NCBI GenBank assembly: GCA_965116925.1
Contig: OZ220744.1
Location: forward strand, 672,001 to 736,000
Source: Candidatus Poribacteria bacterium
GTDB taxonomy: Bacteria > Poribacteria > WGA-4E > PCPOR2b
DNA length: 64,000 nucleotides
Reading direction: 5' to 3'
Positions 1 through 64,000 of this stretch are shown piece after piece; position 1 is the stretch's first letter, and each line of letters opens with the position of its first letter. The notes under the pieces were generated by a model. That model was not told the origin of the DNA. It made no database searches and saw nothing but the letters and a program-made list of their open reading frames with translations. A program made the translations under genes and the position numbers.

Positions 1-2
1 CC

Positions 3-1988
3 ACCTATAAGTGTAACTTCCTCTCCGTTGGTGTTCCTTAGGACAACATCCTTCCTACCATGGGTCGTTACCTCCGGTGTCCTGACTATCAGTTCTGTCA
101 ATGACATGTCGGTGATAGCTGAGACAATTACGCCGCCAATAGTGACCCTCGTACTCCAGTCGCCGACGCGAAACCCTGTTCCAACGATCGTAACTTGTGT
201 TCCACCTTTCATCGGTCCCACATTAGGGGTAATACTGGTAATATTGAGAGGGGCGTTGTAGGTAAATGCACGTTGTTGCACGGCTTGTTGACCGTCGGGA
301 TTGATCACACGAATCTCTTTGTGTCCAAAGGGCAATGGCAACATCTTTAAGCGAATTTCGGTTGGTGAGAGACTGTCCAACTGTTCGACCTGTATCCCGC
401 CAATGAAGACAACGCTTCCGGCGTGGAAGTTATTTCCGCTGATAACTAGCTCTGTGCCGCCGTCGATAGGTCCCTCGATGGGATAAATCTCGCGAATGAT
501 CGGAGGAGAGAATGGATCGTAGGTATACCCTTCCTCTAAAATCCGCTCCCTTCCATCCGGGTTGGTTACGGTGACATCTACTGTGCCAGCCGTGCCGGAC
601 GGAATTGTGAAATGAATCAGCGTCGGTGCGACGACAACATCGCTTGCTGGATTATCCCCGATTCTGACCACCACGCCAGGGACGAAAGAACTGCCGGTTA
701 CAATACCTGTCTCTCCTCCCATCGGAGATCCATGGGCTGGGGTCATTGTTAGAGGTATTGATGGGGTGTTCGTATAAAGGAATTTTTGCCTTTCAATGAT
801 TAAGGCACCACTATCTGGAATACGAAGCTCAATATCTGTTTCACCGATGACTCCCGGTGGTGTGAGACCCGTTATCAGCGTATTAGTCACCTCTAGGTCA
901 GCCACTAACTTTCCGCCAATAGTAACTGTTGTCCCAGATGGAAAATCTCTGCCAAAAATCGCGATAGGTTCGCCACCTTCGACGTTGCCCTCTTGAGGGG
1001 AGATTGCTTTGACTTTAGTCAAATAGTAAATACCGTTCTCCATCGTACCCGCATAGAGCCCCGATCCATGGGATAAGAGGGAATAAACAGAACGTCCTTC
1101 TAGACCAGTAGGCGCCCAAGTTCCTGATTGTAAATCAAAGACGTAAACACCGTGTGTCTGCAATCCGGCGTATAATCGACCACCGTGAACAACAAATGTT
1201 GAAACGTACGGTGGATCATTTGGTCCATGCCGGTTGCCGATTGGAAGTCCAGTCATTGGGTATTCCCAATCTTGTGTAGTGTCGTTCCATACTCCGACAC
1301 CTGCTTGACCGGCAACGTACAGCCGCCCATTAAGCACCGCCCAATCATTTACACGACCATAATCAAAACGGCCGAGCTCTTCCCATGTCTTGCCACTGTC
1401 GGGTGAGCGAAGCATAGAACCAATTGATATTGCACTCCAAAGATAGCCATCAAACTCTGTCATTGAGTAGATACTGTTACCCTGCAACCACTCCTTTGAG
1501 ATGTCATGCCACGTCTCTCCACGGTCTGTTGATGTATAGGTGCCATTATGGTACATTATATTGATGATAGTGTTATCAGTGATAAGGATATGACGGACCT
1601 CACCGTAATAGCGTGTGCCGTCTTGAAACTCATGGACGCGCAATCCATTCCGAATCGGTTTCCAAGTCAGCCCAGCATCGTCGGACCGAAACACACCCTT
1701 GCCCCAAGTTCCTACATAAACGAGTTCTCCATTGACTGTCAGTGTGCTGACTGGATCGTTGAATGAAGTCGGAGACCAACTATTTCCTCCATCCTCAGAA
1801 ACAAAGACACCGTTGTCGCTCCCGGCGTAGAGTCGGAAGCCGTGGGCTGCAAGCGATGTAACGCTTTCCATTGCTACCCCATCGTCGAGCTGTATCCAGT
1901 TGTTCACTCCCCACGCGGATTTCAAATCCACACCCATTCCCACAACAATCACTGCAACAGCGGCTTTGATTAAACGTCGAGTTTGCAT
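3..1988 (-). CDS. Secreted protein with BNR/Asp-box beta-propeller and at least 4 IPT/TIG domains; 3' end runs off the window
   Basis: Not in the ORF track; translated by hand. ATG at 1988 with GGAGGG RBS; MQTRRLIKAAVAVIVVGMG signal-like N-terminus; SEDGGNSW Asp-box; repeated ISPxEG..GG..I.I.G..F IPT motifs. Confidence 0.8.
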   Translation of the reverse strand, partial: MQTRRLIKAAVAVIVVGMGVDLKSAWGVNNWIQLDDGVAMESVTSLAAHGFRLYAGSDNGVFVSEDGGNSWSPTSFNDPVSTLTVNGELVYVGTWGKGVFRSDDAGLTWKPIRNGLRVHEFQDGTRYYGEVRHILITDNTIINIMYHNGTYTSTDRGETWHDISKEWLQGNSIYSMTEFDGYLWSAISIGSMLRSPDSGKTWEELGRFDYGRVNDWAVLNGRLYVAGQAGVGVWNDTTQDWEYPMTGLPIGNRHGPNDPPYVSTFVVHGGRLYAGLQTHGVYVFDLQSGTWAPTGLEGRSVYSLLSHGSGLYAGTMENGIYYLTKVKAISPQEGNVEGGEPIAIFGRDFPSGTTVTIGGKLVADLEVTNTLITGLTPPGVIGETDIELRIPDSGALIIERQKFLYTNTPSIPLTMTPAHGSPMGGETGIVTGSSFVPGVVVRIGDNPASDVVVAPTLIHFTIPSGTAGTVDVTVTNPDGRERILEEGYTYDPFSPPIIREIYPIEGPIDGGTELVISGNNFHAGSVVFIGGIQVEQLDSLSPTEIRLKMLPLPFGHKEIRVINPDGQQAVQQRAFTYNAPLNITSITPNVGPMKGGTQVTIVGTGFRVGDWSTRVTIGGVIVSAITDMSLTELIVRTPEVTTHGRKDVVLRNTNGEEVTLIG

Positions 1989-2039
1989 CGTTTCCCTCCG
2001 TGTTTTTTGCGAAAAGTAATTTCCATTGCTGTGACGGAG

Positions 2040-2055
2040 GGCAATTTTCATGCCG
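2040..2055 (-). promoter_or_regulatory. Sigma-54 (-24/-12) promoter candidate
   Basis: Minus strand CGGCATGAAAATTGCC = GG-N10-GC, about 50 bp upstream of the ATG at 1988. Confidence 0.55.
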
Positions 2056-2223
2056 AATAACGATGCCCGTATAATCTGTGGCAGCGCACGAACCTTACAA
2101 GTGAGTGTGCTGATAGTGAACGGTGGTGTTCGTTTTTTGCACGATAACGGGCATTTCATTGTAACGCAGAAAGCAAACGGGTAAAGCAAAAACCTTAATA
2201 CCTTTGTCCCTTCCTCAAAGTTG

Positions 2224-2253
2224 TTGACAAAGAGAGAGGCAAGATGTTATTAT
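2224..2253 (+). promoter_or_regulatory. Sigma-70 promoter candidate
   Basis: TTGACA-N18-TATTAT with an extended -10 TG, upstream of the CDS at 2321. Confidence 0.45.
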
Positions 2254-2320
2254 TGCCAACATGTAACCTATCTTGATACAATTGATACATCCCCAAACAG
2301 TGCGATTCAGAGGAATGTAA

Positions 2321-4699
2321 GTGAACCACTTAAAATTTTTCCTAGCCCTGTCATTGACCGTTGGAATTCTGACTGTCACATCTGTATCCGTTGATGCACG
2401 CCCACCCGATCCGGGATTGTTTGATGCTATTCGATCCGCCCGAAAATATATCAATCCCAAGTCGCATTATGCCCCCAGCGAAATTGAGAAGTGTTTTACG
2501 GACACCTTCAATATCCTTGCTCAAAATTGGGATCGCCTGCCAGCGGTCTATCAGCGTGAGTTTCAGGGGATTTTCCTTCGACCAGGGCAGCCGGGCAGCC
2601 CCTACAGTTCCGTCAATCTGCCAAAGAAGTTTGACACCCCCCACTTTCGATTCCACTATACCACCGTCGGTCCCCACGCGCCACCACTCGAAGATGTGAA
2701 TCCAATGAACGGTGTACCAGATTACGTTGATATTTGTGCCGAAGCACATGAACGGTCTCTCCACATTGAGGTCAACCTGATGGGCTTTAAAAAGCCCTTT
2801 GATGATTTTTGGGATGCGTACAACGGCGGCAATCATAAATATGATGTGTACCTGTTTCAGTTCCCCGCGCTCGGTTTTACAACAACGAATTGGTTCAATG
2901 GACGGGTACGACCGACGGTCGTGACTTTCGGTCCCTATTTTGCAATAAATTCCCGCCTGTATGACTATTTCGGCAAGCTAGAGGGCATCCGCTTCATCGA
3001 AACGACGACTGCCCATGAATTCATGCACGGGATTCACTTCGCCTACAATGCACGGATGCCGGGCTGGTTCATGGAAGCTTCAGCAACATGGATTGAGTCG
3101 AAGGTATACGATGGCGGACGGGTTGACGATCTCGACGATATTCCAGACCCCGATGAGATTGGTGAAACCGATGCTTACGACTACTATCCTAGACAGCTTG
3201 GCATCTTTTTGGATCAGCCTGACATTGCGCTTGACAGCCGCGTCGGTTTGCACGAATACGCAGCGGTGATCTGGGTGTTTTACATGGCGGAGCGATTCGA
3301 TGTCGATATTGTCCGCCAGATCTATGAGGATGCAACAACCGGTTCTTACCGTGAATTCGGTAACTTTGTGGAGGTCTTTACCAATCATGGTACAACGCTA
3401 GTTGAAGCGTTTAAGACATTTACCGAGTGGAACTACTTCACACATAACCGTGATGATGGAAAGCACTATCTCAATGGACACCGTTTCCCGCCGGTCGTTA
3501 TTCACCCGCACGATGTGCACAACACCTACCCTGTCCGCGTTGATTGGGATTCAGAGGCGATGCCGGAACCCTTCTCGTCACGCTATATTGTTTTTGAACC
3601 GCCTCCCGGTGTTGTGATGAACGAATTCGCGATTAAGGTCGATGGTGCCGACATCGCTCCAATTGACATCAGTTCGCTCAACGTGACGGACCGAGCTGCA
3701 ATTCAGAACGAATTGGATCGGCTCGATGTTTGGGGCTTGCGAGGCTGGGGCGCAAAGTTTATCGTTGAAAAACGGGATGGGACCCACGAAGTCCGAGAGG
3801 CATTTACCTACCAACGTTCTCAAGAAGGGCAGATTACATTCAAAGATTTCGGGGGTTATATTAAGAAAATTACACTCATCCTGATTAATCTGCGTCCGGA
3901 TGTCGAGCAGGTGGTTATCCCCGGTGGGGACTTTGGGGGTGCTGTGAGTTATATGGCAGGTCGCCCGCCCGCTGGTGCCCTTTCGACACCTACTCTGTTG
4001 CAAGAAAGAGACACCAGCGTGCGTGTACAGTGGCAGCTCGAGGATTTGACGGATATTCATGAGCTAGTTATCGTCCGAAAGCGATATACGTCGTTGATTG
4101 AAACCGATGACTCGCAGCCATTCCAGACCGCTGCGGAGGTATTGAACGCCGCAGATCGGAATGATGATGGTATTCCCAACGATGACATTAACATTGTCGG
4201 ACGGGTCAACGCAACCGATACGCACTTTGAGGACACGACGATATTTCGGGATATTGATGTGGAGAACACCAGTTTCGATCCACTGGACACCCGCTACTTT
4301 TATGCTGTTGTGCCTGTCGATGCAATTGGCATCATGGGCACACCGAGCATTGACCCGAACGGTATTACTCCCATCTTTAACCCACTGGACATCCCTGCTG
4401 CCCCAATGCAGACTCGACTCCTCCAAAGTTACCCGAATCCATTCAATCCAGACGTTTGGATCCCTTACGAGTTAGGAGAAGATTCTTCGGTTTCAGTTGA
4501 AATCTACAATATTTCGGGGCAATTGGTACGAACATTGCACGTTGGTATGAAGAAGCGTGGACAGTATGTCAGTAAGGATAAAGCAATCCACTGGGATGGA
4601 CGTACCCAGTTGGGAGAGCGCGCTACCAGCGGCGTCTACTTCTATCTGCTGAAAGCTGGCGATTATGTCTCCATGCGAAAGATGGCGATTTTGAAATAG
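2321..4699 (+). CDS. Secreted HEXXH zinc metalloprotease (MXAN_6640-like) with C-terminal FlgD-Ig/T9SS-like domain
   Basis: Signal peptide; AHEFMH followed by WFMEASATW; C-terminal LLQSYPNPFNPDVWIPYEL...WDG...SGVYFY. Confidence 0.75.
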   Translation: MNHLKFFLALSLTVGILTVTSVSVDARPPDPGLFDAIRSARKYINPKSHYAPSEIEKCFTDTFNILAQNWDRLPAVYQREFQGIFLRPGQPGSPYSSVNLPKKFDTPHFRFHYTTVGPHAPPLEDVNPMNGVPDYVDICAEAHERSLHIEVNLMGFKKPFDDFWDAYNGGNHKYDVYLFQFPALGFTTTNWFNGRVRPTVVTFGPYFAINSRLYDYFGKLEGIRFIETTTAHEFMHGIHFAYNARMPGWFMEASATWIESKVYDGGRVDDLDDIPDPDEIGETDAYDYYPRQLGIFLDQPDIALDSRVGLHEYAAVIWVFYMAERFDVDIVRQIYEDATTGSYREFGNFVEVFTNHGTTLVEAFKTFTEWNYFTHNRDDGKHYLNGHRFPPVVIHPHDVHNTYPVRVDWDSEAMPEPFSSRYIVFEPPPGVVMNEFAIKVDGADIAPIDISSLNVTDRAAIQNELDRLDVWGLRGWGAKFIVEKRDGTHEVREAFTYQRSQEGQITFKDFGGYIKKITLILINLRPDVEQVVIPGGDFGGAVSYMAGRPPAGALSTPTLLQERDTSVRVQWQLEDLTDIHELVIVRKRYTSLIETDDSQPFQTAAEVLNAADRNDDGIPNDDINIVGRVNATDTHFEDTTIFRDIDVENTSFDPLDTRYFYAVVPVDAIGIMGTPSIDPNGITPIFNPLDIPAAPMQTRLLQSYPNPFNPDVWIPYELGEDSSVSVEIYNISGQLVRTLHVGMKKRGQYVSKDKAIHWDGRTQLGERATSGVYFYLLKAGDYVSMRKMAILK

Positions 4700-4738
4700 A
4701 GACATAAAACGTTATTCCGTTCCTTCACGCTAGGGAGT

Positions 4739-5734
4739 GTGTTTAAGGTGATAAAAAATACAATTATTATATCTATTTTCTCTTTTCTGCTATTTTCTAT
4801 CCTCAGTTGTGGTGAGGAGGGTTTGATCGACCCACACGGCGAAGTAGAGTTTTCGCCCGCTTTCGGTGCGGGATTTCAAGCCTCTGATTTCCCCACAAAC
4901 AACGGATCCGCTTGGACCTACCTTAATGTGGGAGACGGGTTGTATAGCCCTGGGCAAGGAGAAGCTATCTCGGAACTACTAGAGGAAACGTTTACAATTA
5001 GAATTGAAAGTACACGAGATATTAGTGGGTTCACCCACCGTCAGGCGACCGTCAGCGAAGTCAGAGCAATTGTTCTCGCTGAACGTACCTCTTTCAATCA
5101 GCGTGGAGAGGAGGAAAGAGTTGTCCAACAGGAGGAGAGAATTTTCCGAGCAGCGGTAGATCATCTTTCTGCAAACGCGCTCTATTTTCGCTTTGACTCC
5201 GATTTCTTGGATGCCGATTTGCCGTTATTTGCAACCTATTTCTCAAGCACACCGCAAGCCTATATCGAATCAGCGTTCGATGTATACGTTTTCTTTCTTG
5301 ATAACCCTGTGCTACACCAGAAACATTTCCCGCCTCGCCTTCTCTGGGATTTTCCCTTGCAGATCGGAAAAGAGTGGACCGTCTTTGAAACCAAAACGTC
5401 ACCAGTACTTCGGGTGGTCCGCCGTGTTATTGATGCACACGCCTCGGTAACAGTGCCCGCAGGAAACTACAATAATGCTTACTTGGTTGAAGAGGAAATT
5501 ATCGGTTTACCGCAACTGCCAGCGTTAAAATTATCTGACGATTTCCAGACACTGGAGGTCGCCGACTACGAGCCCGCGAAATATTGGGTGGTGCCGAATA
5601 TCGGCGTTGTTAAATATCAATATTCTTATACATTAACCGAAACGGAGTTACCGAATGGAGCAGTCGTCAATATAATCGGTTATGGGGATTTTGAGTTAAG
5701 TCAGTTTGAACTCCCCGACGACCACTCACGTTAG
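4739..5734 (+). CDS. Hypothetical lipoprotein
   Basis: 331 aa ORF; hydrophobic leader with ILSC lipobox; VTVPAGNY and YWVVPNIGVVK motifs. Confidence 0.7.
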   Translation: MFKVIKNTIIISIFSFLLFSILSCGEEGLIDPHGEVEFSPAFGAGFQASDFPTNNGSAWTYLNVGDGLYSPGQGEAISELLEETFTIRIESTRDISGFTHRQATVSEVRAIVLAERTSFNQRGEEERVVQQEERIFRAAVDHLSANALYFRFDSDFLDADLPLFATYFSSTPQAYIESAFDVYVFFLDNPVLHQKHFPPRLLWDFPLQIGKEWTVFETKTSPVLRVVRRVIDAHASVTVPAGNYNNAYLVEEEIIGLPQLPALKLSDDFQTLEVADYEPAKYWVVPNIGVVKYQYSYTLTETELPNGAVVNIIGYGDFELSQFELPDDHSR

Positions 5735-5750
5735 TTTATATTTATCCATT

Positions 5751-6566
5751 ATGTCGCCATTACAATTCATTAAAAAGAAAATTAAGCAACTGTTCTATGC
5801 CCTTTATCAGAAACGGCTTGAGCGGGCTGCAAGTCAGTGGCAGATTCCTTATCATATCGGAATTATTTTGGATGGAAACCGTCGGTACGCAAAAACGGAA
5901 GGTTTTTTTGACGCTGCTAAACGGCAATACGGACACTCCGAAGGCGGAGATAAGCTAGAGGAGGTACTCCATTGGTGCGACGAATTGGGTGTCAAAATTG
6001 TCTCAATCTGGATCTGCTCTCTTGATAACTTTACCAATCGCAAAGAGGAGGAAGTGGCGGAAATCTTCAATGTCATTGAAACAAAGATGCGATCGCTGCT
6101 CACCATTGAAGGGCTCCACACCAATCAGATTAAGGTGCGCCCCATGGGCAAACTTGAGTTACTACCGCCGAGCCTCCAAGAAGCTATTCGTGATGTAGAG
6201 GAAGCGACAAAGAACTACGATAAATTTATCCTCAATGTTGCTGTGGCTTACGGTGGGCGCGAGGAAATCGTCGAAGCGTTCCGGCGTCACTTAAAATCGG
6301 AATTGGCAGAGGGTAAAGCGCCGGACGAAATATCAGCAGAACTGAGTGCGGATAAAATTACCACACATCTCTACACCTCCAATCTACCCGACCCAGATCT
6401 GATTATCCGCACCAGCGGCGAGATTCGGCTCAGTGGCTTCATGCTCTGGCAGAGTGCCTATTCGGAATACTACTTCTGCGATACCTATTGGCCCGGCTTC
6501 AGAAAGATCGACTTCCTCCGGGCAATCCGTGACTACAGCCATCGGGAACGGCGGTTCGGAAAGTAA
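5751..6566 (+). CDS. uppS: cis-Prenyltransferase (polyprenyl diphosphate synthase)
   Basis: HIGIILDGNRR, YGGREEI, PDPDLIIRTSGEIRLSGFMLWQSAYSE; start placed at ATG 5751. Confidence 0.92.
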   Translation: MSPLQFIKKKIKQLFYALYQKRLERAASQWQIPYHIGIILDGNRRYAKTEGFFDAAKRQYGHSEGGDKLEEVLHWCDELGVKIVSIWICSLDNFTNRKEEEVAEIFNVIETKMRSLLTIEGLHTNQIKVRPMGKLELLPPSLQEAIRDVEEATKNYDKFILNVAVAYGGREEIVEAFRRHLKSELAEGKAPDEISAELSADKITTHLYTSNLPDPDLIIRTSGEIRLSGFMLWQSAYSEYYFCDTYWPGFRKIDFLRAIRDYSHRERRFGK

Positions 6567-6615
6567 GATGCACGGCTAGAAAAAAGCCCCATCCAATCCA
6601 CAGCGCAAAAACGAC

Positions 6616-6649
6616 AGAAACCGAGCTTTTCCTTGGAAACTCGGTTTCT
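6616..6649. repeat. Palindrome family A (AGAAACCGAG..CTCGGTTTCT)
   Basis: Other copies at 15847-15880, 25004-25037 and 56469-56500; right half only at 30131-30144. Confidence 0.8.
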
Positions 6650-6692
6650 CTTTGTGATTTGAGCTAACTCTTAACATGAGCCACTATGTTTT

Positions 6693-7013
6693 CTATACGC
6701 TAAGGGATTGGATAAACTCCAATTCCCCGGTGATGGGAGGACGTACATCAAAAGCCGGGTGACGGGTTAGGTTGCGCGGGTTACTTCCATCAGCGTCTAT
6801 CACATATACTTCAGCGTTCCCATCCCGGTAACTATGGAACGCAATTTGTTGTCCGTTGGGAGACCAAGTAGGCCATCTATCAGCTGCTTCATTGAATGTG
6901 AGCCGTATTTGGTTGTCACCATCGGAGTCCATCCTGTAGATTTTGAAATTTCCATCGCGTTTGGAATAAAACACGATTTTTGCATGAAGGGGGCTTGTGC
7001 GCTAACAGGATTA
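6693..7013 (-). pseudogene. TolB-like/PD40 repeat gene fragment
   Basis: KIVFYSKRDGNFKIYRMD..PTWSPNGQQIAFHSYRDGNAEVY; only about 2 repeats, no signal peptide, apparent frameshift after AQAP. Confidence 0.7.
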
Positions 7014-7532
7014 TTATTTTGATAAGAATTGATAGGGATCTATTCCCACAGATTGATAATCGACGATTCTGATTCCTGGTGGCGTTTCTCCATTATTGAG
7101 TTGATCCATGATCACACTACTATCATTCCCACCCCCTGTCAGGACATTGCTAGCATACCGATGTATGGTGCCATCCGGTTCTTGGTACTGTTCCCATTCG
7201 ATATAGGCGACATCTGGATAGAGCGGATAGAACGTTCCATTGTTAATAACCCCGCCGGTAAAATCGTGGTCCCCTTCACTCCATAACTTTACCATAACCA
7301 TACTTAATAGTTCCTGTTCTTCAAGCAGATCCTGTGGTATCTGGGCCCGTTCTGCTTCAGAGCGATGCCAAGGGACGTTATATGGATAATCATCGGGAAC
7401 TTGGGGATATGCGAAACCAGTAATAGACCTGTTCGCTTCCAACCCTAATATCGCACACCCCCATATCATGGACAAACTGGTAGTTACTATGCAGACGGTA
7501 AGAACGCCATGGAGATATTTCATATTTTTCAC
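7014..7532 (-). CDS. Lipoprotein, paralogue A of a tandem family
   Basis: IWGC lipobox; shares the YPxVPDxYP..KLW..GDHDF.G..YP.VAY..W..PDGT domain with the next two genes. Confidence 0.8.
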   Translation of the reverse strand: MKNMKYLHGVLTVCIVTTSLSMIWGCAILGLEANRSITGFAYPQVPDDYPYNVPWHRSEAERAQIPQDLLEEQELLSMVMVKLWSEGDHDFTGGVINNGTFYPLYPDVAYIEWEQYQEPDGTIHRYASNVLTGGGNDSSVIMDQLNNGETPPGIRIVDYQSVGIDPYQFLSK

Positions 7533-7537
7533 CTTTC

Positions 7538-8062
7538 TTATTTTGACAGGAACTCATTAATATCTATACCCACATCTTCAACATCAACAATTATTATCCC
7601 CTCCGGGCTTTCCCCACTGTTGAGTTGGTCAATAATCACATCACTCCGAAGCGAACCAGAGACAATTACTCTGCTAGCATACCGATAGATTGTGCCGTCC
7701 GGCTTTTCATGCGCGTTCCAGTAGACATAGGCAACACCGGGATATTGAGGAAAGAATATCCCATTCCCAAGATGTGCACCAACAAAATCATGATCGCCAT
7801 TCTTCCATAGTTTAATCTGCGCCCGATCCAACAATACCATATTTTCAAAAATATCTTGAGGTATTTGCAATTTTTCTTCTTCAGGCAGTAGCCAAGCTAC
7901 TGGGAATGGATAGTCATCAGGCACTTCGGGATACTCAATAGGGTTGCTATCAATACCCAATTCAATATCGTCCCCCACTACCGCACAGCCCCATATCATG
8001 AACAAACCGATGGTTACTATGCAGACGGTAAGAACGCCATGGAGATATTTCATATTTTTCAC
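7538..8062 (-). CDS. Lipoprotein, paralogue B
   Basis: Leader nearly identical to paralogue A; same C-terminal domain. Confidence 0.8.
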   Translation of the reverse strand: MKNMKYLHGVLTVCIVTIGLFMIWGCAVVGDDIELGIDSNPIEYPEVPDDYPFPVAWLLPEEEKLQIPQDIFENMVLLDRAQIKLWKNGDHDFVGAHLGNGIFFPQYPGVAYVYWNAHEKPDGTIYRYASRVIVSGSLRSDVIIDQLNSGESPEGIIIVDVEDVGIDINEFLSK

Positions 8063-8070
8063 CCTTTCAT

Positions 8071-8772
8071 CTAATTGATATCGACGATTCTGATTCCTGG
8101 TGGTGTTTCTCCATTATTGAGTTGGTCCATGATCGCACTACTATCATTCCCACCCCCTGTCAGGACACCGCTAACATACCAATATGATGTGCCATCCGGT
8201 TCTTGGTACTGTTCCCATTCGACATAGGCGACATCTGGATAGAGCGGATAGAACGTTCCATTGTTAATAACTCCGCCGGTAAAATCATGGTCGCCTTTAT
8301 TCCATAGATTAATCATAGCGATACTTAAGCGTTCCTGTTCTTCAAGCTGATCTTGTGGTATCTGCGCCCGTTCTGCCTTAGAGCGCAGCCAAATTGGGGT
8401 AAATGGATAGCCATCCGGCACCGGCGGATACTTGCTGGTTTTCTCCTCTGCCTCCACAAGCAGTTCGGGGATCGTAGCATCTGTTGACAAAGAATCGAAG
8501 TCCTCCGAATCCCATTCATCCTCATCCCATTCATCGTCTGTCACGACGATTTCGCTAGAAGTCTCTGGATTACTCTCCGACGATCTGTTAGGCATTTTAG
8601 AAACGGCTGGTTTTCGTCGAAATACGATATCAGACTCCTCAATCAGCTCAGGTTCAGGATGTTGGTGTAACTGATGGAATGATACAATACTGTAGGTCAA
8701 CGCGATTAAGAAAATCATCAAACTAACAAGCAAGAAACATTTTGTCCAAGCCATAGCGGTCTTCCTTTTCAA
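8071..8772 (-). CDS. Membrane-anchored protein, paralogue C
   Basis: N-terminal TM helix, acidic linker, same C-terminal domain; start codon uncertain. Confidence 0.75.
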   Translation of the reverse strand: MKRKTAMAWTKCFLLVSLMIFLIALTYSIVSFHQLHQHPEPELIEESDIVFRRKPAVSKMPNRSSESNPETSSEIVVTDDEWDEDEWDSEDFDSLSTDATIPELLVEAEEKTSKYPPVPDGYPFTPIWLRSKAERAQIPQDQLEEQERLSIAMINLWNKGDHDFTGGVINNGTFYPLYPDVAYVEWEQYQEPDGTSYWYVSGVLTGGGNDSSAIMDQLNNGETPPGIRIVDIN

Positions 8773-8825
8773 GTGTTACGAGTATTGTGAAACACGCTAA
8801 AGTACCCAAATCGAAATAACAACAA

Positions 8826-8851
8826 GCCCCGGACAAACGACCGTCCGGGGC
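8826..8851 (-). terminator. Hairpin / intrinsic terminator after the small secreted protein gene
   Basis: GCCCCGGAC-N8-GTCCGGGGC followed by a T-rich run on the minus strand. Confidence 0.6.
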
Positions 8852-8882
8852 AAACATTTGTGAGGTTTTAGAGTCTAACCTA

Positions 8883-9260
8883 CTAGTTTCCATATTCAGT
8901 GTCCGAATCAGAATCGCTATTATGCGGGCTGTTCGTATTGTGATCGCTGATGTAAGCACCTGCATAATTGCTAGCACTCGGAGCACCTTTAGTAGAAAGA
9001 GACTGGTTAATATCACCACTAAAATTACCACTCTGATGTTTATTGGGACCATGGGCAACCTGTACAGTCATACTATAAAAGCCAGAGCATAGACTATCTG
9101 GTGCCTTAACACTCGCCTTAGCATGTCCTTTGCCCGAGGCTACCCATACTCTAGCATCTGCCTCCACATGGTGATCAGCATAGCTACTATAAACAAAGAT
9201 AAAAGTGGCGCAAAGCAGCAAACAAACCGAGATAATCGTCAAGGTTACTTGCGTTCGCAT
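8883..9260 (-). CDS. Small secreted protein of unknown function (125 aa)
   Basis: GGAGGTG RBS; Sec signal ending SYA; Ser/Ala/Gly/His-rich mature part. Confidence 0.75.
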   Translation of the reverse strand: MRTQVTLTIISVCLLLCATFIFVYSSYADHHVEADARVWVASGKGHAKASVKAPDSLCSGFYSMTVQVAHGPNKHQSGNFSGDINQSLSTKGAPSASNYAGAYISDHNTNSPHNSDSDSDTEYGN

Positions 9261-9376
9261 TTTTCACACCTCCTCGCTTGGTGAATGGTTATATTCACGA
9301 AACCTCTATGACTGGGTTTCCCCAGAAAGGTAGGCTTTCTCCAATTTAATCAGCACCGTGACTTCACCCTACTAAG

Positions 9377-9393
9377 AGCAAGCCCTATGCCAA
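9377..9393 (-). promoter_or_regulatory. Sigma-54 (-24/-12) promoter
   Basis: Minus strand TTGGCATAGGGCTTGCT, close to consensus TGGCAC-N5-TTGCW; CGGACA repeats about 90-125 bp upstream may be enhancer sites. Confidence 0.75.
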
Positions 9394-9545
9394 CATCCCA
9401 AATTATGCCAACTCTTCAGTCGTGGCGCGGGTTTGAGGGGAGGTTCGCTATCTGTTCTTTCGAGCAAAATCGTCCAGAAACCGGACATAACGGACAGATA
9501 TGCAAACAATATCGGACAACTGAACACGTCTTTTGCCACTGCCAA

Positions 9546-10496
9546 TCATCGGAAACCATATTTTTTCAATCGGCGGTATAAAGCCTGTCGACTCAACCCA
9601 AGTTGCCGGGCGGTCTGGGTGATGTTGCCTCGATTCGTCACTAAGGTGCGTCGAATCCGTTCCTGTTCAGCAAACATCCCCTCAACTGGGGTTGGGGATG
9701 GACTTGCTACATCAGTCCCTGTTCTTGAAAAAGAAAACACATCAACGTGAGGAAAGTGAAAATGTAGGTATTCGGGTTGAATCGCTGCACCTTCGCTTAC
9801 AATTAACGCACCTTCAATGACGTTCCTCAGCTCACGCACATTACCCGGGAAGGCATATCCCTCCAAAGCCTCCACCGCTTTAGGTGTCAATTCTGGAGTC
9901 GACACTTCCAGCCGAGTCGCAAGTGTACTCAGCATGTACTCAGCAAGGGGCAGAATATCATCTTTTCGCTCACGTAAAGGTGAAATTTCAATCAGCATTA
10001 CAGCCAAGCGGAAGTAGAGATCCGACCGAAACTGTCCCACCTCAACATTAGCCTTGAGGTCTGAATTGGTGGCTGCCATCACCCGGATATCTACCTTTTT
10101 ACTCTCTTTCGCACCGATTGGCGTGATGACACTCTCGTCCAGCACACGGAGGAGTTTAATCTGGGTTTCGATTGGCATATCGCCGACTTCATCGAGAAAC
10201 AGTGTCCCACCGTCAGCACGTTCAAAGTAACCCGTTTGGTCTGCTATAGCACTAGTGAACGCGCCGCGGACATGACCAAAGAAGACAGACTCGGCTAGTT
10301 CATAAGGAATCGCTCCACAATTGAGAGCCACAAATGGTCCTGATGCCCGTGGACCTCCGGCATGAATGGCTCGTGCAACCACTTCCTTCCCGACACCGGT
10401 TTCCCCTGTAATTAAAACCGAGGTGGTATCGTTGTTACGAAGTTGGTGAATCGTCCTATGAATGATTCGCATTGCATTGCTGTCGCCAAAGAGCAT
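9546..10496 (-). CDS. Sigma-54 enhancer-binding protein (AAA+ plus Fis HTH) with no regulatory domain
   Basis: GETGVGKE, GAFTSA, LFLDEVGD, PGNVREL, C-terminal LGLSRQALYRRL. Confidence 0.9.
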   Translation of the reverse strand: MLFGDSNAMRIIHRTIHQLRNNDTTSVLITGETGVGKEVVARAIHAGGPRASGPFVALNCGAIPYELAESVFFGHVRGAFTSAIADQTGYFERADGGTLFLDEVGDMPIETQIKLLRVLDESVITPIGAKESKKVDIRVMAATNSDLKANVEVGQFRSDLYFRLAVMLIEISPLRERKDDILPLAEYMLSTLATRLEVSTPELTPKAVEALEGYAFPGNVRELRNVIEGALIVSEGAAIQPEYLHFHFPHVDVFSFSRTGTDVASPSPTPVEGMFAEQERIRRTLVTNRGNITQTARQLGLSRQALYRRLKKYGFR

Positions 10497-10793
10497 AGAA
10501 TAATCCCACTTTCTATTATTGAAAATCAGCTCTGGATCCCAAAGGATACAATAAAAGGCAAGTAGCGTGCAAATCTAAAATCGTTAGAGTCAAACTAATA
10601 GTTTAACTCTTGCAAAAATAACCCGGATCGTGTTAAAGATCGTGCAAAAAAACGAGTTTGTTCTGAAAAATCAGCTTCTCTAGACTATTCTACACTTTCT
10701 TTTTACACAAGCCAATAGCTTATATGTAAGTAAGATAACGGTATCCCGGCCATACCAAACACCCTTAAAGCATATCAACATACCCTAAGGACC

Positions 10794-11576
10794 TTACCGG
10801 CGGTGTGCAATTTCAATGAGTGTATCACCGACAATCTTGTATCTATGGGAATCCAGCCGTTCAACATCCGACCGTTTCGCTTTCGCATCAACCGCTTTTT
10901 CCTCCAGCAGCTCTGTGATAAATTCGTAAGGCGGATCGATACTGAACGGCTCAATTTCCCCAATTTTCTCCATTGCCGTTTTGCCGCCAATCTGCAAGAG
11001 TTCCCTCGCCTTTGCGGGTGCGAGCGACAACGCACTTGTCTGCGAGAGTCCCTTCTTCGTCATGACCGACACGATATTCGGCACATATTGCTGCGTTTCA
11101 GCGATGGCGGTATCGTCTCCACTGATGAATACCGTTGGGATGCCGAATGAACCTGCCATTGCGGCGTTAAACCCAATCTCCCCAATCAGTTCGCCGTTCA
11201 GCCAGCAGTTGGCAATTGCGCGCGAACTCCAGCTATGGCACAAGACACCGCGTTCCGTGTTTCCCATGGAGTGATGCCCGTAAAGCAAAAACGCATCAAA
11301 CGACGCATCCAACCCCCAAGGTGCAGAAATTGGACGACCAATAATCATCTGTGCCTCCGGGTGCATCAGTTCATAGTCGATTCCTCCTGGACCATGACCG
11401 TCCAAAAACCACACCTCCTGGGCCCCACCCTCCAACGTGCCCTCAACGAGTGCATTTACCTCCAATGTTGCGAGCCGTTTCGCCTGTTCGTAGTACTTCG
11501 CATCGCTATAAGTCTGTTGGTGGAAATCAACGACACCGGCGGTGCCTTCCAAGTCACCGAGTATAAATATTCGCAT
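10794..11576 (-). CDS. M55 family D-aminopeptidase (DppA-like)
   Basis: DLEG, DGHG, GHH, LCHSW and SGDD motifs. Confidence 0.85.
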   Translation of the reverse strand: MRIFILGDLEGTAGVVDFHQQTYSDAKYYEQAKRLATLEVNALVEGTLEGGAQEVWFLDGHGPGGIDYELMHPEAQMIIGRPISAPWGLDASFDAFLLYGHHSMGNTERGVLCHSWSSRAIANCWLNGELIGEIGFNAAMAGSFGIPTVFISGDDTAIAETQQYVPNIVSVMTKKGLSQTSALSLAPAKARELLQIGGKTAMEKIGEIEPFSIDPPYEFITELLEEKAVDAKAKRSDVERLDSHRYKIVGDTLIEIAHRR

Positions 11577-11605
11577 ATCAGTCTCCCCTTAATCTCAGAA
11601 ATTCC

Positions 11606-11634
11606 TTGACAACTTCCCATATCTGTTTCATAAT
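11606..11634 (+). promoter_or_regulatory. Sigma-70 promoter candidate
   Basis: TTGACA-N17-CATAAT. Confidence 0.45.
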
Positions 11635-11710
11635 AGATTTGTGAAACATCTACAAAGAAAACTTGGCGATTACAAGTCCGTAAAGCATTACGGTAAATTC
11701 GCAATTGGCT

Positions 11711-11738
11711 ATTATACCCCTGTTCGTTGATTTGTCAA
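11711..11738 (-). promoter_or_regulatory. Sigma-70 promoter candidate for the M55 peptidase
   Basis: Minus strand TTGACA-N16-TATAAT. Confidence 0.55.
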
Positions 11739-11776
11739 TCTTTTCGCTGGACCTGATGGGAACCTTTAGTGCTCCC

Positions 11777-11825
11777 GTAGGTGCTGGCATCCCGATTTAT
11801 CGGGGAGAAATCTCCGAATCCCGAC
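11777..11825 (+). repeat. GTAG-initiated REP-like element
   Basis: Near-identical copy at 24942-24990. Confidence 0.65.
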
Positions 11826-11905
11826 ACTTCGCTCAAATAACCCTATGGATGTTAAAAAGCAGCAGTTCAAAACCAATTTGCAGATTGTATTATGGAGGAT
11901 AGATT

Positions 11906-12697
11906 ATGGGTTTCAAACTTGGTTATAGTACGTTACGTTGGCAAACACCTGACCTCGAACCGCTTCTCGTAGAACTCAAGGAAGCCGGGTGGGATGGATG
12001 GGAGATGCGCCAATCCTTTGATTGGGTCGGAACACCAAAACGAGTCCGACAGATCTGTGATAATGTCGGTATGCCTGTTGTCGTTGTCACCGCACGAGGA
12101 CTACCGATCGACAAGGATTGGGAACAGATGGAGATGAACAAACGCCGGATGGACTTCGCCGCTGAAGTCGGTGCGGACTGTTTCATGTTCATGGGAGCCG
12201 GTAAACCGCAAGACCGTCCTGTCAATGACGACGATATCGCTGCGCTGGCAGATGTTTCGGAAGAATGGGCGGAATACGCCGGACAGTACGACCTAGAGGT
12301 ATGTTACCACATTCATACCAACACGACGATCGACTCGATCGAGGACTGGGCGAAATATATGAGTCTGCTCAGAAAGTGCAAGCTGTGCATTGACGTTTCA
12401 CACTCTGCCTTATGGGGGTATGACCCCGTCGAGTCGATAAAACGCTACAAAGATCAGTTAATCTACGTTCACCTCCAAGACTACGCAAGCTTCTCCGGCG
12501 GCGATGGCGAGTCTTACGATGTGAATTGGGTTGATGTCGGCAGTGGGACCGTGATGGACTTTCCCAAAATTATGACAACCTTGGAAGATATCGGATATGA
12601 TCGCTGGGTAACAGCCTGTCCCGGTCAAATCGAAGAGCGATCTGATCAGGACCGGATGCGAGTCAATCGGGAATATCTCCAGCAGCTAGGGTATTAA
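11906..12697 (+). CDS. Sugar phosphate isomerase/epimerase (AP endonuclease 2 TIM barrel, IolE-like)
   Basis: YHIH, IDVSH, VHLQD, GSGTVMDF, GYDRW. Confidence 0.8.
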   Translation: MGFKLGYSTLRWQTPDLEPLLVELKEAGWDGWEMRQSFDWVGTPKRVRQICDNVGMPVVVVTARGLPIDKDWEQMEMNKRRMDFAAEVGADCFMFMGAGKPQDRPVNDDDIAALADVSEEWAEYAGQYDLEVCYHIHTNTTIDSIEDWAKYMSLLRKCKLCIDVSHSALWGYDPVESIKRYKDQLIYVHLQDYASFSGGDGESYDVNWVDVGSGTVMDFPKIMTTLEDIGYDRWVTACPGQIEERSDQDRMRVNREYLQQLGY

Positions 12698-13029
12698 GGC
12701 GTAAAACATAAGGATGCGAGGCTGCACGGAGACATTGAAATCCATGCAGCCCGATATTCCTATAGGATATACACACGCTTGGCTGCGAATCTCGCAAGCA
12801 GCATAAAACACCTTTGAGAACCGTATCTGCTGCTGAGTTATCTAGGTCAACGCCTCCGCTTGCTCCCGCCTATACCTTAGTCCGCTTATTGGTCCAACCC
12901 TTTCCGCTGCCTCAGTTCACAACAGGGTGCACAATCGTTTCAACGGTTTGTAACCAGTTTGGAAGATTGTTCCAACTTATGGGTCTTACGTTTCACGTTT
13001 CATACATCACGCCAAAGGGGTGAAAAACC

Positions 13030-14517
13030 GTGTCACTGGTTATGGGAATTGACCTCGGCACCTCAAATGCCAAAACGGTTTTGATGGACAAAGCAGGTCG
13101 TATCGTTGCAATGGCGAGCGCAGACTATCCGTTGTTGACGCCACACCCCGGTTGGGCGGAACAGAATCCCGACGATTGGTGGAACGCGCTGTGCGATACA
13201 AGCCGTCAGGTGCTCGCGGAACTCAAGACGAGGCATCCTGCTTATTCGATCCACGACATCAAAGGTGTATCGCTTTCGGGACAAATGAACAGCGCGATGC
13301 TCGTAGACTCCCAAGGGGTTCCAATTCGCCGCGCGATTGCTTGGTTGGACGGACGTTCAAAGCGGGAGTGCGACGAAGCGAATCAACGGGCTGGCGACCT
13401 ATTTCGCAAGCGGGTGCTGCAGGTCCTTAACCCTGTCAACACATTGGGGAAAATCCTCTGGCTACGCGACAATGAGCCGAACCTTTATAACGATGCCCGT
13501 TATGCCCTCATTCAGAAAGATTGGATACGGTTCCGACTGACCGGCAGCTTTGGGTCGGACGTTTCGGACGCCTCGATATCGGCGGCTGGGGACATCTACA
13601 CGCGGGATTGGAGCGGTGAAATCTTAGATGCACTCGAAGTGCGCCGCGATCTTTTTCCGCCCATCGTTGAATCCACTAGGGTGGTTGGCGAAATCACGGA
13701 TGCTGCTGCCGAAGAAACGGGATTGGCAGCGGGAACGCCTGTATGTGCCGGTGCGGGCGATATGGCGTGTATGGCGGTGGGCGGCGGTGTCATCAAACCG
13801 GGAATTGCCAACGTCGGAATCGGTACAGCGGGGCACGCCTTGGCTTTTGCCGAGAGGATCAGCGATGAAGGATACAATCAGCTGTGGCCCATCTGCCACG
13901 CGGTGTCGGGAAAATACTTGTGGCTCGGATGCACATATACCGGCGGGCGAAGCCTAGCATGGACCCGCGACCAGTTTGGTGAACGCTTTGAAGATTTGAC
14001 AGCGGAAGCTGAAAGCGTACCCGTGGGCAGCGACGGGCTATTTTTTATGCCTTGGTTTCAAGGAGCAGCGACACCGAATCCCGACCCCCACGCACGGGCC
14101 GGTTGGATCGGCCTGACGTTGCACCACACAAAGGGGCACATGATTCGAGCGTTGATGGAAGGGGTAGCCTTTGACCTGCGACACTCGCTCGAATGCTTCA
14201 AACGGTTGGGGTCCCCAATTAACGAGCTCCGCATCGGTGAAGGAGGGGCGAAATCCGCTCTCTGGAGTGCAATCCAAGCCGACGTTTTCGGTCAAGATGT
14301 GCGAATAATGGAAACACGGGAGGTTTCTGCTGTCGGTGCAGCCATAATTGCAGGAGTTGGCGTCGGCCTGTTTTCAGACTTTGAGTCTGCATGTAAAAAG
14401 GCAATTGTGTTGGGCGAGACAGTCAGGTGTGATGCGGATCGAGCCCAACAATATGAGGCATACTATCAGCGATATTGTGAATTGTATCCGATACTCAAAG
14501 ACTGGTTTCGCCAGTAA
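13030..14517 (+). CDS. xylB: Xylulokinase / FGGY carbohydrate kinase
   Basis: GIDLGTS, GWAEQNP, SLSGQM, GAGD, EGVAF. Confidence 0.75.
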   Translation: MSLVMGIDLGTSNAKTVLMDKAGRIVAMASADYPLLTPHPGWAEQNPDDWWNALCDTSRQVLAELKTRHPAYSIHDIKGVSLSGQMNSAMLVDSQGVPIRRAIAWLDGRSKRECDEANQRAGDLFRKRVLQVLNPVNTLGKILWLRDNEPNLYNDARYALIQKDWIRFRLTGSFGSDVSDASISAAGDIYTRDWSGEILDALEVRRDLFPPIVESTRVVGEITDAAAEETGLAAGTPVCAGAGDMACMAVGGGVIKPGIANVGIGTAGHALAFAERISDEGYNQLWPICHAVSGKYLWLGCTYTGGRSLAWTRDQFGERFEDLTAEAESVPVGSDGLFFMPWFQGAATPNPDPHARAGWIGLTLHHTKGHMIRALMEGVAFDLRHSLECFKRLGSPINELRIGEGGAKSALWSAIQADVFGQDVRIMETREVSAVGAAIIAGVGVGLFSDFESACKKAIVLGETVRCDADRAQQYEAYYQRYCELYPILKDWFRQ

Positions 14518-14531
14518 CGACCCTTATCTTC

Positions 14532-14712
14532 CGCTCCAGAGGAGCGATATGTTTATAGAACGGCGATATGCCCAAACCCCGCGCTCCAGATGAAGATTAA
14601 TTTATTAATTGGGTAATTTCCGAGCGATGTCCGGTGCGGTTTGCAACCGCACCTACCGGGTCTGGGGAAATATAGAATTACCCGTTTAATTTCTTAAAAC
14701 CCATGAGGAGCG
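14532..14712. repeat. Doublet of palindrome family D (CGCTCC..GGAGCG); the second hairpin is split by an insertion
   Basis: Intact doublet at about 23207-23271; further copies at 25951, 26105, 26259; half copy at 63398. Confidence 0.75.
14590..14704. mobile_element. Family H palindromic element (115 bp) with a central GTAG-REP
   Basis: Ends ATGAAGATTAA...TTAAAACCCAT; sits in the centre of a family D hairpin. Confidence 0.75.
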
Positions 14713-14813
14713 CAATGTGCATAGCAGAACTCAAGATAGCCTGATCTGAATACGAAAACGATTCCTAAGCGGATTAAACAACCCTAAATCGATTAACCAC
14801 AAGAGGAGACACC

Positions 14814-15815
14814 ATGAAAATTACCCAGATCGAAGCGATACCGGTCAAGGTTCCGTATCATGAGGGCATTACCGAAATGATGGTCGAGCGGAATCTGTAT
14901 CAAGGGAACACCGTCTATAAAGTCCACACCGATGGGGGAATCGTCGGTATCGGTGAAGCTGAAGGGCAACCCAATGACGAACTTCAGCAGTATGTCGGCA
15001 GAGATCCGTTTGAATTCATGAACGGACTGGCACCGACACCGCTTCAGCAGGCGGTCTATGACATCATGGGAAAATCGCTTGGCGTGCCCGTTCATCAACT
15101 AGTCGGCGAAAAGGTTCAGGATAAGGTGGCGATCGGATACTGGTCAATCGATATGCCGCCCGCAGAGTGGGCAGAGGAAGCCAAACGCGCCTATTCGCTC
15201 GGATACCGGCTCCACAAAATCAAGGCACGTCCGTGGCATGATATCATCGAACAGGTCCAAGCAATCACTGAGGTCGTTCCGTCCGATTATAAGCTGCGGA
15301 TTGACCCCAACGACTCGTTTGAGACACCAGCGAAGTCTATTGAAGTTGCGAAAAAACTCCGGGATTACAATATCGAAGCATTTGAATCACCTATTCCCCA
15401 GGGCGATATTGACGGATACCTAGAAATTCGACGTGGCTGCGATATGCCGATCACAATACATTTCGGCAACCCCGATCCCGTTGAAGCGATCAAGGCGAAT
15501 ATGAACGACTCCTTCATCATCGCGTACCCGGATTCACGCGCTGCCAACGCCAAGCGTGAAGCATCAATTTCTGAATCTGCACACTTGCCCCTCTGGATTC
15601 AGATTGTCGGAATGGGAATAACGACCACGTATCTAATCCATCTCGCTGCCACAATGCCCAACGCCACCATGTCGTCGATTACGCTGAATTGTCTGAGAGC
15701 GTTTGATATCGTCTCGCCAGCAGTCCAGATGGAGAACGGTTACGCAACCGTACCTGATGCGCCGGGGTTGGGAATTGAGCTCGATGAAGACCTGCTAGAT
15801 AACTGTCGGGCATAG
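14814..15815 (+). CDS. Mandelate racemase/muconate lactonizing (enolase superfamily) enzyme
   Basis: GIVGIGE, YDIMGKSLGVPVHQLVG, KIK, IDPN, PGLGIELD. Confidence 0.85.
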   Translation: MKITQIEAIPVKVPYHEGITEMMVERNLYQGNTVYKVHTDGGIVGIGEAEGQPNDELQQYVGRDPFEFMNGLAPTPLQQAVYDIMGKSLGVPVHQLVGEKVQDKVAIGYWSIDMPPAEWAEEAKRAYSLGYRLHKIKARPWHDIIEQVQAITEVVPSDYKLRIDPNDSFETPAKSIEVAKKLRDYNIEAFESPIPQGDIDGYLEIRRGCDMPITIHFGNPDPVEAIKANMNDSFIIAYPDSRAANAKREASISESAHLPLWIQIVGMGITTTYLIHLAATMPNATMSSITLNCLRAFDIVSPAVQMENGYATVPDAPGLGIELDEDLLDNCRA

Positions 15816-15817
15816 AT

Positions 15818-15917
15818 TGGTCGCTCATGTTAAGAAATCGCGCAACAGAAACCGAGTTTTTTCTTGAAAACTCGGTTTCTCTTCATGCTTTGCGCTTTCT
15901 TTTTATATGAGCCACCA
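15818..15917. repeat. Family K inverted-repeat shell enclosing palindrome A
   Basis: TGGTCGCTCATGTTAAGA...TCTTTTTATATGAGCCACCA; a right arm also occurs at about 6669-6686. Confidence 0.6.
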
Positions 15918-15945
15918 ATGAACCAATGAATCAATCAACTCAATA

Positions 15946-16032
15946 TATAATAGATTTTAGAATTAATGGGACACGCCAAACCGCACCTACCGGGGGGGCG
16001 CAAGTGTTTCTTTATTTTTTGAATTCACTATA
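15946..16032. mobile_element. Family C MITE-like element (half of its REP deleted)
   Basis: TATA(G/A)TAGATTTTAGAATTAA...GAATTCACTATA; other copies at 45239, 56173, 56761, and reversed ending at 26621. Confidence 0.75.
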
Positions 16033-16041
16033 AATGAATCA

Positions 16042-16605
16042 ATGATTGTCACATTTCACAGTCTATCCCAATTTATCGGGGCATCACGTTTCACGCATCA
16101 CGTTTCACGGGTCACACTGTTTATCCTCAGTCTGCTGGTTCTTGGCTGTGGTGGAGGGGTAAAACTGATCAATCTACCTGACAGCAGCATTGCGCTTAAA
16201 CTATCGAAAGACCAGCGGGAGAGCATTGAGCCCAAGATTGTGCTCATCCGCGACATCGTTGAGGATTACGAGTTTGAAAAAGATGAGGTAGAGGCTGAAT
16301 ATCGCCTTTACTATACCCGTGCTAGCCTGCCTTCGATGAGTCGATATGAAGGAGGCCGGGACAGGAGCGTCCGGTTTGAATGGCATCAACTGAGAATGAA
16401 ACTCAGAAGCTTTGTCGCACAACGACGGGAATATGGCAAAGAAATCTCTGGACTCCTCCGCGAAATCAAAGCCGATTTGACCCCTGACCAGCGTGTTGCG
16501 TTTGAAGATATAGAGCTGCCGGAACTCCGGCTACCAGAGGTGCTCAGAAGGCGTTCCTATGATGACTTGGGGATGCGAATGAGAGGGGTGCCATTCCAGT
16601 TCTGA
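16042..16605 (+). CDS. Hypothetical lipoprotein (helical)
   Basis: LVLGC lipobox; start uncertain because the 5' end overlaps micro-repeats. Confidence 0.6.
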   Translation: MIVTFHSLSQFIGASRFTHHVSRVTLFILSLLVLGCGGGVKLINLPDSSIALKLSKDQRESIEPKIVLIRDIVEDYEFEKDEVEAEYRLYYTRASLPSMSRYEGGRDRSVRFEWHQLRMKLRSFVAQRREYGKEISGLLREIKADLTPDQRVAFEDIELPELRLPEVLRRRSYDDLGMRMRGVPFQF

Positions 16606-16640
16606 AGCAGCAGCCACTTAAAAGGAGATGTTTCAAACAA

Positions 16641-17477
16641 ATGAAACTTTCACTTTCTGTTCGGGTGGCAGAAGCACCCGGATCCAAAGAAGAGACCATC
16701 CGATCCTTCGACGAAATTTCTACGCTCGCCGATCAGCTCGGTTATCACGCGGTCTGTATGAGAGCATCGCAGGCGGGAACCCAGACGCCGCTCCAACAAA
16801 TCACTGCTATCCGCCAGAAAACCCGCCAACTCAATCTCGCTGTATCAATGGTTACGGGTGATTTCCCAATTCCGATCAACAACGACCAAGGTCCCGATGC
16901 CCTACGGAACATCACGCCTTATCTGGATCTGACCGACCTATTGGGTGCCAATCTAATTCGGATTGCGATGAAAAAAGAGGAAGATATCATCTGGGCGAAA
17001 CGAGCAGCCGACGAAGCCCGCGAGCGAGGGATCCGGTTGGCGCATCAGTCGCATACGCGCAGCCTATTTGAAACAGTGGAAGGTTCAGTCGATATCCTCA
17101 AACGGGTGGGAAGAAAAAACTTCGGCATCATCTACGAGCCAGCGAATCTAGATCTCTGTGGACAGGATTATGGGCCCGAAACGCTCAAGCGGTTTTCACC
17201 TTATCTGTTTAACGTTTACCTTCAAAATCATATCCGGCACCCCGATGGAAAGACACATCTTGAGACGTGGATTCGTGGGGATGTTCCACACGATCCGATT
17301 CGCTTGCAGGATGAGGGCGGGATCGACTTTTCAAATGTGTTTGAAGGACTGGCAAAGATTGATTATAACGGCTATGTGACGGTGCATCAGGCATTCACCG
17401 AAATCATGGAGCCAGAAGACGCCGCACAACAGAGCTATGATTATTTAACGCAGCTTGCGGATTTTGAAACAGGGTAG
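16641..17477 (+). CDS. Sugar phosphate isomerase/epimerase (TIM barrel)
   Basis: AAGGAG RBS; GIRLAHQSH, YEPANL, GGIDF, YNGYVTVH. Confidence 0.8.
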   Translation: MKLSLSVRVAEAPGSKEETIRSFDEISTLADQLGYHAVCMRASQAGTQTPLQQITAIRQKTRQLNLAVSMVTGDFPIPINNDQGPDALRNITPYLDLTDLLGANLIRIAMKKEEDIIWAKRAADEARERGIRLAHQSHTRSLFETVEGSVDILKRVGRKNFGIIYEPANLDLCGQDYGPETLKRFSPYLFNVYLQNHIRHPDGKTHLETWIRGDVPHDPIRLQDEGGIDFSNVFEGLAKIDYNGYVTVHQAFTEIMEPEDAAQQSYDYLTQLADFETG

Positions 17478-17587
17478 ATTTCGCAAACAGGTGTGGAAGG
17501 AGGGTGAAAAGATTCAGCGCATACTACGGAAACTCTGAAGCATCAGATGAACACGTTGCAAAAAGAACTTCAATGGTTATCATCGTG

Positions 17588-17854
17588 TCAATGCTCTGGT
17601 GTTTCTTCGTTTTTATTTTTCTTTTTTTGGGTATACCTCCATGCAACCAACAGGCCAACCCCAGCTCCAATAATTGATCCAGCTGTTGGAAGAACGCTAC
17701 CTATGGTGGTGCCAACAGTTGCGAGGCCTATTACAGAGGTTGCCCCCACGCTGGTAGCTGCTCCCGCTGCCGCCCCTACAGATGCCCCCAAGGCACCATC
17801 AACTACCCAGGAGATATCCTTTTCTTTCTGTTCCTTTGGATTTTTGTTTGTCAT
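17588..17854 (-). CDS. Small glycine-zipper-like membrane protein
   Basis: Gly/Ala-rich hydrophobic core with basic tail; ATGA overlap with the upstream gene. Confidence 0.6.
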   Translation of the reverse strand: MTNKNPKEQKEKDISWVVDGALGASVGAAAGAATSVGATSVIGLATVGTTIGSVLPTAGSIIGAGVGLLVAWRYTQKKKNKNEETPEH

Positions 17855-18228
17855 TTCAAGAGCCCCATTGTTTGACGAGTGCCAGCGACCATAATTATCG
17901 TTAAAATGGTGGTGAAGATTGAAGTGAGAGCAAGTTTCCAGTCTTTGGCTTGATCGTGGGTAACTGCTATACCATAGATGAAGGTAGAAAAGATGATGCA
18001 GAAAAGGAGACCAACTAACGGAATTTCGATTGATGTTCCTTCTTGTGCACTATTCAACATAACATCACGAATAGCCACGGCAGACAGGGCCGTGCAGTAA
18101 AAGCATAACTGCCCGTCTCTAAGCAATGAGAGAACATTTCGATTGGCTCCGATTAGCCAGGAACCAAGAAGTACAAGAGGAACTGGCAGTAACGGAATTA
18201 CCGTATTGTAGAATAGCCATACAATCAT
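17851..18228 (-). CDS. Hypothetical membrane protein (about 4 TM)
   Basis: 125 aa with four hydrophobic segments. Confidence 0.65.
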   Translation of the reverse strand: MIVWLFYNTVIPLLPVPLVLLGSWLIGANRNVLSLLRDGQLCFYCTALSAVAIRDVMLNSAQEGTSIEIPLVGLLFCIIFSTFIYGIAVTHDQAKDWKLALTSIFTTILTIIMVAGTRQTMGLLK

Positions 18229-18398
18229 CTAAATACCTTGTCTCTACTTGGTTTTTCAAGCAAGTTAGCAAAACATAGATAATTATACACAAACAGTTGA
18301 ACTAAATCAAGATATTTCTAAATGTCTGTCGTTGCTCTTACACAGCAACCTTTGAATAATCTCATCTCAAAAAATATCCAAGAGATTGGAGTGAATAT

Positions 18399-18914
18399 AT
18401 GACCGATTTTTCCAAATTTATTCGGGAGGTTCCCGATTTTCCACAACCAGGAATCCTTTTCAAGGATATTACCCCACTGCTCCAAGATCCACAAGCCTTC
18501 CGCGATGCGGTGGATGCGATGGCAGCCCACTACGAATCGAAAAATATTGATGTGGTAGTGGGCATTGATGCACGCGGCTTTATTTTCAGTAGTGCGCTTG
18601 CCTATCGCTTGGGTATTAGCTTGGTTCCCGTCCGCAAGAGCGGAAAACTCCCCTACCACACGCATGAAGCCAATTATGAACTGGAGTATGGGGTTGATAC
18701 CCTCGCAATCCATCAGGATGCTTGTTCGCCGGGAAGTCGTGTCCTCATCTGCGACGACGTGATTGCAACAGGGGGTACAATCGCTGCTTCGATTGAACTT
18801 ATTGAGAAACTTGGGAGCGAAGTTGCCGGAATTGCAGTCCTTATCGAACTGACCTTCCTCAATGGACGCGAAAAATTCCCGGATCAAGATATTTTTTCTC
18901 TAATTGAATTTTGA
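18399..18914 (+). CDS. apt: Adenine phosphoribosyltransferase
   Basis: PDFPQPGILFKDITP, ARGF, VRKSGKLP, DDVIATGGT. Confidence 0.96.
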   Translation: MTDFSKFIREVPDFPQPGILFKDITPLLQDPQAFRDAVDAMAAHYESKNIDVVVGIDARGFIFSSALAYRLGISLVPVRKSGKLPYHTHEANYELEYGVDTLAIHQDACSPGSRVLICDDVIATGGTIAASIELIEKLGSEVAGIAVLIELTFLNGREKFPDQDIFSLIEF

Positions 18915-18955
18915 CCCTTGATATGCTATACTATCCCGTTGTTATTAGTTGAGCT

Positions 18956-19031
18956 GCGCCTGTAGCTCAGGGGATAGAGCAGGGGCTTCCTAAGCCTCGT
19001 GTCGGGGGTTCGAATCCTCCCAGGCGCACCA
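18956..19031 (+). tRNA. tRNA-Arg(CCT)
   Basis: Cloverleaf; anticodon loop TTCCTAA; GTTCGAATC T-loop; CCA encoded. Confidence 0.93.
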
Positions 19032-19054
19032 TTCTTTATTTCTAGGAGAAATGA

Positions 19055-22000
19055 ATGTACAGCGTTAGTGTATGGAAAGTAATTTTAATCATTGTGGTAC
19101 TCCTGTTTTCAGCATTGTACCTCATCCCGACCCCGGAAAACTTTTACAATCCCCTATACGGAAACCTCTCCCTCTGGATGCAAGAGAGACTCCCCAAATT
19201 TGAAGCGACCGATGAAAATTCGTTAAAGGTAAGCCTGCAAGCAGTCGAATACCCGGAGGGCATCAACTTGCAGGATGCAACAACAGAGCTCAAGGAAACC
19301 TTGGCGAGAAGGTTGGAGGCTAACGGATTTACGGAGACGGTGGATTATCAATTTGATACAACGGAAGAACGAGACTTCCTTGTCAGTTTCTTATCTCCAA
19401 AGAGCAACGCCGATCTGGAAAGGATTCTGGAAGACCTGCATCTGTACGGAAGTATCCCAGCAATCGTCCGTCGCTTGATACCCGATAATCGATTAAAGCT
19501 CGGTCTCGATCTCAGAGGCGGTGTTCACCTCGCCCTTGAAGTCGATCTTGAGGAATCAAAAATCGAATTGTTGAAGGGACGTGCCGACTCGATTCCTGAG
19601 CGATTGCGAGCAGATAAGATTCATTGCAGGGTAGCGGAACCCGTCTTGGAGGAAAATGCGCTTAACGTCGTTGTCGGTATCCCGAAACGGCTTGCGGACC
19701 CAACCGAACGGGTAGAATATCTCAAAACGGCGCAGGAAAACCTTCAGGATTTAGAGTTCTTTGATGCCCCCCAAGAAATCAATAGAACTGACACGGAGGT
19801 CACCTATCAGATTCGCTTGGATGAGTCTGGCTTGGAGCAGTATAGTGAACAAGCGATCGACCAAGTTATGGTGGTGCTACGAAACCGCATTGATGCGTTT
19901 GGCGTTGCCGAACCGTCAATTCGACGCGAAGCCAACCGTCCCCGAATCATCGTAGAATTGCCCGGCGCAAAGGATTCGTCAAAACCCCTCCAGATTGTCA
20001 AAACGATGGGACGACTCGAATTTAAGTTGGTAGAAAAGAGTCCTACCGGTACAGTCGCTTGGACCGGATCGGCGGATACTCCACCGCCTGACGATATTCC
20101 TGAAGGCACCGAAATCCGATACCATAGCGACGATGGAACAGCACTAGCGAATAGCTGGTATGTTGTCCAGAGTCCAGTGCTGCTGAGCGGTGACCGGATC
20201 AAGAATGCCCGTGAAACCCAAGGCAATACCACCTTTGAAATCGTTGTGTCTATGGGTTTTGACTCCCAAGGCACCCGGCAATTTGGACAACTGACCAGCA
20301 ACCATGTCGGTGAACTCTTAGCGATTCTGCTGGATGGCAAGATCCAATCTGCACCGCGAATCAATGAACCCATTCTCGGCGGAAACGCTCAAATTTCTGG
20401 AGACTTTACCTTTGAGGAAGCCCAGTATCTGGCGAATATCCTCAAAGCCGGGGCGTTCCCCGTCGGTGTAAAAATCGCTGAAGAGCGAACCGTAGGACCC
20501 ACCCTTGGTCAAGAAGCGATCGACGACGGCGTTCGTGCCGCAGTTATTGGCATGGGAGTCGTTCTGATTTTCATGTTAATCTACTATCGCTTTTCGGGTA
20601 TTGTTGCGATTATTGCACTGGCGTTTAATATGCTCATCATTCTGGGCGCACTTGCTGGATTTGGCGCAGCTTTGACGCTGCCCGGACTTGCAGGGCTCGT
20701 CTTGACCATTGGGATGGCGGTTGATGCAAATGTGCTTATTTTTGAGCGTATCCGTGAGGAACTACGCACCGGCAAAACTGTATGGTCCGCAATTCAGACC
20801 GGCTACCAAAAAGCGTTTTGGACAATCCTTGACGCCAACGTAACGACGTTAGCCGTTGCAGCGGTACTCTACCATTTCGGAACAGGTCCCATCAAAGGAT
20901 TCGCTATTACGTTAGGAATCGGTATCTTCGCCAGTATGTTTACCGCCATTGTTGTCACACGAGAGATTTACGGTTGGGTGCTTGGCGGTCGAAATGTCGA
21001 GAGGCTAAGTATCGGACGGGAGGCCATCAGAAACACAACCATCGGTTTTCTTAGCAGAAGTCGGATGGGATTTCTTGTTTCTGCAATCCTCATTATTATC
21101 GGTATAGTTTCACTCATTCTTCATAATGGTCCTAATTTTGGGATCGACTTTCGGGGTGGCGTCAAAGCTTATGCTAAATTTGACCGCGCAGTCACCCAAT
21201 CGGAACTCTCCTCTAAACTGACGGAACTGGGTTATGAGCGTTCAAAAATCCAAGTGGACGCAGCGAAGCAGGAAGCCTCTATCGACATCGGCTACAGCAC
21301 GGAATTTGAAAGCCAGAGAGTCGTTGTGCCGTTGATAGCTGATCCAGGCGACGCAACTGCGACGAGCATTCAAGTGAGCACCACGCAGGAGAGAGTGCGT
21401 TTCCAACCCGGAGATGCGATTCAGCTAATCGAAGGAGAGCATCGGTTAAGGAATGAGATTCGTGAGGTTATAGAAGGGGAAGACACCGTTACCTTCATGC
21501 TTACGGACGAAATTGGAGCCGATTTGACGCAAGCAGCCCAAATACAGGTCCAAGCGAGTGTCGGACAGATCCTCACCGGTGCGTTATTACAAGGAGGCAG
21601 CGACTGGCAGGCGATGCAACATGCTGTGAATGTGAGCGAGGTAGGACCCAGTGTCGGCAAAGACCTTAAATGGGCAGCGTTGTGGTCTGTCCTCTGGTCG
21701 ATTGTTATCCTACTTTTCTATATCTCTTGGCGTTTTGAATTTCGTTTCGCTATCGGTGCGATCGCTGCCTTGATTCACGATGTGTTGATTACACTCGGTG
21801 TCTTTTCGGTGCTAGTGAAGGAAATTAACCTGCCGACAGTTGCCGCATTTCTCACAATTATCGGCTACTCCTTGAACGATACAATTGTTGTGTTTGACCG
21901 TATTCGTGAGAATAGCACACTGCTCAAAGGGACCGACTTCGCTGAAGTTATCAACAGAAGCATCAATCAATCTTTGAGTCGTACGGTGGTGACCTCATTG

Positions 22001-22198
22001 ACAACGCTCTTTGTTGTTCTCGTTATTTTCCTCCAAACGGCTGCGGGGCAAGAGATTAACACCTTCGCATTGGCGTTGATTGTGGGTGTCATCGTCGGAA
22101 CCTATTCATCTGTTTTCATCGCCAGTCCGATCATATATCTCTGGCACTTAAGAAGACGAAATATAGAAATTCAAGAAGTTCAGGAAAGCACTGCATAG
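19055..22198 (+). CDS. secDF: Fused protein translocase subunit SecDF
   Basis: LGLDLRGG, GMAVDANVLIFERIREE, GIDFRGG, GYSLNDTIVVFDRIRE. Confidence 0.95.
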   Translation: MYSVSVWKVILIIVVLLFSALYLIPTPENFYNPLYGNLSLWMQERLPKFEATDENSLKVSLQAVEYPEGINLQDATTELKETLARRLEANGFTETVDYQFDTTEERDFLVSFLSPKSNADLERILEDLHLYGSIPAIVRRLIPDNRLKLGLDLRGGVHLALEVDLEESKIELLKGRADSIPERLRADKIHCRVAEPVLEENALNVVVGIPKRLADPTERVEYLKTAQENLQDLEFFDAPQEINRTDTEVTYQIRLDESGLEQYSEQAIDQVMVVLRNRIDAFGVAEPSIRREANRPRIIVELPGAKDSSKPLQIVKTMGRLEFKLVEKSPTGTVAWTGSADTPPPDDIPEGTEIRYHSDDGTALANSWYVVQSPVLLSGDRIKNARETQGNTTFEIVVSMGFDSQGTRQFGQLTSNHVGELLAILLDGKIQSAPRINEPILGGNAQISGDFTFEEAQYLANILKAGAFPVGVKIAEERTVGPTLGQEAIDDGVRAAVIGMGVVLIFMLIYYRFSGIVAIIALAFNMLIILGALAGFGAALTLPGLAGLVLTIGMAVDANVLIFERIREELRTGKTVWSAIQTGYQKAFWTILDANVTTLAVAAVLYHFGTGPIKGFAITLGIGIFASMFTAIVVTREIYGWVLGGRNVERLSIGREAIRNTTIGFLSRSRMGFLVSAILIIIGIVSLILHNGPNFGIDFRGGVKAYAKFDRAVTQSELSSKLTELGYERSKIQVDAAKQEASIDIGYSTEFESQRVVVPLIADPGDATATSIQVSTTQERVRFQPGDAIQLIEGEHRLRNEIREVIEGEDTVTFMLTDEIGADLTQAAQIQVQASVGQILTGALLQGGSDWQAMQHAVNVSEVGPSVGKDLKWAALWSVLWSIVILLFYISWRFEFRFAIGAIAALIHDVLITLGVFSVLVKEINLPTVAAFLTIIGYSLNDTIVVFDRIRENSTLLKGTDFAEVINRSINQSLSRTVVTSLTTLFVVLVIFLQTAAGQEINTFALALIVGVIVGTYSSVFIASPIIYLWHLRRRNIEIQEVQESTA

Positions 22199-22328
22199 TA
22201 GCTGATGTGTCCATCAGTGTTAGCCCGGAGGGGGCCCCTTCGGGCTCGCACTCATGTTTTTAACCTTTGGTATGAGTTGGTTCTGACGACATACTCCCTT
22301 TCCCTTAAAAGTTCCCCTGTCAAATCGT

Positions 22329-23162
22329 ATGAACGTCACTTGGTGGTTGGTTCCAATTGGAATCATTCTGATTCTTGCCATTGGCATTCTGAGGGTCGCA
22401 GCGCGGCGGCGGGGATACCCGCGTGCCCAAAGGCTTAATAATGAGCACTCTAAACCGACACATCCCCTCACCCGTGAATTAGTTCATGAGATCCGCAATC
22501 CGCTCAATAGCGTTAACCTCAACCTCCAAATTCTGGAAGAAGACCTATCCGCTGAGAAACCCAGTTCCGCCAGCGATCTACAGAAGCGTGTCCAGCGTAT
22601 CCGTGGGGAGGTGGAACGGCTTGATCGAATATTAACCGATTTTCGGCGTTATGCAAATCTGCCACCGGTAGCGTTTGAAACCTGTGATCTTGCTGTGCTT
22701 ATCGAAGAGGTTTTGGACTTCAATGAACCAGAAGCACAAAAGCAGAATGTTCAGATCAACCGTGAGATTCAAGCACTGCCTCCTGTTCAACTCGATCAAT
22801 CGCAGTTCAAGCAGGCATTGCTGAATCTTATTATCAATGGGGTTCAGGCGATGCAAGATGGCGGTACACTCACGGTTCGCGCCAAACCGTTAAATGAGAG
22901 CGTACAAATTGATGTGGAAGATACAGGGCAAGGTATCGAACCAGAGCAATTGGACAAAATCTTTGATCTATTCATCTCCACGAAAGCGGAGGGGACCGGA
23001 GTCGGTCTCACAATCGTAAAACAGATTATCGAAGGACATGGCGGACGTGTAAACGTGGAGAGCAACCCCGGTCATGGCACAAAATTCTCCATTCTGCTAC
23101 CCATAACGCAAGTTGCTAGTTATAAAACCCGCTCGGCTCCGACTTCGCCAATCCGTTCTTAG
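22329..23162 (+). CDS. Histidine kinase (1 TM, HisKA and HATPase)
   Basis: HEIRNPL, NLIING, DTGQGI, GTGVGL. Confidence 0.9.
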   Translation: MNVTWWLVPIGIILILAIGILRVAARRRGYPRAQRLNNEHSKPTHPLTRELVHEIRNPLNSVNLNLQILEEDLSAEKPSSASDLQKRVQRIRGEVERLDRILTDFRRYANLPPVAFETCDLAVLIEEVLDFNEPEAQKQNVQINREIQALPPVQLDQSQFKQALLNLIINGVQAMQDGGTLTVRAKPLNESVQIDVEDTGQGIEPEQLDKIFDLFISTKAEGTGVGLTIVKQIIEGHGGRVNVESNPGHGTKFSILLPITQVASYKTRSAPTSPIRS

Positions 23163-23353
23163 GACTTCAATTTATCGTCAGTGCTTGGCTCTGGCTATAC
23201 ACATTGCGCTCCTCTGGAGCGCAGGGATTGAACATGTTACCCTTCTATAGACATATCGCTCCTCTGGAGCGAAAGACAAAGGACCTACCAGATGGTTGGG
23301 GAGGCTCTGTCCTGACAAAAAACGGTGGACTTTCAACGACTAGCAACTTAGGT
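23106..23353. mobile_element. Family F MITE-like element
   Basis: TIRs ACGCAAGTTGCTAGT / ACTAGCAACTTAGGT; 8-bp flanking direct repeat TACCCATA. Confidence 0.7.
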
Positions 23354-23369
23354 TACCCATACTAAAGTA

Positions 23370-23389
23370 GTAGGCACACTCCGTGTGCC
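23370..23389 (+). repeat. GTAG-REP hairpin
   Basis: GTAGGCACAC-TCC-GTGTGCC. Confidence 0.6.
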
Positions 23390-23442
23390 GTAACTCCGCA
23401 ATTGCACTAATGAACCAATGAACCAACACATCAGGTGATGAG

Positions 23443-24924
23443 ATGATCCCAAAAATCCTTGTTGTGGACGACGATTCAGCGAGCGTCGAGGCAGCCGTCG
23501 AAGTGCTTGAGCGCGAAGGCTACGACCTGTTTGCAGCATCGGGCGGACGCGAAGCATTGAATATCCTAGCCGCTGAAGATGTTGATGTCGTCATCACGGA
23601 TGAAAAGATGCCTGATCTGAGCGGACTGGATCTGCTCAAGCACATAAAAGACAACTATCCCTACACACAAGTCATCATCCTAACGGGCTACGGTTCGATT
23701 GATAGTGCGGTCGAAGCCACAAAAGCGGGCGCGGATGGCTACCTCGAAAAACCGATACAAATTAACATCTTGCGCCAAACGGCGAAAAACGCACTCGAAA
23801 AACGATCGCTCTTCCTCCAGAACGTCAATCTGCGAGAGCAGCTCGATGACAAGTTTGGGTTTGCGAACATTATCGGCACCTCAAAACCGATGCGAGAGCT
23901 TTTCCGCATGATCCGACTCGTTGCCCCGACCAATGCAACAGTCCTCATCCGTGGTGAAAGCGGTGTTGGAAAAGAGCTAATCGCGAATGCGATCCACAAC
24001 CATAGCCGTCGAAAGGACAAACCGTATCGGACAATTAACTGCGGCGCGCTCTACCGTGAACTCCTCGAAAGCGAACTGTTTGGTCATGAACGCGGCGCTT
24101 TCACCGGGGCAACTACCCGCAAACTAGGGCTGTTCGAGCAGGCAAACGGCGGCTCTCTGCTGTTAGACGAGGTTGGGGAAATGGGACCTGAAACACAGGT
24201 GAAATTCCTCCGTGTACTGGAAGGACAGGAATTTACACGCCTCGGCGGGGATAAACCGATCAAAACCGATGTCCGTATTATCGCTGCAACCAACGCGGAT
24301 CTTGAGGAGGCAGTGAAAGACGGGAAATTCCGCAACGACCTCTATCACCGTATCAACCGCTTTCCGATTCGGGTGCCCCCGCTAAGGGAACGGCGGGAGG
24401 ATATCCCGCTGCTCGCCAGTGCATTTATCAAAGAGTTTAGCAAAGAACATGACCGTCCCGTTTCAGGGATTACCCCCCAGGCGATGGATTACCTTAAAAG
24501 TGCCGCTTGGGATGGAAACATCCGTGAGTTACGCAACGCCATCGAAACCGCCATCATCTTAGCAGGGACGGAGACCCTTGATCTCGACGATTTCTCCTCC
24601 GAATTTCAAACGAGTTTCACAGATTCTGAGGTCCCTTCGGATACCGATACTCAAATGGGGATTCCTCTGAATCTTGATGCTCCGGATAGTAGGGAACGCA
24701 GATCTGCGTTCCTTACAGATATGGACGATGAAAAGGTGGGAACGGTTGGAATGACAATGGAAGATATTGAAAAAGAGGCTATCCGCAAGACATTGGCAGA
24801 AACCGGCAATAATAAAAAACGGACAGCGGAAATGCTCAAAATCGGCTTGCGAACGCTATATCGCAAACTAGAATCTTACGGCTGGCTGAACAAAAACGAT
24901 CAAGAGGATGAACTACATGATTAG
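23443..24924 (+). CDS. NtrC-family sigma-54 response regulator
   Basis: REC domain (VVDDD, TDEKMP), GESGVGKE, GAFTGA, Fis-type HTH. Confidence 0.93.
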   Translation: MIPKILVVDDDSASVEAAVEVLEREGYDLFAASGGREALNILAAEDVDVVITDEKMPDLSGLDLLKHIKDNYPYTQVIILTGYGSIDSAVEATKAGADGYLEKPIQINILRQTAKNALEKRSLFLQNVNLREQLDDKFGFANIIGTSKPMRELFRMIRLVAPTNATVLIRGESGVGKELIANAIHNHSRRKDKPYRTINCGALYRELLESELFGHERGAFTGATTRKLGLFEQANGGSLLLDEVGEMGPETQVKFLRVLEGQEFTRLGGDKPIKTDVRIIAATNADLEEAVKDGKFRNDLYHRINRFPIRVPPLRERREDIPLLASAFIKEFSKEHDRPVSGITPQAMDYLKSAAWDGNIRELRNAIETAIILAGTETLDLDDFSSEFQTSFTDSEVPSDTDTQMGIPLNLDAPDSRERRSAFLTDMDDEKVGTVGMTMEDIEKEAIRKTLAETGNNKKRTAEMLKIGLRTLYRKLESYGWLNKNDQEDELHD

Positions 24925-25092
24925 GGACATTTACTTCTTCTGTAGGTGCTTGCATCCCGATCTATCGGAGAGGGATCTCCGAATCCCGACCCACCACTGC
25001 AGCAGAAACCGAGTTTTGCCGAAAAAACTCGGTTTCTCTTCGTGCGCTGCACTTTCTTTTTACATTAGTTTCGTTGAAAAAGGAGATACCAC

Positions 25093-25890
25093 ATGGCTTT
25101 AACAACCGATCAGAAAGCGTTCTTTCAGGAATACGGTTACCTGCCCTATACGCGGGTTGTGTCTGACGAAGAATTGGAAGCACTCCGGCAGCGCAGCGAG
25201 GATATCGCTGAGGGACGTGTGACCCACGTGCCATCCCGCTACATCCAGCAGGAGGCAGCATTCCGTGATGGTGGGAATACTACCGAGCCCCGCCTTGACA
25301 CCGTCCGCAAGATGACGCAACTCTGCTACTTTGACGACCTTTTCCAAGCGGTTGCAAAGAAACCTGAGATTGTGGATGTCATTGAAGATCTCATGGGTCC
25401 CAACATCAAGCTCTACACTGACCAGTTGATGATGAAACCCCGCTACAACGGCACCGTGACCGACTGGCACCAAGACTCACCCGCGTGGCCCTTCTTCGTC
25501 CCACAAGACCACGTAAGCTGTTGGGTCGCCTTAGATGACGCCACCGTCGAGAACGGTTGTATGACCGTTATCCCCGGCAGCCACAAATGGGGACCCGTCA
25601 CCCGTGAATACAAGCAGCGATTCATCGACGATCCAGAGATCGCCAAGCCGACACCTGTGGAGCTGAAGGCGGGGCACTGTATGTTCCACCACGGTCTCAA
25701 CTTCCACCGCACCGGCGCGAACACGACACCGAATCGACGGCGTGGACTAGCGTTGCACTATCTCCACGCCGAGACGAAATACCTCGGCATTGAGGATGAG
25801 GAGGCACGTCTCGGAACCGAGTGCGGGCTGCCGCGCGGAGAATTTCGCTTCATGCCCATCCGAGGCAAAGAATTCCCCGGACGGGTCTGA
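25093..25890 (+). CDS. Phytanoyl-CoA dioxygenase family protein
   Basis: WHQD, WVALDDATVENGC, PGSH, HRTGAN. Confidence 0.9.
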   Translation: MALTTDQKAFFQEYGYLPYTRVVSDEELEALRQRSEDIAEGRVTHVPSRYIQQEAAFRDGGNTTEPRLDTVRKMTQLCYFDDLFQAVAKKPEIVDVIEDLMGPNIKLYTDQLMMKPRYNGTVTDWHQDSPAWPFFVPQDHVSCWVALDDATVENGCMTVIPGSHKWGPVTREYKQRFIDDPEIAKPTPVELKAGHCMFHHGLNFHRTGANTTPNRRRGLALHYLHAETKYLGIEDEEARLGTECGLPRGEFRFMPIRGKEFPGRV

Positions 25891-25905
25891 ACCATTCAAA
25901 TATCC

Positions 25906-25928
25906 GTAGGGGCGGGGTTCCCCCGCCC
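25906..25928 (+). repeat. GTAG-REP hairpin
   Basis: GTAG GGGCGGGG-TTC-CCCCGCCC. Confidence 0.65.
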
Positions 25929-25949
25929 GTCCGTTAAGTCCTCTATCTT

Positions 25950-26382
25950 TCGCTCCTCTGGAGCGAAGATATACGTCGGGTCGTTCGGATTTTTGCGTAT
26001 TTGGTGTGCTGAAGGTATGACAGTTCGGTGGCTGCTTTGTTTGCCTATTTGTGTTTTCTGCGTCATCTGTTGAAATTGGCTATATCGGCATTCTATAGAC
26101 ATATCGCTCCTCTGGAGCGAAGATATACGTCGGGTCGTTCGGATTTTTGCGTATTTGGTGTGCTGAAGGTATGACAGTTCGGTGGCTGCTTTGTTTGCCT
26201 ATTTGTGTTTTCTGCGTCATCTGTTGAAATTGGCTATATCGGCATTCTATAGACATATCGCTCCTCTGGAGCGAAGATATACGTCGGGTCGTTCGGATTT
26301 TTGCGTATTTGGTGTGCTGAAGGTACGACAGTTCGGTGGCTGCTTTGTTTGCCTATCTGTGTTTTCTGCGTCATCTGTTGAA
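25950..26382. repeat. Tandem repeat, 154-bp unit, about 2.8 copies
   Basis: The CGCTCCTCTGGAGCG hairpin recurs at 25951, 26105 and 26259 with near-identical intervening DNA. Confidence 0.92.
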
Positions 26383-26456
26383 TTTGTAATTCAGACAATA
26401 ATTATGCACACCCCTCAAATAAATAGCCACTTTCGCCCCCCGGTAGGTTCGGTTTT

Positions 26457-26573
26457 ATGAAGATTAAAAAAACAGTTCGGTAATTGGCTAGCGACACCGG
26501 CGCGGTTTGAAACCGCGCCTACCGTGTGTTTCGAGGAAAATAGGGATTACCGATTTAAATACTTAAACTTCAT
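26457..26573. mobile_element. Family H element (117 bp) nested in the REP of a reversed family C element
   Basis: ATGAAGATTAA...TTAAACTTCAT; close match to 56809-56925. Confidence 0.8.
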
Positions 26574-26790
26574 CCAACCGCGCCGGTTTGGCGTGTCTCA
26601 TTAATTCTAAGATCCACTATAAATGACCCTAGTGAACCTTTTTAGTCCTTGCAACACTAAAAGGGGTAGGGGGACATTGTGGCAAGGGATATCGGAGAAT
26701 ATCACGTCCAGATTGTGTAATTTGTTGATGAACTCTGTCCTGTTTACTATGAGCGCATCCATAAAAATATCAAAGGAGACATAGCACCAC

Positions 26791-29070
26791 ATGAGAAGGT
26801 TTTCAATTTTTCTTGTATTGATCTTATTTACTTATCCCTGTGCTGCATTCGGACAAGAGGTCCCAAACGGCACAGGGGAAATTTACGGTACAGTCTATCA
26901 GGGGGATCTTGAGCAGCCGGTTGCATCCGCGCTGGTCCGCATTGTAGAAACAAATCAGCGCGTCACAACCGATCAGAACGGCGAATTTCGATTCCCCAAC
27001 CTGTCACCCGGAACATATACACTTACCACAGCCGCTTCCGGTTATAATCCACCGGAGGATGTTGTTGTCACCATCGAACCGGGAGAAACAACCGAACTTA
27101 AAATTTATCTTGAACAGATTGCAGTCGAACTTGATGAGGTAGAAGTGACGGGAGAACGTGCTGCGTCACCCGTTGGCAGACAAACTTTAAGCAGCTCCGA
27201 GATCCAGCGCGTCCCCGGTTCCACAGGGGATGCCCTGCGCGCCCTACAAGCCCTACCCAGTGTCGGTGTCGCAAACGACTTTAGCGGCGCGCTCTATATC
27301 CGCGGCGGCTCCGATGAAGACAACCTCTACTACTTTGACCGGGTGCCAATCGGCTATCCCTACCATTTCGGTGGAATCGTCTCGTCCCTCAGCTCCGAAG
27401 TCATCGAGCGGATCGATGTCTACGCCGGCGGTTACGGTGCCGAATTCGGCGTCGATTCGCAGGCAGTGATCGACATCTATTCCCGTAACAAAAACACGGA
27501 CGGCTTCCGCGCAAAGTTGAATCTGAATGTCCTCTACTCCGAAGGGCTATTAGAGGGAAAAATCAGTGATCAAGGGTTCTGGTATTTTGCCGGACGCCGA
27601 AGTTACATCGACCTATTCCTTGACTCACTGGCGTTTGACAGCGGGGAAATCACCGCTTTCCCCCGGTTCTGGGATTATCAGCTCAAGGGAGGCTATGACC
27701 TCAATGATAAGCATCAACTCTCTCTGAACATATTCGCTTCTGGTGACAGTTTTGCACTCAAGCTGGATGGCGAAGATGTGGACCAGGATTTTAGAGGAAA
27801 TGTTAGCTTCGGGAGCGGCTTTGAGGGGGCTGGTATTCACCTCCGTTCTCGGTTCACAGACCGGCTGACCTCATTTTTATCTTTGACCCGATCCGATTTC
27901 CAATTTGACGTCAGGGCTGGTCCCGAAATATCTCTGACGATTGATGCACCAGATTACTTGCTTCGCGAGGACCTCACCTACACCTTAAACCCGAAACATC
28001 AACTTGAAACTGGGGTGATATTTGGATTTGAAACGGGCAGAGCGGTTGGCACGGGTAACCGTCCGCCCGATGAGGGTGAGGTCGATTACGATTTTCGGCT
28101 CGCCGAAAGGCAAACATTCGATGAATCCGTATCTAGTCGACGAATGGAAGTGTACCTACAAGACCGGTATAAAGTGTTGCCATTTTTATCAGTTGCACTC
28201 GGTTTACGCGTGGATTACTTTAGCCTTGTTGACGAGTTTTCTATCCAACCGCGTGGAAGCCTCCTGTTAGACATTATGGAAGGTTCTCAACTCCAACTCT
28301 CTTACGGCAACTATCATCAGGTGCCGGGACCACCGCGACTTACCCAAAGCGTTGGAAATCCCGACTTGACTACAAGCGAAGCCAGTCACTATGTCTTGGA
28401 ATTCACACGCCAAGTTGCAGAGGGGACAGAATTCAAATTCGCAGGCTATTACAAAGATCTTACACACCTTGTGACTAACGATGAGGATATGAAATACCTT
28501 AACCAAGGGGTTGGATTCGCACAGGGGACGGAGGTGTTCCTACGCCATCGCGCCGGAGATCGATTCTTAGGTTGGGGATCCTACACCTATGGAGTTTCTA
28601 AACGACGTGACCGACCAGAGGACCCGTATCGCTACTATTCGTTTGACCAGACACACGTTGCGACCTTGGCGGCAACTTATAGACTCACGCCGACTTGGGA
28701 GATCGGTCTAAAATGGCAGTACCGAACTGGCAATCCCTATACCCCAGAGCTAGGCGTGACCCGTGTAATTGATCGACGCAACGGCGAACCCATCTACATT
28801 CCCATTTACGGGGACATAAATTCGGAACGACTTCCACCCTACCACCGGTTGGATGTGAAAATCAGTAAAGCGTTTCGATTTAACAGTTGGGAGATGAGTC
28901 TCTTTCTTGAACTCTTGAACGCCTATAACCGTAAAAACCTACTCACCTATAGTTACAGTGACGATTATGATGATGATGAAAGAGAGGTAATCTACTATGA
29001 TGGAGATGAAAGAGAAGAAATCTACCAATTTCCGATCATCCCCTACCTAGGAATTACCACCGAGTTTTAA
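26791..29070 (+). CDS. TonB-dependent receptor with N-terminal carboxypeptidase-regulatory-like domain
   Basis: Signal peptide; LDEVEVTG; plug motif IRGG; RLPPYHRLD; terminal Phe. Confidence 0.9.
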   Translation: MRRFSIFLVLILFTYPCAAFGQEVPNGTGEIYGTVYQGDLEQPVASALVRIVETNQRVTTDQNGEFRFPNLSPGTYTLTTAASGYNPPEDVVVTIEPGETTELKIYLEQIAVELDEVEVTGERAASPVGRQTLSSSEIQRVPGSTGDALRALQALPSVGVANDFSGALYIRGGSDEDNLYYFDRVPIGYPYHFGGIVSSLSSEVIERIDVYAGGYGAEFGVDSQAVIDIYSRNKNTDGFRAKLNLNVLYSEGLLEGKISDQGFWYFAGRRSYIDLFLDSLAFDSGEITAFPRFWDYQLKGGYDLNDKHQLSLNIFASGDSFALKLDGEDVDQDFRGNVSFGSGFEGAGIHLRSRFTDRLTSFLSLTRSDFQFDVRAGPEISLTIDAPDYLLREDLTYTLNPKHQLETGVIFGFETGRAVGTGNRPPDEGEVDYDFRLAERQTFDESVSSRRMEVYLQDRYKVLPFLSVALGLRVDYFSLVDEFSIQPRGSLLLDIMEGSQLQLSYGNYHQVPGPPRLTQSVGNPDLTTSEASHYVLEFTRQVAEGTEFKFAGYYKDLTHLVTNDEDMKYLNQGVGFAQGTEVFLRHRAGDRFLGWGSYTYGVSKRRDRPEDPYRYYSFDQTHVATLAATYRLTPTWEIGLKWQYRTGNPYTPELGVTRVIDRRNGEPIYIPIYGDINSERLPPYHRLDVKISKAFRFNSWEMSLFLELLNAYNRKNLLTYSYSDDYDDDEREVIYYDGDEREEIYQFPIIPYLGITTEF

Positions 29071-29211
29071 TGATCATTGAGGAAATAGAACCGGAAATAA
29101 TTCCAGTTCGTATCTATCATAGAGAAACCGAATTTTCCCCAGCCCCGGTAGGTGCGGTTTCCAACCGCACCGAATTCAGTCCAACCCGATAAATAGGGAG
29201 GACAACCAAAC

Positions 29212-29685
29212 ATGAACACCGCTCCCAAACATCGAAGCCACAACCTCCGCAAAGGCAGAGCTTCCATACAAGGCACATATTACCACATCATCATCTGTAC
29301 ACACCAGCGACAGAAAATGCTAATGGACCCCACAATTGCATCAATTATCTTCAAAACATTCGATTGGCTCGAAACAGAGAACCGCCAAGAATGGGTATGT
29401 ATCTTGGTGATGCCGGATCATGTACACACGATTATTAAACTTGAACAAGGGCAGACCCTAGGACAAGTTTTGCATTCGATGAAACGCTTTACCGCCCGTG
29501 AGATTAACAAACATCTATCCCGGACGGGCTCCGTCTGGCAGCAAGGTTATAGCGATTGGGGCATTCGGGACGAGACGGTCTTAAACAAAACAATCCGCTA
29601 TTGTTATGTGAACCCTGTGAGAGCGGGTATAGTAGGGTCAGCTCGAGATTATCCGTATTGGCGGTGCAAGTTCCAGATGGAATAA
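29212..29685 (+). CDS. REP-associated tyrosine transposase (RAYT, Y1 HUH)
   Basis: YHIIICT, MPDHVH (HUH), VWQQGY, YCYVNPVRAG; flanked by inverted GTAG-REPs. Confidence 0.88.
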   Translation: MNTAPKHRSHNLRKGRASIQGTYYHIIICTHQRQKMLMDPTIASIIFKTFDWLETENRQEWVCILVMPDHVHTIIKLEQGQTLGQVLHSMKRFTAREINKHLSRTGSVWQQGYSDWGIRDETVLNKTIRYCYVNPVRAGIVGSARDYPYWRCKFQME

Positions 29686-30085
29686 TCGCTGTAGTATCGG
29701 TTGAAACGGCGCAGTTGAAAACAGCGCCTACCAGACAGGAGAACGGTACGGGCGGTTACAAACCGCACGGTGCAAGTTCCAGATGGAATAATCGCTGTAG
29801 TATCGGTTGAAACGGCGCAGTTGAAAACAGCGCCTACCAGACAGGAGAACGGTATGGGCGGTTACAAACCGCACGGTGCAAATTCCAGATGGAATAGTCG
29901 CCGTAATGTCAGTTGAACCGGCGCACTTGGAAACAGCGTCTACCAGACAGGAGAACGGTACGGGCGGTTACAAACCGCACGGTGCAAATTCCAGATGGAA
30001 TAATCGCTGTAGTATCGGTTGAAACGGCGCAGTTGAAAACAGCGCCTACCAGACGGGAGAACGGTACGGACGGTTACAAACCGCA
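29662..30085. repeat. Tandem repeat, 106-bp unit x4, containing the RAYT 3' end and two REPs
   Basis: Units start at 29662, 29768, 29874 and 29980. Confidence 0.93.
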
Positions 30086-30177
30086 CTAGGCATCGCTCGG
30101 AAATTACCGAATTAATAAATTAAACTTCATACAAAAACTCGGTTAATCGTTGAGACAATCTTCGTATCGGAGGACAC

Positions 30178-31644
30178 ATGCAACCCAATATTCTTATCTT
30201 TATGACCGATCAAGAACAAGCCGATGTGGTGCATCCAGACCATCCATGTATCACACCAAATGCTACGAGGTTAGCGCAGGAGGGGGTTCTTTTTAACCGT
30301 TCATTCTGTCCAACGGCACATTGCTGCCCCTCACGCGCAACATTTATGACAGGCGTATATCCCAGTCGGCACGGCATCTACAACAATGTCAGCAATCCGA
30401 CCGCCATCCACCACGAACTCTACGAAGGTGTCGGGATGTTCAGTGAGACACTCCGATCTTCGGGCTACAATTTGGCGTATGCCGGGAAATGGCATGTCAC
30501 CGACGCCGAGAACCCATCCGACCGCGGTTGGGAGGATCTGCACCTGACGGGGGGCAAAGGCAGCTACATGCACCGTTCAGTGGCGCAATGGCAAGAACAA
30601 GCCAAACAACCCGAATCGACAGAACGCCAGCGTGGGCAAATTCTCCGTCCCGGTTGGGGACACTACCAGTTGTATCAATCCTACCCGACCGACACACCGA
30701 AAGGCTACGAAGATCACCGAGATTATCGCGTTGTCCAATCTGGGATAGAGGCGTTGGGGCGACTGTCCCAAGCCGATGCGCCGTGGTGCCTATACATCGG
30801 ACCGAGCGGGCCCCACGACCCATTCATCGTGCCGGAGCGTTTCGCCCAAATGTATGACCCCAAAGAAATTCCGCTGCCCCCAAACTACCACGACACATTG
30901 GAAGACAAACCCCGCGCCTATCAGCGAGCGCGTCAGCAGTATTGGGATCAACTTTCGGAGGACGAAGTGCGCGAGTCCCTCCAGCACTATTGGGGATACT
31001 GCACAATGGAGGACGCGATGTTCGGTGAGGTGCTTGAGACACTGGAGGAGACAGGGCAGGCGGATAACACCCTTGTGCTACGAATGAGCGACCACGGCGA
31101 TTACTGCGGTGCACACGGCTTGTACCTCAAAGGGGTGCCGGCGTTCCGTGAGGCTTATAACATCGCCACAATTGCCCGTTGGCCCCAAGGGATCGCCAAT
31201 CCCAACCGCGAAGTCGATGACTTTGTCAGCCTCGCCGATTTCGCACCCACCTTCATCGAATTAGGGGGCGAATCCGTACCAGATGACCTGACAGGGAGGA
31301 GCCTCGTGCCATTCCTGAAAGACGAAACCCCCTCCGATTGGACGGACGCATTCTACACGCAATTCAACGGCGTTGAGCTGTATTACAGCCAGCGCGTTGT
31401 CACTACCAAAGAGTTCAAATACGTCTACAACGGCTTCGACTTCGACGAGGTATACGATCTGCGGAACGACCCGCACGAAATGGTGAACCTCAGCGACCAC
31501 CCCGATTATCAGGAGGTGAAGCGCGATTTGGTGCGTCGGATGTGGCGGTTCGCAGGACGCGAGGACGACATCATCTTCAACCCGTATGCAACGGTGGCAT
31601 TTGCGCCGTGGGGCCCCGCCGATGCCCTGCGCGATGAAGCGTAA
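30178..31644 (+). CDS. Sulfatase
   Basis: PNILIFMTDQ, CCPSRA, GKWH, PHDP, SDHG. Confidence 0.92.
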   Translation: MQPNILIFMTDQEQADVVHPDHPCITPNATRLAQEGVLFNRSFCPTAHCCPSRATFMTGVYPSRHGIYNNVSNPTAIHHELYEGVGMFSETLRSSGYNLAYAGKWHVTDAENPSDRGWEDLHLTGGKGSYMHRSVAQWQEQAKQPESTERQRGQILRPGWGHYQLYQSYPTDTPKGYEDHRDYRVVQSGIEALGRLSQADAPWCLYIGPSGPHDPFIVPERFAQMYDPKEIPLPPNYHDTLEDKPRAYQRARQQYWDQLSEDEVRESLQHYWGYCTMEDAMFGEVLETLEETGQADNTLVLRMSDHGDYCGAHGLYLKGVPAFREAYNIATIARWPQGIANPNREVDDFVSLADFAPTFIELGGESVPDDLTGRSLVPFLKDETPSDWTDAFYTQFNGVELYYSQRVVTTKEFKYVYNGFDFDEVYDLRNDPHEMVNLSDHPDYQEVKRDLVRRMWRFAGREDDIIFNPYATVAFAPWGPADALRDEA

Positions 31645-31658
31645 AGAGGAGTAACTTC

Positions 31659-33104
31659 ATGGCAACCCTTAAAGGTATCATTCGAGACAGCGTTTCAGGT
31701 GCCTCCGTCGAGGCGAAAGTCCATGTCCTGACCAGTAGCGGCAATTTCGTCCACCCTGCGGATAGTATTCTGAAAATTGGCCCGGGCGACCCGTTTTTCT
31801 ACTGTCCGGGGGAGTTTACTGTGGATGTGCCGCGCGGTTCAACGGACATCGTGGTTGAACGTGGCACCGAGTACGAACCTCTGCGCAAGGTCGTTTCGAT
31901 GCCCGCAAAGGGGGCAGTTGAAGTTGAGTTACATCTCAAACGGTGGGCAGATCTGCCATCGCAGGGCTGGTATCCGGGGAATACACATCTGCACTACAAT
32001 GAGGAGGAGGCTCGACCCGATGATCGGCTGCGCCTCGATCCCCAAGTTCACGACCTCAGCGTGACCGTTATCAGCATCTTGCAGCGGGGCGAAATTCCCT
32101 ATGCCAGCAATAAGTATCCGCTCGGATTCATGACCGACTATTCGACCGCACACCATCTTGTCGATTGCGGCGAGGAGAATCGACATAACTCCCCTTACGG
32201 CGGCGGCTCCGGGCACGTGATGTTCCTACATATCAATAATCTAGTCGAGCCTGTCAGTCGCGGTAATCTTGTCAGCGACTTTGATCCTGACTACCCGCCG
32301 ATCTGTTACGCCTGCGACGATGCGAAACGACAGGGAGGGATTGTGCTGTGGTGCCATAACGGACGGGGAATGGAAGCACCGGTGGCGGCAGCACTAGGGA
32401 AGTTGGATGCCTTTAATCTATTCGATCCCTCTTGGAAAGACCTTGAGTATGACATCTGGTATCACCTACTCAACTGTGGGATTCCGCTGCCTGCCTCGAC
32501 CGGGACAGATTGGTTCATCTGTGCGAACAACCGCGTCTACGTCCAGACCGATGGAGAATTTACCTATGAAAACTGGTTGAGCGGTTTGCAGGCAGGACGT
32601 ACCTTTATCACGAATGGACCAGCACTGTTTCTGAACCTTGATGGCGCAGCCCCCGGCAGCAGTATCACATCCCCGAATGGAAGTTCTCGCACGGTATCAG
32701 GACAAATCTCATGGCAGTCGCACTACCCCCTCAACAGCGTCGAATTGGTTCACAACGGGACAGTGACACAAACGGTTCCGCTTGAGGGAAGGGGACACGG
32801 TGGGGAGCGGTCATTTGACCTCAAGATCGAATCCGATGGCTGGGTCGCAGCACGTGCCTTCGGAGAAGCCCGTGACAGCTTTGCACAGCCGGTCTATGCA
32901 CACACAAGTCCCATCTACATCGGCACAGGTCGTCCTGACAGCACCGTGCAGTCGTCAGCAGGGTTCTTTGTTCGCTCGATCGACAATGCAATGGAGATAG
33001 TGAACCGAGATTGGCGGTTTGCAAAGGATACACAGCGGGAAGAGGTCTTACACCTGTTCAACGAAGGACGCAAAGTTTACCAGAATCTAGCTAAATTGCG
33101 TTAG
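31659..33104 (+). CDS. PHP-like metallohydrolase (CehA/McbA-like)
   Basis: GWYPGNTHLH, WCH, STGTD, GRTFITNGP, AHTSPIY. Confidence 0.75.
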   Translation: MATLKGIIRDSVSGASVEAKVHVLTSSGNFVHPADSILKIGPGDPFFYCPGEFTVDVPRGSTDIVVERGTEYEPLRKVVSMPAKGAVEVELHLKRWADLPSQGWYPGNTHLHYNEEEARPDDRLRLDPQVHDLSVTVISILQRGEIPYASNKYPLGFMTDYSTAHHLVDCGEENRHNSPYGGGSGHVMFLHINNLVEPVSRGNLVSDFDPDYPPICYACDDAKRQGGIVLWCHNGRGMEAPVAAALGKLDAFNLFDPSWKDLEYDIWYHLLNCGIPLPASTGTDWFICANNRVYVQTDGEFTYENWLSGLQAGRTFITNGPALFLNLDGAAPGSSITSPNGSSRTVSGQISWQSHYPLNSVELVHNGTVTQTVPLEGRGHGGERSFDLKIESDGWVAARAFGEARDSFAQPVYAHTSPIYIGTGRPDSTVQSSAGFFVRSIDNAMEIVNRDWRFAKDTQREEVLHLFNEGRKVYQNLAKLR

Positions 33105-34462
33105 GAGCGTGCCTCTTCAGGGGAAACCCGACGCTGGCCGCTCGCTTCCGTCGGAGCTGGTTCGATGGTCGGTGCCGCCTCACCTGCCTCAACCATGCGA
33201 CGAAGGAGACGTTCCCGCATCACCGCAGCAACCTCCTGATGCGACTCCCGTCCAATCAGGTTTGCCAACTCGTAAGGATCTGCCTGCAAGTCGTAAAGGG
33301 ACTCCTCGACATACTCCTCCGAACCTGCCCCTTGTGCACTACGTCCCCCCGGCGCAGCAACGCCGTACTTCCATCGGTGTGTGCGAACAGCGCGCCCTAC
33401 CTGCGCCTCGCTGACCTGAACGAAGACCTCCTCGGGCCACTCCTCCGTCTCACCCCTCGTCAATGGAAGGATTGAACGTCCTTGCATCTCTTCGGGCACA
33501 GGAATCCCCGCCGCATCGAGAAGGGTTGGGGGTAAGTCAACAAGACTGACCAGCTGTTGCAGCTGCCCCCCGCCATCGAAGCCGGGTCCATGTAACGCCG
33601 TTGGGACACGGATAGAACTTTCGTGACAGGAGCGTTTGTATTCCGCATTTCGCGTCTTGAAGTGACAGCCGTGATCCGATGTAAAGAGCAGAATCGTGTT
33701 ATCAAGTAGGTCGAGGCTCTTGAGTGCGTCTAATACCCTGCCGAGCGCCTCGTCAAGCCGTTTGACCATACCGTAATAGCCTGCGATGTGCTGATGTGTT
33801 GAGCCACCCAACGCAGCAAGATCCGGCGGAATCCACCGCCCCGCGTAGCGTTCACGGTAGCCATCGGGCGGTGGGTAATCATCAAGATGATTCTGATGGT
33901 GCGGTTCGATGTACGAGGTGAAAAGATAAAATGGATCGCCTTGGTGCGCGTCAATATAGCGGATCATAGAATCGGTGACAGCGTCCACACGGTAGCCGGG
34001 GAGTCTGACAGGTTGGTTGTCGTTGTTATAGAGTACGGTCGAGTAAGCGTCGGAGGTAAACTCAAGCACGTTGGAGGCAAGCCAATACTCATAACCACCA
34101 CGCGCAGATTCCGGGACAGGTCCCTCAACGCCCCTATCGTAGAGATGCCACTTGCCGATATAACCGGTCGTGTAGCCGCTTTCACGAAAATGGTGGGCAA
34201 GTGTCTTCAGATCGGACGGCAGTGGGATACCGTTTCGGTAACACCCCGTTTCAGTGGCGTAAAGCCCGGTTTGCAAGCAAGACCGCGCTGGACCACAAAC
34301 AGGCTGGCATGTAAACGAGTGGTGGACATGGGTTCCCCTTCGCGCCATCCGATCAAAATTCGGCGTCAAATCGAGCGGATTGCCGTGGACGCCCGTTGTG
34401 TCCCAACGTTGCTGGTCTGTGAAGAACACGATCACATTGGGCTGGTCTGAAGTTCTTGCCAT
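33101..34462 (-). CDS. Sulfatase
   Basis: PNVIVFFTDQQR, CGPARS, GKWH, SDHG; start moved to ATG 34462, which has an RBS. Confidence 0.92.
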   Translation of the reverse strand: MARTSDQPNVIVFFTDQQRWDTTGVHGNPLDLTPNFDRMARRGTHVHHSFTCQPVCGPARSCLQTGLYATETGCYRNGIPLPSDLKTLAHHFRESGYTTGYIGKWHLYDRGVEGPVPESARGGYEYWLASNVLEFTSDAYSTVLYNNDNQPVRLPGYRVDAVTDSMIRYIDAHQGDPFYLFTSYIEPHHQNHLDDYPPPDGYRERYAGRWIPPDLAALGGSTHQHIAGYYGMVKRLDEALGRVLDALKSLDLLDNTILLFTSDHGCHFKTRNAEYKRSCHESSIRVPTALHGPGFDGGGQLQQLVSLVDLPPTLLDAAGIPVPEEMQGRSILPLTRGETEEWPEEVFVQVSEAQVGRAVRTHRWKYGVAAPGGRSAQGAGSEEYVEESLYDLQADPYELANLIGRESHQEVAAVMRERLLRRMVEAGEAAPTIEPAPTEASGQRRVSPEEARS

Positions 34463-34567
34463 ATTATTGTTTCTCCTCTTCCTCAGCGCCGTTAAAGTTG
34501 ATTTGTCTAGTCGCTCCTCAAATTCAGCGAAGGCGCGACCTAAAATACAAGGCAATCTCCTGTTGGT

Positions 34568-35035
34568 CTACACACTTTCAATGTCTTGTGTGCCAAGTTT
34601 CGCTCTCAGATTGGATCCACTTAATCCTTCAAGGAGTCCCCTCAGAAAACGCTTATACAGATGTTCCGCTAAGAAGAAGAAGATTTCCTGTTGGGTCTTT
34701 TCTGATACCTGATTATCTGGTCCAAGTAGCCGGGAGATTTCTTCCTCTGCTTCATGTTTAAGTTCTGGATATTTACCGACAATAGATTCATGAAGATTCG
34801 CAAACCATTCTCCAGTATCGTTCAGCGGATCTAACGTTGCATTAAGAAAATCTGCAATCTCTGAAAGAATCGGATCCGTACATTCTTCTATGAAATTTTG
34901 ATTGACTCGGGTTAACTCGAAAAGCCACAGCAAGCTATCAGCCACTTCCGACCAATACTGAATTGAAAAATCAGGTGTTCTTATATCCTCAAGTGGGTTG
35001 CGTCTTTGCGGTGGAGGTGCATCCCTCTGTACCAT
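34568..35035 (-). CDS. Hypothetical protein
   Basis: 155 aa ORF with AGGAG RBS; no motif recognised. Confidence 0.55.
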   Translation of the reverse strand: MVQRDAPPPQRRNPLEDIRTPDFSIQYWSEVADSLLWLFELTRVNQNFIEECTDPILSEIADFLNATLDPLNDTGEWFANLHESIVGKYPELKHEAEEEISRLLGPDNQVSEKTQQEIFFFLAEHLYKRFLRGLLEGLSGSNLRAKLGTQDIESV

Positions 35036-35141
35036 AATAATCTCCTATTGTTGTGAAGGTTTAATAAGTTCCTTACTCACTGTTGATATATTCCAAAACC
35101 TCCAATGATTGGAAGCATTCTATCATGGATCTGCTCCGAGG

Positions 35142-36263
35142 CTAATCAAAGCCGTCATCAAGACTTTTCAAGAACAAGCGACCGACATCAAGGTTATACG
35201 CGAAATCGCTTGCTATCCAAGGGCTGTTGTAGCCGATGACCGGTACTTTGCTCTCATGACGTGAACCGTGAGATCTAATATCGACAACTGTTTCCGTTTC
35301 GGTGAGTTCACCAAAAACGGTATCTCGATCTGCGAGGACGAAAATGTCTCCAATCCGATCCGGGTGAAGCCGAAATTGATGTGCTGCTTCATCAGAGGCA
35401 TAAACCTCTTCGACACCCGGCGCAGTGCCTAATGTTTCTATCGCCTTCGGAAGATCCGCCAATCTCTGTAGAAACACATACGCCGCCCCTCCCAAATTAC
35501 CGTGATGGGCGACATAACGGTCTTTGATGATGGGGATAGCGCTTGACGGGATGCTATGCTCGGTCAACCAACGCCCCGGATCGAGCGCGCGATTCTTTGG
35601 CAACATCGCGTGATCCGCTGTAATGTAAATCTCTCGTTCCGGGTTATCGTCCGCAATTTGCCCAATGAGTCGGTCCAATTCAGCGATATGTTGCAGCGAA
35701 TGTTCTTCCGTCGGGGCGTATTTGTGTTGATTCCAATCCGTGGTTGAGCAGTAGGCGAGTTGGGGGTCATGCTCGCGTAGAACCTCACGCAACGCCCGCA
35801 GCAACCACCAATTAATTTCCGACGAGTAGATATCCTCAACCGGTCCAACTGTTTCAACATATTCAGTGGGTGGATCTTCCGCAGCGATAGCGATATCCGT
35901 TCCTGCCTCAAGCATCCGTAGTAATTTTTTCTTCGTAACAAGCAGAGCGGTTTTCTCTGCGAAACCCGACAATTTTGCACGCTCAAATAGTGTCTGTGTG
36001 AGCAAAAAACGGTTATCCTCGATAAACTCTCCTTTCCCCGTCTCACGGTCAACATGGTAGTTGGTTGTAATGCCGTGTATCTCTGGGAAAGTCCCTGTCG
36101 CAAGACTCACATTATTGACATTTGTAACAGAGGGGATGACTGATCTCGCGTGTTGATAGAAGCCCTCCTCTGCTAGCTTTTGGATGTTTGGTATATCACT
36201 CGCATCAAGGTAGTCGTGCCCACCGGCGTCAATACAGATAATCAAAACTTTGCGCTGGCTCAA
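35142..36263 (-). CDS. phnA: Alkaline phosphatase superfamily enzyme, phosphonoacetate hydrolase-like
   Basis: ICID, PSVTNVNN (Thr nucleophile), TTDWNQHKYAP, TADH, RIGD, RSHG. Confidence 0.7.
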   Translation of the reverse strand: MSQRKVLIICIDAGGHDYLDASDIPNIQKLAEEGFYQHARSVIPSVTNVNNVSLATGTFPEIHGITTNYHVDRETGKGEFIEDNRFLLTQTLFERAKLSGFAEKTALLVTKKKLLRMLEAGTDIAIAAEDPPTEYVETVGPVEDIYSSEINWWLLRALREVLREHDPQLAYCSTTDWNQHKYAPTEEHSLQHIAELDRLIGQIADDNPEREIYITADHAMLPKNRALDPGRWLTEHSIPSSAIPIIKDRYVAHHGNLGGAAYVFLQRLADLPKAIETLGTAPGVEEVYASDEAAHQFRLHPDRIGDIFVLADRDTVFGELTETETVVDIRSHGSRHESKVPVIGYNSPWIASDFAYNLDVGRLFLKSLDDGFD

Positions 36264-37369
36264 AATGATTTCCCCTCTAAGGTTGGATTAATGCCAACTC
36301 GGATCAGATCCCCTTGCATCGCGCAGTCAAATGCAGCATTGATTTCTCCCAATGGGTAGACTTTACCGACTAATTCCTTAAACGGATAACGCTCCCGCGT
36401 CGCCTCGACAAACCGAAGCGCGTCTCCTAGTGCAGATGGATGATAGTTGTGATTGCCTCGCACTGTCAAGCATTTTGTTACAATTTTGTGTGCGTCCACC
36501 GTGACATCTGCGTGTGGGAAAACGTAGCCGAGTGTTAAACAGTTACCGCCAATTCCCAGCCAGTCGAGAGAGTTGATCAGTGCAGCTTCTGCCCCGCTCA
36601 CCTCGACCGCGAAATCTACGCCGCGTTCCTCTGTTAAGTCGTGTAAGGCTTCCCCGATCCGATCGGCGGAATCTTTCGTGAGATCGAACGTATGCGTTGC
36701 TCCAAAGGCTTCCGCGATACGGAGACGCTCGGCGACGCGGTCTACGCAGGCGACAATTTCAAATCCGCGTTCGCGCAAACAGCACACAGCATAAATACCT
36801 AACATGCCCGCACCTTGAACGACTGCGCTAGATCTCCCTGTGGGGTCGAGGATTGCCAGCCCACCTAAAACCGTGGAGAGAGCGCAGTTAAGCGGTGCTG
36901 CCTCAATATCGCTGACGGCGTCGGGGATCCGGTAGATTGCAGTTCCCGGTCGAAGGCAAATCTGCTCTGCGAAACCGCCGTTGAGGAAATGAGGCGCAAC
37001 ACTCTGGGCATGTCCATACTTGAACAGCCGCTCACACTTCTGTGGCAGATTCCGGTCGTTACAATATTCGCAAGCACCACACGCAGCCATGATGCTCCAC
37101 GTCACGCGGTCGCCTTCGTGCAGAGGTTCGCCATACGCATCACGAACCTTCGTCGGGAGGGCAATGCGCCCAACCGCTTCGTGACCTAACACACACGGTG
37201 TTGGTGCGGTCCGTCGTCCTGCGAAGGTGTGTAGGTCTGAGCCACAGACAGTTGCTAGGGAGACTTGGACCAGTACCTCATCTATATTCGACGCTGCGAT
37301 GTTCCGTTTGCAAAGTTCAAATGGTTGACCTGCGCCGTGAAAGAGTGCAATCGAAGCTCGCTGACGCAT
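36260..37369 (-). CDS. Zinc-binding alcohol dehydrogenase, phosphonate-catabolism-associated type
   Basis: CGSDLH, GHE, CGACEYC..QKC..KYGH, GAGMLG, GNHNY. Confidence 0.8.
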   Translation of the reverse strand: MRQRASIALFHGAGQPFELCKRNIAASNIDEVLVQVSLATVCGSDLHTFAGRRTAPTPCVLGHEAVGRIALPTKVRDAYGEPLHEGDRVTWSIMAACGACEYCNDRNLPQKCERLFKYGHAQSVAPHFLNGGFAEQICLRPGTAIYRIPDAVSDIEAAPLNCALSTVLGGLAILDPTGRSSAVVQGAGMLGIYAVCCLRERGFEIVACVDRVAERLRIAEAFGATHTFDLTKDSADRIGEALHDLTEERGVDFAVEVSGAEAALINSLDWLGIGGNCLTLGYVFPHADVTVDAHKIVTKCLTVRGNHNYHPSALGDALRFVEATRERYPFKELVGKVYPLGEINAAFDCAMQGDLIRVGINPTLEGKSF

Positions 37370-37502
37370 AAAATTTCCTTAAATCTGCCTGACTTGTTGA
37401 GATGTTTGTATTGATGGTGCCTTCCACAAATATGAGTGAGCAGCCAGCCTTCTTTTTTAAGTCTGGGATTAAATGAATATTCATTTTAAGTTGTCAGTTG
37501 GG

Positions 37503-37533
37503 TTTACTGTGTGTTATAATGTTTTATAATGTT
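37503..37533 (+). promoter_or_regulatory. Promoter candidate overlapped by a tandem TTATAATGTT x2
   Basis: TTTACT-N16-TATAAT; 10-bp direct repeats at 37514-37533. Confidence 0.45.
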
Positions 37534-37567
37534 TGTCTATTAAAAACCATATAAATAGGAGGGGCTT

Positions 37568-39883
37568 ATGGAAACTCAACATCAATATCTAACTATCAAA
37601 GAAGCTGCTGAATTATTAGGTGTGACACCCACAACCTTACGTAATTGGGATCGGTCAGGCAAATTAATCGCTCGGCGCGATCCTGTCAATGATTATCGTC
37701 TATATGCCGTTGAAGATATCTCACAGTTTTTAGGTGAACGAAGTGGAATCTATACCAGCGATCACGATACGACCCCTATCCAACCTGTCTTATTTCCGTT
37801 AGCTTCATCTACCTCTAATCCGAAAGAACCGTTAGATACGCGATCATTACGTCTATTAGTTCGTCAAATGAGTGCAGCTTTTCGTGATTCAATGGGTGGC
37901 AGCTTGCTGGAACGGTTTGAAGAAATCTCAAAGCTATTGTACTGCAAGCTGTATGATGAACGACAATCCCAAGTGTCAGAAAATTACCAATCATGCTTCC
38001 GGCATCAACATAGCGACTCCCTTGATGAAACTTATCTAAGAACTGCTAGGCTTTATCGCAATGCGATAAAGCTCTTACCGGATGTATTAACGGAAGGTTA
38101 TCAAAAATTAAGCGATGACAGAAAAGCAATTGTGCAAATTATTGAGATTTTACAAGATGTCAGTTTGATTAATGTTCCGGTAGATGTAAAAGGCACGGTT
38201 TATGAGGAGTTGATTCGCAATACATTTGAGAAGTCTGATAATCAGCAATTCTTTACGCCGCGCCCTGTTGTTGAGTTTATGGTGCAGTTTCTCAATCCTC
38301 AAGATGGTCAAATACTCTGCGATCCGGCGTGTGGTAGTGGTGGTTTTCTGATAGAAGCCTCAAAGCATATTCATAGAATTCTAGGCGTGCAAACGTCAGA
38401 AGATAGTACAGCGTACCTATCTGACCACATCATTGGATTAGAGATTGATAAGCGTATGGCTTGGGTTGCCCAAATGAATTTAATCATGCACGGTGATGGA
38501 CATGGCAATATTCATCATCTAAATGCCGGTGGTTCCTTAGGATTTTCAGATTATATAGATCGGTTGGTTCAACCTGACAGCCTTGATTTAATTTTGACTA
38601 ATCCGCCATTTGGGAGCGATTTTTCTGATGCAAGCCACCTTGTAAAATATCAACTTGGTCAAGGAAGACCATCTCGACGTCGGGGAATTCTTTTTATTGA
38701 ACGATGTATCGGTTGGCTAAAAAACGGCGGACGTTTAGGAATTATTATCGAAGATAGCGTATTGAATGGCACCTCAAACAGTGATGTACGTAATCTAATC
38801 CTTAAGCATTGTGTGGTGGAAGCCGTTGTTAGCTTACCAGATGTAACGTTTATGCCCTACTCTAGTGCGAAAACCTCTATCCTATTCTTACGCAAGGACC
38901 CTAATGCTAGAAAAGTACAGCCCCCAATTTTTATGGCGAATGTAGATCATGTGGGACGAAAACCAAATGGCGACCCACTTTACACAGTTGGTAGAGATGA
39001 AAACGGACGCCCATTGCTGCAGGATGAATTGCCAAGTGTAATTGATGCGTGGCAGATTTATGTTACGCAGGGCGAAGACGCTATTACTCATTTATCACCT
39101 AAAATTTATATTTGTCCGCCAGATCGATTTCAAAAAGATTTGGGAATGAGACTTGATGTTCAATTTCATCACCCTTCTCGTAAAGTCGCCGAGGATACAT
39201 TGCACAGATCTGTTTACCCAACACCAAAGTTGGCGGAACTCGTTGTTGTGCGAAATGTCACCGTTGTACCGAAAACACAAGATCCAGATGAAATTTGGCA
39301 CTATATCGGATTAGGAAATATCACCGCTGAAACAGGAGAGTATACCCAGTCCAGCATAATGGGAAGTCAAATCAAAAGTACGGTTCGTCTTTTTCACGCC
39401 GGAGATATTCTGTTTTCCAAGCTGCGTCCTGAACTCCGCAAGTGCGTCTTAATCCGCGAAGATGAGGATGAAGGTTATGCCTCATCTGAATGTTTGGTGT
39501 TCTGCACGTTAGCGGATGCGATGCACGATCCTCTATTGCATAACGTTGCCTATCAGAGGAGTCTCATGCAGCAGCATCAAATAGACCGTGAATATCTGGC
39601 GTTTATCTTACGTAGCGATATTGTTTTCGGACAACTAATTTATCAAATCACCGGCGTTGGTCGCCCCCGTGTCAGTCGGTCTGCGATACTTGGACTAAGA
39701 ATTCCAGTACCGCCTCTATCCATACAGCATGAAATTGTTACTGGATACAAGATAGCATGGAAACACTATCTTGAATGTCGTAAACGAAGTGCCGTGGCAC
39801 TGCGCGAAGGCGATACAGCTTTAAAGACAGCGTATACCCATACCTGTGAAAGGTTGTGTCCTACGCTACAACGCTTCGTCTAA
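37568..39883 (+). CDS. N6-adenine DNA methyltransferase with N-terminal MerR/Xis-like HTH and C-terminal TRD
   Basis: LTIKEAAELLGVTPTTLRNWD; QFFTPR, DPACGSGGFL, NPPF; GDILFSKLRP and TGVGRPRV TRD-like motifs. Confidence 0.88.
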   Translation: METQHQYLTIKEAAELLGVTPTTLRNWDRSGKLIARRDPVNDYRLYAVEDISQFLGERSGIYTSDHDTTPIQPVLFPLASSTSNPKEPLDTRSLRLLVRQMSAAFRDSMGGSLLERFEEISKLLYCKLYDERQSQVSENYQSCFRHQHSDSLDETYLRTARLYRNAIKLLPDVLTEGYQKLSDDRKAIVQIIEILQDVSLINVPVDVKGTVYEELIRNTFEKSDNQQFFTPRPVVEFMVQFLNPQDGQILCDPACGSGGFLIEASKHIHRILGVQTSEDSTAYLSDHIIGLEIDKRMAWVAQMNLIMHGDGHGNIHHLNAGGSLGFSDYIDRLVQPDSLDLILTNPPFGSDFSDASHLVKYQLGQGRPSRRRGILFIERCIGWLKNGGRLGIIIEDSVLNGTSNSDVRNLILKHCVVEAVVSLPDVTFMPYSSAKTSILFLRKDPNARKVQPPIFMANVDHVGRKPNGDPLYTVGRDENGRPLLQDELPSVIDAWQIYVTQGEDAITHLSPKIYICPPDRFQKDLGMRLDVQFHHPSRKVAEDTLHRSVYPTPKLAELVVVRNVTVVPKTQDPDEIWHYIGLGNITAETGEYTQSSIMGSQIKSTVRLFHAGDILFSKLRPELRKCVLIREDEDEGYASSECLVFCTLADAMHDPLLHNVAYQRSLMQQHQIDREYLAFILRSDIVFGQLIYQITGVGRPRVSRSAILGLRIPVPPLSIQHEIVTGYKIAWKHYLECRKRSAVALREGDTALKTAYTHTCERLCPTLQRFV

Positions 39884-39886
39884 AAC

Positions 39887-40699
39887 TTATGTTTCATTAT
39901 GTTTACCCTTTCCTAAGCGATTTCTTGGGGACCGTTGATCGACTTGCTTAAGAAAATCCATGAATCTGCGTATGGTATCACTGAGCTCTTCCGAGTCCTG
40001 ACGCGTTGTATGAACGATTCGCCAGAATTTACCATAGTTCCCGGGATCAAGGACCCAATCCGCTTTTTTCTTGCTATATACGTACACTTGTTCGCCTTCA
40101 ATTTTTCCACCTGTTATTGTTAAGCGCTTATCACGTTCTCTGGCGATTTCTGCAGCTGGAAGAATAAGGCTTGCAAAGATGTGTGGGAATTCGCCAATGA
40201 CTTCCTTATCTTCTGAAACTATGTTTTTCCATTTCCAGCCGACTAATAACAACATATCTTTCAGCGGATCAATCCATATAGTTGGTGTACTGAAACGCGC
40301 TGCTTGTTCATCAGAGTCTGCATCAACTGCCTTCATCTCGATTCTAAGCAGAGCCGAGAATGTGTTATCGCGAAGATAGAAGTCCGGGTATTCATGAGAA
40401 GTAGCAAAGGTTAACAGATATTGATCATTATATCGTTCGTTAAGCAAACAAGCCATCGTTGTACTCAGAGCATATTCAAGGACTATTCCAATTCGTGTCC
40501 GATAGCTTGACAATTGACGCTTATCGGTTGGAAGTGGTTCGATTTGACGCGGTGATTTAGCAAGGTGCTTGGGCGAGAAATTAGCATTGACTTCTGCAAC
40601 CGCTTCCGTAAGCAAGGTGTTGAAATACGCAGAAATCCGATGAATATCCCAATCTTTCTGTGAAAGCAATTCTGGTAGTATCATAATTGTTGCTATCAA
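39887..40699 (-). CDS. Putative PD-(D/E)xK restriction endonuclease
   Basis: GIVLEY..YPDF..IEMK; convergent with the methyltransferase; alternative start at ATG 40684. Confidence 0.65.
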   Translation of the reverse strand: MIATIMILPELLSQKDWDIHRISAYFNTLLTEAVAEVNANFSPKHLAKSPRQIEPLPTDKRQLSSYRTRIGIVLEYALSTTMACLLNERYNDQYLLTFATSHEYPDFYLRDNTFSALLRIEMKAVDADSDEQAARFSTPTIWIDPLKDMLLLVGWKWKNIVSEDKEVIGEFPHIFASLILPAAEIARERDKRLTITGGKIEGEQVYVYSKKKADWVLDPGNYGKFWRIVHTTRQDSEELSDTIRRFMDFLKQVDQRSPRNRLGKGKHNET

Positions 40700-40726
40700 T
40701 CAACTAGGTTGTTCAATTCAAACCAT

Positions 40727-41902
40727 TTAGTAAGTGGTATCACGTTTTACTGTCCCACTTCGCCAAAGCTGAAACGCGAGTATCGCCGAAATAACAACCA
40801 TTCCAGCAGCCACAGTAAACGGCAAGGAGATAGCCACCGATTCGAGTCTCCCTCCAACCATGTGTCCTGAGAGGAAACCAGAACTCCACGCGAGATGGGT
40901 AATCCCAACCCCCCGTCCCTTCTCCTCTTTCGCAAAGAATTCATCAATAAGGCGAGGCATTGTGATTGAAACCGACCATGCTGCCCCCGCACCGAAGACC
41001 CCCAATACAAATAGCAGCGTTGTCGAGTCCGTATTTAGCGTAATCAGAACTACGTTCAGCGCGACCAGACAGGTTGCCACAAGGGCAGTGGGCTTAGCAC
41101 CGACAACGTCACAAATGCGGCCTGCTATCAGCTGGCAGCAGGCGGCAAACAGATCTCTTGATGCACCGTAGTATCCTGCCAGCCTAACACCGGAAGCGCG
41201 TGCCATTAGAACCGGCAGCAGGAGGCTAACTGTTCCCCAAGAGTAGGTCGGCAGAAAACGCATACCGAGCAGTAAGCGTACCTCTCGACGGCGGAGCATT
41301 TCCCCATACCCTGCTAACATTTGAGTGAAAGATTTCCGTTCATCCCCCCCGCGCGGCAGGCGAGGTAGAAGGATAAGTGCTACTAAAATGAGCAGGATCA
41401 TGACACAGATCGTCCCACTGCCAACGACTCCATAATTGAAGCGATCTATTAGCTCACCTCCAATTGCGCTGCCCACTGACCCCCCGAATGTGTACGTCAT
41501 GAAGTAGACAGCGGCAGCCAAACCGAGCCGATTCGCGTCAACGGCACTGATGAGATACGATTGGCCACCCGCTATACGGAAACCGGAGGCAATCCCCTGA
41601 TAGCACAGCACTCCCCAAATCAGCAACGGTTGTTTGCTTATGAACACGACTCCCACAACCAAGGCACCTGTCATGCCCAAGATTAGCGTGGACTTCCGAC
41701 CCAATCGATCGCTTAACGCGCCACCGACCAAAGCAAACAAACCACCGAGTGCGATTGGGATTGCGCGTAATAACGCGGCAAACCATACTGTTTTTCCCAA
41801 TGCCTCTTCCACGTAAACTGGGAACAAGAGCTCGATTGGTGCGGTGACAAGTCCTGCTGCAAGTAAGATAAGGCACAATGAGATGAATTGACGATTCCAC
41901 AT
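40727..41902 (-). CDS. MFS transporter
   Basis: GALSDRLGRK motif A; about 12 TM segments. Confidence 0.9.
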   Translation of the reverse strand: MWNRQFISLCLILLAAGLVTAPIELLFPVYVEEALGKTVWFAALLRAIPIALGGLFALVGGALSDRLGRKSTLILGMTGALVVGVVFISKQPLLIWGVLCYQGIASGFRIAGGQSYLISAVDANRLGLAAAVYFMTYTFGGSVGSAIGGELIDRFNYGVVGSGTICVMILLILVALILLPRLPRGGDERKSFTQMLAGYGEMLRRREVRLLLGMRFLPTYSWGTVSLLLPVLMARASGVRLAGYYGASRDLFAACCQLIAGRICDVVGAKPTALVATCLVALNVVLITLNTDSTTLLFVLGVFGAGAAWSVSITMPRLIDEFFAKEEKGRGVGITHLAWSSGFLSGHMVGGRLESVAISLPFTVAAGMVVISAILAFQLWRSGTVKRDTTY

Positions 41903-42134
41903 CAGATTACGGGCACCTGTCGCGGTTTAGATGAATTACACATAGGCAAATCTCCATTGGCAACTACGCCAAGGGCTTAATGGAAATCGAGAGTAACTGC
42001 ATTGTTGGTGGGTTCATTATACAGATTAATAAAAGGAATGCAAGGCTTTAATTGATGTTTGCCGTTGTATCGTGTGGAGAAAATATGATAAAATGACAGG
42101 CAAAATCGAACCAAGTTGTTAAAAGGAGAAAAAC

Positions 42135-43166
42135 ATGAATTATAGACGTTTAGGAAGAACTGGGCTTAAGGTTTCAGAGGTCTGTCTGGGTACAATGACC
42201 TTTGGGGCAGCCGGCTGGGGTAACAATGAAGCCGAATCGGATGCGATTTTCAACTTCGCGTTGGATGCTGGCATTAATTTTTATGATGTCGCGAATTCTT
42301 ACGCCGAAGGTCAATCGGAGACCATCTTGGGACGTATCATGAAAGGGAAGCGAGACAAACTGATTATCGCTACCAAAGTGTTCAACCCGATGGGAACGGA
42401 CATCAACGACTCTGGAACCTCGCGGGTGCATATCATGAGATCGGTAGAAGACAGTCTGAGGCGCCTGCAGATCGATCATATCGATCTCTACCTCATCCAT
42501 CATGTCGATCGGGAGACACCGACCGAGGAACGTTTACGTGCCCTCGACGATCTCGTGCATCAAGGCAAGGTCCGATACATCGGTTGTAGCAACGAGTACG
42601 CTTGGCGGTTGTGTGATGCCCTATGGATTAGCGAGGTGAATAATTTAGCGCGCTATGAAGCCCTTCAACCCCAGTACAATTTGTTGACACGGGATATCGA
42701 AGAAGAGATCTTGCCGGTCTGTCGTGATAAGGGAGTCGGCGTGTATGTCTGGGGACCATTGGCGTCCGGATACTTAACCGGAAAGTATAAGGCAGGCGAG
42801 CCACCTCCCGCAGATTCGCGCTTTGCTCGAAGGACGGAATCTTCAATGGATCGGTATCTTGATCCACGGATACAGAAAATCTTAGAAGCGGTCCAAGATG
42901 TAGCAGAGGGGTTAGGAAAGAGCATGGCACAGGTGGCTTTGCGGTGGATTCTGGAACAGGAGGGAATAACTTCAGTCATCGTTGGATCGACGAAGGTGGA
43001 ACAACTCCGAGATAATGTTGGTTGTTCGGGTTGGAGTCTGCCCGCTGATGCGTTGGCAAGGTTAAACGAAGCTTCCGCCCCTCCAGTCCGTTATCCGGAT
43101 TCGATGGAGCTGAATATCCACGAGCGTCGAGCGGGTGCTGTGGATATGCCGACACTGGAAGCGTAA
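42135..43166 (+). CDS. Aldo/keto reductase
   Basis: LGRTGLKVSEVCLGTMTFG, IATK, DLYLIH, GKVRYIGCSN. Confidence 0.93.
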   Translation: MNYRRLGRTGLKVSEVCLGTMTFGAAGWGNNEAESDAIFNFALDAGINFYDVANSYAEGQSETILGRIMKGKRDKLIIATKVFNPMGTDINDSGTSRVHIMRSVEDSLRRLQIDHIDLYLIHHVDRETPTEERLRALDDLVHQGKVRYIGCSNEYAWRLCDALWISEVNNLARYEALQPQYNLLTRDIEEEILPVCRDKGVGVYVWGPLASGYLTGKYKAGEPPPADSRFARRTESSMDRYLDPRIQKILEAVQDVAEGLGKSMAQVALRWILEQEGITSVIVGSTKVEQLRDNVGCSGWSLPADALARLNEASAPPVRYPDSMELNIHERRAGAVDMPTLEA

Positions 43167-43195
43167 TGCGTAATTCGTCACAAAGAGGTGAAATC

Positions 43196-44479
43196 GTGAG
43201 TGGGACAAATTATCAAGTGGGTGTCGCGAAAATTGATATCACACCAGATTTTCCGGTGCGCCTCAGCGGTTATGGTGGACGGCGAGACGAGGCTGATAGC
43301 GTTGAACAGCGGATCTGGGCGAAGGCGTTAGCGATTCGCAATGGAGCCGAAAGCCCTGCCCTATTAATGACAGTGGATAACTGCGGCGTGCCAGATTACG
43401 TCACCGAGGCGGTCGCTGCGGAATTAAATCGAGATTCAGGTATTCCTCGCGAACAATTTGTTATCTGTTCAACCCATACCCACAGTGCGCCGTACCTTTC
43501 AGGTGTACTACGGACGCTTTTCGGGGAGCCAGTTCCTCAAGCACATCAGGCGAACATTGACCGGTATACTCGCGAATTGACGGAGAAACTGAAGCAGGCA
43601 GCGAAGGCAGCACTCGCAGATCTCTGTCCCGCTTCTCTTTCTTGGGGTGAGGGAAGGGTTGGGTTCGCCGAGAACCGTCGGACGCAGGGAGGTCCCGTTG
43701 ACCACGCCCTGCCGATGCTTCGTGCCACAGGAACTGACGGCCAGCTGCGGGCAATTCTTACTAGTTACGCTTGCCACTGCACCACGTTAGGCGGGGATTT
43801 CAATGCTATTTGTGGGGACTGGGCAGGCTACGCAAGTGCCTACATCGAAGCAGATTATCCCGATGCAACTGCCTTGGTGGCAATCGGGTGTGCAGGAGAT
43901 GCAAACCCCGCACCACGTACCGGACTGAACTTCGCACGGCAACATGGTCACGCGATTGCCGCCGAAGTGAATCGGCTTCTTGGGACCGACCTTGCCACGA
44001 TACAGGGAAAACTCAGCGGACAGGTCAAACAGATCGATCTGCCTTTCGACAAACTACCCACTCGTCAAGAGTGGGAAGAACGGGTAGAGGGCGGCGGGGC
44101 AATCGGTTACCATGCTCAGATCCAACTCGATCGACTGGACCGCGGTGAAGTTCTCCCAACAACGCTCCCTTATCCTATCCAGATCTGGAATTTTGCGGAT
44201 GAACTCGCAGTCGTTTTTCTTCCCGGCGAAGTCGTGGTTGATTATTCGATTCGTCTTAAGCGTGAGTGCGATGTATCGCGTCTGTGGGTCAATGCGTACT
44301 GTAACGACGTGCCGTGTTACATTCCTTCGAGACGCATTTTGAGGGAGGGTGGCTACGAAGGCGAAGGGGCAATGATCTACTACGATCGCCCAACGCGCTT
44401 CGCACCAGCCGTAGAGGATATGATTGTCCGTACTGTCCATGAACTGCTACCGGAGACGTTTCGTGTGGACAGCCTTTGA
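43196..44479 (+). CDS. Neutral/alkaline ceramidase-like hydrolase
   Basis: DITP, THTHSAP, YACHCT, GDW, PGEV; GTG start with GAGGTG RBS. Confidence 0.75.
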   Translation: MSGTNYQVGVAKIDITPDFPVRLSGYGGRRDEADSVEQRIWAKALAIRNGAESPALLMTVDNCGVPDYVTEAVAAELNRDSGIPREQFVICSTHTHSAPYLSGVLRTLFGEPVPQAHQANIDRYTRELTEKLKQAAKAALADLCPASLSWGEGRVGFAENRRTQGGPVDHALPMLRATGTDGQLRAILTSYACHCTTLGGDFNAICGDWAGYASAYIEADYPDATALVAIGCAGDANPAPRTGLNFARQHGHAIAAEVNRLLGTDLATIQGKLSGQVKQIDLPFDKLPTRQEWEERVEGGGAIGYHAQIQLDRLDRGEVLPTTLPYPIQIWNFADELAVVFLPGEVVVDYSIRLKRECDVSRLWVNAYCNDVPCYIPSRRILREGGYEGEGAMIYYDRPTRFAPAVEDMIVRTVHELLPETFRVDSL

Positions 44480-44572
44480 TAGGTGGAATCAGAAAGGTTT
44501 GTGCTTCTACGTCTGCTTCCCGTACTGCGGGGCCTTGCGCCATACAGTTTTGGTATATGCCGACAGCGCTCA

Positions 44573-44917
44573 CTATCCTTGTAGTGCAGCGATAGCTTCG
44601 GCCTCGCTTTCAAAGCGTTCAAAGGTAGTAATTAGTCTTCCTATTACAAGAAGGTTGTTAATACTGTTACTGACGTTAATCACACCGATCCGTCCCTCTT
44701 TGCGTGCAACGGATACGTGCAATCCTATCAGCGTTCCAAGGCCGGAGCTATCCATCCGAGACACATCGGCAAAATCAAATAGAAATTTGGGAGATTCGGA
44801 AGCGGTTTCTAGTTGCCCTTCAATTACCTGTCTGAGTTCACCACCTGCAATACCCACGATTCTTCCACCTAGCCTCAGAATGATAACGCCATCTCTGTGT
44901 TCAACATTGACATCCAT
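44573..44917 (-). CDS. STAS domain anti-sigma factor antagonist
   Basis: DFADVSRMDSSGLGTL. Confidence 0.88.
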   Translation of the reverse strand: MDVNVEHRDGVIILRLGGRIVGIAGGELRQVIEGQLETASESPKFLFDFADVSRMDSSGLGTLIGLHVSVARKEGRIGVINVSNSINNLLVIGRLITTFERFESEAEAIAALQG

Positions 44918-45046
44918 CACTTCTTCTCCTGAAATATTATTCGGCAAAAAGCCGGTTGTTCTAGTAAAGTACAGATTCACTATTGTCTATCTGCGCTCAT
45001 TCTAAACGATATACCATTTTTTGTCAAGCCTACTTTTCTAAAATTG

Positions 45047-45326
45047 TAGGGGCATTTAATTCTCCCCTATTATTGTCTGAATTATGGATAGACGCGGATT
45101 AACCGATTAGAAAGATAAAAGATGCTATCGACAGTTGGCGTAAGAACGCGCAATGAATTGCGCTACTACAAACGGTGGGGAGACCAGATACCTCGCCTAC
45201 GGGTTTGGGTCAGCCCGAACGGTCAAAAAATGGAAAACTATAGTAGATTTTAGAATTAATGGGACACGCCAAACCGGGGGGGCGCAAGTGTTTCTTTATT
45301 TTTTGAATTCACTATAAATAGCCCTA
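45047..45326. mobile_element. Family I MITE-like composite element
   Basis: Ends TAGGGGCATTTA / TAAATAGCCCTA; 9-bp direct repeat CTAAAATTG; contains REPs and a family C copy (45239-45316). Confidence 0.7.
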
Positions 45327-45449
45327 CTAAAATTGGTGAGGTACTTGACAAGATCGAGATTGAGCGTGACGAGATTCTCGTGCATTCAGAGAAAAGAATC
45401 AAAAAACGCGAGAGTTCGTTGATTTATCCAAATTTGTCAGGATCAAACC

Positions 45450-45479
45450 TTGACAAAGCCATCCCTTTGATGATACTAT
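45450..45479 (+). promoter_or_regulatory. Sigma-70 promoter candidate for rplM-rpsI
   Basis: TTGACA followed by TGATACTAT (extended -10). Confidence 0.55.
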
Positions 45480-45699
45480 TTCAGGCTGTCGTGCCTAGCT
45501 TTCGAGATAGGATAGCGCAAGGTGCTAGAGCAGGTTGACATTTCGCTGTAACAGATTCGAGCAACACAGTAATCACTGTGTAATTCCTCCAAATGTCAAC
45601 AGAACCGACCTATTCTCCATTGGGAGATAGGTGGCAAATTGGATGAAGATAGTTGTCGAAAATCTCCCGCTGCGGTGGGAAGTTGTTGAAGGTAAAATT

Positions 45700-46134
45700 A
45701 TGTTATCAATGAAAACATCTTTTGTGGGATCGGATACGGATATCAAATGGTGTGTTGTGGATGCGAATGGGAAGGTACTCGGACGTTTAGCCACTCAAAT
45801 TGCGATGGTCCTTCGGGGGAAACATCACCCCACTTTCACCCCACATGCCGATATGGGCTATCGTGTGGCTGTGATTAACGCAGAAAAAGTCATTGTCACG
45901 GGAAACAAAGCGACAGGCAAAACTTATTTTCGCTATAGCGGTTACCCCGGTGGGGCAAAAGTGAGAACTTTTGAAGAGCAGATGCAGATAAAACCGGAAG
46001 AAATCCTACGGCACGCTGTCAAAGGGATGCTCCCCAAAAATCGCTTGGGCCGCAAACTGATTAAAAAGCTAAAAATCTATGTGGGTCCAAACCACCCTCA
46101 CCAAGCACAGAGCCCGGAAGTGTTAGATGTGTAA
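45700..46134 (+). CDS. rplM: 50S ribosomal protein L13
   Basis: [32 protein letters not shown]; start at 45700 or 45709. Confidence 0.97.
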
Positions 46135-46151
46135 TTCTTAGAGGAGGAAGT

Positions 46152-46547
46152 ATGGCTGTAGAACAGTATTGGGGAACGGGTAGACGCAAAACATCTGTTG
46201 CGCGTGTGCGCGTGATTCCAGAAGGCTCAGGCCAATTCGTCGTTAATAAAAAACCGATTGAGGCCTATTTTGATCGGGATGATCTGATCCAGTTGGCTAA
46301 ACAACCGACGGAATTAACAAACAAAAGTAGCGCGTATGATGTATTTGTTAATGCACGAGGAGGCGGTATATCGGGCCAAGCCGGTGCTATTTTGCACGGT
46401 CTCGCGCGTGCGCTTGTTAAGGCAGACGAATCTCTGAAACCGGCTTTGAAGAAAGCCGGATTTCTTACCCGTGATTCCCGTATGGTTGAACGTAAAAAAT
46501 ATGGACAAAAAGGTGCGCGGGCACGGTTCCAATTTTCCAAGCGTTAA
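46152..46547 (+). CDS. rpsI: 30S ribosomal protein S9
   Basis: [12 protein letters not shown]...[16 protein letters not shown]. Confidence 0.98.
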
Positions 46548-46577
46548 GAATCAGCCCGATTACGGATTGGGTTTTGA

Positions 46578-47891
<1,314 letters not shown>

Positions 47892-47985
47892 TTGTTCGAT
47901 GGGCAGACAATAGCCATTTTAAGGTTGACAATCTCTAAGCGCATTAGGTATTATTTCTGCTCGTTTTTGCTAATAGATCCATCGA

Positions 47986-48058
47986 GGGCCGTTAGCTCAG
48001 TAGGTAGAGCATCTGACTTTTAATCAGGTGGTCACAGGTTCGATTCCTGTACGGCTCA
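47986..48058 (+). tRNA. tRNA-Lys(TTT)
   Basis: Cloverleaf; anticodon loop CTTTTAA; CCA not encoded. Confidence 0.93.
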
Positions 48059-48064
48059 CTTGTT

Positions 48065-48139
<75 letters not shown>

Positions 48140-48145
48140 TTTTTT

Positions 48146-48182
48146 AGCCCTTTCCACATTCGATATGGAAAGGGCTTTTTTT
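48146..48182 (+). terminator. Intrinsic terminator after the tRNAs
   Basis: AGCCCTTTCCA..TGGAAAGGGCT followed by a T run. Confidence 0.85.
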
Positions 48183-48184
48183 AT

Positions 48185-49585
48185 CGAAAAAACCTTTAGG
48201 TCTAAAACCCCAACATTTATGTTTGGGATACAGACGGCTTTAGCGGTTTTTCTTGAGCCTCTGTGCAAAATATGGTACAGTTGTCTTGTCTTTCGTGGGA
48301 GAATGCTACCCCTATCGCACGATAGGGTCTCCTACACTCCCGTAGCATAGGCATGAAAGCCAGAAAGACAGTCCCTGATGAAAACCTACAAGTTCAAGTT
48401 GTATAGTAATCACGGTAATCGTGAGTTGCACAAGACAATAGACGGTCATGCTGATGTGTGGAATCATTGCGTTGCGCTTCAGCGTCGGTACTACGCAATC
48501 TATAGCAAATATATCAGCAAGTTTAGACTGATAAATCACATCTCTAAGTTGAAACGATTGCCTCGGTTTACCCATTGGAATCAGTTGCCCAGCCAAGCGA
48601 TTCAAGACGTAGCATCACGAATCGACAAAGGCTACCGGGCAATGTTTGAAGCGAGGGCACAAGGCAAAGCGTGGGGTCGTCCTCGCTTCAAGCCCCGTCG
48701 TAAATACAAATCATTCACATTGCTTCAAGCGGGTTGGCAACTGTTACCGGGCAACCGTATCAAAATAGGTAAAGGTATCTATCAGTATTTCAAATCCCGT
48801 GACGTGCGTGGCAACCCCAAGCGTTGCACAATCAAACGGGACGCTATCGGTGATGTCTATATCTGTATCTTAACTGACTATGTAGAACCGGACTTAAATC
48901 GACTCACGACGGGTAAAATCGCGGGGTTTGATTTCGGTCTGAAAAGGTATCTTACCGGTCATAACGGACACGATATAGAATCGCCACAGTTTTTTAAGCG
49001 CAGTATCCATTCTATCAAACGTGCAAACCGCGCGCATTCACGGAAAAAGAAAAAATCAAAGAACCGTGAACGTGCACGGCTTGACTTGGCACGAAAACAC
49101 CGCAAGATTGAACGCCAACGGGCGGATTTCCATTGGAAGTTGGCACACCAACTGACAGATGAATACGACGAGATACGCCTTGAGGACTTGAACCTACAAG
49201 GCATGAAATCCCTCTGGGGGCGTAAGGTCAGTGACCTGGGCTTTGCCGATTTTGTCAAAAAGTTGGTGTATATCGCCTCGAAAAAAGGTGTCAAAATCAC
49301 CTTCATTGATAAGTGGTATCCTTCGAGTAAAACTTGCTCGGTCTGCGGTGCGGTCAATGAAGCGTTGAATCTGCGGGATAGAACTTGGCAGTGTAACGAT
49401 TGTGGCACGGTGCATGACCGAGACCGCAACGCTGCAATTAATATCTACCGGGTTGGGGCGTCAACCCATGAAGGAGAGGACATAAGACCCGATTCGTCGG
49501 GCAATCCTTGTTGATAGCACAATTCCACTCCTATTGGCAAGGGACTCGTAAGAATCCCAATCCTTTAGGTTTGGGAGTACGTCAA
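48185..49585 (+). mobile_element. IS200/IS605-family TnpB-only (IS1341-like) element
   Basis: Left: TTAT|CGAAAA, then a hairpin at 48208-48227. Right: GAAT, a hairpin at 49556-49575, then TCAA|. No tnpA. Confidence 0.85.
48378..49514 (+). CDS. tnpB: RNA-guided endonuclease TnpB
   Basis: RuvC motifs GFDFGL, LEDL, DRDRNAA; CxxC..CxxC zinc finger. Confidence 0.93.
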   Translation: MKTYKFKLYSNHGNRELHKTIDGHADVWNHCVALQRRYYAIYSKYISKFRLINHISKLKRLPRFTHWNQLPSQAIQDVASRIDKGYRAMFEARAQGKAWGRPRFKPRRKYKSFTLLQAGWQLLPGNRIKIGKGIYQYFKSRDVRGNPKRCTIKRDAIGDVYICILTDYVEPDLNRLTTGKIAGFDFGLKRYLTGHNGHDIESPQFFKRSIHSIKRANRAHSRKKKKSKNRERARLDLARKHRKIERQRADFHWKLAHQLTDEYDEIRLEDLNLQGMKSLWGRKVSDLGFADFVKKLVYIASKKGVKITFIDKWYPSSKTCSVCGAVNEALNLRDRTWQCNDCGTVHDRDRNAAINIYRVGASTHEGEDIRPDSSGNPC

Positions 49586-49605
49586 TTACACTCCGAAATA
49601 CTCAC
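49440..49605 (+). ncRNA. Predicted TnpB omega/reRNA, guide starting at 49586
   Basis: Inferred from established TnpB biology (scaffold overlaps the tnpB 3' end and right end); the 5' boundary is a guess. Confidence 0.5.
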
Positions 49606-49620
49606 TGAATATCTGCCTAC

Positions 49621-51615
49621 CTATACCAACTCCTCAAAACCCAACTCGTGCGGAGATTCATAGAAAATGGGACGCATCTGCAGATTCGTCTGGATAGGCG
49701 TTGCTTCCAGATCGACAGGCAAATAAATCGAGAACGTTGTCCCGTGCCCTTCCTCGCTGTGGAGATCTATTCTGCCTCGATGGTCACGGATCGTTCGTTG
49801 GACAATGTTCAAACCAAAGCCGCTCCCGTGCTGTTTGAGCGTGTATCCGGGTTGGTAGAGTTGGTCACGCACTTCATAGGGGATGCCAACCCCTGTGTCG
49901 ATAAAGGAGATTTGGATCTGGGACGATTCTGGTAGGTAGGCAGTTTTGATCTGGAGAAAGCCACCGCCTTCCATCGCGTCAACAGCATTAATAATTAGAT
50001 TGTTAAATGCTTCCTTCAACTGGCTAGAGTCCCCTTTGACCGGGGGCAGGCGTGTATCGAAAATTTGCTGGCACTCAATGTCTTTAGCTTCAAAAATAGG
50101 CATCAAGTTTCGCAATAATGTATCAAGGATTCTGTTAATATCAGTTAGCCCAAAGACCGGTTCTTCCATACGTAACTGCTGTAAAAGTTCAACCATTTCG
50201 TTATAGCACCCCTCATGTTGCGTGAGGATCTGATTGAGGGTGGTGTGCAGCTTGGAATCCGGTTCCGCTTGACGAGATGCAGATCGCAGTTGTCCGCCGG
50301 TTGCACTAACCAAGTTTTTCAGGCGGTGCAGTTGGGAGTAGAGACTCTGATACGCTTCCGCTCGCGCAACATCCATCAATGAAAGCGTGAGGTGAAAAAT
50401 GATATGTGCAGCTGTCTGTGGTTCCGCCTCTAACCATGCTTGCAGATCTTTCAGGATTTCTTCATCCCGCTCGTAGAAGTAGAGTTTGGCAAGATTATGA
50501 TAAGGTGATTCATAATCCGGGTAACGTTGGATAACCTGCTTAAATTCTGCGGCAGCCTTATCAATCATGTTTTTTTGGAGATAGAGGAGGCCAAGATTAT
50601 TTTGCGCTTGCGGTGAGGGAGCATGTTCCAAGCCGGTTTTGTAGGCATAAATTGCGAGGTCTGCATCTTCTGGGCGGTCATCATACAGGCTTCCAAGAAC
50701 AAAGAACACCTGACCGAGCAGCTCAAAGGTCTGTAATTCATCGTCACGCTTGATTAGTTCGATAAATTGATCGATCGCCTGTTGACGACATTCTGGGCGC
50801 GTATACCGATGTTTCGCATAAAGCAATCCAAGTTCAAATCGAGCGTCCAAATGTTCAGGATCTCGTTCAATCGCGTACTGCAAGCAGTGGATCGCTCGAT
50901 CCACATCGCCATATAGATTTAAGTAAATTTCTGCTAGGTGATAGTGGGCATCTGGTTCCCGTGGCTCAACTTCAAGGATTCCTTCAAAAACCCGCTCTGC
51001 GTCTTCCCACTGTTGCCGTTTAATGTACAAGACCCCAAGGTTATGGCGTGCCGCATGAAACGCCGGCGCGCGGCTGACAACCTGCTTGAAGTCCTCGCAC
51101 GCTTTCTCAAGATCGCCTAGTTTCTCGTAAAGTAAACCCCGATTGTACCATGCTTCAATGTATGAGGAATCCAACTCGATTGCGCGAGTAAATTCGTGGA
51201 TTGCCTGCCCCCATGCCCCCTCAAGTTCCGTCCAATCTTCTAACAACTGCCCCAAAACATAATGGTAGTTTGCATTCTGTGGATTCAATTCAATTGCTTT
51301 TTGGAGTGCTTCTTGGGCAAGATCAAACTCACCTTCTTTATAATATGCGAAACCGAGACTGTGGTGGACCGCTGCACAGGCTGGATCAAACTCAAGTGCG
51401 CGTTTATAGGCATTGACTGCAAGGGAATACTGACGCTGGACAGGCTCTAAATACCAATTGCCAAGCGCGTATTGATCGCGCGCTTCCTTGGAGGTGGGCA
51501 AGGCAGATTCGGTAGTGGAAACGGGAGGGGCAGGCTCTCCGCTGGCAGCGGGTGAAGTATCGTGAAGTTCATGTCCCTGGAAGTGTGATTTCACGGTGGG
51601 CTTTGCGTTGGACAT
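49621..51615 (-). CDS. TPR-repeat histidine kinase (soluble)
   Basis: Many TPRs; LHRLKN H-box; NLIINA, DTGVGI, GSGFGL. Confidence 0.85.
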   Translation of the reverse strand: MSNAKPTVKSHFQGHELHDTSPAASGEPAPPVSTTESALPTSKEARDQYALGNWYLEPVQRQYSLAVNAYKRALEFDPACAAVHHSLGFAYYKEGEFDLAQEALQKAIELNPQNANYHYVLGQLLEDWTELEGAWGQAIHEFTRAIELDSSYIEAWYNRGLLYEKLGDLEKACEDFKQVVSRAPAFHAARHNLGVLYIKRQQWEDAERVFEGILEVEPREPDAHYHLAEIYLNLYGDVDRAIHCLQYAIERDPEHLDARFELGLLYAKHRYTRPECRQQAIDQFIELIKRDDELQTFELLGQVFFVLGSLYDDRPEDADLAIYAYKTGLEHAPSPQAQNNLGLLYLQKNMIDKAAAEFKQVIQRYPDYESPYHNLAKLYFYERDEEILKDLQAWLEAEPQTAAHIIFHLTLSLMDVARAEAYQSLYSQLHRLKNLVSATGGQLRSASRQAEPDSKLHTTLNQILTQHEGCYNEMVELLQQLRMEEPVFGLTDINRILDTLLRNLMPIFEAKDIECQQIFDTRLPPVKGDSSQLKEAFNNLIINAVDAMEGGGFLQIKTAYLPESSQIQISFIDTGVGIPYEVRDQLYQPGYTLKQHGSGFGLNIVQRTIRDHRGRIDLHSEEGHGTTFSIYLPVDLEATPIQTNLQMRPIFYESPHELGFEELV

Positions 51616-51634
51616 GGGGCATCACCTTGGCGGC

Positions 51635-53254
51635 CTATATCAGCATTTCATCCCCAATTGGGAAAAACTGATCTGCAATCCGCTGCAGATCCATCGATGT
51701 ATTATGTTCAAAAGCTGCAACCTCGATGCGCTTTCCGTGCTGTTTAATCAGTTCCGCAAGCGCACAGAAATCGCCATCCCCGCTTGCCAAAATCACAATA
51801 TCGAGTGCATCAAGCATCGACACTATATCGATGGCAATTCCGACATCCCAGTCTCCCTTAGCGGATCCATCGCCGCGCATCCGCAGGTCCTTACTCTTGA
51901 TCGTGTAGCCGTTATGTTCAAGAAGCGATAAAAATCCAGCCTGATTAATTTCGGGGATTTGGACAACATAAGCGTAAGCGGCGACCAGATTCCGAGGGCC
52001 AACGATGAGATCTAGTAGCTTAATATAGTCAAGCCGTCTCGCGTAGCGATCTTTTGCAGCATAGAACATATTCTGGACATCAACAAAAACGCCAACGCGT
52101 GGCTGCTCTGCCAGCATACGGTTTGCGCTTGCAGTGCTGCGCTGTCCTGAGAGACTTGTAATTTTTTGGCGCGCCCTTGTGATGACGGTCTTGTATTCCT
52201 CGTTGACCCCCCGCAGATAGGAGAATTGAGAATAGAAATTGGATTGTATCTGTTCAAGCACTTGCTGTGAATGATATGCCATCTCCTCAACCGATTTCAA
52301 TTCCACTGTTATCTTTTCCTTCTGTGCTTGCAGTTCGTGAAATTCACAAAGTTGGTTTGAAAACTTTTCCACATCCCGTTTGAGACCTATATTCTCACGG
52401 TTGAGTTGATCAATACGCAATTCGCTTTCCGCATACAATTCCTCTCTATTTTGTAAAACTTTGTTTTCTTCGACCAATGTTGTTATTTTCTCTTTGAGCC
52501 TGTCATTTTCATTTTGTAGAACCGTATATCCATTTTTCAGTTCAGAAAGCGCACTATAAAGTTTGTTAATCTGCTGCTGGTTTTGCTTTAGCTCATCGCT
52601 TAGGCGGGATTGCCGTTCTGTATCTAAATCTGTTTCAGAAATAGGTGTAATTTTAAGATACTCAGGGTCATTGGCAGGCAAAGCGGTAGAGGACTCAGTG
52701 GATTCAGAAATTGGTTCTTCATCATGAGTACGATTTAGCGAGGTGCTCTGGTTTGTCGTGTCTGATTCCGATCGTGCTGCCTCCTGTGCAGCATCCACTG
52801 GTGAAGTGTAGTTTCTATCCTCAGGCGGAGGAGGAGAAGGAGGAACAGATTGTTCATGGTCGGCAAGCAGCCTGTGACCGTGCTTCTGTACATCTTCGCG
52901 CGAATCAACCAACAGTGCCCATAAAATCTCGCCTAACTCACCTTCTGCGCGAAGTTGTTCCGCGCTTCTCAAGAAGATCCGAATTTCCTTTACCTCCATG
53001 AATTGGACTCGACGAGCGGCTTGTTCTGCCTTTTTTGCTAAGTGTTGACTCACGATGTCTTCGGTCAGAGCGCGGTTAAAAAAACATGCTGCTAAATCGT
53101 AGGCAATCCAATCTTTACGAATCCTAGTCCTGTGTTGGCTGTCGTGTAGGAGACCGCACTGATTCGCCATCGTGATAATTTCTTCCTCACCAAAACAATC
53201 GGTGATGATCCAAGCTAGTTGGTGGGTAGCAATGTGTGTTTTTGCTGGAACCAT
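51635..53254 (-). CDS. NYN (LabA/DUF88) domain protein with a long coiled coil
   Basis: VFVDVQN, KGDWDVGIAID, SGDGDF; heptad-rich central region. Confidence 0.85.
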   Translation of the reverse strand: MVPAKTHIATHQLAWIITDCFGEEEIITMANQCGLLHDSQHRTRIRKDWIAYDLAACFFNRALTEDIVSQHLAKKAEQAARRVQFMEVKEIRIFLRSAEQLRAEGELGEILWALLVDSREDVQKHGHRLLADHEQSVPPSPPPPEDRNYTSPVDAAQEAARSESDTTNQSTSLNRTHDEEPISESTESSTALPANDPEYLKITPISETDLDTERQSRLSDELKQNQQQINKLYSALSELKNGYTVLQNENDRLKEKITTLVEENKVLQNREELYAESELRIDQLNRENIGLKRDVEKFSNQLCEFHELQAQKEKITVELKSVEEMAYHSQQVLEQIQSNFYSQFSYLRGVNEEYKTVITRARQKITSLSGQRSTASANRMLAEQPRVGVFVDVQNMFYAAKDRYARRLDYIKLLDLIVGPRNLVAAYAYVVQIPEINQAGFLSLLEHNGYTIKSKDLRMRGDGSAKGDWDVGIAIDIVSMLDALDIVILASGDGDFCALAELIKQHGKRIEVAAFEHNTSMDLQRIADQFFPIGDEMLI

Positions 53255-53293
53255 GGTAAATCTCCCGAATCGTATTATATCTTTCTATCGGTT

Positions 53294-53346
53294 TTGACGT
53301 ACTCCCAAACCTAAAGGATTGGGATTTAGACCTAAAGGGTTTTTCG
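53294..53346 (-). mobile_element. 53-bp one-hairpin derivative (PATE-like) of the TnpB element
   Basis: 5' part matches 48185-48207; 3' part is identical to 49553-49585. Confidence 0.88.
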
Positions 53347-54669
53347 TTAAATTTTTAGGATTTTGTTCCGGTTTTGTATAACTGATTTTGTTGCGTTTCG
53401 TGTGTCTACTACCGCAGTGGCGTGATCTACAAGCCAACAGTAATCAATATCGGCATGATCTGTCATAATCACCACACAATCAACACGCTGTACCAATTCC
53501 GCACTCAACTTTGCACAAAGATAACGCGCAGGCTGCCGGTTCTTCGGGGTGAAATCTTCAACCTCCAATTCTGGTACATACGGATCGTGGTATAAAATCT
53601 CACCCCCGCGTTGTGCAAGCATCCGGATGACATCAATAGCCGGTGATTCGCGGACATCCCCAACATTCTTCTTATAGGCAACGCCCATAATCAAGATTTT
53701 CGATCCGTTGATCGCTTTCTGGTGTTGGTTGAGTGCATCGATAGTTTTGCTGAGTACATACTCTGGCATTGAGCCGTTGATTTCACTTGCAAGCTCGATG
53801 AAACGCGCGTGAAACTCGTAAGTTTTTGCTTTCCACGACAGGTAATGTGGATCGACGGGAATACAGTGGCCGCCTAGCCCCGGCCCCGGGTAGAACGGCA
53901 TAAATCCAAACGGTTTTGTGGCGGCAGCATCGACAATTTCCCATACGTCCAATCCCATCTGGTCGCACATCAGTGCCATTTCGTTGACGAGACCGATATT
54001 GACGCTCCGGAAGGTATTTTCCAAGAGCTTGGCCATTTCCGCTACTCTTGTCGAAGAGACTGCATGAACTTCCTGAATGAACTGCTTATAAAAGTGTTGG
54101 GCGACCTGCGTGCATGTAGGCGTTATCCCCCCAACGATTTTCGCCGTGTTTGCGGTGGAGTATGTTGCATTACCCGGATCGATCCGTTCAGGAGAAAAAG
54201 CGAGAAAAAAATCTTCACCGACCTGCAAGCCGCTTTTTTCAAGCTTCGGCAGCACAACCTCCTCTGTTGTACCGGGGTAGGTTGTACTCTCCAAAATAAT
54301 CAACTGATCTTTGCGTAAATATTGCGCGATTTCATCTACTGCGGAGATGATAAAACTCATATCCGGATCCTTACTCTTGCGCAACGGTGTGGGTACGCAA
54401 ATATTAATCGTATCTAATTCTCTCAGGATCCGATAGTCGGTTGTCGCTTGAATCTGCCCTCGATGGACGAAGGACACAAGATCTTCAGATGGAACATCGG
54501 AGACAACCGAAATCCCGTTCTGAATACATTTAACCTTGCGACGGTCCACATCGATACCGGTAACAGAAAAACCGGCTTTTGCCATGGTTACCGCAAGTGG
54601 AAGCCCGACATAGCCAAGTCCGATAACGCCTGCGTATGCAGTCTGATTTTCGATTTTCTTTTCGATCAT
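53347..54669 (-). CDS. Nucleotide sugar dehydrogenase (UDP-GlcNAc/ManNAc 6-dehydrogenase type)
   Basis: GLGYVGLP, CVPTP, ESTTYPGTT, GGHCIP; start could extend to 54741. Confidence 0.92.
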   Translation of the reverse strand: MIEKKIENQTAYAGVIGLGYVGLPLAVTMAKAGFSVTGIDVDRRKVKCIQNGISVVSDVPSEDLVSFVHRGQIQATTDYRILRELDTINICVPTPLRKSKDPDMSFIISAVDEIAQYLRKDQLIILESTTYPGTTEEVVLPKLEKSGLQVGEDFFLAFSPERIDPGNATYSTANTAKIVGGITPTCTQVAQHFYKQFIQEVHAVSSTRVAEMAKLLENTFRSVNIGLVNEMALMCDQMGLDVWEIVDAAATKPFGFMPFYPGPGLGGHCIPVDPHYLSWKAKTYEFHARFIELASEINGSMPEYVLSKTIDALNQHQKAINGSKILIMGVAYKKNVGDVRESPAIDVIRMLAQRGGEILYHDPYVPELEVEDFTPKNRQPARYLCAKLSAELVQRVDCVVIMTDHADIDYCWLVDHATAVVDTRNATKSVIQNRNKILKI

Positions 54670-54899
54670 CTGCTGAGGGCTTTCACGATTTTTGGGGCTT
54701 CGATCCCGATCTTTTAGATCGAGGCTCAGACTCTCGGTCAAAACCTGAAGATTCTCGATTTTGCCGGAACCTTATGGGGTCTACTATAAATACTATCATA
54801 TCGTTGTGAGATACATCAATGCTTAATGTGAAAGACAGGGGGCTTAATGCACCAAATTGATACGACTTACCCCGAATGAACCAATCCCATTACCACGTT

Positions 54900-55748
54900 T
54901 CATGCCTCCCGCGGTACAAACTTCTGTATCCGCTGCCCCGCTAACACCTCACCTACATAGAGTGCATCTTGAGAATCTGTCCAGACCGCGTGAGGCGCGA
55001 CAAACTCACCGGGAGCGTGACTTGATTCACCGCCCATCCTTGTTAGAACTGCCCCGTCGAGGTTTAGGATACTGACCCGGTGCTGTAGTTCAGAAACGTA
55101 GAAACGCCCATCCGCATCGAGGAAGAAATCGGTTGGTTGGCGAAATCCTGTCCACTGATCGATGAACCCGCCTTGAGGGTCGAAAATCTGAATACGATGA
55201 TTCTCCCGATCTGCGACATAGACGCGATCGTTGTCATTGACCCAGATGCTGTGAGGCAGATTGAATTCACCGGGACCGTCACCGGGCGTACCCCACGATA
55301 GAAGATGTTCTCCTTCGGCGGAGAATTTGTGTACTCGTGTGTTTCCGTAGCCATCGGAAACATAAATTTCACCGGCGGATGACAACGCGGCATCCGTCGG
55401 ATGATTAAACGGTTCACCGTCAGAGGGTTGATCAAGCGTGCCTATCGTCATCAGAAGTTCGCCCTCCGGCGTATATTTCAATACTGCATGCAACCACCGG
55501 TCAACAAGATAGATCATATCTGTCTCGTCAATGAAGATACCGTGTGCATGCTTCAAAAATCCTTCTCCCCAGGTATTGAGTATGTTGCCGTCGCTGTCAA
55601 AAACAATCATGGGGTGCTCCCCACGATTGTAAACGTAAATTCGATCTTGGGAATCAACAGCAACTCCAGCTACCTGTGTGAACTCCCACCCTTCTGGAAG
55701 TTGTCCCCATCCTTCGACAACCTGATATGTAAGGCTATGAGATGCCAT
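54900..55748 (-). CDS. NHL repeat protein (PAL-like)
   Basis: FNHPTD..YVSDGYGNTR, FNLPHSI..YVADRENHRIQIFD. Confidence 0.85.
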   Translation of the reverse strand: MASHSLTYQVVEGWGQLPEGWEFTQVAGVAVDSQDRIYVYNRGEHPMIVFDSDGNILNTWGEGFLKHAHGIFIDETDMIYLVDRWLHAVLKYTPEGELLMTIGTLDQPSDGEPFNHPTDAALSSAGEIYVSDGYGNTRVHKFSAEGEHLLSWGTPGDGPGEFNLPHSIWVNDNDRVYVADRENHRIQIFDPQGGFIDQWTGFRQPTDFFLDADGRFYVSELQHRVSILNLDGAVLTRMGGESSHAPGEFVAPHAVWTDSQDALYVGEVLAGQRIQKFVPREA

Positions 55749-55961
55749 GCGATAACTTCTCCTGTTCTGGTCTAACTATTCGTCCATAAGAATGTTCTGT
55801 AACATTGTGCGTCTAGGACGTGATACAATCGCGCTTTTCTCACGTCTCACGCATTACTTTATCGTGGAAAAAAATAGTTAGGAGCTCTGCCCCGCTTTCA
55901 TCTTTATTTTTATAGTGTCGCAGAAATTTATCCGTTTGTCAATAGAATACTTTGTGATGAT

Positions 55962-56285
55962 TAGGGGCATTTAATTCTCCGTATATTATTGTCTGAATCG
56001 CGGATTAACACGGATTAACGGATTACACGGATTAAAGACGACAGCCATACCGACCTTAACAATGTACAATGAATGCGCGACGCCCAACGGCGGGGAGACC
56101 AGATGCCCCGCCTACCGGGTGTGGATAGAATGTGCGACTACGAACAACGGGACATGACCTAAAATCGAAAACTATAGTAGATTTTAGAATTAATGGGACA
56201 CGCCAAACCGGTGCGGTTACAAACCGCACCTACCGGGGGGGTGCCAGTGTTTCTTTATTTTTTGAATTCACTATAAATGACCCTA
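55962..56285. mobile_element. Family I composite element, second copy
   Basis: Same ends as 45047-45326; flanks TTGTGATGAT / TTGTGATGAC; contains an intact family C copy (56173-56275). Confidence 0.65.
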
Positions 56286-56320
56286 TTGTGATGACAAGAT
56301 TGGGCAAATCTGATATAATA

Positions 56321-56655
56321 GCGCAAGTTGCTAGTACTCAGTCATATAAGTTTTGCATATCAACAAGGGGTTCGGGTGACCCGACCCCTACGAAGTATTA
56401 TGAGTCTCAATCCATATAGACAATCATAATTTGCCTGACAGTGTACTAGTTGATAGACCAAGCAGTATAAACCGAGTTTTTTCTTCAAAACTCGGTTTCT
56501 GTCTGATTCTAACGACTTGAGTTATGTTATAGAATCCCAGTAGTAGTGCACATGTTGCCAATCGTGGTGCAGATTGCCTAATCTGCGATCCTCCGCATTG
56601 TATTACGTTTCGTTTCACGATTCAAACAAACACCGGAACAACTAGCAACTTAGGT
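56321..56655. mobile_element. Family F element, second copy, with a nested family G element (56334-56446)
   Basis: Ends GCGCAAGTTGCTA / ACTAGCAACTTAGGT; 7-bp direct repeat TATAATA; G has ends GTACTCAGTCA / TGACAGTGTAC flanked by TA. Confidence 0.65.
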
Positions 56656-56760
56656 TATAATAGGCATTAAGTATCGTCTATCAACAAAAAATGGACGAGC
56701 AAGCAGGGATAAAGGTTTGCTCGTCCTTAAATTTTATAAAGGCACACATTATACAGATTT

Positions 56761-56981
56761 TATAGTAGATTTTAGAATTAATGGGACACGCCAAACCGGT
56801 GCGGTTACATGAAAATTAAAAAAACAGTTCGGTAATTTGCTAACGACGCCGGCGCGGTTGAAAACCGCGCCTACCGTGTGTTTCGAGGAAAATCGGGATT
56901 ACCGATTTAAATACTTAAATCTCATCAAACCGCACCTACCGGGGGAGCGCAAGTGTTTCTTTATCTTTTGAATTTACTATA
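56761..56981. mobile_element. Family C element with a nested family H element (56809-56925)
   Basis: Removing 56809-56925 and one C restores a near-copy of 56173-56275. Confidence 0.85.
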
Positions 56982-57013
56982 GTTTCGACATCAAAACCTA
57001 AAACAAATTGGCT

Positions 57014-58009
57014 ATGCTCAACCGGAAACCGTGTTTCGTTATCTTCTTATGTCTTATGAATTTGATGAGCGTCTGCGATGCCGATGAAAATGACGCTTGG
57101 GACAAACCCTTGGAATCTTTCACACTGGAGGGACATAGTGCTGCAGTATTTTCTGTTGTTTTCTCCCCCGATGGTGAAATTTTGGCAAGCGGAAGCAGCG
57201 ATAAGACGGTCAAGCTGTGGGACGTGAACACTCGGAAATTGAAACGAACGCTGGAGGGACATGCCGAGATGGTGACGGCAGTCGGTTTCTCGCCAGACGG
57301 AAAGACGCTAGCGAGCGGGAGTTGGGACAAAACTGTACAGCTATGGGACATACAGACAGGAAAGCAGAAAGCGGTGCTAAAACACAGCGGTCGGGTGCAT
57401 GCGTTAGCCTTCTCAGGGAGTGGAGCGATACTCGCAAGTGGAGATTCTGACGAGATAGTGAGGTTATGGAACGCACAGACCGGTGGGCTGAGACAAACGC
57501 TAACGGGGAGCAATGGTCCAGTGTTAGCAGTTGCCTTCTCGCCCGATGGCAGAACGCTGGCGAGCGGAGGCGAACTGGATAACACCGTGGTCAGACTATG
57601 GGATGTACAGACCGGGAGGTTAGAAAGAACGCTAAAATGGCGGAGAGTTGAGGCTGTGAGAGGAATAGCTTTTTCTCCTGATGGGCTGATCTTAGCAAAC
57701 GGGAGCAGTCGCCCGGAAGAAAATACAATAAGATTCTGGGACACGCGGACATGGGAACCGGTCCGAGCGGTCACAGGGCATCGGCAGGGAGTGACCTCCG
57801 TAGTTTTCTCACCTGACAACAAAATTCTGGCGAGTGGAAGTTGGGACAGGCATGTACAATTGTGGGATGTACAAACCGGAGGGTTCATGCAGGCGTTGAG
57901 TGGGCATAGCGGTGCGGTATTTTCTGTTGTTTTCTCGCCCGATGGCAAAATGTTGGCGAGTGGAAGTGCTGACAAGACTGTGAGACTGTGGAAAATCGCT
58001 ATGCAGTAA
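57014..58009 (+). CDS. Secreted WD40 repeat protein (7 blades)
   Basis: Seven repeats of the type GH..V.SVAFSPDG..LASGS.D..V.LWD. Confidence 0.93.
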   Translation: MLNRKPCFVIFLCLMNLMSVCDADENDAWDKPLESFTLEGHSAAVFSVVFSPDGEILASGSSDKTVKLWDVNTRKLKRTLEGHAEMVTAVGFSPDGKTLASGSWDKTVQLWDIQTGKQKAVLKHSGRVHALAFSGSGAILASGDSDEIVRLWNAQTGGLRQTLTGSNGPVLAVAFSPDGRTLASGGELDNTVVRLWDVQTGRLERTLKWRRVEAVRGIAFSPDGLILANGSSRPEENTIRFWDTRTWEPVRAVTGHRQGVTSVVFSPDNKILASGSWDRHVQLWDVQTGGFMQALSGHSGAVFSVVFSPDGKMLASGSADKTVRLWKIAMQ

Positions 58010-58038
58010 AATTGGGTGTATACAAAGGAATCCGACTA

Positions 58039-59478
58039 ATGCTAAAAAAGAAACACTTTCGTTATCGAGATATTGATGCACTACGGGCTGAGATTGCCGA
58101 ACTTGGACTGAGCATCCGCCTCGAAGAAAAGATTGAAAAACTCCTTGAGCCTGTCCGAATTGGGCACAAAATCGCCGGTAACGCATTCGGTATCCACCCG
58201 ATGGAGGGATGTGACGGCACACTTGACGGCAAACCGAGCGAACTCACCATTCGTCGTTGGGAGCGATTTGGACGTGGCGGTGCAAAGTTGATATGGGGCG
58301 AAGCGACAGCACTCTTCGATGAAGTGAAGTCAAACAGTCGTCAATTGGTGATTAACGACGAGACTGCGAGTTCGATGGAGTCGATACTCAATTTAACGCG
58401 CAACGCTCACCGAGAGGAGTTCGGTCCCAATGAAGAAATCATCGTTGGAATGCAGCTGACCCATTCAGGGCGGTATAGCTATCAGAAACCGTTAATCGCT
58501 TTTCGCCACCCTGTTGTTGACAAAGTTACACTAATCGATAAGAAAAACAAAATTCCTATCCCTGATGACTATCCTGTACTGAGCGATGATTATCTGGAGC
58601 GTCAGGAGGATATCTTTGTAGAAGCCGCTAAGTTGGCGTGGAAGACAGGGTTCGACTTTGTTGACCTCAAACAGTGTCATACTTACCTGCTCTCCGAACT
58701 TTTAGCAGCCAAAACACGAGAAGGAAAGTACGGCGGCAGTTTTGAGAACCGCACTCGGTTTATCCGCAACATTGTCGGTAAGATTCGAGCGGAAGTTGGA
58801 GATGATCTTATCCTTGCCACGCGCCTCAACGTCTACGACGGTGTGGCTTACATGGAGGATCCAGAGACAACGGTAGGGATTCCACGGGACATCCCAAGGC
58901 CCTATCTTTACGGGTTCGGTGTTGACGAAAATAATCCGCCACAGCCGGATATGAGTGAGCCAATCAAGCTGGTCGGAGTCCTCAAGGAACTTGGGGTGAA
59001 ATTGGTTAACGTCACCACAGGAAGTCCGTATTTCAATCCACATATCGGTCGTCCATTTGAACGTCCACCGATTGACGGTTACGAAACCCCCGAACACCCA
59101 CTGATCGGTGTGGATCGACATATCCGACTGACGGGAGAAATCCAGCGAGCGTACCCAGGCCTACCAGTGGTCGGCACAGGCTACAGTTGGCTGCAGCAGT
59201 ATCTGGTCAACGCCGCTGAGGCGAACCTTCGAGATGGGCGTGTCAGTTTTGTTGCAGTAGGACGTGGTGCGTTGGCATACCCCGACTACGCAAGGGATAC
59301 GATTGAAGGGGGAGAAATGGTTAAGCAAAAGGTCTGCGTTGCGGTCAGCTACTGTACCGCGTTGATGCGTGCAAAAGCGAATCCGCTTGGACAATTTGCC
59401 GCCGGCTGCGTTCCCCGCGATAAAATTTACGCCCCGATTTACAAAGAAGCGGAAAGAACGCTGACCCAACGCGACTGA
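58039..59478 (+). CDS. NADH:flavin oxidoreductase (old yellow enzyme family)
   Basis: HPMEGCD, QLTHSGR, GFDFVDLKQCH, YGGSFENRTRF. Confidence 0.88.
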   Translation: MLKKKHFRYRDIDALRAEIAELGLSIRLEEKIEKLLEPVRIGHKIAGNAFGIHPMEGCDGTLDGKPSELTIRRWERFGRGGAKLIWGEATALFDEVKSNSRQLVINDETASSMESILNLTRNAHREEFGPNEEIIVGMQLTHSGRYSYQKPLIAFRHPVVDKVTLIDKKNKIPIPDDYPVLSDDYLERQEDIFVEAAKLAWKTGFDFVDLKQCHTYLLSELLAAKTREGKYGGSFENRTRFIRNIVGKIRAEVGDDLILATRLNVYDGVAYMEDPETTVGIPRDIPRPYLYGFGVDENNPPQPDMSEPIKLVGVLKELGVKLVNVTTGSPYFNPHIGRPFERPPIDGYETPEHPLIGVDRHIRLTGEIQRAYPGLPVVGTGYSWLQQYLVNAAEANLRDGRVSFVAVGRGALAYPDYARDTIEGGEMVKQKVCVAVSYCTALMRAKANPLGQFAAGCVPRDKIYAPIYKEAERTLTQRD

Positions 59479-59515
59479 CCGTTAACGATTTATTTTTGCA
59501 GAAAGAATGAGATAA

Positions 59516-60625
59516 ATGCCCACACGAGAATTGCCCCTTAAAGCCGCCATGGTTGGTCTTCACATCCATGCCGGCAGCCTTCACCCCGATAAAAACCACG
59601 GTCTGCTCAAATCGTTCAAAGGGCAGGAAGGTGTTGAGATTGTAGCGTACTGCGAATCCTCACCCGATCAGGCAGAGGTACTAGATGAAATTCGTCTCGC
59701 CGATCCAGGTGCCCGTATCTACACCGACCTCGACAGTTTGATGGCGAACGAGGATTTCGACTTTGCTGTCATTATGCTGCCCCCCAATGAGGCAACGCCC
59801 GCGGCCCTACAGCTAGCGGAGTCAGGCAAACACCTCTTCATTGAAAAACAGGCTGCGCGTACCGCCGCAGATATGCGAGAACTCTGCGATGTCGTTGCGG
59901 ACAAAGCGTTGGTGACGCAGGTAGGCTACCCGTGGTCCCATCACCCCGTGCCAATCGAGATGAAACGTCTCATTGATGCCGGTGCCCTTGGACGGTTGGT
60001 GGATATGGAGGCGCGCCTCGTTACGGTTCAGGTGAAGCCGGGACTCCGTGAACCGGATTTCTGGATGTATCGAAGCGAGAGCGAAGGAGGCGGTATCCTT
60101 CATATGGAAGGTGGGCACTGGCTGACACTGTTCCGCTTTTTCAGCGACGCGGAGGTGAAATCGGTGACAGCACTCTGTGGAAGGGGGACAGGCTACATCG
60201 AGGAAGGCTTGGAGGATGTGGCGACGGTTGCGCTAGAGTTTGACAACGGTGTCCACGCCTGCTTGCACATGGGGTATCTACTGTCCGGCGCAGGACCCCG
60301 GAATGATACCTACTTTGGACTTCGGGGAACACTCGGTGCTGCGACGTGGCAGCCCACCGGCGAAGGCAACTTCACCGTTAACAGCATGGCACCGGGCTGG
60401 GAGGCTGCGCCGGAGCGGCAATTCAGCATGGAAATCGCAAAACGTCCGGTATATGCGGATCAGTGGGGCTACGAGTTCGTCGCCGAATTTATCCGTGCGA
60501 TTCGTCAAGGTGGCGAGATAACGGTCAGCATCCACGATGCCTATCGCGTGATGCAGATTATCGACGCCAGCTACGAATCTTCTCGGACCGGACGGCGAAT
60601 CGAGTTGAGTTCATCTCTTGGATGA
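59516..60625 (+). CDS. Gfo/Idh/MocA family oxidoreductase
   Basis: GKHLFIEK, GGGIL..GGH. Confidence 0.85.
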   Translation: MPTRELPLKAAMVGLHIHAGSLHPDKNHGLLKSFKGQEGVEIVAYCESSPDQAEVLDEIRLADPGARIYTDLDSLMANEDFDFAVIMLPPNEATPAALQLAESGKHLFIEKQAARTAADMRELCDVVADKALVTQVGYPWSHHPVPIEMKRLIDAGALGRLVDMEARLVTVQVKPGLREPDFWMYRSESEGGGILHMEGGHWLTLFRFFSDAEVKSVTALCGRGTGYIEEGLEDVATVALEFDNGVHACLHMGYLLSGAGPRNDTYFGLRGTLGAATWQPTGEGNFTVNSMAPGWEAAPERQFSMEIAKRPVYADQWGYEFVAEFIRAIRQGGEITVSIHDAYRVMQIIDASYESSRTGRRIELSSSLG

Positions 60626-60682
60626 TGTGATTTGTGAAGCGGGACGTTGCTATTCTAAGATCATTAAGCAGGAGGATATGCG

Positions 60683-62098
60683 GTGGCAACCATAATTCCT
60701 TTTTTTGAACAGGTCAACCTGAACTTTGATAAAGCTGCGCGGTTCACCAAACATTCCGAAGGTCTGCTACAGCAGATTAAAATTTGCAATAGCGTTTATC
60801 ACATGACCTTCCCGATTAAAAAGGACGATGGAACAATCGAGACAATTCACGCATGGCGAGCGGAGCATAGTCAACATAAACTCCCAACGAAAGGTGGAAT
60901 CCGTTACAGTACGTTGGTAAATGAAGATGAAGTGATGGCACTTGCGGCGTTGATGACGTACAAATGTGCCATCGTTGATGTGCCCTTCGGTGGGGCAAAA
61001 GGCGGCGTGCAGATCGACCGCAAACGATATTCTCTGAGTGAGTTGGAGCGCATCACCCGGCGTTATACCTACGAATTGATCCAGAAGAATTTCATCGGAC
61101 CGGGAGTAGATGTTCCGGCACCGGATTTCGGTACGGGGGAACGCGAAATGGCATGGATTCTGGACACGTATAAGACAATGACGGCTGAAAAATTAGATGT
61201 GGCCGCGTGCGTTACTGGAAAGCCAATCGCTGAGGAGGGGGTGCATGGGAGACAGGAAGCGACGGGTAGAGGGATTTACTTCGGACTTCAAGAGGTGTGT
61301 CGCTCTGCTGAAGATATGAAAGCACTCGGTCTGCAGCCGGGTTTGGCGGGAAAGTCGGTTGCCGTGCAAGGGTTCGGCAATGTCGGTTATCACGCTGCGA
61401 AATTTTTGCAGGAAGGTGGTGCCCTTATCGTTGGTATAGCGGAACAGACTGGTGCCATTCATAATCCCAAGGGGTTAGATGTAGAAAAAGTTTTCTCGTA
61501 TCGTAACGAAACGGGTTCAATCCTCAACTTTCCCGGCGCAACCACATACCAGAATCCTGCCGACGTTCTTGAGTTGGAATGCGATATACTGATTCCAGCG
61601 GCACTTGAAAATCAGATTACCGATGAGAACGCCGACCGGATTAAAGCCAAAATCATCGGCGAAGCCGCGAACGGTCCCACAACTTTTGAAGCGAATGAGT
61701 CCCTTAGAAAAAGAGGCGTGATGGTTATTCCCGATACTTACCTGAATGCGGGTGGCGTAACAGTTTCCTATTTTGAATGGCTTAGAAACCTTTCACATGT
61801 GCGATTTGGACGGTTGGGAAAACGGTTTGAGGAGAGTGTCCATACAAATATGCTAAAGGTAATTGAGAAGATAACGGGGAAGGAACTTACCCCGGCGGAG
61901 ATGCAACAGTTAGCACATGGGCCGGATGAAGCGGACTTAGTCAACTCCGGGCTTGAAGATACGATGATTGTTGCATATAATGAGATTCGGGAGACCCAAA
62001 AGCAGAACAGAGAAGAGGTCGACTTGAGAACGGCTGCGTTTATCAATGCAATTAACATAATCGCGACATCCTATATGGAATTAGGTATCTTTCCGTAA
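60683..62098 (+). CDS. gdhA: Glutamate dehydrogenase
   Basis: [45 protein letters not shown]. Confidence 0.93.
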
Positions 62099-62117
62099 AT
62101 TACCTGAAGGAGTTTTG

Positions 62118-63242
62118 ATGAAAATTACACATATCGGTTCAGTCCTGTTGAAACCCACCGGTTGGGTGCTAATCAAAGTCAAGACCGATGAAGGCATCAC
62201 CGGTATCGGGGAAGCCTACCACGGGGCAGGGGTCCATCAAATCGCCGTAGACGAGCGGTTGACGCGACCATTAATCGGTCAAGACCCACGTAACGTCGAT
62301 AAACTGTTCCGCGATATGATGGGTGCTATGTCCGCGTCCGGTTTTTATCAAGGTGCCGTGATGAGTGCTATCAGCGGGATAGAAAGTGCACTGTGGGACA
62401 TCACCGGACAGGCGGCTGGCGTTCCGATTTGGCAGCTACTCGGAGGCAAGTTTCGCGATAAAATACGGATTTATAACGATTGTCATGCCGGCGAAACAGA
62501 GACCCCCGAAGCTTACGCAGCCAAAGCGCGGGAAGTTGAAGCGCGGGGTTTTACCGCCATCAAGTTTGACATTGACCCGCTGCCGTCCCGCCGAGACCGA
62601 TACAATCGCTGCATCAGCAACGACGACATCGCCCACTATGTCGAGATAGTAACCGCTGTCCGCGAAAGTTTAGATTCTAACACCGACCTCGCGATAGATG
62701 CCCACTGGTTTTACGCTCCGGTGGACATTCTGAAAGTCGCACACGCCTTTGAGGATCTCGATCTACTCTGGTTGGAAGATCCCATCCCACCCGAAAACAT
62801 AGCAGCGATGGAAGGTGTCACGAAATCCACGCGCACGCCGATCTGCACCGGCGAGAATTTCTACACCCGATTTGGCTTCCGAGACCTGATCGAAACCCAA
62901 GCAGCAGACATTATTTCGCCAGATATGGCAAAGGCGGGAGGGCTTTTAGAGGGCAGACGCATCGCAGACCTAGCGGATATGTACTACATCCCCATCGCTC
63001 CACACAATATCGGCAGTCCCATCCAAACTGTTGCAAACTGTCATGTGATGGCGGCGGTGCCTAACTTCCTTGTCTTGGAATTCCATCACTTGGACAACGC
63101 GTTTTGGGCAGGTATCATTAATGAAGGACCTTTAATTGAAGAAGGTCACATTGATGTGCCAAATCTACCCGGATTGGGGGTCACTTTGAATGAGGATCTA
63201 CTTAAAAATAACTTCAGGGAAGAATTCGGATTCTTTGATTGA
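62118..63242 (+). CDS. Enolase superfamily acid-sugar dehydratase (DgoD-like)
   Basis: GITGIGE, ALWDI.G, KFD, IDAH, LEDP, TGEN, PHN. Confidence 0.85.
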   Translation: MKITHIGSVLLKPTGWVLIKVKTDEGITGIGEAYHGAGVHQIAVDERLTRPLIGQDPRNVDKLFRDMMGAMSASGFYQGAVMSAISGIESALWDITGQAAGVPIWQLLGGKFRDKIRIYNDCHAGETETPEAYAAKAREVEARGFTAIKFDIDPLPSRRDRYNRCISNDDIAHYVEIVTAVRESLDSNTDLAIDAHWFYAPVDILKVAHAFEDLDLLWLEDPIPPENIAAMEGVTKSTRTPICTGENFYTRFGFRDLIETQAADIISPDMAKAGGLLEGRRIADLADMYYIPIAPHNIGSPIQTVANCHVMAAVPNFLVLEFHHLDNAFWAGIINEGPLIEEGHIDVPNLPGLGVTLNEDLLKNNFREEFGFFD

Positions 63243-63298
63243 ATCAGAAGAAATTACAACTAACGCAGGCTGCCATCTATAGTAATAACCAATGGTGC

Positions 63299-63440
63299 TA
63301 GTACTCTGTCACATAAGTTTTGGAATTATTATATATGTGAGGGGTGTGCATGTGTAGCCATCTTAGTAGATTAACCGTATTGCTGTGCATACACATTGCG
63401 CTCCGCATGAAGATTAATTTATTAATTGGGTAATTTCCGA
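63299..63440. repeat. Truncated nested repeats: G left end, half of a D hairpin, H left arm
   Basis: TAGTACTCTGTCACATAAGTTTT; GCGCTCCGC|ATGAAGATTAATTTATTAATTGGGTAATTTCCGA. Confidence 0.7.
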
Positions 63441-63519
63441 AGCAACTTGGAGTACAACTAGGCAAACTGTACGCGGCGACAGTCGCGGTACGGTTTGGAT
63501 GGGAGGAAAATTGCATTAA

Positions 63520-64000
63520 ATGGACAATCAATCGAACAACAAAATCAGAATTTCGCCTGAACCCTTTCGCCAGTTTACAAGTGCTCTTTATCAAAGTGCA
63601 GGCGTTCCTAAGGTGGATGCCGATGCCGTCGCCCGGATGCAGGTTGAAACAGATGAGCGGGGTGTGTTTTCGCATGGAACTCGTGCGCTCCCCGGCTATG
63701 TGCGCGGCATCCTCAACGGTGAGATCAATCCGAAGCCGACACCGCAGGTTCTGACGGATGCGCCGAGCACCGCGCTCGTTGATGCGGATAATAGCCTTGG
63801 GCATGTCGCTGGGATATACGCAATGAATATGGCGATTGAAAAGGCTGAGACCACAGGTTTCGCATCGGTTGCGGTTCGCAATAGCAACCATTACGGCGCA
63901 GCGGCGTGTTTCGCGATGATGGCGTTATCAAAGGGAATGATCGGCTTCAGCACTACCAAAACGGGTGGGGCAAGCGTCGTACCGCATGGCGGGATGTCGG
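63520..64000 (+). CDS. Ldh_2 family (malate/L-lactate/ureidoglycolate-type) oxidoreductase, partial
   Basis: Translated by hand: DERGVFSHG, VDADNSLGH, VRNSNHYG; runs off the window. Confidence 0.88.
   Translation, partial: MDNQSNNKIRISPEPFRQFTSALYQSAGVPKVDADAVARMQVETDERGVFSHGTRALPGYVRGILNGEINPKPTPQVLTDAPSTALVDADNSLGHVAGIYAMNMAIEKAETTGFASVAVRNSNHYGAAACFAMMALSKGMIGFSTTKTGGASVVPHGGMS

What the first reader, a model, noticed from the sequence alone, without database searches (positions are those of the whole stretch)
14590..14704. Family H elements insert at the dyad axis of unrelated hairpins
Seen at five sites. 14590: GCGCTCCAG|H|GAGGAGCGC (family D, central G duplicated). 56809: GCGGTTAC|H|CAAACCGC (GTAG-REP, central C duplicated). 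26457: same REP position, opposite orientation, one extra base. 63407: after GCGCTCCGC. 30130: abuts the right 13 nt of the 26-nt palindrome A core. H is itself a long imperfect palindrome with a REP at its apex. Known REP-targeting ISs such as IS1397 and IS621 recognise specific REP sequences. Inference: here three different sequences are hit, so targeting looks structure-based, with about 1 bp duplicated.
Basis: partly seen in the sequence, partly recalled or inferred. Interest (0 to 1): 0.82.

Follow-up and report, generated by a model that had tools for sequence, protein, structure and literature searches.

The report
IS630-like transposon targeting hairpin tips
A small mobile element and its transposase-bearing parent land at the exact tip of many unrelated short DNA hairpins and copy just one base, unlike their TA-seeking relatives, which suggests the enzyme reads DNA shape.

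Summary
Confirmed and extended. H is a 115-117-bp MITE. Its parent is a 1241-bp element with the same 28-bp ends and an IS630-type transposase (two copies elsewhere in this Poribacteria genome). Of 105 paired insertions, 97 sit exactly on the axis of an odd-length palindrome (random: 0.5%); 80 duplicate one base; 16 different perfect arms are used. Orthologous empty sites confirm the single base. Full-length relatives in 21 other genomes behave alike (62 of 72), whereas a 35%-identical DD35E relative gives canonical CTA|TAG flanks (13 of 13). Targeting is not sequence-blind: hairpins with 0-, 4-, 6- or 8-nt loops and G-closed triloops are never hit. Many REP hits may be co-amplified inside a second MITE, so independent events number fewer than 97. 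Best reading: a derived IS630 transposase (DD60E) attacks extruded hairpin tips with a 1-nt stagger; the mechanism is inferred, not shown. Structure targeting is known for IS1272 and, in vitro, RAG; I found no IS630 case in 8 literature searches. The scan noted this element class twice before in other genomes.

The parts
14590..14704 (+). H MITE, 115-nt type, complete
   Evidence: ends match the autonomous element's ends at 27 of 28 and 19 of 28 bases
14590..14617 (+). left 28-bp terminal inverted repeat, begins ATG
14677..14704 (-). right 28-bp terminal inverted repeat
14631..14660 (+). GTAG-type REP inside H with a 3-nt loop; itself a target, giving nested H-in-H and IS-in-H elsewhere in the genome
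14581..14589 (+). left half of target hairpin (family D) with first copy of the central G
   Evidence: orthologous site empty with one G in L190 and L198
14705..14713 (+). right half of target hairpin with second copy of the central G
   Evidence: contig of run X1 skips 14589-14705 with one base between
14532..14546 (.). neighbouring empty family-D hairpin; it carries an H copy in genome G047
   Evidence: L190
26457..26573 (+). H MITE, 117-nt type, in a REP, junction bases mismatched (T/C)
   Evidence: empty REP with 3-nt loop upstream of the same gene in L256
56809..56925 (+). H MITE, 117-nt type, in a REP, central C duplicated
56761..56981 (.). host MITE of a second, TA-type IS630 family; its central REP carries the H copy at 56809
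   Evidence: ends resemble those of L103-L105
63407..63440 (+). one-ended H remnant after a family-D half-arm
30062..30130 (-). one-ended H remnant next to half of palindrome A, at the end of a REP array

Best explanation
H is a non-autonomous MITE moved by the transposase of a 1241-bp element (G000 C1:4122211-4123451 and 1430426-1431666; both sit in the REP of an H copy). The enzyme is IS630/Tc1-mariner-type (HTH plus DDE) but has 60 residues between the second Asp and the Glu. SHOWN: shared ends, target anatomy (stem usually 6-9 bp, 3-nt loop, pyrimidine 5' of the loop), one central base duplicated, absence of the element from orthologous sites. INFERRED from DDE chemistry: the two 3' ends of the element are joined 5' of the central loop base on each strand, a 1-nt stagger whose repair doubles that base. 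INFERRED: the target is captured as a pair of hairpins (a cruciform, pre-formed or induced by the transpososome), so arm complementarity and tip geometry select it and arm sequence largely does not. This confines the element to intergenic repeats, including the REP it carries itself.
For: 97 of 105 on axis, 16 distinct perfect 6-bp arms. Low-copy palindromes are hit too (arms with 1-5 genomic copies). A symmetric sequence model loose enough to hold 90% of targets passes 34401 intergenic sites of which 3.9% are palindromic; 73 intergenic sites with two observed but non-complementary arms have 0 hits. Near-identical full-length copies in one other genome (L005-L014) sit in several unrelated hairpin families, 10 of 10 centred with 1-bp duplication; 62 of 72 across 21 genomes. 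Empty orthologous sites. NF033545 161 bits against cut-off 100; model pLDDT 92, best folds Mos1. A DD35E relative with similar ends has CTA|TAG in 13 of 13 and no long stems. Precedent: RAG inserts at cruciform tips with tip-sequence effects in vitro (PMC1618415); IS1272 targets unrelated inverted repeats (PMC5678879).
Against: No biochemical test. Stems of 6-9 bp, and 5 perfect bp in the G019 targets, are short for spontaneous cruciform extrusion (own knowledge). Four abundant triloop families are never hit (143, 106, 51 and 50 copies), so shape alone is not enough. 20 of 97 centred sites have mismatched junction bases. The two H types differ in targets (115-type 1 of 22 in REPs, 117-type 45 of 64). 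At the strict median threshold the sequence model is itself almost all palindromes (194 of 197), because REPs dominate. Distant insert-bearing relatives do not show the 1-bp rule (13 of 44), so the DD60E insert does not by itself explain the behaviour.
Confidence: 0.68

Rival explanations
1. Duplex sequence readout: a transposase dimer reads a degenerate symmetric motif (roughly YY-NNN-RR) in B-DNA, and palindromic repeats are simply the best intergenic matches (the palindromic target-site model, PMC2577343).
For: Clear pyrimidine preference next to the loop and exclusion of G; an odd axis follows from any 1-nt stagger; orientation bias 50 of 70 relative to the purine-rich loop strand.
Against: Arms covary: each site is self-complementary whatever its sequence; 0 of 73 mixed-arm sites are hit and about 96% of motif-passing sites are non-palindromic and unused; hits rise with stem length (5 of 7184 at 3 bp, 34 of 142 at 9 bp).
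Confidence: 0.12
2. A host factor marks the tips: a REP-binding protein, a RAYT (one lies in this window) or a structure-specific nuclease binds or nicks the hairpins and recruits the transposase.
For: Five Y1_Tnp matches in the genome, one at window 29212-29685 beside REPs; most targets belong to repeat families; family-level selectivity.
Against: Low-copy palindromes without REP features are hit; behaviour follows the transposase clade across 21 genomes with different repeats, while a DD35E relative in the same genus uses CTAG.
Confidence: 0.12
3. Few real insertions, multiplied afterwards: H entered a handful of repeats, and the filled repeats spread as passengers of the TA-type MITE or by gene conversion.
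For: 44 of 49 REP targets lie in the TA-type MITE; 12 share one orientation and junction; junction mismatches are concentrated in REPs, 18 of 53 against 2 of 44.
Against: 46 simple REP hits show 22 different orientation-plus-junction types; 44 centred sites are outside REPs; neighbouring hairpins are filled reciprocally in G000 and G047; full-length elements in other genomes show the same rule. It inflates counts but cannot produce the pattern.
Confidence: 0.04
4. Survivor bias: insertion is random and only copies in intergenic repeats persist.
For: 97 of 99 outermost targets lie outside long ORFs.
Against: Selection cannot fix the position to one base; only 8051 of 1194058 intergenic positions have the symmetry.
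Confidence: 0.01

Closest known systems
Canonical IS630/Tc1-mariner elements and their MITEs (ISY100, PMC2170065, passages read; RUP and Correia named in PMC2817692)
   Same: Terminal inverted repeats, one HTH-DDE transposase, short MITE derivatives; profile and fold matches.
   Different: They insert at TA and duplicate TA, with DD34-35E spacing. Here the target is a hairpin tip, one variable base is duplicated, and the spacing is DD59-60E.
IS1272 of Staphylococcus (IS1182 family; PMC5678879, passages read)
   Same: Targets are inverted repeats with no shared sequence; a cruciform model was proposed, whose hypothetical pathway c (attack at the loop, loop duplicated) is close to what is seen here.
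   Different: IS1272 deletes and replaces the target stem-loop and leaves no duplication; different family. Here both arms stay and only the central loop base is doubled.
REP-targeting IS: ISPsy8, ISRm22, IS1397, ISKpn1, IS621, ISPpu9/10 (PMC1525189, parts 1-2 of 6 read)
   Same: Insert into REPs; ISPsy8 and ISRm22 do so at the symmetry axis.
   Different: Each uses one REP consensus, with 3-, 6-, 2- or 0-bp repeats; the families listed there are IS3, IS110, IS4, IS256 and IS5, not IS630.
RAG1/2 transposition into cruciform tips (PMC1618415, abstract and introduction read)
   Same: DDE enzyme inserting within the terminal nucleotides of hairpin tips, with strong dependence on tip sequence.
   Different: In vitro, eukaryotic, 4-nt tips; not a natural genomic spread at single-base precision.

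Membership tests
IS630/Tc1-mariner | Transposase with N-terminal HTH and DDE domain of the family | tested here: met
   NF033545 161.1 bits, cut-off 100; DDE_3 and HTH; Mos1 best folds
IS630/Tc1-mariner | Terminal inverted repeats around a single transposase gene | tested here: met
   1241 bp, 28-bp ends paired at 24 of 28
IS630/Tc1-mariner | TA target with TA duplication | tested here: not met
   2-bp duplication 5 of 105, 1-bp 80 of 105, all four bases used
IS630/Tc1-mariner | DD34-35E spacing (said to be loose in PMC11544213) | tested here: not met
   DD60E in 113 and DD59E in 4 of the 117 close homologues where the motif was found, of 121
IS630/Tc1-mariner | Cut-and-paste with 3'-OH strand transfer, no hairpin intermediate | not testable with these tools
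   needs biochemistry
MITE | Short, non-coding, multicopy, ends shared with an autonomous element, target duplication | tested here: met
   92 of 105 pairs are 115-117 bp; ends match the element at 18-27 of 28
REP-specific IS (IS1397, IS621, ISPsy8 type) | One REP consensus as target | tested here: not met
   44 of 97 centred sites outside the REP family; 16 distinct perfect arms
IS1272-type structure targeting | Targets are inverted repeats of unrelated sequence | tested here: met
IS1272-type structure targeting | Target stem-loop deleted, no duplication | tested here: not met
   arms intact, one base doubled
REPIN / RAYT-mobilised element | Ends are REPs processed by a Y1 enzyme | tested here: not met
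   ends are the terminal repeats of a DDE element; the REP is internal

The most novel reading that the evidence does not exclude
A Poribacteria IS630 clade has evolved a stand-alone hairpin-tip integrase: the transposase alone recognises any pyrimidine-closed DNA triloop and inserts with a 1-nt stagger, through changes beside the second catalytic Asp (DNW to DNR, next to the positions that set target choice in Sleeping Beauty, PMC8934666) together with a 26-residue insert. Its insertions would then record which short palindromes extrude in living cells, and a user-designed hairpin could direct it.
Probability: 0.4. Interest if true: 0.85.

Novelty: new variant of a known kind. Interest (0 to 1): 0.7.

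Why it matters
TA targeting with TA duplication is the hallmark of the IS630/Tc1-mariner superfamily, the source of Sleeping Beauty and Mos1. A natural clade that has switched to hairpin tips and a 1-nt stagger, with a TA-type relative in the same phylum as control, makes two questions testable: which residues set target geometry in these enzymes, and whether short bacterial palindromes form cruciforms in vivo. It is also a safe-haven strategy: the element avoids genes by aiming at intergenic repeats and carries its own target.

Tried and rejected
The idea that the DD60E insert alone causes the behaviour: weakened. Of 80 distant metagenomic relatives, 44 had both ends with flanks; all 44 have a complementary pair at -2/+2 (T and A in 43), 14 have stems of at least 5 of 6 (shuffled mean 1.5, max 6), but only 13 duplicate one base and the junction base is almost never C. 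These short contigs may be chimeric. A tree without the insert (quick method only; the one-clade test did not finish) supports the Poribacteria clade at 99 but leaves insert-bearing and insert-free proteins intermixed, so the DD35E element is a relative, not a shown sister. A 2-bp duplication with shifted ends: 5 of 105. Plasmid tblastn: no match at 1e-20. Viral contigs: six weak matches of 23-28%, not used. PDB sequence search: nothing relevant, so the insert could not be placed against target DNA. Replichore bias: cumulative GC skew gave no usable origin and terminus, test uninformative. Orthologous host MITE at 56809: no REP or H in 17 relatives, so the order of events there is open. Raw-read run X21 gave no reads on the stretch. 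A first end-finding pattern was mis-sized and found no pairs; redone.

Full report
Observation. The five sites are in the sequence as described. Three are complete elements (14590-14704, 26457-26573, 56809-56925); 63407 and 30130 are one-ended remnants beside half an arm. A profile of the 28-nt terminus finds 234 ends in the 6.47-Mb genome, with a clear score gap; they pair into 105 insertions and leave 24 orphans. 97 of 105 have at least 5 of 6 complementary pairs around the junction (84 have 6 of 6), against 1036 of 200000 random positions; 80 of 105 duplicate one base (shuffled mean 28.4, max 47), 5 of 105 two bases. By eye, the eight exceptions are three centred sites without the extra base, two arms interrupted by a TA-type IS630 element or its MITE, one damaged end and two nested or mis-paired cases; none is a plain off-centre insertion.

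What H is. Two 1241-bp elements, 98.6% identical, have the same ends and encode a 384-aa protein. It passes the NCBIfam IS630 cut-off (161 bits against 100), has HTH and DDE_3 domains, and its model (pLDDT 92) matches Mos1 best. H ends match the element's ends at 18-27 of 28 bases. H is therefore its MITE. H carries a REP near its middle, and that REP is a target: nine paired insertions are nested, both full-length elements among them, one three deep. Named relatives are Candidatus Poribacteria, and runs holding the stretch include sponge metagenomes.

Empty sites. In G047 the hairpin filled here is empty with a single central G, and the neighbouring hairpin, empty here, carries an H copy; G015 also has the site empty (15 of 19 relatives' loci spanned the interval, and most lack these hairpins). 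A contig of run X1 skips 14589-14705 with one base between. Upstream of the gene next to 26457, G047 has an intact REP with a 3-nt loop.

Shape or sequence. Sixteen different perfect 6-bp arms are used, some with only 1-5 genomic copies. A symmetric weight matrix that holds 90% of targets passes 34401 intergenic sites, 3.9% of them palindromic; at the median threshold it passes 197, nearly all palindromes, because REPs dominate. Of 73 intergenic sites that join two observed but non-complementary arms none is hit; about 8 would be expected at the palindromic rate (my arithmetic). But the tip has rules. With stems of 6 bp or more, 72 of 2284 3-nt loops and 6 of 1716 1-nt loops are hit, and none of 1079, 1594, 1511 and 1426 with 0-, 4-, 6- and 8-nt loops; the 3 hits at 2-nt loops are the no-duplication cases, and 5- and 9-nt loops have one each. 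Palindrome A has 143 copies with a 6-nt spacer, none hit; only its odd-spaced variants are. By the base 5' of the loop: T 50 of 380, C 18 of 364, A 2 of 201, G 0 of 298.

Limits on independence. 44 of 49 outermost REP targets lie in a second MITE with TA ends. The 46 simple REP hits show 22 orientation-plus-junction types, the commonest 12 times. Junction mismatches are 18 of 53 in REPs and 2 of 44 elsewhere, which fits recombination among similar composites (inference; PMC1525189 offers the same reading for ISRm22). The two H types differ in target spectrum, unexplained.

Other genomes. 35 of 151 phylum genomes hold a relative. Of 90 loci examined, 72 had a DD59/60E-type gene and both ends (21 genomes), 6 were a DD35E relative and 12 gave no pair: 62 of 72 are centred in hairpins and 55 of 72 duplicate one base, with arms not seen in G000. 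Kin and copies are not independent. The DD35E relative, about 35% identical with similar ends, has CTA|TAG in 13 of 13 full-length copies from four genomes and no long stems: the canonical pattern. Distant insert-bearing relatives from metagenomes are intermediate: a complementary pair at -2/+2 in 44 of 44, stems in 14 of 44, one-base duplication in 13 of 44. The Poribacteria clade is well supported, but the insert's history is unresolved in a quick tree. Most of the clade has DNR after the second Asp where others have DNW; six of 117 keep DNW, and such elements (G026, G130) still hit hairpins. In Sleeping Beauty the residues three and four after this Asp shape target choice (PMC8934666, passages); the link here is a lead only.

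Mechanism. Shown: ends, target anatomy, one-base duplication, insertion polymorphism. Inferred from family chemistry (ISY100, PMC2170065, passages): 3' ends joined 5' of the central loop base on both strands. Inferred: capture of a cruciform or paired hairpins. Against: short stems, unused triloop families, no biochemistry. I put this at 0.68, duplex motif reading and a host marking factor at 0.12 each.

Comparison with what is known. It works like RAG on cruciform tips in vitro (PMC1618415, abstract and introduction) and like IS1272 in choosing unrelated inverted repeats (PMC5678879, passages), but keeps the arms. It descends from IS630 by sequence but fails the TA test, so I file it as a derived variant and not as a canonical member. 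ISPsy8 and ISRm22 insert at REP axes but use one consensus (PMC1525189, parts 1-2 of 6). A recent IS630 survey has no DD59E or DD60E term (PMC11544213, term search). Eight searches of the open library showed no IS630 with hairpin-tip targets; subscription papers, ISfinder and supplements were not seen. Two earlier scan notes describe the same class in other genomes; they are not independent support, and I read them after reaching this reading.

Verdict. A real, well-supported feature: new variant of a known kind, interest 0.7.

Noticed in passing
window 29212-29685 and 29662-30191: A Y1_Tnp (RAYT-like) ORF flanked by a GTAG REP and followed by a 106-bp tandem REP array that ends in the truncated H at 30130; five Y1_Tnp matches in the genome.
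   Followed up: partly
window 15934-16037, 45227-45321, 56161-56280, 56761-56981: A second MITE family with TA ends and a central REP, related to other IS630 elements of the genome (L099-L105); two IS630 lineages both use REP-bearing MITEs, and each inserts into the other's surroundings.
   Followed up: partly
G000 C1:4122104-4123578 (L001): Three-deep nesting: hairpin, H 115-type, H 117-type, full-length element.
   Followed up: yes
L109-L188: Distant DD57-69E relatives have T-x|element|y-A flanks; the base next to the end is T 47, G 39, A 29, C 1 of 116, which fits neither a 1-bp nor a TA duplication.
   Followed up: partly
G000 genome-wide: H lies with its left end on the purine-rich loop strand in 50 of 70 clean insertions; copies are not independent.
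   Followed up: no
L057, L058, L060, L061, L020; G000 C1:978792, 1421130, 4103641, 4187298: Perfectly symmetric flanks (left is the reverse complement of right), possibly from template switching between the inverted repeats.
   Followed up: no
G000 C1:929987, 949181, 3411918: Longer derivatives (127-147 bp) with the same ends but other interiors.
   Followed up: no
window 25950-26411 and 7059-8379: A 154-bp tandem repeat holding family-D hairpins, and three related 300-bp segments in neighbouring ORFs.
   Followed up: no

Follow-up and report, generated by a model that had tools for sequence, protein, structure and literature searches.

The segment at about 29137-30130 of the analyzed window (the whole stretch of 64,000 nucleotides) is best read as a REPtron, in which a RAYT gene is accompanied by GTAG-headed REPs of its own, inside an IS630-type MITE shell that was moved in trans or captured in place and whose left arm was later lost. 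New here is the RAYT as the content of an IS630-type shell; full-text word searches of open-access papers found no description of a RAYT inside IS630-type ends. The unit sits in the tip of a hairpin and ends in an IS630-type terminal repeat, so the RAYT was probably carried or captured and probably did not jump on its own. It probably acts on the REPs and not on the ends of family H, the repeat family whose right arm borders it.

The left neighbor is a TonB-dependent receptor gene on the forward strand (26791..29070) with Pfam CarboxypepD_reg and Plug domains, and orthologs of it were found in 19 of 19 genus relatives. It is followed by a spacer (29071..29131) that ends in the left half of a terminator-like hairpin (GAGAAACCGA, 29122-29131). 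This spacer is native, being orthologous and near-identical to the spacers of the relatives G006, G015, and G004, and the degenerate outer left arm that the first-pass annotation had placed before the gene does not exist. The next five bases, ATTTT (29132-29136), form an ambiguous junction: compared with the two-armed long element of G001, they could be the T-run of the hairpin or else the inner end of an H-type left arm (..TCTATATTTT) that was deleted. Position 29132 is A in the genome studied (G000) vs. G in relatives. The true insert covers about 29137-30130 (994 bp, with the left limit ambiguous within ATTTT), and not 29070-30144 as first proposed.

The insert begins on the forward strand with the CCCCAGCCCC flank and REP-A (29137..29171), which are at once the core of H elements and the 5' REP of the RAYT; REP-A has a GGTAG head (29147-29151) and a stem-loop (29151-29171). 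A short leader (29172..29211, forward strand) carries the ribosome-binding-like motif GGGAGGA and lacks two internal REPs that are present in the leaders of c2, G005, G015, G007, and G009. The intact RAYT gene (29212..29685, forward strand) codes for 157 amino acids. A 106-bp tandem array of 4.0 units (29662..30086, forward strand; TRF score 752, 92% matches), which was absent from the first-pass annotation, begins within the 3' end of the gene. Each unit is made up of the final 24 nt of the RAYT ORF, REP-B in inverted orientation, a linker, and REP-A', with unit identities of 90-99%. The same strand continues with the H right arm (30091..30130), a terminal inverted repeat (TIR) of IS630 type whose tip (..CTTCAT) lies at 30130. 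Next comes the right half of the native hairpin (ACAAAAACTCGGTT, 30131..30144), whose first base is the central A of the hairpin according to the empty sites in G014, G018, and G006. The right neighbor is a sulfatase gene (30178..31644, forward strand; Pfam Sulfatase 4.3e-40), which lies less than 1.5 kb after the TonB receptor gene in 17 of 18 relatives. Both junctions were bridged with 0 differences by Logan contigs of public runs, the left one (29040-29171) in run X2 and the right one (30094-30299) in run X1, which may be the source sample, disregarding 'joints' with sides shorter than 30 nt at REPs. No contig joins across an empty site, and as contigs cannot show absence, they are uninformative on polymorphism.

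The gene and its repeats have the makeup of a REPtron, which the cited part of the REPtron literature describes as a RAYT gene with GTAG-headed REPs or BIMEs in inverted orientation on its flanks (Nunvar et al., 2010; PMC2817692). The protein matched Pfam Y1_Tnp (PF01797; 1.8e-14, 54.3 bits vs. a cut-off of 23) and NCBIfam REP_Tyr_transpos (NF047646; 121.5 bits vs. a cut-off of 80, above the equivalog cut-off), and its residues H70-V-H72, Y130, and Y132 are invariant among 9 orthologs. REP-A lies upstream (29147-29171), an inverted REP-B begins 23 nt downstream of the stop codon, and 131 headed REP-A copies occur genome-wide. Accordingly, the Y1 HUH domain, the HUH motif with a C-terminal tyrosine, the inverted GT(A/G)G-headed REPs, and the abundant cognate REP of RAYTs and REPtrons are all present. 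E. coli TnpA-REP (PDB 4ER8) is counted with the REPtrons among the closest known systems. The ORF is intact, and its dN/dS ratios vs. relatives (0.17-0.29) indicate purifying selection. The protein matched PDB 2fyx (E 2.7e-8), so fold and family are related to those of IS200/IS605 elements, and subterminal hairpins beside the gene are a further likeness. However, autonomous IS200/IS605 elements have near-identical copies, hairpin-defined ends, and no TIRs. The RAYT unit is not one of them, since its best match within the genome has 91.9% identity, its right end is a TIR tip, and its score of 44.5 on the NCBIfam IS200 model is below the cut-off of 55.

The first-pass annotation had the RAYT enclosed by family-H ends, and this was true of one side only. 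The right end (30091-30130, ..CATCGCTCGGAAATTACCGAATTAATAAATTAAACTTCAT) is a true H arm, with 90% identity over 60 nt (E 5e-17) to the H copy at 14590..14704, and the 18-mer CATCGCTCGGAAATTACC occurs 2 times in the 64,000-nt window vs. 0.03 expected. That copy, the 115-bp reference mini on the reverse strand, consists of a left arm, a REP-A core, and a right arm, and occupies the loop of a CGCTCC..GGAGCG hairpin. The left edge shares with family H only the core, namely CCCCAGNCCC and the REP hairpin; the left end (..TTTTCCCCAGCCCCGGTAGGTGCGGTT, 29133-29159) has 97% identity with most H copies across 39 nt and 92% with the copy in the window. The flank is mostly confined to family H, since CCCCAGNCCCGGTAGGTGCGGTT has 30 copies in the genome and 23 of these carry a complete H-type left arm. 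It did hold, by alignment, that collapsing the first and last REP of the unit yields the form of the mini.

The ends of family H led to a different transposase. An IS630-family IS of 1241 bp is present in two genome copies (1224/1241 identical) and codes for a transposase of 384 aa (Pfam DDE_3 1.3e-19; NCBIfam NF033545 for IS630, 161 bits vs. a cut-off of 100). Counted from the tip, 27 of 30 bases agree with end A of this IS both in the arm beside the RAYT and in the H right arm. By this sequence match, the H ends are TIRs of the 1241-bp IS and not RAYT ends. Family H thus has what marks IS630-family MITEs, TIRs that match a resident IS630-family IS with a DDE transposase, and the IS itself carries no RAYT. 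The two IS copies, like several minis, are located within REP loops, with nesting up to three deep. Among 25 near-full H copies, 22 were flanked by a stem of 6 bp or more, the distance between element and stem was 2+2 nt in 22, and the same single base stood on both sides of the element in 24; only 0.6% of 5000 random positions reached a stem of at least 6 bp. A TA target duplication for the H arms was rejected on these one-base repeats (24/25) and 2+2-nt distances (22/25). The right junction of the RAYT unit follows the same hairpin-center rule, as the arm tip abuts ACAAAAACTCGG, whose first base is the center of the hairpin. Because the minis end at TIR tips and the IS copies lie in hairpin loops, the DDE transposase, rather than the RAYT, would be the mobilizer.

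The RAYT insertion is lineage-specific and was seen in this species only. Between the TonB receptor and sulfatase genes, a RAYT was found in 0 of 18 genus relatives, and the target hairpin is kept uninterrupted in 5 of the 18, as AAACCGAGTTTTTGACAAAAACTCGGTTT in G018, G014, and G006 and in a loop-variant form in G015 and G004. The gene is therefore not syntenically fixed, and copies do occur in other contexts, both in line with the reading of the first-pass annotation: the same RAYT lineage is found elsewhere, and the place of the G007 copy holds no RAYT in G000. The lineage has two full copies and one relic in the genome and at least 3 verified sites in the genus. The closest other copies have 92-94% nucleotide identity to the one at 29212-29685, and the best pair (96%) is between two other genomes. 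The RAYT dS is 0.18-0.23 from every known copy, the second copy of the genome included, and the dS of the TonB gene to the closest relatives is 0.19-0.20. Because the RAYT and TonB values are comparable, they allow no claim of a recent insertion or of a horizontal transfer; judging from these distances, the insertion event may be old, and recent movement was not seen.

The cited parts of earlier work (PMC2817692; PMC5581495) regard RAYTs as domesticated genes that are inherited vertically and do not move, and multiple copies and a changed chromosomal location were not seen for RAYTs in the cited part of Nunvar et al. (PMC2817692). The lineage described here does not have this pattern of a single copy at a fixed location, since there are two full copies and a relic, 0 of 18 relatives have the RAYT here, and the G007 copy is at another site. 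In addition to its several sites within the genus, it differs from known REPtrons, as far as described there, in that a TIR from a different transposon family borders the present copy. The locus is thus a concrete candidate route for the spread of a RAYT together with its repeats, within the ends of an unrelated DDE transposon, with an empty site known to the base and a junction that obeys the insertion rule of that transposon.

Two-armed elements collinear with the RAYT unit were found in relatives. Four H-type MITEs of 241-242 nt, in G001, G007, and G018 (two copies), correspond to the RAYT unit without the RAYT ORF, which agrees with the earlier claim that unit and H-type minis are collinear. 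Their left core is 98% identical over 57 nt (29137-29171 region, vs. the core of the G001 long MITE) and their right part 88% over 101 nt. The right part aligns to the trailers of five RAYT loci from 5-14 nt past the stop codon, and the left part to the RAYT leader of G005. The G001 copy sits in a paralogous hairpin. A form of about 185 nt (10 copies) has a truncated REP-A and on this account looks like a deletion derivative. The modules that the unit has in common with the long MITEs are found in RAYT-less REP clusters too, such as that downstream of the second RAYT copy, so collinearity is no proof of descent, and the deletion-junction analysis is only suggestive of long MITEs descending from a RAYT unit. 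A RAYT relic of 49 codons at 6326.6 kb of the genome is preceded by a 14-nt H-type left-arm tip directly before CCCCAGG and REP-A; a right end or partner hairpin half was sought there, and the region, scrambled by other minis, has no clear end. Outward-facing arms on both sides were found at 0 of 45 distinct RAYT loci (14 from relatives and 40 from metagenome or genome contigs, minus 9 duplicates). The locus L069 was rejected as a two-armed RAYT element, as its two arms belong to separate complete MITEs. A metagenome scan with the single RAYT protein gave no matches, and one with a RAYT alignment gave 5 loci of 67-73% identity.

The anatomy, the empty sites, the match of the arm to the IS ends, the hairpin-center rule, and the collinearity with two-armed MITEs are observations, and from them we infer the mover of the unit and the order of events. 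Our leading account, held at slightly under an even chance, is that the RAYT unit is a 'long' member of family H that was cut and pasted whole by the IS630-family transposase and then lost its left arm. The element would at first have had two arms, with REP-A, the leader, the RAYT, and REP-B/REP-A between the H-type left arm and the H right arm, and would have been moved in trans by the transposase of the 1241-bp IS. Like all H elements, it would have landed at the center of a hairpin, in this case the central base of the terminator-like one downstream of the TonB receptor gene. The left arm, which is absent now and was presumably once present, would then have been lost along with the left loop bases, through a deletion of about 45 nt with short T-rich repeats at its ends. 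Finally, the 3' REP pair with the last 24 nt of the ORF may have been amplified to the four tandem units.

Capture in place is a possible but less probable course. A gene-less long H-type MITE with a REP cluster as its core would have been inserted into the hairpin by the IS630 transposase, this core would only later have acquired a copy of the RAYT, whether by ectopic gene conversion or recombination via the 60-100-nt REP modules common to MITE cores and RAYT leaders and trailers or by RAYT-catalyzed strand transfer at REPs, and the left arm would have been lost afterwards. The common form of long MITE is indeed RAYT-less (4 copies in 3 relatives, and 10 of the 185-nt form), the cores match RAYT flanks on both sides, REP clusters are very dynamic (tandem arrays, and a spacer at this one site that varies from 191 to more than 1500 bp among genomes), and a two-armed RAYT element was seen at 0 of the 45 loci. 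However, as the hairpin is empty in the closest relatives, capture needs one event more than movement as a unit. The homology tracts are also short and only 86-98% identical, and the relic at 6326.6 kb places a second RAYT beside an arm tip, which is easier if arm and RAYT travelled together.

It is a tentative and rather unlikely extension of the IS630 account that a REPtron packaged between IS630-type repeats was the parent of the H MITEs through a deletion series of 241, 185, and 115 nt, and that a DDE transposase homing to hairpin tips spreads REPs or REPINs and occasionally a RAYT. If true, one selfish system would be disseminating the enzyme, substrates, and target sites of another. The locus is also relevant to the question of what disseminates REPs in these sponge symbionts; 23 of the 30 REP-A copies with this flank are in IS630-type shells.

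Transposition into this lineage could be dispensed with if a RAYT allele from an unsampled relative had replaced the native spacer by homologous recombination via the TonB receptor and sulfatase genes. The RAYT copy is about equally far from all known copies (dS 0.18-0.23), with no donor visible in the genome, and a small HicB-like gene in the spacer of many relatives (at least 9) is missing here. This reading is improbable, however, because the left spacer and both hairpin halves are of the native type common to G006, G015, and G004, and the insertion event would merely be shifted to another genome with the structure left unexplained. An autonomous Y1 transposon of the IS200/IS605 kind, with H ends and a RAYT that transfers both the unit and the minis into hairpin loops in single-stranded form, is highly improbable. 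In its favor, the ORF is intact and under purifying selection (dN/dS 0.17-0.29), the loop of a hairpin is a natural target for a single strand, the H core consists of the 5' REP of the RAYT and its flank, also kept at the locus L008 of another family (67% identical), and the unit did arrive at a new site, but H insertions end at TIR tips 35-40 nt from the REP, these are the tips of a RAYT-free IS630-family IS with its own DDE transposase that itself lies in hairpin loops, the RAYT has an H arm on one side only, and near-identical copies are lacking (96% between two other genomes, 92-94% to this one). The first-pass annotation had proposed such an autonomous parent, mobilizing hairpin-targeting minis, and had named a separate DDE transposase carrying H ends as what would speak against it; that is what the IS630-family element is, and the claim does not hold.

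The carried or captured REPtron resembles several known systems in part, as far as the cited portions of the sources describe them. IS630-family MITEs include Correia/NEMIS, RUP, and Nezha (listed in PMC2817692 and PMC3733652). Like these, H elements are short, non-coding, and multi-copy, with TIRs that match a resident IS and probable mobilization in trans; unlike these, they target the central base of a hairpin loop with a one-base repeat instead of TA, and their core is a REP or REP cluster or, in one case, a whole RAYT gene. In mobile insertion cassettes (MICs) or transporter ISs, IS ends surround passenger genes and are activated by the cognate transposase (Varani et al., 2011; PMC3129680). 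Here too the passenger is not a transposase of that IS family and the IS transposase is encoded elsewhere in the genome, but the passenger is a transposase-derived gene of another class with its repeat substrates. MICs, of which IS231/MIC231 is an example, have both IS ends inverted around the passenger; the RAYT unit has a right arm only, its left flank is native spacer, and 0 of 45 RAYT loci are two-armed, so with a single surviving end it is not placed among MICs at present.

TIRtrons or TIRYTs are RAYT-like genes flanked by TIRs; these take the place of the REPs and are regarded as substrates of the enzyme itself (Di Nocera et al., 2013; PMC3733652). The present unit is similar in that a tyrosine-transposase gene is accompanied by terminal inverted repeats, which constitute a repeat family as well. 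However, it is no TIRtron, having REPs on both sides and a single TIR from an IS630-type DDE element. The REP dimers within long palindromes of Anabaena variabilis, as described in the cited part of PMC3733652, resemble the REP-in-shell layout of H elements. Finally, IS1397, ISPpu10, and others are bona fide ISs that use REPs as targets (PMC2817692). The 1241-bp IS, which has its own ends, similarly inserts into REP hairpins; it differs from the REP-targeting ISs in its family (IS630), in that unrelated hairpins are also targeted, and in that the derived MITEs carry the target within them. ISs of the IS1397/ISPpu10 type belong to the IS3 and IS110 families.

The spacer between the TonB-dependent receptor gene (26791-29070, Pfam) and the sulfatase gene (30178-31644, Pfam) is 1107 bp long. 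It begins with a 61-nt segment and contains REP-A, a GGTAG-headed REP hairpin (29147-29171) with CCCCAGCCCC directly before it, a 40-nt leader, a RAYT ORF of 157 aa (29212-29685), a tandem array of a 106-bp unit in 4.0 copies (29662-30086, TRF), and a 40-nt right arm of the H mini-element (MITE) family, CATCGCTCGGAAATTACCGAATTAATAAATTAAACTTCAT (30091-30130). Within every 106-bp unit, the terminal 24 nt of the ORF are followed by an inverted REP-B, which a linker separates from a variant of REP-A. The first two units are 99% identical and the third about 90%, so the array grew stepwise, with some steps being recent. The unit junction is located at the point at which the sequence of the RAYT 3' end is GGTGCAAG, which is similar to the REP-A left arm GGTGCGG. 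Other REPs in the window, at 26499-26519, 56210-56230, and 56851-56871, comprise two of the REP-C type (GGCGCGGTT..AACCGCGCC) and one REP-A. A 30-bp tandem repeat (2.0 copies, 28966-29025) lies within the 3' end of the receptor gene, and the alignment of its orthologues in G009, G007, and other relatives is 12 codons shorter.

The receptor gene has orthologues in 19 of 19 genus relatives, and 18 orthologous loci (L014-L031) were examined at this site. The first-pass annotation had called for an empty site in relatives, and such a site was found: the spacer is RAYT-free at 18 of 18 loci, none of which has a RAYT within 1.5 kb after the receptor gene, and an uninterrupted hairpin, AAACCGAGTTTTTGACAAAAACTCGGTTT, lies at an equal distance from the stop codon in G018, G014, and G006. 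A loop variant of this target hairpin is present in G015 and G004. Insertion of the RAYT unit in the hairpin tip is specific to this lineage. In the genome under study (G000), ACAAAAACTCGGTT comes directly after the arm tip ..CTTCAT and has the central base of the hairpin as its first base, so the right junction is exactly as the H insertion rule described below predicts. The left junction consists of the left hairpin half GAGAAACCGA, then ATTTT, then CCCCAG..., without the loop bases and without a whole arm. Public contigs confirmed both junctions; no empty allele was seen among these contigs, which cannot show its absence.

The sulfatase gene lies within 1.5 kb of the receptor gene at 17 of the 18 loci, with spacers of 191-1260 bp. 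In the closest relative, G018 (L014), a long ORF resembling IS605-type TnpB/OrfB by eye occupies the same spacer about 400-1530 nt after the receptor stop codon, inside a small HicB-like gene, and thus the sulfatase gene is more than 1.5 kb away. In many relatives (sequence shown for nine), the hairpin and the sulfatase gene are separated by a small ORF that looks HicB-like by eye (about 65 codons, MKNLVVTEE..). It is absent from G000 (30131-30177, compared with L015, L017, L018, and L031), where the deletion looks bounded by two CGGTT repeats.

In two H copies, the hairpin loop appeared interrupted. The REP loop of the H copy at genome 4122-4123.6 kb contains a second mini-element, C, and a 1241-bp element with ends ATGAAGATTAATTTATTAATTCGGTAAT.. 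and ..ATTACCGAATTATTTTTTTAATCTTCAT lies in the REP loop of C. This element codes for a 384-aa protein with DDE_3 and HTH domains that scored 161 bits against the NCBIfam IS630 model (cut-off 100); a second copy shares 1224 of 1241 positions with it and shows the same kind of nesting. Both three-deep nests (C1:4122094-4123590 and C1:1430340-1431720) are outside the window; in them a 117-nt C mini-element carries the IS630-type IS in its REP loop and itself lies in the REP loop of an H mini-element or a T-type MITE. The H right arm and the RAYT-side arm each share 27 of 30 bases from the tip with IS end A. Among 25 near-full H copies, a flanking stem of at least 6 bp was found in 22 (against 0.6% of 5000 random genome positions), exactly two bases per side between stem and element in 22, and the same base adjoining the element on either side in 24. 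The terminal match to the IS and these stem statistics identify H as a MITE of an IS630-type element with the central base of hairpin loops as its landing site.

The first-pass annotation had regarded the RAYT gene with H ends as an autonomous parent that mobilizes H. This is contradicted by the separate IS630-family DDE IS that carries the H ends, a finding which that annotation had itself named as contrary to its proposal, and self-mobility of the RAYT with H ends is therefore very improbable. The anatomy it described is real and unusual, but the ends were assigned to the wrong enzyme. The right edge does align with the family-H member at 14590-14704, at 90% over 60 nt (E 5e-17), and the window contains two occurrences of an 18-mer from this match, where 0.03 would be expected. 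The left-edge match is also real (97% over 39 nt to most H copies) but covers only the core, and there is no degenerate outer left arm, as the spacers of G006, G015, and G004 are nearly identical to 29071-29131. The CCCCAGNCCC flank is not a general REP feature: it is carried by 30 of the 131 headed REP-A copies in the genome, 23 with a complete H-type left arm, 2 with another arm type, and 5 with no arm or a remnant only, including the window locus, the REP 3' of a second RAYT copy, and a RAYT relic.

The final 114 nt of the RAYT unit are multi-copy in G007, G018, G011, and G001, and the copies retrieved each have two arms and lie in a hairpin loop; the one in G001 occupies a paralogous hairpin (GAAACCGAATTTTTGG|ATGAGGTTTCAGAAAATAATTCGGTAATTCTATATTTTCCCCAGG..). 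The long form (241-242 nt; G001, G007, and two in G018) contains a left arm, CCCCAGG, REP-A, GAATTCAGTCCAACCC, a third REP, REP-B, linker, REP-A, and a right arm. In the short form (about 185 nt, 10 copies), the first REP-A ends after GGTAGGTGCG, and this form resembles a deletion derivative. The long form matches the RAYT unit on the left (98% over 57 nt, reaching 23 nt before the ATG) and on the right (88% over 101 nt), indicating that the unit amounts to a long H-type element that lacks the left arm and has a RAYT in its middle. Its left part also aligns to the G005 leader, and its right part to the trailers of five RAYT loci from 5-14 nt past the stop codon.

We tentatively favor the reading that the IS630 transposase, acting in trans, placed a REPtron (a RAYT gene with its own REPs) in an IS630-type shell into the hairpin tip, and that the left side has decayed since. 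A single deletion of about 45 nt between T-runs would convert a G001-type two-armed junction into the G000 left junction, and would also account for the A at 29132 where relatives carry G. The main rival, in which insertion of an ordinary long MITE preceded the copying of the RAYT into its REP core, is possible but rather unlikely; the modules shared by the long form and the RAYT unit are also found in RAYT-less REP clusters. The alignments may thus be read in either direction, from parent to deletion derivative or from a MITE gaining a gene.

The 157-aa protein is a RAYT (Pfam Y1_Tnp, 1.8e-14), with 121.5 bits against NCBIfam REP_Tyr_transpos (cut-off 80) and 44.5 against the IS200 model, under the cut-off of 55. 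TnpA-REP 4ER8 was among its weak PDB sequence matches, and residues H70-V-H72, Y130, and Y132 are unchanged across nine orthologues. RAYT copies of at least 87% identity occur in 5 of 19 genus relatives. The second copy in the genome, at 328.9 kb (88.5% identical in protein, 91.9% in nucleotides), is syntenic on both sides with the G005 copy. The relic of 49 codons at genome 6326.6 kb is preceded by, in order, the 14-nt tip of an H-type left arm, TTCT, and CCCCAGG-REP-A. The G000 site corresponding to the first RAYT copy of G007 is just a 282-bp spacer with another MITE. The dN/dS ratios (0.14-0.46 overall, 0.17-0.29 for the window copy) indicate that selection maintains the gene. The dS between the window RAYT and all other copies (0.18-0.23) is about equal to that of the receptor gene between G000 and its closest relatives (0.19-0.20), so the insertion may date from any time since their split.

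Parts of the literature report RAYTs without changes of location (PMC2817692) and their duplication as rare (PMC5581495), and treat MICs and transporter ISs (PMC3129680) and TIRtrons, also REP dimers inside long palindromes (PMC3733652). No account of a RAYT enclosed by IS630-type ends emerged from word searches of open-access full texts.

None of 45 distinct RAYT loci is flanked on each side by an arm facing outward; at several, a single arm or a full MITE lies next to or within the REPs. At L049 and L063, which belong to a 70-72% RAYT lineage, an outward-facing IS630-type arm interrupts the loop of the outermost upstream REP, and neither a partner arm nor the other REP half is present, which parallels the one-armed state in the window. 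The G018 RAYT (L006) is broken just before its stop codon, about 480-570 nt after its start, by a mini-element (GGCTCATGT..ACATGAGC, about 90 nt) with a core of the same hairpin type, AAACCGAGTTTT..AAAACTCGGTTT; the 5' end of the gene is damaged too. In G009 (L005/L056), half-H units, that is, CCCCAG-REP plus a right arm without a left arm, lie upstream of the RAYT and twice in a tandem array downstream of it; evidently the arm was incorporated into a REP-cluster repeat unit.
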